Positions 1 through 18,643 of a stretch of DNA of 18,643 bases are shown piece by piece; positions within the stretch are counted from its first letter, which is position 1, and every line of letters begins with the position of its first letter. The notes under the pieces are model-generated. The model ran no database searches, was not told the DNA's origin, and was given only the letters and a program-made list of their open reading frames with translations. This stretch comes from Candidatus Thorarchaeota archaeon. GTDB taxonomy: Archaea; Asgardarchaeota; Thorarchaeia; Thorarchaeales; Thorarchaeaceae. The translations under genes were made by a program, and so were the position numbers. The stretch covers positions 1-18,643 of the forward strand of contig PRDI01000092.1 in assembly GCA_003345595.1 (NCBI GenBank). The letters run 5' to 3'.

Positions 1-1
1 C

Positions 2-97
2 AACCCGGCCCACGCTGTAAACTGGGATTCAAAAGAGGAAAGTGACAGAGAAGCCCAACTGTTCGAGGGATATGGAATGGCCGTCGCAAAGAGTTGA
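2..97 (+). CDS. Possible 3' end of a gene entering from the left edge (…NPAHAVNWDSKEESDREAQLFEGYGMAVAKS*)
   Basis: Frame is open from position 2 to TGA at 95-97 with protein-like composition. Too short to assign a product. Confidence 0.35.
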   Translation, partial: NPAHAVNWDSKEESDREAQLFEGYGMAVAKS

Positions 98-793
98 GTG
101 GCCTGTTGGAATGTTATACGTAGAGTGGAGCAGCGGAGAGTCGATCGTCCTTCATGTATTCATTTTGGCCAATCGCATCGTCTCAGGCACCTGTTTCCCG
201 TCCGCTCTTCGGAATGGCTCAGAAGGAATCGCTATTCCTTGCCTCTCATTGGATTGGCTTTCTATTACTTTGGTTACGCTATTATAGAAGGATTCGCCGG
301 GGAACCATTTCTCATCGTAGTCCTTCTCACAGTCCCCCTGCTTGGAGGGCTAGCAGTTCGAAATGGGCGCATCATCGTTTTCGGAAACACACTGGCCTGT
401 CTGAAGTCAACGGTCGATAACGCACTGTTTCAAGTCCTCTTCTCCTACCCCTTCTATCCTTTTTATGGTCCGGGCTGGATGTTGAGCGGAACATACATTG
501 CTTTCTCAGGTTTCCTATTCATGCTAGACATGGTTGCCTGGATCATGTCGATGAAGCCGCGAGTCGCGGTCTACATTGTTTTCTCGTTTTGCGTATTGAC
601 GCAGACTTGGTTCGCATGGATCTGGTCATCCGGTATTTGGCTCTACGCTGCCTTCTCAGCTTTCGTACTCATAATGACCGCAATCGCATGGACTGTATCG
701 ACTGACACTGCAACTGCGGTAACTCGGCATGTCAGTCACCCACACGGAGAACCGCTGCAGGCACTCCGCATCCCGAGTCCTACATATCTATGA
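98..793 (+). CDS. Hypothetical integral membrane protein (about 5-6 TM); true start probably downstream of 98
   Basis: Successive hydrophobic segments from YSLPLIGLAFYYFGYAII to IWLYAAFSAFVLIMTAIAWTV. The first ~45 aa are Arg-rich and atypical, so the start is uncertain. The 3' end overlaps the convergent gene by 14 bp. Confidence 0.6.
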   Translation: MACWNVIRRVEQRRVDRPSCIHFGQSHRLRHLFPVRSSEWLRRNRYSLPLIGLAFYYFGYAIIEGFAGEPFLIVVLLTVPLLGGLAVRNGRIIVFGNTLACLKSTVDNALFQVLFSYPFYPFYGPGWMLSGTYIAFSGFLFMLDMVAWIMSMKPRVAVYIVFSFCVLTQTWFAWIWSSGIWLYAAFSAFVLIMTAIAWTVSTDTATAVTRHVSHPHGEPLQALRIPSPTYL

Positions 794-1145
794 AATCAGG
801 CTTGGCTGCCACACGGATAATCGGCAGATGGACCGTCATGGGGTCCGAGTCTACAGACTCTGTAAAACCGATAGTCTCTTTCTCTCGAGTCTTGTATGTG
901 AGGAAGTTGCCTTCGGGAGGAGCTTCACCCTCAGTATAGACCCAAAGCGGGAGTCCGTACATCTCGTAGTATCCGTGGTTTGAGATGAGGGTGCCATAGA
1001 TGTGCTTCCCTCGGTGCTCGAAGTAAAGCATGCTGGCGGGTCTGTCCCTCTGAGACCAAGATACCAGCATCCTAGCAAGATCCTTCATAGTTGCTATCTT
1101 GAGATTCACCGGTGGACGTATTTCCTTCTGCGTCACCATAGGCAT
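780..1145 (-). CDS. Small hypothetical archaeal protein, resembling the uncharacterised 'cren protein' family
   Basis: 121 aa globular alpha/beta pattern (KDLARM, HRGKHIYG, GLPLWVY, LPIIRV). A TATA-like CTTATAAG lies ~25 nt upstream of the ATG. Family resemblance is from recall only. Confidence 0.7.
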   Translation of the reverse strand: MPMVTQKEIRPPVNLKIATMKDLARMLVSWSQRDRPASMLYFEHRGKHIYGTLISNHGYYEMYGLPLWVYTEGEAPPEGNFLTYKTREKETIGFTESVDSDPMTVHLPIIRVAAKPDFIDM

Positions 1146-1169
1146 CTACGCGCTGTTCGGCAAAGTGTG

Positions 1170-1177
1170 CTTATAAG
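1170..1177 (-). promoter_or_regulatory. TATA-box candidate for the 780..1145 gene (likely leaderless mRNA)
   Basis: CTTATAAG lies ~25 nt upstream of ATG 1145, matching archaeal TATA-to-TSS spacing. Confidence 0.5.
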
Positions 1178-1242
1178 AGCATAGATTTGGAGGAAATGCT
1201 CTGCATTGCACTGCGAAAGGTGCCCATGTGACAGACACCACA

Positions 1243-3468
1243 TCAACGAACCGAACTCCGTACCTTTGCAGACAGTGAAGACACTGCTTTCCTGTCAGGC
1301 CCTATGATTACCACCGGCACGCATGCAGACTCTTCGCTGACTCCTACTGAAATGGAAGCTCGCATCGCATCTTTTCTCATCAGCACAAAGGTGAATCCCT
1401 CTGTGTGACGTATCGAGTCCACAGCCAGACCTAGGGACATGAGTGTTGCCACAACAGACTGTAGAAACGTAACACCCTCTACGCCTGTCCGCCGCACGGT
1501 GACTGTTTCCCGATACTCCGAGTCCTTCTTGAAAAGGAACTCATGAGAAGACTTTGCGTAGAGGACTTGGCGTTCCATGGCTTTCTCAAGAAGAGTCTCG
1601 GACAATGCACCAAACTTCCTTGCAGCAATGTCAGAGTAGTCGATGTGGCTTGTGGACTCGAAAGGAATCGATGGCGTTTCTTCAGACACGGCAGCACCGA
1701 GAGCCTCTGATGAAGCCTCACCAATCCTCGGTGCGGATTCCTCAGTGATTGCGTATTCACGTTTCTGCCGTTCAAACAGCGCCTTCACGTACTCCCGTAT
1801 CCAGCCATCCAGAACATTCCAGTCCTCTCTGCTTAGTTTCAGTGGGGGTCTTGGTACTCCGGGCAACTCAGCAGGCCTTCCCGCCTCATCCTCAGATGCT
1901 CGACCACCAATCGTAGGAGCTCCGACCTCGGACTCGGGTGCTTCAGGAGGAAGGAGCTTCGTCGCCTCCAAGAGAGCCGAAACTCTGTCTGTGCCCCCGT
2001 GCTTGGACATCCGCGGACGGGCCTGCATGACAAAACCCCGTCTGTTCTCTGTAGATTGATCAAACACCAGAGCGACTCCTCTCGGGAGACCACTGATGAA
2101 TGCTTTGTCCTTGAACTCTTCAGGCATCACTGCTGGCGCTCTCTGCTGGAGTGCCTTGATGTCAGCATCATGGGACAGCGAGTGGGAAATCACAATATCG
2201 GCCTGAGAGATGGCCTCGTCTGATACAGCTGATGGCTGTTGGGTACAAAGTACGAGACTGCAACCGAACCTCCGTCCCAGTTTCGCGTAGCTGACGATAG
2301 CGTCCTTTGCTGGAGTGCTGCCTGACCTCGGCACAAGCGTTTGAGCCTCGTCCACGATTAACCATGTTGGAGGAAGCTCTTCTCTGGCACTTGTTCCTTC
2401 ATCGGTCCAAGCCATGCGATAGGTGAGTATCTGCCTACTGAGCATGTTCGTCAGAATCGCCAGGACTGCGTCTGCATCTGACCCAAGAGGGGCGACATCG
2501 ACTATCGTGATTCGCCCGGCCACAGCAAGGTCTTGGGCGCTAGTGCCGCCGGGATGGAAGACACCCAAGTGTTGAGCACGTCTGAGACGCTGAACAAGAG
2601 CAGTCCTCGTAGCAGGCTTGTAGAGGTCCGAAAGACCGGCATTCGCGTCGACACACTGAATCATGTCCTGTATGCTGAAGTCAGATCGTGGAGGCTCTTC
2701 CTTTCCAGTCTCTCGCGTATACCCTCGCCGAAGACTGTCAATCACATCATTGATCAGGTTCTCTATCGCCGTACTCAGGATTCCACTTTTCTCGAGCACG
2801 TAGGCCCAGTCGGAAAGTGAGAGCTCTGACGGGCTGATCGCAAGAGGAAACAGCTTCGATCTCTTCTTGACCTCATCAGGGAGGTGGGAGAATGCGCGGC
2901 GTGGAATGTAGACGGCTGCAGGAAATCCCTGAGCCTCAAGACCCCACTTTCGCAGGAGATCTCCTTGGTCCGTATTGGGTTCAATAACCTGTCTAAACAC
3001 GTCAACTGTGTCAATGACGACAACCGCGACCTCAATCTCCTTTCGTGCCATCGCGCGCGCCAGTTCTTCAGATATGAGACCGAGAGTATAGCTCTTGCCA
3101 GACCCCCTCTTGCCTGCGACAAGCATGACATGTGGACTAACAAGGTCGAGATTCACGGGCATTCCGAACAGAGAGGTGAGAACATCTTCGGAGGACTCTG
3201 TGACTGCTCCTATCAGACCCAGGCCCATCGAGCGATACTTCCGGTGAAAGGACTCAGACCTGCCAAGTATGACCCCGAGGCTAGGATCTATCAGTAGCTC
3301 AAGCGGGGTTGTCGGCCGCGGACGATATTCAAGGACTGCCTTTGGAATCAGGTCAACGGGCTTGTCGGCAGGAATGTGTTCAGGGTCCCGTTCGGTTCCG
3401 GCGTTGCCATCGGGGCTGTCACTAGGCTCACGTTTGTCCAAGGTGGCTCCCTCCAGAAGGGCAGGCAA
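1243..3468 (-). CDS. HerA/FtsK/VirB4-superfamily P-loop ATPase (DUF87-type) with C-terminal extension
   Basis: Walker A GKRGSGKS, VVVIDTVD strand, Walker B WLIVDEAQ, LGRRFG motif, CTQQPS sensor, and RPRMSKHGG at the end of the core. TTG start. Confidence 0.88.
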   Translation of the reverse strand: MPALLEGATLDKREPSDSPDGNAGTERDPEHIPADKPVDLIPKAVLEYRPRPTTPLELLIDPSLGVILGRSESFHRKYRSMGLGLIGAVTESSEDVLTSLFGMPVNLDLVSPHVMLVAGKRGSGKSYTLGLISEELARAMARKEIEVAVVVIDTVDVFRQVIEPNTDQGDLLRKWGLEAQGFPAAVYIPRRAFSHLPDEVKKRSKLFPLAISPSELSLSDWAYVLEKSGILSTAIENLINDVIDSLRRGYTRETGKEEPPRSDFSIQDMIQCVDANAGLSDLYKPATRTALVQRLRRAQHLGVFHPGGTSAQDLAVAGRITIVDVAPLGSDADAVLAILTNMLSRQILTYRMAWTDEGTSAREELPPTWLIVDEAQTLVPRSGSTPAKDAIVSYAKLGRRFGCSLVLCTQQPSAVSDEAISQADIVISHSLSHDADIKALQQRAPAVMPEEFKDKAFISGLPRGVALVFDQSTENRRGFVMQARPRMSKHGGTDRVSALLEATKLLPPEAPESEVGAPTIGGRASEDEAGRPAELPGVPRPPLKLSREDWNVLDGWIREYVKALFERQKREYAITEESAPRIGEASSEALGAAVSEETPSIPFESTSHIDYSDIAARKFGALSETLLEKAMERQVLYAKSSHEFLFKKDSEYRETVTVRRTGVEGVTFLQSVVATLMSLGLAVDSIRHTEGFTFVLMRKDAMRASISVGVSEESACVPVVIIGPDRKAVSSLSAKVRSSVR

Positions 3469-3581
3469 TTGAACTCCAATAAACGTTTGTACGAGCGCGC
3501 CTTAAGGTGATAGTCTGCAAGAGTCTCCTGTAAAAACGTCGATAGGTAATGCTCAAAACCAGCACGTGTGATTCATGAGCT

Positions 3582-4367
3582 ATGCAAGAGACGATCCAAG
3601 ATGGCAGCCTTGTCTTGATCTTCCTCGATGCCAAGAGAAACTGGATAAGGAAAGTAAAAGCAGGAGAGAGCTTTCACTCCAACAAGGGAATCATCAAGTT
3701 CGATGACATCATTGGACGTCCCTTCGGAATCAAGGTTCAGAGCCATTCCGCCCAGTTGTTCCAGATACATAGACCGAGCCTCACAGATATCCAGATATCA
3801 CTTGGCCGGAACACGCAGATCATCTATCCAAAGGACGCAGGGACAATCCTTCTTGAGGCTGGGATTGGATCAGGGAGCACCGTCGTGGAGTCGGGCACTG
3901 GGTCAGGAGCGCTCACATATGTGCTCGCGAATACAGTCGGCCCTACGGGACACATCTTCACCTACGAGGTTCGCCAAGACATGTACGAGGGGGCGAAGAA
4001 GAACCTCGAGCGGCACGCGTCGATGGACAGAATCACTATGCACCTGAAAGATGTCCTAAGTGGAGTTGAAGAGAAAGACGTGGATGCGGTGGTATTGGAC
4101 TTGGCGACACCGTGGGAGGTCGTCACAGAGGCTCATCGAGTCTTGAAGCCAAGCCACTTTCTCGCCAGTTATAGCCCCACGATGGAGCAGGTCATGAAAA
4201 CGTGTAAGGCATTGGGCGAAAGCGGAGAGTGGGGCATGATTAAGACTCTGGAGGTCTTTCAGAGGGAAATCATGGTCAGGGAGAACAAGACCAGGCCCAC
4301 AACTTGGATGGTTGGGCACACTGGTTACATGACATTCGCAAGATCCATGGTAGAATCCGGCACATGA
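3582..4367 (+). CDS. trmI: tRNA (adenine-57/58-N1)-methyltransferase
   Basis: TQIIYPKD, SAM-binding ESGTGSGALT, DAVVLDLATPW, YSPTMEQV and GHTGY motifs of the TrmI/Gcd14 family. Confidence 0.95.
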   Translation: MQETIQDGSLVLIFLDAKRNWIRKVKAGESFHSNKGIIKFDDIIGRPFGIKVQSHSAQLFQIHRPSLTDIQISLGRNTQIIYPKDAGTILLEAGIGSGSTVVESGTGSGALTYVLANTVGPTGHIFTYEVRQDMYEGAKKNLERHASMDRITMHLKDVLSGVEEKDVDAVVLDLATPWEVVTEAHRVLKPSHFLASYSPTMEQVMKTCKALGESGEWGMIKTLEVFQREIMVRENKTRPTTWMVGHTGYMTFARSMVESGT

Positions 4368-4371
4368 CCAT

Positions 4372-4382
4372 AACCTTATATC
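4372..4382 (+). promoter_or_regulatory. BRE/TATA promoter candidate AACCTTATATC for the 4433-5210 gene pair
   Basis: TATA-like element ~50 nt upstream of ATG 4433. The identical 11-mer occurs upstream of ATPase subunit C. Confidence 0.5.
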
Positions 4383-4432
4383 GATATACGGCGAATTGTT
4401 ATTGTCGATTGTTGTCGACGGAGGCTGGTCAT

Positions 4433-4816
4433 ATGCCGTACCAGCATAAGAAAGCGCGTCACGCAAAGGAAACAAAGGAAATCCTTGAGAATATCGTGAA
4501 GCTCAGGAAGACCGAGTATGAGCTCATGGAAAGCGCAGAATCTGTGAAAGTTGGAAGTCCGTTTGATGATGTTGTTAGGAATGAGTCGCGGCCTAACGTG
4601 TTACCGGGGCAAGTACACAAAGCCCCACAGGATGAGGACCACCGAGAGTCTGAGGAAAAGGAGATTCAAGTCCATGACCGTGGTAGCGAGGATTTCGAAG
4701 ATTACAAGCCTACTACCGAGATCAAGTTGGACGCACATCAGGCGAAAGAGACCTTTGAGAAGAAGAGGAAACACAGAAACTACGCAGAGTTCCGATTTGA
4801 CTATGGCCATGTCTAG
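4433..4816 (+). CDS. Hypothetical, highly charged, probably largely disordered protein (127 aa)
   Basis: ATG 4433 is preceded by SD GGAGG (4420-4424). The ORF-track start at 4304 overlaps trmI and is rejected. Sequence is E/K/D/H-rich and its stop overlaps the next start. Confidence 0.7.
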   Translation: MPYQHKKARHAKETKEILENIVKLRKTEYELMESAESVKVGSPFDDVVRNESRPNVLPGQVHKAPQDEDHRESEEKEIQVHDRGSEDFEDYKPTTEIKLDAHQAKETFEKKRKHRNYAEFRFDYGHV

Positions 4817-5210
4817 GGGGAAGGGCAACTTGACAAGAGACTCTGAAGTATTCGAGCTGAAGGAAGAGATAAGGGAACTGAGGAAAACAGTGCTCATGTT
4901 GAGGCAGACCGTGAACCAGCTGAGCGCGAAGATCCAGACTACGCCAGAGCGGATACAAGTATCCAGTGAGACCGGCCAGTACAATGTCTTTGCGAACCAA
5001 GCCAGCGTCATTGAGTATGATATAAGCTGGGAGAGGTTAGTCACTCTCCTCCAGGACGCAAACGCAGGTCTGACTGCAACTGAGCTGGCGACAAGGTGGG
5101 GAAAATCCCGTTCGCGTACGAGTGAGGTTCTCAACAAGCTGGTCGACGACGGGCACCTAGTCAAGTTCAGAGACGGACGCCGAATCAAGTTCAGGGCACC
5201 TGACGAGTGA
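4809..5210 (+). CDS. Coiled-coil plus winged helix-turn-helix protein (putative transcription regulator)
   Basis: N-terminal heptads (LKEEIRELRKTVLMLRQTVNQL). C-terminal wHTH: LTATELATRWGKSRSRTSEVLNKLVDDGHLVKFRDGRRIKF. Start is ATG 4809 (or 4803), overlapping the upstream gene's end. Confidence 0.82.
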   Translation: MSRGKGNLTRDSEVFELKEEIRELRKTVLMLRQTVNQLSAKIQTTPERIQVSSETGQYNVFANQASVIEYDISWERLVTLLQDANAGLTATELATRWGKSRSRTSEVLNKLVDDGHLVKFRDGRRIKFRAPDE

Positions 5211-5221
5211 TACTCAAAACA

Positions 5222-5246
5222 GGGCATTCCAGACGGTCGAATGTCT
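5222..5246 (+). terminator. Possible hairpin downstream of the wHTH gene
   Basis: GGGCATTC-cagacggtc-GAATGTCT forms an 8-bp stem with G-U pairs, 11 nt after the stop. No U-tract follows. Confidence 0.2.
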
Positions 5247-5318
5247 AGGCCCCCCAAGTATTCTTAAGTATAGGAGAGAAGGACTCAGGCAGGAGAACAA
5301 CTGCCGGGGTCACAGTAA

Positions 5319-7661
5319 TTGGCCAACGTGATAGGTCGCACAAAGAAAGCCCAACCCCAAGAATCTCCCGTTGTCGAGACCGAGGACGTCATAGTCCATG
5401 CCAGTAGACTGTTCGAACTCAATATAATTGCACAAGATGCCGTACGAGAGTTCGCCCTTCACGACATCGATGACAAAGAAGGGCTCGAAAGCAAGCGAAT
5501 CGCAATGCATGACGCCTTCACGCAACTGTATGATGAGGTGTCAGCATTCATTGATCAGATCATGGGTGAAGACTTTGAAATCTCGTACCTTAGAGACAGG
5601 ATTGGGAGTGCCGAGGGAGAAGCAAAGGACCAGCTTGTCGCTGGACTGAAGGAGCTCGAGGAGCAGTCCCAGAGGAACTTGGCCGACATGTGGATGGCCC
5701 GAGTAATGGCTTGGCTTCATCAAGCGGCGGCGGCCAGTGGACCCTTCGTCGAGGGCGAGAACGAAGAGAAGAAGAAGTCATCTTCCAAGCACTTGGCAGC
5801 AGTCTATACGATGTTGGAGAAACCCTTCTCTGCTGTGCCATCGAAGTCAGATGGGACGCAGAAGCTCAGAAGAGTGGCGCTGGGCAGCAAGGCCTACTCA
5901 CTGCTGACCGAGTCGTCCACCCCTGATGAGGCCGAACTTGCAGACATCCTTGGCAGAAACAAAAGGTCGGAAGCAGAGTTCTACGACGAGTTCCTGAACG
6001 AACTCATCGGGCAGGAGAGCACATTCAGGCAGGCGTTCAACCCGTTTGACGAACTCGTATGGCGTGACATGCTCAGCTCATTCATATTCGAGCAGGCCAC
6101 GGATCTCTATAACGAAGCAATTCCCTACTTCGACAAGAGCAAGACCCCTGACAAGCAGAGAACGGCCATGATCAAGTCTTGGAAACAAAACACCGCCGGC
6201 CTAAGCGAGGTCTACCTCGCCATGACCTACAATGACATAGCTGATGCTCAGATGAGGGCAGGCAATCTCGAGGACGCGTCGGGACTGTACCAGCAGTCTT
6301 CAGAGGCCTTTGGCAGAGCAGAGAAGTGCTTCGATGAGGTGGTGGCACTACACAGCAATGCTGAGCAATCCAAGAGTGACAAGGACCAGAAGAAGGCACA
6401 GGCCCTATTCTGCAGAGCGGAGGCCTCCGTGCAGACCCTGTCAGACCTGCTTGAGGTCAACAACAAGGAAGAGGCCATCAAGATACTCGGCGACATATTC
6501 AAGGACCTGAAGAAAGCGGAAAAGCTAGCCAAGAGCCGCGAACTCACAGCTGCTATCAAGGAGAACCTGAGGATATTCTCATTCGTGGAGCAGCTACTCA
6601 GCAAGAAGATCGACGATCTCAAGAGCATAACAAGCCAGATCGATTTCGCTAAGGACTTGAGGAAGACAGGTCTAGTCCAGACAGTCAGCAAGTCGCTTGA
6701 TGAGGCAGGCTCAAAACTGGCAACAGACCCTGTAGGTTCTCTCGACGCAGTTCGTGAAGGTCTTAGTAGCCTCGGCATCCTGTTGAGCCTGGAGTCTGAG
6801 GACGAGGAAGTAGGCAACCTGCGGAACAGGACCTTGGCGATGCTGAACCACTTGAAGTACGTCATTCAGTTTCAATTGAGCTCACAGATTCAGCATGGCG
6901 TCAAGTTCATTCTGTCGCGAATTCTCGAGAACCTTCATGCGGCAGAGGCTGCAACTTACTACAAAGTCATTGGTGAAACCCGGTCCGCGGACGAGCTCAC
7001 GGATCTGGGAAAGCTCGCTCTTGCAACCGCATACGCATCCGAGGCGCAGATCTTCTCAAGGCAGTCCGAGCAGTGGGCGTTCAGAGCACAGATCGCCCGA
7101 GCGAGCGCGTTCAAGAAGCTCGAAGACGAGATAGCCGAGTTCGAGGATGAGGAAGGCATTGAGAACACTGTGAAGATTCATGACGACACAATCATGAGGA
7201 TCAGACAGACAGTGGCCTCATTCGAGGCAGCTACAAACGAACTCAATAGTGTTAAGGGTGAGGAGATTCGGCAAAAGAACAACGTCGACCAGCAAGTGAA
7301 ACAGCTTCAGGCCGTGGTGCTGAAGTTCAAAGGTGACCTGTCCAGAATCCTTGGTGCGAGGAGTGACTTTTTGGCTGAGTTCTCGTCAAAGAAAGGAGAT
7401 GCCTCGAAGGCCATGGTGTACTATTCCGAAGCTACCGACAGGCTCCGAGAGGCTGTTGGCAACTATACAGTTGCAGCCCAGGTCTTCCAGCAAATGGGTG
7501 ATGCTCAGGCTGCTCAGACCGTCGACAACAGGGCGAAAACTACAGACCTCGTCGCGCGGGGCGTCTGGGACAACAGACAAAGACTAGACAGTGATCAAAC
7601 CCCGGCCTACATGGGCGACAGCGAACTCACTGCGCTTTATCTCGGCACTGGTGGTCAGTGA
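5319..7661 (+). CDS. Large acidic all-alpha helical-repeat (TPR/SNAP-like solenoid) protein, function unknown
   Basis: 780 aa with no TM segment and amphipathic helices. Repeats include IADAQMRAGNLEDASGLYQQSSEAF and LAEFSSKKGDASKAMVYYSEATDRL. TTG start; TATA-like TTCTTAAGTA at 5261-5270. Confidence 0.8.
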   Translation: MANVIGRTKKAQPQESPVVETEDVIVHASRLFELNIIAQDAVREFALHDIDDKEGLESKRIAMHDAFTQLYDEVSAFIDQIMGEDFEISYLRDRIGSAEGEAKDQLVAGLKELEEQSQRNLADMWMARVMAWLHQAAAASGPFVEGENEEKKKSSSKHLAAVYTMLEKPFSAVPSKSDGTQKLRRVALGSKAYSLLTESSTPDEAELADILGRNKRSEAEFYDEFLNELIGQESTFRQAFNPFDELVWRDMLSSFIFEQATDLYNEAIPYFDKSKTPDKQRTAMIKSWKQNTAGLSEVYLAMTYNDIADAQMRAGNLEDASGLYQQSSEAFGRAEKCFDEVVALHSNAEQSKSDKDQKKAQALFCRAEASVQTLSDLLEVNNKEEAIKILGDIFKDLKKAEKLAKSRELTAAIKENLRIFSFVEQLLSKKIDDLKSITSQIDFAKDLRKTGLVQTVSKSLDEAGSKLATDPVGSLDAVREGLSSLGILLSLESEDEEVGNLRNRTLAMLNHLKYVIQFQLSSQIQHGVKFILSRILENLHAAEAATYYKVIGETRSADELTDLGKLALATAYASEAQIFSRQSEQWAFRAQIARASAFKKLEDEIAEFEDEEGIENTVKIHDDTIMRIRQTVASFEAATNELNSVKGEEIRQKNNVDQQVKQLQAVVLKFKGDLSRILGARSDFLAEFSSKKGDASKAMVYYSEATDRLREAVGNYTVAAQVFQQMGDAQAAQTVDNRAKTTDLVARGVWDNRQRLDSDQTPAYMGDSELTALYLGTGGQ

Positions 7662-7774
7662 AGCGCTGCTGGCGTAGACATGACCAGTCAGCTGAATGTC
7701 AGTAACTCTGGACAATGCACTTGCTCACCGGCAGTGACAACGCGGACGATAGCCCTGGGAATAGTGATTGAGAC

Positions 7775-9919
7775 TCAGTTCACGGCATAGCTCTGCGGGA
7801 CTGGAACACTCACAGTCTTGGTAGTGTGAAGCCGTGTCACATGGTATGGAGCAAAGGCAACGCCACCGGCATGGTAGAACTTGCTGAACCATTCTACAAA
7901 GTGAAGCCTGAGTGCGTGCATGAAGGCCAAGAGACCCTCGAGCATTCCCACGATTATTGAACCCAAGACAGCCCCAACCACAGGAAGATAGGCACCAGAA
8001 GGGATGAGTTCAACACCAAAGATCGAGAGCTCAGAGAAAGTGATGACTATGGATTCGTTCAGAGAGATGAAGATCCCGCTGAGTATTATGTGCACTGTGT
8101 TGAGAGCGAAAATACGAGCATAGCTGACGGTATGACTGATTGTACCTATGGCGTTCTCGAAGAATATGACAATGCCGTCCATTCCACCCTTTGCAGATGA
8201 TATAGCCATCAGAACAAATGGTACAATGAATGTGAGCAGTGTGAAAACGAGAGGACTGATTGGAACCATTGGATAGATACCATTGTTGCCTGTACCGTAT
8301 CCGATACCGGCAATCGGGATCCAGAGGTACACTGTTCCTGTAGTGCTAAACCACTGTCCTACTGTGCTGTAACTCACGCCAAAGACCAGATTGATGAAAC
8401 CCAGGTACATCCAGACGTAGGACAATGCCACCAAGGCCTCACGGTAAGACCGGTGTTTGAGCTTGTTGTAGAGATTCAGCAGGATTCCTAGGGTGATGTG
8501 AAGTGCACCAATCTCAATCGATAGTTTCAGCATGTGTGCCGAGCGATACGGATTGGCCACGCCAGCAATCTTGTGAGCGAACAGCGGCCAGATGGGCTCT
8601 ATCACAGTTTCAGCCCCAAAGAAGCTCCCGAAGAGCAGGCCGCCAAGCATTGCAAACAGGCCCATCATCATAAGACCGGAAGCACCTGTCTGCAGATATC
8701 CGAGGGTCGACCCCCAGTTCTGGTGCTTCCTCTTTGCTCTCCATGCAACGAGACCTACCAATAGAATCAGAAAGCCCTGCCCGACATCCGCAAAGATGAA
8801 ACCGAATATCAGAGGGAATGAGATGAACATCAGCTTTGTAGGATCTAGGTCGTGTTTGGATGGCACACCGTATGCCGTGACAACACCCTCGGTTGTCTTC
8901 ATGAATGAGGGGTTGTCAAGATATGTGGGAGCTTCCTCTTCGGCAAAGTCAGGGCGGTCGAACTTCACTTCAAGTGCCGAGCCCACCCTCTCCTGCAGCA
9001 AGGATTCAAAACGTTCCTCAGTCCCTTCAGGAATCCAGCCCCATACCTTCAGTGAGTGTTCCGTGTAAGCAAAGTAGGACTTGATTTCTATACGACGACG
9101 TTCGATATCGAGTGTTTCCCAAGCGGCCATGACCTTGGGTCCCCACTCGCGAGCAACAGACTTCCTTCTGGTTTCCAGCTGCTTGAGTTCGGTTTCGAGT
9201 TCGACCATCTTCTCCTCCGCTGCACGCACTATGTCCTCCGGGAGCCCAGATGTCTTCTCGGGTACCTCAAATGGCTCGAATCCCAATGCAGAGAAGATGC
9301 GCAAGACTGCCGGCTTCTTGTCAGCTCCGACACTGACACTCGCCACTGATGTGTTCTTACGCACTGGAATCGACCTAAAAGCATAGGCACCTTCTGTGAC
9401 CTCATTCAGGCTCCACTCCAACTGACTCACGCGATTTGCGGGCACCACGCCGGCTGTTGTGAAGGTGTATTCAGTGGTGGTCAGTCTGCTGAGGTCGAGG
9501 CCTAGAGGAGCAAGTGAAACAGCCACATCTCTGATGCTTCTCTGCCGGTCCAATTCAAGCCTGACAGTGGCAATGCTCTTCTCAATCTCAAGGGCTTCGG
9601 GCTCAACTGACTTGATCACTGTGCTAACATACTCCAACGAGTCCGCGAGACTTGCGTCATTCACATCGTCCATCGTGGCTGAGTAATGATGGACATCGAG
9701 CTTCAAGAACGAAACAAGGCTGTTGTAGCGGTCCAGACCAGCGAACACGGCATCCTCGTCTCTGGACCTTTTCAGTTCAGTCACGCCGACCTGATGGCGC
9801 ACATCTATGAACTCGAAGAAACCGAACTCCTCCAGCGCCACAATCACCTGTCGCTCAAGGTCCCTGTGCGCCACCACCTTGGCAACCATCATCTTGGCAG
9901 GACTCATCGTCAGATGCAT
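7775..9919 (-). CDS. atpI: A/V-type ATP synthase subunit I (a)
   Basis: Soluble N-terminal half with WGWIP, PTYLDNP and YGVP..DLDPT motifs, FGFIFADVGQG, essential Arg in SHTVSYARIFAL, and LRLHFVEWFSKFY. ATG 9919 has SD GGTGA 8 nt upstream; the ORF track gives GTG 9931. Confidence 0.96.
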   Translation of the reverse strand: MHLTMSPAKMMVAKVVAHRDLERQVIVALEEFGFFEFIDVRHQVGVTELKRSRDEDAVFAGLDRYNSLVSFLKLDVHHYSATMDDVNDASLADSLEYVSTVIKSVEPEALEIEKSIATVRLELDRQRSIRDVAVSLAPLGLDLSRLTTTEYTFTTAGVVPANRVSQLEWSLNEVTEGAYAFRSIPVRKNTSVASVSVGADKKPAVLRIFSALGFEPFEVPEKTSGLPEDIVRAAEEKMVELETELKQLETRRKSVAREWGPKVMAAWETLDIERRRIEIKSYFAYTEHSLKVWGWIPEGTEERFESLLQERVGSALEVKFDRPDFAEEEAPTYLDNPSFMKTTEGVVTAYGVPSKHDLDPTKLMFISFPLIFGFIFADVGQGFLILLVGLVAWRAKRKHQNWGSTLGYLQTGASGLMMMGLFAMLGGLLFGSFFGAETVIEPIWPLFAHKIAGVANPYRSAHMLKLSIEIGALHITLGILLNLYNKLKHRSYREALVALSYVWMYLGFINLVFGVSYSTVGQWFSTTGTVYLWIPIAGIGYGTGNNGIYPMVPISPLVFTLLTFIVPFVLMAISSAKGGMDGIVIFFENAIGTISHTVSYARIFALNTVHIILSGIFISLNESIVITFSELSIFGVELIPSGAYLPVVGAVLGSIIVGMLEGLLAFMHALRLHFVEWFSKFYHAGGVAFAPYHVTRLHTTKTVSVPVPQSYAVN

Positions 9920-10012
9920 CTGTGGCATCACCGTAGGAAGGGAGCTTTGGCCATGGAAACGTCGGGTCGTTGCTCTTTAGACAGACCGACTGACTGTCGC
10001 GCAGTTGCCGCT

Positions 10013-10023
10013 GATTTAAGGTT
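10013..10023 (-). promoter_or_regulatory. Promoter candidate AACCTTAAATC for subunit I
   Basis: Reverse complement of gatttaaggtt in the divergent intergenic region. Confidence 0.5.
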
Positions 10024-10093
10024 GGTGCTTCTGGGTCAGAGAGCAGGCGACAGAGAAAAGCTATGTAGAAGCAGACCGAATCCAGAAGGGGTC

Positions 10094-10103
10094 AACCTTT
10101 ATC
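10094..10103 (+). promoter_or_regulatory. Promoter candidate AACCTTTATC for subunits H-E
   Basis: TATA-like element ~50 nt upstream of ATG 10154. Confidence 0.5.
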
Positions 10104-10153
10104 AGGTGATTGCGTCGGGAAACCACAGCTTGTCAAGGCCGGAGTGTGCCATC

Positions 10154-10477
10154 ATGTGCGCAGCCGATGATGCGATAGACATCATACACGAAGCTGAAGA
10201 GAAGGCGACTAAGAGGATTCAAGAGGCTGAGATTGCTGTCAGACAGATGAGGGAACAGACTGAAGCAGAGGCCAAGCGGATTCTCCAAGAGGCTGAAAGT
10301 GAAACAAAGAAGGCAGCTGCGCTCTCCGGTTCAGACATCGCCAAACAGAAAGAAGAGATAGAGCGACGAAGCAGGAGAGACCTTGAAGCGGTCATCAACG
10401 GGATAGAAGAGTCTGCACGTAACCATCGGACAGCTGCGATCCAAGCTGTTGCCAAAATACTACTGGGGGAGAAGTAG
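10154..10477 (+). CDS. atpH: A/V-type ATP synthase peripheral stalk subunit H (G)
   Basis: 107-aa A/E/K-rich helix (AIDIIHEAEEKATKRIQEAE…AAIQAVAKILLG), directly before subunit E. SD-like GGAGTG at 10141. The ORF-track extension to 9686 is antisense to atpI and rejected. Confidence 0.82.
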   Translation: MCAADDAIDIIHEAEEKATKRIQEAEIAVRQMREQTEAEAKRILQEAESETKKAAALSGSDIAKQKEEIERRSRRDLEAVINGIEESARNHRTAAIQAVAKILLGEK

Positions 10478-10481
10478 TAGG

Positions 10482-11105
10482 ATGACCGGAGTAGAGAGCA
10501 TAGTTCAGATGATTGAAACAAAGGCGGCAGAAAAGGTAGACCAGATGACCAAGGAAGCCGAGGAACAGAGAGATCTACGGCTGAAAGACGCCAGGCAGAA
10601 GGCAGCGGCGATTGCGGAAGATATCAGGAGCAAGGCTGAGAAGGAACTCAAATCCGAACTGGCAAAGCATGAGGCAAGTATGAAGCTGAAAGCCAAATAT
10701 CTGGTGCTCGGAACGAAGGAGAAAGCCGTAAAGGATGTCCTGGAATCGGCAGTCAAGGTCGCAAAGAAGGAGATGGAGGGAAAGAAGTGCACCGATGTTC
10801 TGACGAGATTCGCTGTCGAAGGTGGCACTGCACTTGCTTCTCAAAACCTCGAAATCGTCTTCCCTGAGAAGCAGAAAGCTACCATAGACCAATCACAAGT
10901 GGCTAATGCCATATCGAAGAACCTAGGCCAGAAGGTGACCGTTTCAGTAGCCAAGGATACTGTGAGGGCATCGGGCGGCCTCATTGTCCGTTCAGGCGAT
11001 GGTTCCAAGTGGGTCGATAACACGTTCGAGGGACGAATGGAGCGACTGACCAGCCGGATGAGGGACGAGGCCGCTAGGATTCTCTTCGAGGAGAAGAGCG
11101 AGTAG
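10482..11105 (+). CDS. atpE: A/V-type ATP synthase subunit E
   Basis: N-terminal coiled coil and C-terminal SGGLIVRSGDGSKWVDNTFEGRMERL…ARILF signature. ATG lies 4 nt after the subunit H stop. Confidence 0.93.
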   Translation: MTGVESIVQMIETKAAEKVDQMTKEAEEQRDLRLKDARQKAAAIAEDIRSKAEKELKSELAKHEASMKLKAKYLVLGTKEKAVKDVLESAVKVAKKEMEGKKCTDVLTRFAVEGGTALASQNLEIVFPEKQKATIDQSQVANAISKNLGQKVTVSVAKDTVRASGGLIVRSGDGSKWVDNTFEGRMERLTSRMRDEAARILFEEKSE

Positions 11106-11115
11106 AACTGGGTCT

Positions 11116-11150
11116 GACGGAGGACTCTCCCGGAAGAGCACCTCCTAGTC
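11116..11150. terminator. Imperfect hairpin between convergent subunit E and K genes
   Basis: GAC-GGAGG-a-CTCT-cccgga-AGAG-ca-CCTCC-ta-GTC can pair into a bulged stem. Confidence 0.3.
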
Positions 11151-11180
11151 GCGGCCGCTCACTCATGCTCCATCATGGTT

Positions 11181-11585
11181 TCAGGTCGCAGCCATCAGCT
11201 GAGGTATGTACCCGAGTAGCAGAAAGGCAATCACTAGCCCGTAAATTGCGATTGCCTCGATGAAGACCACATAGAGTATGCTCTTACCAAAGGTTTCAGG
11301 CTTCTCTGTGATAGCTCCAAGAGACGCGGCAGCGGCCGTACCCATACCTAAAGCTGCACCAACGCCAGCAAGGCCCACGGCAAGACCCGCACCAACAGCA
11401 ATTCCAAGGATTGCCAAGCCGCCCGGATCAGTCAGGAGCGGCTCGATGATAGGCGTTGGAGATATGCTGAGAGCATTCAGGGCTGCAGAGCTAATCTGCA
11501 AAGCCAAGAATGATGTCACTGCTGCAAGCAGGGATACCCCTGCCACGAGCATAATGAAGCTAGTAGTGTATCTGTAGATTCTCAC
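11181..11585 (-). CDS. atpK: A/V-type ATP synthase proteolipid subunit K (c), single hairpin with extra N-terminal hydrophobic segment
   Basis: Gly/Ala-rich helix GAGLAVGLAGVGAALGMG, loop EKPE, and ion-binding Glu110 in FIEAIAIYG. GTG start with SD GGAGG. Confidence 0.95.
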   Translation of the reverse strand: MRIYRYTTSFIMLVAGVSLLAAVTSFLALQISSAALNALSISPTPIIEPLLTDPGGLAILGIAVGAGLAVGLAGVGAALGMGTAAAASLGAITEKPETFGKSILYVVFIEAIAIYGLVIAFLLLGYIPQLMAAT

Positions 11586-11601
11586 TAGATTGTGTCCTCC
11601 G

Positions 11602-12666
11602 TCACCATATCGTGATCATTCTTCTTATGATATCGGCTGACTCGCCTCGTTCGATCCCCACAGCAATAGACCTTATGTTCCGTATCTCGTAGAACTTCAA
11701 GGTGAAGAAACCTAACACAGTTCCTGAGTGAAACGGAAAGGCGCTCATAAGCAGTCTGACCTGCTGGGCCAAGTAGTCCTCAACCGCCATCTCGACATCG
11801 GCGAGGTCCTGGGTTTCCTCGTAGAGCCTCGCAAGTCGTCCCGCGAACTGCCCATACTTCGTCTTCTCTAGCTGGGAAAGGACTTCTCGCCAAGATGGTT
11901 GAATCCGTATTGATTCCGTGAGCATTTTCGACTTGGATGTGAACCGTATTAGCGACAAATCGATAGTGCGGGAGCCAAGCTTGAGCACAAGGGCACGTAG
12001 CATTGTCAAGACATTCCTGAGAATGACTCTGGTTTCCAGGAAACCTATGACCCTCTCTCTGTCATCAGCCGACAGTCTCTTGACAGCCTTGGCTACGGTT
12101 CTGAGAAACCACTCCTCAAGCGCTACTTCAAGCGGAGCCGTCGAGCCCAGGTCTTCGAAGGCTGGAAGCCTAGTCAGCAATGCCACCTTGATGTCACTGA
12201 ATGGTATGGCATCAACAAACTTCTGGACCGAGCCTGTGTCTACGAGCTGGGAGAACAGATCCACCTGTGCAGGGGAGGTCGGAACTGAAAAACGCAGTAT
12301 CTCATCTCGTTCGAGCCCAACATGAAGCCCGCGCACGATTGATTTCAGGCTCTCGGAGAGAAACATGCCCGTATAGGCCTGTGTGAATTCACGTACCCTG
12401 CCTGTCAGCGATCGCGCAATACTGTAACTGACTTCTGCAAAGTCCTTTGAGAGTATGATTGCGAGCTCATCGGGCGCAGGTATCCTCTGCGGGGACTCCT
12501 TGTTGACTTTCGGTCCGTAGTGCGTGTTTGCGAGGAGCTTCATGAACTCCTCGTAGCTGGTGGACTGCAAGAACCGTTCATAGTCGCCAACTGTCAGGAA
12601 TCGGGACTTGATGGCCCGGACCCGAGAGTTGACAAAACCATACTCGCTTGCAGCCTTTATGGCCAT
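11602..12666 (-). CDS. atpC: A/V-type ATP synthase subunit C (d/AC39)
   Basis: N-terminal YGFVNSRVRAIKSRFL and C-terminal KFYEIRNIRSIAVG motifs. Lies 16 bp upstream of atpK. Confidence 0.93.
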   Translation of the reverse strand: MAIKAASEYGFVNSRVRAIKSRFLTVGDYERFLQSTSYEEFMKLLANTHYGPKVNKESPQRIPAPDELAIILSKDFAEVSYSIARSLTGRVREFTQAYTGMFLSESLKSIVRGLHVGLERDEILRFSVPTSPAQVDLFSQLVDTGSVQKFVDAIPFSDIKVALLTRLPAFEDLGSTAPLEVALEEWFLRTVAKAVKRLSADDRERVIGFLETRVILRNVLTMLRALVLKLGSRTIDLSLIRFTSKSKMLTESIRIQPSWREVLSQLEKTKYGQFAGRLARLYEETQDLADVEMAVEDYLAQQVRLLMSAFPFHSGTVLGFFTLKFYEIRNIRSIAVGIERGESADIIRRMITIW

Positions 12667-12723
12667 TTGTCATGAACCGCCTTGTTCGACCCCAGGGGAA
12701 CGGGCTGTGCTGTCTGGAGGCAT

Positions 12724-12737
12724 GATATAAGGTTGAC
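12724..12737 (-). promoter_or_regulatory. Promoter candidate GTCAACCTTATATC for the atpC-atpK unit
   Basis: Reverse complement of gatataaggttgac, ~58 nt upstream of ATG 12666. Confidence 0.5.
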
Positions 12738-12808
12738 GACAACAATAGACCACGAGATAGCAGAAGAGTTCATATAATCAGTAGGCATCCTCCCTCAGGG
12801 CGGATGGC

Positions 12809-13390
12809 ATGACTGAAGAAAGCAAGACCCCCGGTCCTAAGAGCTCGGATCTGTTTGACATTGGCAGCCTGTTCAGGAGTTCAGCCACTATAACATTCGT
12901 AGTTCAGATTGTGTCTGTCATAGTGATGCTGGGCAGCTTGGCCGCGTACTATGTGGCCGGGTTACTACCCGAGATCAGCGCAGACCTTCTTGTATTGCTG
13001 CTCCTGGTGGGCATCATGATCACGATTGTCATTTTCTTGGCTGCATTGAGCATATTTGTGCGCTTCTCAAGACGAATCAGTGATGCGGTCATCGGGCCGG
13101 GGATTGAGAGGGTCAGAATGGACACACCTCGAGTCAAAGCTGTCGTGTACATGTACGCTCTACTTGTGGCCCTCATGGGCATAACCGGCGCATATGTTTG
13201 GTACCTGATTTACAAGGACGTCCTTGGGCCCATGGTTGCCACCTCACTGTCACTGCAGGTATTCAGCTTCGCTCTAGGAGCCTTCTTCATTGCGCTTCTC
13301 ATCCAAGTCATAGTCGCAGGAGTAGGAAGGAGTGCAACAAAAGTCATCACAGAGGTGCTTGATGCAGACGACTCGGAGTTTACTGCCTAG
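12809..13390 (+). CDS. Hypothetical 4-TM membrane protein divergent from atpC
   Basis: Four hydrophobic helices arranged as two hairpins, each followed by an amphipathic segment. TATA-like TTCATATAA at ~12769. Confidence 0.8.
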   Translation: MTEESKTPGPKSSDLFDIGSLFRSSATITFVVQIVSVIVMLGSLAAYYVAGLLPEISADLLVLLLLVGIMITIVIFLAALSIFVRFSRRISDAVIGPGIERVRMDTPRVKAVVYMYALLVALMGITGAYVWYLIYKDVLGPMVATSLSLQVFSFALGAFFIALLIQVIVAGVGRSATKVITEVLDADDSEFTA

Positions 13391-13721
13391 TTTCGTTTCG
13401 ATCGTCGTCGTCCACGTCGAACTCGACGTCTTCAGTGATCTCCTCCAACGTCGGTCTATAGGTGCGCTTCATCTTTGAAGTCTTTTCCATGCCCTCGTAG
13501 AACCGAACTGTGGCGAATACACCATAGACTCCAAGTGCAAAGCCTGCGATTGCACCGATGATAGCACCCCACGTAGATCCCTGTTGTCCCCACACAGACT
13601 GGCCCACTATCTGTCCGGCGAACATGAGTGCAATCACTGTGCACGGGAGCTCAGAAGCCACTGCAACCCACCGTCCCATGCCTTCAAAGCCACTGCTACT
13701 CTGCTGCCCGGACTGACTCAT
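13380..13721 (-). CDS. AtpZ/AtpI-like (ATPase gene1-type) 2-TM protein
   Basis: ASELPCTVIALMFAGQIVGQSVWG…WGAIIGAIAGFALGVYGVF resembles the 2-TM pattern of AtpZ/AtpI (G.L.G...G). Acidic tail. ATG 13721 is preferred over the ORF-track start at 13793. Confidence 0.62.
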   Translation of the reverse strand: MSQSGQQSSSGFEGMGRWVAVASELPCTVIALMFAGQIVGQSVWGQQGSTWGAIIGAIAGFALGVYGVFATVRFYEGMEKTSKMKRTYRPTLEEITEDVEFDVDDDDRNETRQ

Positions 13722-13837
13722 AGGTCTCTGTGCGCTTGCTATCACGAATATGAGTTTCGGTGGGCTTCTTACTTCAGAGTGTCCCTGACTCAATCCTTTT
13801 CTGTGGCTTCGACCACCGGTGAACCGAGGTAGTCGAG

Positions 13838-15130
13838 TTGAAGGTCAGCGTGAGAAATGGCAGCGGCGAGATACAGCTTGACATTCCCAAGCGGAACTTG
13901 GCCGGAGTCTATGCGCCGAAGAAGGCCCATTCGAGAACCAGCACAGCCACGGAACTTGAACGTGCCATGAACAGCCCTCACGGCCCGAGGCTCGAGGACC
14001 TTGTGATAGGCAAGAGCGTTTGTGTGCTCGTGGAGGACCACACAAGAGATGAGCCCCATATGGAGCTCCTGAGCGCAGTGGTTCCGCGGCTACGGCGCGC
14101 CAATCGAGTCCAGTTCATGATTGCCACAGGCTCACACGAGGTCAACCACCCAGCGAATCTGAAGATAGTGGACCTAGTCAAGAAAGCGGCAACCGATGCA
14201 GGGATTGAAAGATACGCGGTGAAGATAAATGACTGCCACGAGCCCGGTTTCGTCGATCTTGGGAGGACCAAGAGAGGAACCCCAGTGCTTGTGAACTCCA
14301 AAGCTGTTGGCCATGACGTTTATGTCGCACTTGCCGACATGAAGGCCCATTACTTTGCCGGCTACTCCAGTGCACTCAAGGACTTCCTCCCCGGAGTCTG
14401 TTCCTTTCAGACAATCGAAGCTAACCATGCGATGGCCCTAAATCCCAAGTCTACCTTTGGTCGACACCCGTACCATCCAGACCCGGCAAAGCGGGATAGC
14501 CCACTTGCCGACGACATGAGAGACGCCATGGAGATTATCACTAAGAATGCAAAGGTCTTCACTCTCTCAGTAATCTCAGACGAGAACAAGCTAGTCTGGA
14601 CAGAAGCGGGCAGTCTACAGCCTGTGATATCACGGGGAATTGCAGTGCTGGACGAAACTGACAGCTTCAATGTCAAGCCAACGCCCAGGATTATTGTTTC
14701 TCCTGGAGGTTACCCTCAGGACAAGAGCCTCTACCATGCGCAGCGGGCAATTGAGCTGACTAAGAACGCAGTTGCAGACGGCGGCGAGATTCTCTTCATA
14801 GCTGAGTGTAGGGATGGAGTGGCCCCAGAGGAAGCTGTCGAGAACTTCTACAACAAGCTCAAGGCTCCTCTTGATGAGGTCATTAGGTCAATCAGTGGAC
14901 AGTACCACCTCTATGAGCACAAGGCCTACAAGTTTGCAGAACTGCTCGAGAGAATCTCGGCGGTCAAGATGTACACGCTTCTAGACAGGAAGACAGTCGA
15001 GGATGTTCATCTTCAGAAAGTCGAGAACCCTCAGGCAGTCATTGATGCTTGGATTGATGAGGACCCCAAGACGAAGATACTCGTGTTCGACAAGGGCAAC
15101 AAGCTGGCGATATATCCGCTAGATGACTGA
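13838..15130 (+). CDS. larA: LarA-family (lactate racemase-like) nickel-pincer-dependent racemase/epimerase
   Basis: EDHTR, ATGSH, LGRTKRGTPV, HYFAGYSSALKDFLPG, EANH, SPGGYPQD and AECRDG motifs. TTG start with SD GAGGT. Substrate uncertain. Confidence 0.88.
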   Translation: MKVSVRNGSGEIQLDIPKRNLAGVYAPKKAHSRTSTATELERAMNSPHGPRLEDLVIGKSVCVLVEDHTRDEPHMELLSAVVPRLRRANRVQFMIATGSHEVNHPANLKIVDLVKKAATDAGIERYAVKINDCHEPGFVDLGRTKRGTPVLVNSKAVGHDVYVALADMKAHYFAGYSSALKDFLPGVCSFQTIEANHAMALNPKSTFGRHPYHPDPAKRDSPLADDMRDAMEIITKNAKVFTLSVISDENKLVWTEAGSLQPVISRGIAVLDETDSFNVKPTPRIIVSPGGYPQDKSLYHAQRAIELTKNAVADGGEILFIAECRDGVAPEEAVENFYNKLKAPLDEVIRSISGQYHLYEHKAYKFAELLERISAVKMYTLLDRKTVEDVHLQKVENPQAVIDAWIDEDPKTKILVFDKGNKLAIYPLDD

Positions 15131-15139
15131 TACTGTGAT

Positions 15140-16654
15140 CTAATCCCATGTCATGCCTGACAGTGCGGTATAGAGCCGTCTGTATCTCTCAAAACCCCTG
15201 TCATACTGTTCTCGATTAGCTGCAGCAGGACGCAGCGGCTCAAGTGGACGTACCATTCTCTCTGCTGCCTCGACAACTGACTGGAAGACTCCGACGCCCC
15301 TGCAAGCAAGTATCGCAGCTCCCAGAGCTGTAGCTTCCTCCATCGCGGTCCGGATCACTGGCACCCCCAAGACATCAGCCTGAATCTGCATCCAGGTTTC
15401 GCTACGTGCCGCACCCCCCGTGACTCGCACTTCTGAAGCGGGCAGTCCGAGTTCTCTCATCACGTCAAGATTGGTGCGAATCTCATAGGACACACCTTCG
15501 AGTATTGCCCGCATGAGGTGATTCCTTGTGTGGCCGAGCGCGAGTCCTGCGAAGACACCGCGGGCCCGAGGGTTCCAGTAGGGTGCACCTGCACCCACAA
15601 AGTGGGGGATGTGCATGACCCCTTCCGAACCGGCAGGAATCTTGCTTGCCTCCTGAGTCATTACTTCATACGGATCCACACCCCGTGCTCGGGCCTTGGC
15701 ACACTCTTCAGTCCCAAGATTGTCACGGAACCAGCGGAGTGCAGCTCCAGTTGTGAACATGCTTGCCTCAATTACGAAAGCATCTGGGACCACGTGACGA
15801 CTACACAGCACACGCTTCTTCGAATCAAGTCTAGGCGCATCTGAATACGCCAGTATGAAAGTCCCCGTTCCTGTGGTCGACTTGATGGCACCCTGTCGGA
15901 CCACGCCGACACCAAGTGCGGCACACTGTTGATCTCCACCTCCCGCGACCACGGGTGTTCCCTTTTTGAGACCACATGACTTGGCTGCTTCAACGGTGAG
16001 TTCGCCCACCTTAGTGCCGGGTGGCACTGGGTCAGGAAGCTTGTCCCTAGGGATGCCGAAGGACCCCAGAAGCTTGTCAGACCAGTTCGCCTTCTTGATG
16101 TCAAAGAGCATTGTCCGGCTCGCATTGGAGTAGTCGGTAACGGCCAGACCAGTGAGCTTGAAGATAATGAAGTCGTGGACCAGCATGAACTTGTACGTCG
16201 ACTCGAAGAAACGAGGCTCGGCCTGTTTCATCCAAAGGATCTTCGGGGCACTAAAGTATGGGTCAATGGTAAGTCCGGTGATTGAGTATATCTCATCGGG
16301 AGTGACCTGTATCCGAATCCATTCGCATTGCGGGATGGTCCTGCGGTCTTGCCAGACAATAGCACGCCTCAAAGGCATGCCTTTCTTGTCAATTGGGACT
16401 GTCGTTTCGCGCTGGTTTGTGACACTGATGCTGATGACGTCCTCCGGTTTCAGACTCTTCTCCTTCATGCACCTGGTCATGGTCCTGCACGCCGCGGCCC
16501 ACCACGTCGCTGCGTCCTGCTCGACCCACGAGGGGTTAGGGAAAAAGCTGGTGAACTCCTCATACGCCCTTGATATGACCTGCCCATTCGTGTCAAAGAT
16601 CATTGAGCGCACACCGGTCGTTCCGGCATCAATCGCTGCGACAAGCTGAGTCAT
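15140..16654 (-). CDS. FGGY-family carbohydrate kinase (glycerol kinase/xylulokinase-like)
   Basis: IDAGTTG, TNQRET, IVWQDRR, PYFSAPKILW, TDYSNASRTMLFDI, GGGDQQ, GAPYW, GGAARS and EATALGAA motifs. Confidence 0.93.
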   Translation of the reverse strand: MTQLVAAIDAGTTGVRSMIFDTNGQVISRAYEEFTSFFPNPSWVEQDAATWWAAACRTMTRCMKEKSLKPEDVISISVTNQRETTVPIDKKGMPLRRAIVWQDRRTIPQCEWIRIQVTPDEIYSITGLTIDPYFSAPKILWMKQAEPRFFESTYKFMLVHDFIIFKLTGLAVTDYSNASRTMLFDIKKANWSDKLLGSFGIPRDKLPDPVPPGTKVGELTVEAAKSCGLKKGTPVVAGGGDQQCAALGVGVVRQGAIKSTTGTGTFILAYSDAPRLDSKKRVLCSRHVVPDAFVIEASMFTTGAALRWFRDNLGTEECAKARARGVDPYEVMTQEASKIPAGSEGVMHIPHFVGAGAPYWNPRARGVFAGLALGHTRNHLMRAILEGVSYEIRTNLDVMRELGLPASEVRVTGGAARSETWMQIQADVLGVPVIRTAMEEATALGAAILACRGVGVFQSVVEAAERMVRPLEPLRPAAANREQYDRGFERYRRLYTALSGMTWD

Positions 16655-16750
16655 GGAAGCTTCACTGTTCGTTCACGAAGTGGAGCCTATGATATGAACG
16701 CTTCGAGTTAGAGGTGTGAAATGCTGCTGTCTGATTGAGCCCAGCTTCAC

Positions 16751-17038
16751 TCATCTATAGCTGGACTCGGACTCTATTACCTCGAGTAGATGCCTTCGAC
16801 TGCCGATCAGGCTCATCTTCAAACGCCGGTTACGCTGGATCAGGCGCTCACGCTTGAGTGCCAGCTTACGGCTCTTACATTCCTCAACGTGGACCAAGTA
16901 TAGCGGAGGATGCATTCTAAAATAGGCGGCCGAGTGTGACGTGCCGGACACATGCTCCTTGAACCGTCTAAGCAGGTCGTTCGTCTGGCCTGTGTAGTAA
17001 GTGCCGTCCTCGGTCTCGATTATGTAGACGAAGTACAT
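16751..17038 (-). CDS. Stand-alone GIY-YIG nuclease domain protein (UPF0213/Slx1-like)
   Basis: FVYII…YYTGQTNDLLRRFKEH…ALKRE motifs. TATA-like CCTTTATC at ~17074-17081 on the minus strand. Confidence 0.88.
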   Translation of the reverse strand: MYFVYIIETEDGTYYTGQTNDLLRRFKEHVSGTSHSAAYFRMHPPLYLVHVEECKSRKLALKRERLIQRNRRLKMSLIGSRRHLLEVIESESSYR

Positions 17039-17181
17039 TGCTCAGCCACAGGGCACCTTTGACGCAACCCGAAGATAAAGGCCTGTGCTACCAACGCGAT
17101 AATAGGGATGAATCATGCTCGTCAACAAGCTTTTGAACCGGGTTGTCGGTCTTCTGAAGCTTGGTGGATCGTATGCACCCA

Positions 17182-17358
17182 ATGAAGGAGCTCCTCCCGG
17201 TTTCCGCAATCCTGTTGGTCATCGTCATGATGAGCGGCGTCGATCTTTTCATCATTGGTGAACCATCGAGGCTCATCTCAGTCATACCAATCGTGCTTGT
17301 GCTTGTGATATGGCTCGTCGCCACCCTGAAGGTCAGGAGGTCTGAAGATGTACGCTGA
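17182..17358 (+). CDS. Small 2-TM hypothetical protein (start uncertain: 17161/17173/17182)
   Basis: Two hydrophobic helices and a basic tail. Overlaps the next gene by 11 bp. Confidence 0.45.
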   Translation: MKELLPVSAILLVIVMMSGVDLFIIGEPSRLISVIPIVLVLVIWLVATLKVRRSEDVR

Positions 17359-17971
17359 GATTGTGACGCTGACTGTCATGGCTGGCTGCCTCCTGTGTAT
17401 CATACACAGCTGGGTCTACAGGGGCAGATGGCAGACGGTGGCCTTCTTTGTGGGTGGTTTTGTCTTTGGCATCGTCAGAGAGAACATTGTTTCATTGTTG
17501 CCGGGCATGTACACCTACCCCAATCATCCATTCTACATCGGAAATGCTCCTATCATGATGGGATTCGGATGGTCCGCATCATTCTATGCGTGCTGGATGG
17601 TTGGCAACAGACTGCTCGAAGCTTTTGCACCGAGATGGAAGGACAACAAGTGGGTCGTGCCCCTTGTCGCGGCAATCGTGACCGCCACTCTTTCGTTGCC
17701 CGTAGAGGTAGCTGCAGGAGCTAGCCAGACTATGTGGTGGGTCTGGCCGCCTGAGGCCATCAGGGTACTGTTCGAAATGCCGGCCATCGTTCCATTTGGG
17801 TGGGCCGGGGCTGCTTTCCTGTTCATCTTCTTCTACAGGTGGACGGAAAGCAGGAAGGCTACGCCAAGGACAAATGCCGCGCTCTTCGTGGTCCTCACCC
17901 TACTAGTCATAGTGCTGCACCTAGTCTATGTATTCGTAGTAAGGGCCATCATTGTGCTGTTCATGGCCTAG
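17348..17971 (+). CDS. Membrane protein resembling the carotenoid biosynthesis (CruF/DUF422) family
   Basis: Twice-repeated pattern E…Y.Y…G.AP…GW and E…W.W…MP…GW, about 6 TM, SD GGAGG at 17336. Confidence 0.6.
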   Translation: MYAEIVTLTVMAGCLLCIIHSWVYRGRWQTVAFFVGGFVFGIVRENIVSLLPGMYTYPNHPFYIGNAPIMMGFGWSASFYACWMVGNRLLEAFAPRWKDNKWVVPLVAAIVTATLSLPVEVAAGASQTMWWVWPPEAIRVLFEMPAIVPFGWAGAAFLFIFFYRWTESRKATPRTNAALFVVLTLLVIVLHLVYVFVVRAIIVLFMA

Positions 17972-18022
17972 ATTCCTTGTCTGTTGCTCGACCACAGTCA
18001 GCAACTGAGGGAAACGGTCTGC

Positions 18023-18469
18023 CTAGTAGGTGATGACGACTTCCATGTCGTGGCTGGTCACGTCAGGCCGACCTTTGACGCCAATCACGCCTTTCATCAT
18101 CCAAGTGTTGCGGGCGTTCTGGCTGCGGTAGGTCGGCGGCACGTTTGAAGGCAGGGAAACGCTGAATGGGATGCTTTCCCTGAAGCCGCTTGTAAGATGC
18201 CTTCCTCCTGCGACCGTGTTCTTGCTCTGGTGCAGCGTACTCTTTTGTTCGGCGGTCACAGGGACTGTCTGTTGTCCGACCTTTTTCTGTTCGGTGGCTT
18301 TGGTCCATTCGGTGACCCAGATCTCAATACGCATTTCAGTAGCGTCGAATTCCTCTGACGAGGAAACGTCGAGCTTGCCTTGGAGCGGCTCTCTGAGGCT
18401 GGACGTTCCCTTATCAAGCAGCACTGCGATGCTCGCATTCGGAGCTTTAAGTTTGCCAAGAAAACCCAT
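18023..18469 (-). CDS. Single-domain arrestin-N/Spo0M/Vps26-fold protein
   Basis: Beta-sandwich pattern LQGKLDV…EMRIEIWVTE and hallmark IPFSVSLPSNVPPTY…WMMKGVIGVKGRPD. SD GGTGA upstream. Confidence 0.75.
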   Translation of the reverse strand: MGFLGKLKAPNASIAVLLDKGTSSLREPLQGKLDVSSSEEFDATEMRIEIWVTEWTKATEQKKVGQQTVPVTAEQKSTLHQSKNTVAGGRHLTSGFRESIPFSVSLPSNVPPTYRSQNARNTWMMKGVIGVKGRPDVTSHDMEVVITY

Positions 18470-18643
18470 AGACCTTCACCATGTCTTGCGTTGAACCGAG
18501 ATAACGTGGAGTTACATGCCATATTGGGAGGAGCCTTCATTTATCATTTGTGACTGAATTCCCAGGTATGAGGATTTCGCGGTTAACTCAAGACCTCATC
18601 GACGTTTCATGACGGTGTTTTTCTCGTTTTGTCGTATCGCAAC

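What the first reader, a model, noticed from the sequence alone, without database searches (positions are those of the whole stretch)
12809..13721. Candidate c-ring/membrane-sector assembly factors (2-TM AtpZ/AtpI-like plus 4-TM protein) beside an archaeal A/V-type ATP synthase
Seen: next to atpC-atpK lie a 4-TM protein and a 2-TM protein with the AtpZ/AtpI-type GxxxG pattern, and their 3' ends overlap by 11 bp. Established: bacterial F-type operons often begin with a 2-TM AtpZ and a 4-TM AtpI/UncI that assist c-ring assembly. Eukaryotic V0 assembly needs the small membrane factors Vma21 (2-TM) and Vma12. Canonical archaeal A-ATPase operons are described without such genes. Inference: this pair may be an undescribed archaeal assembly module. 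If the host is Asgard, it could be a prokaryotic counterpart of V-ATPase assembly factors.
Basis: partly seen in the sequence, partly recalled or inferred. Interest (0 to 1): 0.7.

Follow-up and report, generated by a model that had tools for sequence, protein, structure and literature searches.

The report
AtpZ-like gene tied to Asgard ATPase
Of the two small membrane genes beside this Thorarchaeota ATP synthase cluster, the 2-helix one is a distant relative of the bacterial AtpZ/AtpQ accessory proteins that travels with, and dies with, the archaeal ATP synthase, while the 4-helix one is an unrelated lineage-specific membrane protein.

Summary
Window 12809-13390 (+) encodes a 193-aa 4-helix membrane protein (TM4). 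Window 13380-13721 (-) encodes a 113-aa 2-helix glycine-zipper protein (TM2). Their 3' ends overlap by 11 bp, next to atpC-atpK. The host is a Thorarchaeota (Asgard) MAG.

TM2 is linked to the ATPase.
- A profile of Thor TM2 sequences, searched against 1.84 billion proteins, retrieves genuine Pfam PF09527 (AtpZ/AtpQ) members. One of them heads a bacterial F1Fo operon.
- hhalign against such members gives 99.2% probability.
- In Odin-, Baldr-, Freya-, Atabeya-, Hermod- and other Asgard lineages a TM2 homologue lies within 1 kb of atpC. It is usually directly upstream and co-directional, sometimes overlapping atpC.
- Four Thorarchaeia genomes, representing three independent events, have lost the whole A-type ATPase. 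In all four TM2 is a decayed relic, while TM4, LarA and FGGY stay intact.

TM4 shows no ATPase link.
- It has no match to AtpI, Vma12 or any Pfam family or solved fold.
- It has paralogues away from ATPase genes.
- It survives ATPase loss.

No Vma21 similarity was detected for TM2. Verdict: TM2 is an AtpZ-family accessory or assembly protein recruited to an A/V-type ATPase. The "2-TM + 4-TM module" idea is only half right.

The parts
13380..13721 (-). TM2: 113-aa two-helix glycine-zipper protein, a divergent AtpZ/AtpQ (PF09527)-family member. It carries a conserved Glu24-x-Pro26-Cys27 in helix 1 and an acidic C-terminal tail (YxPxxEEIxEDVxF).
   Evidence: alignment, invariant residues; homology to PF09527; hairpin model; conservation; co-loss with the ATPase.
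12809..13390 (+). TM4: 193-aa four-helix membrane protein of an Asgard-restricted family with no known relatives. It is convergent with TM2 and divergent from atpC. No ATPase dependence was detected.
   Evidence: It is intact in the ATPase-less genomes.
11602..12666 (-). atpC (A/V-ATPase subunit C/d, PF01992). Across Asgard lineages it is the gene most consistently adjacent to TM2 homologues.
11181..11585 (-). atpK (proteolipid c subunit, PF00137).
10449..11105 (+). atpE (stator subunit E, PF01991).
7775..9931 (-). atpI (subunit I/a, PF01496).
13745..13753 (-). A/T-rich TATA-like element (ctcatattc) about 24-32 nt upstream of the TM2 ATG. It is a possible promoter for a leaderless or short-leader transcript. 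This is inference only.
   Evidence: sequence. The AACCTTWWATC motif of the ATPase units is not present here.

Best explanation
TM2 (13380-13721, -) is a divergent member of the AtpZ/AtpQ ('ATPase_gene1', PF09527) family of two-helix membrane proteins. In much of Asgard archaea this family has been recruited to the membrane sector of the A/V-type ATP synthase. The ancestral arrangement is TM2-atpC-atpK, or atpI-TM2-atpC-atpK. In these arrangements TM2 is co-directional with subunit C (d) and in some genomes overlaps its start. In Thorarchaeia the unrelated TM4 gene sits on the opposite strand between TM2 and atpC. Shown here: homology to PF09527, conserved linkage, and strict co-loss with the enzyme. 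Inferred: TM2 inserts as a hairpin with both termini in the cytoplasm. It would use its glycine-zipper face and the conserved membrane Glu to bind a proteolipid/subunit-C assembly intermediate, or stay as a small accessory subunit of A_O. That would promote formation or stability of the rotor (c-ring plus C), as proposed for bacterial AtpI/AtpZ-type factors. TM4 is a separate Asgard-specific four-helix membrane protein. Its function does not depend on the ATPase and it is a neighbour by lineage-specific insertion.
For: Homology:
- The Thor-only profile (A1), searched against 1.84e9 representative proteins, gave 53 hits at E<=1e-3.
- 26 of the 39 aligned hits match PF09527, best E 7e-20. 9 of 10 checked exceed its gathering score.
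- One hit (P0291) heads a canonical bacterial atpZ-(132 aa)-atpB-E-F-H-A-G operon.
- hhalign of A1 against nine such members gives 99.2% probability, E 1.8e-19, over 79 columns covering both helices and the conserved Glu.
- PF09527 hits three Thor members directly, best E 2.5e-5.
- JGI labels several homologues 'F0F1-type ATP synthase assembly protein I'.

Linkage:
- TM2 homologues lie directly upstream of atpC in Baldrarchaeia (I-TM2-C-K), Odinarchaeum yellowstonii (I-TM2-C-K, with an 8-nt TM2/atpC overlap), Freyarchaeum, and families f7, f12 and f21.
- They are convergent with I-C-K in f16 and in Hermod.
- In a 201-genome Asgard scan, about 50 of about 60 non-Thor genomes with a TM2 hit have it within 1 kb of atpC.

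Co-loss:
- G004/G019, G009 and G014 (90-98% complete) lack PF00006, PF01496 and PF01992. They keep only atpC relics.
- TM2 there is a relic with different stops, frameshifts or a ~110-bp deletion. TM4, LarA and FGGY are intact.
- A tree of flanking genes places each ATPase-less lineage as sister to an ATPase-bearing genome, which implies three independent events.
- Apparent exceptions (G001, G132, G199, G202) are explained by contig ends. All four have A/B subunits.
Against: - The window's own protein scores only 13.7 bits (E 0.066) against PF09527. That is below the 26.6-bit cut-off and comparable to generic glycine-zipper hits.
- Low-complexity membrane helices can inflate profile scores, and the PF09527 members used in hhalign were themselves picked from A1 hits.
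- In this window TM2 is not co-transcribed with atpC, and it lacks the AACCTTWWATC promoter motif of the three ATPase units.
- In G025 (sister family) TM2 is on a different contig from atpC.
- Lokiarchaeia and several other Asgard families have an ATPase but no detectable TM2, so TM2 is not universally required.
- Family f12 keeps TM2 although its c-ring is one fused 15-hairpin polypeptide. This argues against a pure c-subunit oligomerisation chaperone role.
- No physical interaction or phenotype was tested. The biochemical role of AtpZ itself is unsettled (Mg2+ uptake: Hicks 2003, as cited in PMC4453477).
Confidence: 0.75

Rival explanations
1. TM2 is a stoichiometric structural subunit of the Asgard A_O sector, a small hairpin bound to the c-ring or subunit I in the manner of V-ATPase subunits e/f. 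On this reading it is not a transient assembly factor.
For: It overlaps atpC and is co-directional with it in several lineages. It is strictly co-lost with the enzyme. It is retained even where the c-ring is a single fused polypeptide.
Against: No PF05493 (V-ATPase e) or other subunit family hit was found. The fold search was non-specific, with 7uw9_e only at E 5.4. Bacterial PF09527 proteins are not, to my knowledge, reported as subunits in solved F-ATPase structures, and no PDB chain matches the profile. Many Asgard ATPases lack TM2.
Confidence: 0.2
2. TM2 is a small cation (Mg2+/Ca2+) channel or uptake facilitator that supplies the ATPase with Mg2+, as proposed for Bacillus pseudofirmus AtpZ. 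It would not be an assembly factor.
For: It is homologous to PF09527, described as a 'putative F0F1-ATPase subunit Ca2+/Mg2+ transporter'. It has a conserved membrane-embedded Glu24 and a glycine zipper suited to oligomeric pores. PMC4453477 summarises the Mg2+ phenotype of atpZ.
Against: A general Mg2+ uptake function should stay useful after ATPase loss, yet TM2 decays each time the ATPase is lost. Its tightest coupling is to atpC.
Confidence: 0.1
3. One reading: TM2 and TM4 act together as a two-component AtpZ+AtpI-like (or Vma21+Vma12-like) assembly module for the archaeal c-ring.
For: The convergent, 3'-overlapping TM2/TM4 pair is conserved through Thorarchaeia and its sister family, even where atpC is elsewhere. 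Both proteins end in an acidic tail with a conserved Phe. Bacterial operons do pair a 2-TM AtpZ with a following ~130-aa membrane protein.
Against: TM4 is intact in all four ATPase-less genomes where TM2 is dead. TM4 is absent next to TM2 in every non-Thor Asgard lineage examined. It shows no similarity to AtpI, Vma12 or anything else. Its paralogues sit among unrelated genes.
Confidence: 0.07
4. TM2 is a generic glycine-zipper membrane protein. On this reading its PF09527 similarity is compositional and its position near ATPase genes is inherited synteny without functional meaning.
For: The window protein's Pfam hits are all sub-threshold and mixed: DUF456, Gly-zipper families, ATPase_gene1. 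Synteny among close relatives is weak evidence on its own.
Against: Linkage to atpC holds across at least ten Asgard families with different gene orders. There are three independent co-losses with different lesions. Detection with PF09527 is reciprocal.
Confidence: 0.04

Closest known systems
AtpZ (Bacillus pseudofirmus OF4) / AtpQ ('gene 1' of N-ATPase operons), Pfam PF09527 ATPase_gene1
   Same: Both are ~50-residue two-helix hairpins with GxxxG motifs at the end of helix 1 and along helix 2. Both have a conserved Glu early in helix 1 and a conserved aromatic (Y) after the last Gly. Both are encoded in a rotary-ATPase gene cluster next to membrane-sector genes. Homology is detectable by profile methods.
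   Different: TM2 is associated with an A/V-type enzyme (next to subunit C/d, K and I), not with an F- or N-type one. The Thor proteins fall below the Pfam cut-off. They carry a lineage-specific SELPC motif and a ~35-residue acidic C-terminal tail (YxPPxEEIxEDVxF) that bacterial AtpZ lacks.
AtpI/UncI (PF03899, COG3312), the c-ring assembly helper of bacterial F-ATPases
   Same: It is a small membrane protein encoded in an ATPase cluster and is proposed to act on the proteolipid ring. JGI's automatic label for some TM2 homologues is 'F0F1-type ATP synthase assembly protein I'.
   Different: No sequence relationship was found for either ORF. hhalign against E. coli AtpI gives 0.2% for TM2 and 0.1% for TM4, and there are no PF03899 hits. 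According to Dibrova et al. 2010 (PMC2881411), AtpI and AtpQ are distinct families.
Vma21 (2-TM) and Vma12/Vma22, the eukaryotic V0 assembly factors
   Same: Vma21 is also a small two-helix hairpin that acts on the proteolipid ring of a V-type enzyme. [quoted passage not shown]
   Different: No PF09446 or PF11712 hit was found at E<=0.1 in 17 TM2 or 21 TM4 sequences. No Vma21 chain appeared in the fold search. TM2 was not found in Lokiarchaeia or several other Asgard families. The resemblance is functional analogy at most.
Canonical archaeal A1AO operon (H-I-K-E-C-F-A-B-D)
   Same: Subunits I, E, K and C are present and recognisable here. A and B are on another contig of the same genome, G000:C7.
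   Different: The cluster is split and carries an extra conserved small membrane gene (TM2). That gene is not part of the textbook operon.

Membership tests
PF09527 ATPase_gene1 (AtpZ/AtpQ) | Score at or above the Pfam gathering threshold (26.6 bits) | tested here: not met
   The window protein scores 13.7 bits, E 0.066. The best Thor member has E 2.5e-5. More distant Asgard homologues do pass or nearly pass: P0253 at 28.4 bits, P0246 at 25.4 bits.
PF09527 ATPase_gene1 (AtpZ/AtpQ) | Profile-level homology to bona fide members over the whole hairpin | tested here: met
   The A1 profile retrieves proteins of which 26/39 match PF09527. 9/10 checked are above the cut-off. hhalign gives 99.2%, E 1.8e-19, over 79 columns. 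Caveat: the comparison set was drawn from A1 hits.
PF09527 ATPase_gene1 (AtpZ/AtpQ) | Two transmembrane helices with GxxxG repeats and a conserved acidic residue in helix 1 | tested here: met
   Invariant residues are E24, G36, G40, G52, G56, G60 and G64. The hairpin model has pLDDT >90 across the helices. The Glu aligns with the GLE motif of the PF09527 members.
PF09527 ATPase_gene1 (AtpZ/AtpQ) | Encoded within a rotary ATPase gene cluster | tested here: met
   It lies next to atpC/atpK/atpI across Asgard. The enzyme is A/V-type, not the F/N-type of the characterised members.
PF09527 ATPase_gene1 (AtpZ/AtpQ) | Biochemical role (Mg2+ acquisition or ATPase assembly) | not testable with these tools
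   Only genomic inference is available: co-loss with the ATPase.
AtpI/UncI (PF03899), considered for TM4 | Sequence or profile similarity to AtpI | tested here: not met
   No PF03899 hit in 21 TM4 sequences at E<=0.1. hhalign against E. coli AtpI gives 0.1%.
AtpI/UncI (PF03899), considered for TM4 | Co-occurrence with an ATP synthase | tested here: not met
   TM4 is intact in G004, G009, G014 and G019, which lack the ATPase. Paralogues lie in unrelated contexts.
VMA21 (PF09446), considered for TM2 | Sequence or profile similarity to Vma21 | tested here: not met
   PF09446 is not among the hits at E<=0.1 (17 sequences) or at E<=0.01 (40 sequences).
VMA21 (PF09446), considered for TM2 | Structural match to Vma21 in V0 assembly intermediates | tested here: inconclusive
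   Foldseek against the PDB gave no hit at E<=0.001 and no Vma21 chain in the top 50. Helical hairpins are too simple for fold searches to discriminate.
Vma12 (PF11712), considered for TM4 | Sequence or fold similarity | tested here: not met
   No Pfam hit. No PDB sequence hit. No Foldseek hit below E 0.9. The Atlas look-alikes are only unnamed Asgard clusters.

The most novel reading that the evidence does not exclude
TM2 may be an ancient, dedicated assembly chaperone or small subunit of the A/V-type rotor that predates the Asgard radiation. On this reading it plays the role that Vma21 (or subunit e) plays in eukaryotic V0 biogenesis. The AtpZ/AtpQ family would then be a universal rotor-assembly hairpin shared by F-, N- and A/V-type rotary ATPases, rather than a bacterial Mg2+ transporter.
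Probability: 0.12. Interest if true: 0.8.

Novelty: new variant of a known kind. Interest (0 to 1): 0.58.

Why it matters
To my knowledge, and in the papers searched, no accessory or assembly factor has been described for archaeal A-type ATP synthases, and the role of the AtpZ/AtpQ family is unsettled. This work shows an AtpZ-family hairpin conserved next to subunit C across Asgard classes, including the closed genomes of Odinarchaeum yellowstonii and Freyarchaeum deiterrae. It also shows that the gene decays each of the three times the enzyme was lost. That gives a concrete candidate that can be tested. It also links accessory genes of F/N-type and A/V-type enzymes, which bears on how rotary ATPase membrane sectors are built and on the pre-eukaryotic history of V-ATPase biogenesis. 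Finally, it removes a false lead: the 4-TM neighbour is not part of the system.

Tried and rejected
- Direct Pfam/NCBIfam scans of both ORFs gave only sub-threshold hits for TM2 and nothing for TM4.
- PDB sequence search with the TM2 and TM4 profiles found nothing relevant.
- Foldseek of both AlphaFold models against the PDB gave no match at E<=0.001.
- The ESM Atlas search for TM4 returned only unnamed Asgard clusters.
- hhalign of both families against E. coli AtpI gave no similarity.
There is therefore no evidence for co-regulation through that motif.
- The search for related loci on genome contigs with alignments A4 and A1 failed, because no stretch was conserved enough. Taxon names were obtained from cluster look-ups instead.
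- I looked for a TM2-like partner beside the TM4 paralogue on G000:C102. None is there; the overlapping small ORFs are not membrane proteins.
- P0252, another TM2-like hit, sits at a contig start with no ATPase gene downstream. This is uninformative.
- A complex (multimer) prediction of TM2 with K/C/I could not be run with the tools available.

Full report
**What is in the window**

The window is a whole contig (G000:C92) of an 83%-complete MAG. Close homologues of both ORFs are named Candidatus Thorarchaeota in NCBI records. The gene order, is:

- HerA-like ATPase (-), TrmI (+), wHTH (+), a 780-aa TPR-like protein (+)
- atpI 7775-9931 (-)
- atpE 10449-11105 (+), preceded by a probable H
- atpK 11181-11585 (-)
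- atpC 11602-12666 (-)
- TM4 12809-13390 (+)
- TM2 13380-13721 (-)
- a LarA-family racemase 13838-15130 (+)
- an FGGY kinase 15140-16654 (-)

The A and B subunits are on another contig, G000:C7.

TM4 is 193 aa with four long helices (pLDDT 86). TM2 is 113 aa and forms a helical hairpin with invariant G36, G40, G45, G52, G56, G60 and G64. The two stop codons overlap by 11 bp. TM2 lies on the same strand as atpC-atpK. TM4 sits on the opposite strand between them.

**Is TM2 AtpZ-like?**

On its own, the window protein gives only sub-threshold Pfam hits. These include DUF456 (E 0.003), glycine-zipper families (about 0.01) and ATPase_gene1/PF09527 (E 0.066, though covering positions 4-52 of 54).

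I built a profile of 17 Thorarchaeia sequences (A1). Searched against 1.84 billion representative proteins, it gave 53 hits at E<=1e-3.

- Of the 39 hits I aligned, 26 match PF09527, best E 7e-20.
- Nine of ten hits checked individually exceed the 26.6-bit gathering score.
- One hit, P0291 (71 bits), is the first gene of a textbook bacterial operon: AtpZ, a 132-aa ORF, then a, c, b, delta, alpha, gamma.

hhalign of A1 against nine such proteins gives 99.2% probability and E 1.8e-19 over 79 columns. The alignment spans both helices. It aligns the invariant Glu24 of TM2 with the GLE motif of AtpZ.

Detection also works in the other direction. PF09527 hits three Thor members, best E 2.5e-5. In the window's own genome, the only six-frame hit of the model is TM2.

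Two caveats apply. Glycine-rich membrane helices inflate scores. The comparison set was chosen from A1 hits. Even so, I regard membership of the PF09527 superfamily as well supported, with the Thor proteins as a divergent subfamily below the curated cut-off.

No hit to VMA21, V-ATPase e or AtpI/UncI appeared. Fold and PDB searches were uninformative.

**Linkage to the ATPase across Asgard**

Within the Thorarchaeia family the block TrmI-wHTH-TPR-atpI-E-K-C-TM4-TM2-LarA-FGGY is syntenic in about 15 genomes. That alone is weak evidence among relatives. The informative result comes from other Asgard classes, where TM4 is absent but a TM2 homologue sits in the ATPase membrane-sector cluster.

| Lineage | Arrangement |
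|---|---|
| Baldrarchaeia | atpI-TM2-atpC-atpK |
| Odinarchaeum yellowstonii (closed genome) | atpI-TM2-atpC-atpK, TM2 overlapping atpC by 8 nt |
| Freyarchaeum deiterrae (closed genome) | TM2-atpC-atpK |
| Families f7, f12, f21 | TM2-atpC |
| f16 and Hermodarchaeia | TM2 convergent with I-C-K |
| Metagenomic contigs | TM2-C-K with E-H opposite; TM2 beside I-K-C |

I scanned 201 Asgard genomes with a broader TM2 profile (A4) and with PF01992 (atpC). About 50 of the roughly 60 non-Thor genomes with a TM2 hit have it within 1 kb of atpC (coordinates compared by hand).

Lokiarchaeia (f9, 1/40) and families f5, f14, f17, f20 and f27 gave essentially no TM2 hits. Their atpC scores against PF01992 are much weaker (1e-20 to 1e-33, against 1e-45 to 1e-69). 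TM2 therefore appears to track one ATPase lineage.

**Co-loss**

Four Thorarchaeia genomes have no detectable A/B (PF00006), I (PF01496) or C (PF01992) subunit. They are G004 and G019 (one genus), G009 and G014, at 90-98% completeness. G004 and G014 keep short atpC relics with stop codons exactly where atpC should be.

In all four, the interval between TM4 and LarA holds only wreckage of TM2, and the lesions differ:

- G004: in-frame stops and loss of the central glycine zipper.
- G019 and G014: frameshifts and stops.
- G009: a ~110-bp internal deletion relative to its sister G024.

TM4, LarA and FGGY remain full-length in these genomes.

A maximum-likelihood tree of four flanking proteins places (G004, G019) next to G011, G014 next to G013, and G009 next to G024. 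All three sisters carry the ATPase and TM2. This implies three independent losses.

Genomes that seemed to break the pattern (G001, G132, G199, G202) all carry A/B subunits. What they lack is explained by contig ends.

This result separates the two ORFs. TM2 is dispensable exactly when the ATPase is gone. TM4 is not.

**TM4**

- The family is restricted to Thorarchaeia and a few other Asgard lineages, and is annotated only as hypothetical.
- No Pfam family is hit by any of 21 members at a meaningful level.
- There is no PDB sequence match, no Foldseek match below E 0.9, and no named look-alike in the ESM Atlas.
- hhalign against E. coli AtpI gives 0.1%.
- Most Thor genomes carry a second copy elsewhere. 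The copy in this genome (G000:C102) lies among an aminotransferase, a HAD hydrolase, an LRR protein and NadA, with no TM2-like neighbour.
- Distant homologues in Atabeyarchaeia and f12 are not next to ATPase genes.

Two points favour a TM2-TM4 connection. Their tight convergent junction is kept even in the sister family, where atpC is elsewhere. Both also have an acidic C-terminal tail ending in a conserved Phe. I treat these as unexplained rather than as evidence of an ATPase role.

**Mechanism**

Shown: homology to AtpZ/AtpQ, conserved adjacency to subunit C (sometimes overlapping it), and co-elimination with the enzyme.

Inferred: TM2 is a cytoplasm-in/cytoplasm-in hairpin. Its glycine-zipper surface and membrane Glu would contact the proteolipid/subunit-C rotor intermediate, either transiently (assembly factor) or permanently (small accessory subunit).

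Family f12 retains TM2 although its c subunit is one 1147-aa polypeptide with 15 hairpins. This suggests the role is not simply oligomerising c monomers. Docking of subunit C, or stabilising the ring in the membrane, fits better.

The Mg2+-uptake role reported for Bacillus AtpZ (summarised in PMC4453477) is a rival. It explains the co-loss poorly.

Dibrova et al. 2010 (PMC2881411) already noted that atpQ/PF09527 is not confined to N-ATPase operons. I found no paper describing it in A/V-type clusters or in Asgard archaea. The only prior trace is JGI's automatic label "F0F1-type ATP synthase assembly protein I" on some homologues.

**Verdict**

TM2 is a new A/V-ATPase-associated variant of the AtpZ/AtpQ family, with strong comparative-genomic evidence of functional dependence on the enzyme. 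TM4 is an unrelated neighbour. The Vma21/Vma12 homology idea has no support, and only a loose functional analogy remains.

Noticed in passing
G004:C1:386760-387026, G014:C11:6028-6267 (atpC relics); loci L027, L032, L037, L056: Four Thorarchaeia genomes (90-98% complete) lack every A-type ATP synthase subunit searched (A/B, I, C). Two of them keep atpC pseudogene relics. A tree of flanking genes indicates three independent losses. Free-living archaea without any rotary ATPase are unusual.
   Followed up: partly
L049:5875-9318 (+) (G035:C36, Asgard family f12): A single 1147-aa ORF directly after atpI carries 15 ATP-synt_C hairpin domains (PF00137, 717 bits). It is in effect a whole c-ring fused into one polypeptide, reminiscent of the multi-hairpin K subunit of Methanopyrus.
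   Followed up: partly
window 13380-13460 (TM2 tail) and 13340-13390 (TM4 tail): Both proteins end in a conserved acidic cytoplasmic tail with a conserved Phe: TM2 YxPPxEEIxEDVxF, TM4 EVLDxDDSEF. This may be a shared short binding motif. The TM4 paralogue on G000:C102 lacks it.
   Followed up: no
The 11-mer form occurs 3 times against 0.5 expected. It is absent upstream of TM2.
   Followed up: partly
G036:C1:611104-613395, G037:C1:572671-574929, G015:C30:79692-81980, G029:C22:21708-23954: A-subunit open reading frames of 1123-1169 aa have the PF00006 match split in two. This suggests intein-containing atpA genes in several Asgard genomes.
   Followed up: no
L077 (G051:C17:124800-128200): Asgard family f15 has two atpK genes and two TM2-like ORFs side by side next to one atpC. 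This is a local duplication of the c-subunit/TM2 pair.
   Followed up: no
Asgard families f9 (Lokiarchaeia), f5, f14, f17, f20, f27: These lineages have atpC genes that score far lower against PF01992 (1e-20 to 1e-33) and no detectable TM2 homologue. This suggests two distinct ATPase lineages within Asgard archaea.
   Followed up: no
L035:11174-11734 (-) (G012:C5): One Thorarchaeia genome has a tandem, diverged second TM4 copy (35% identity) between TM4 and atpC. It lacks the acidic tail.
   Followed up: no
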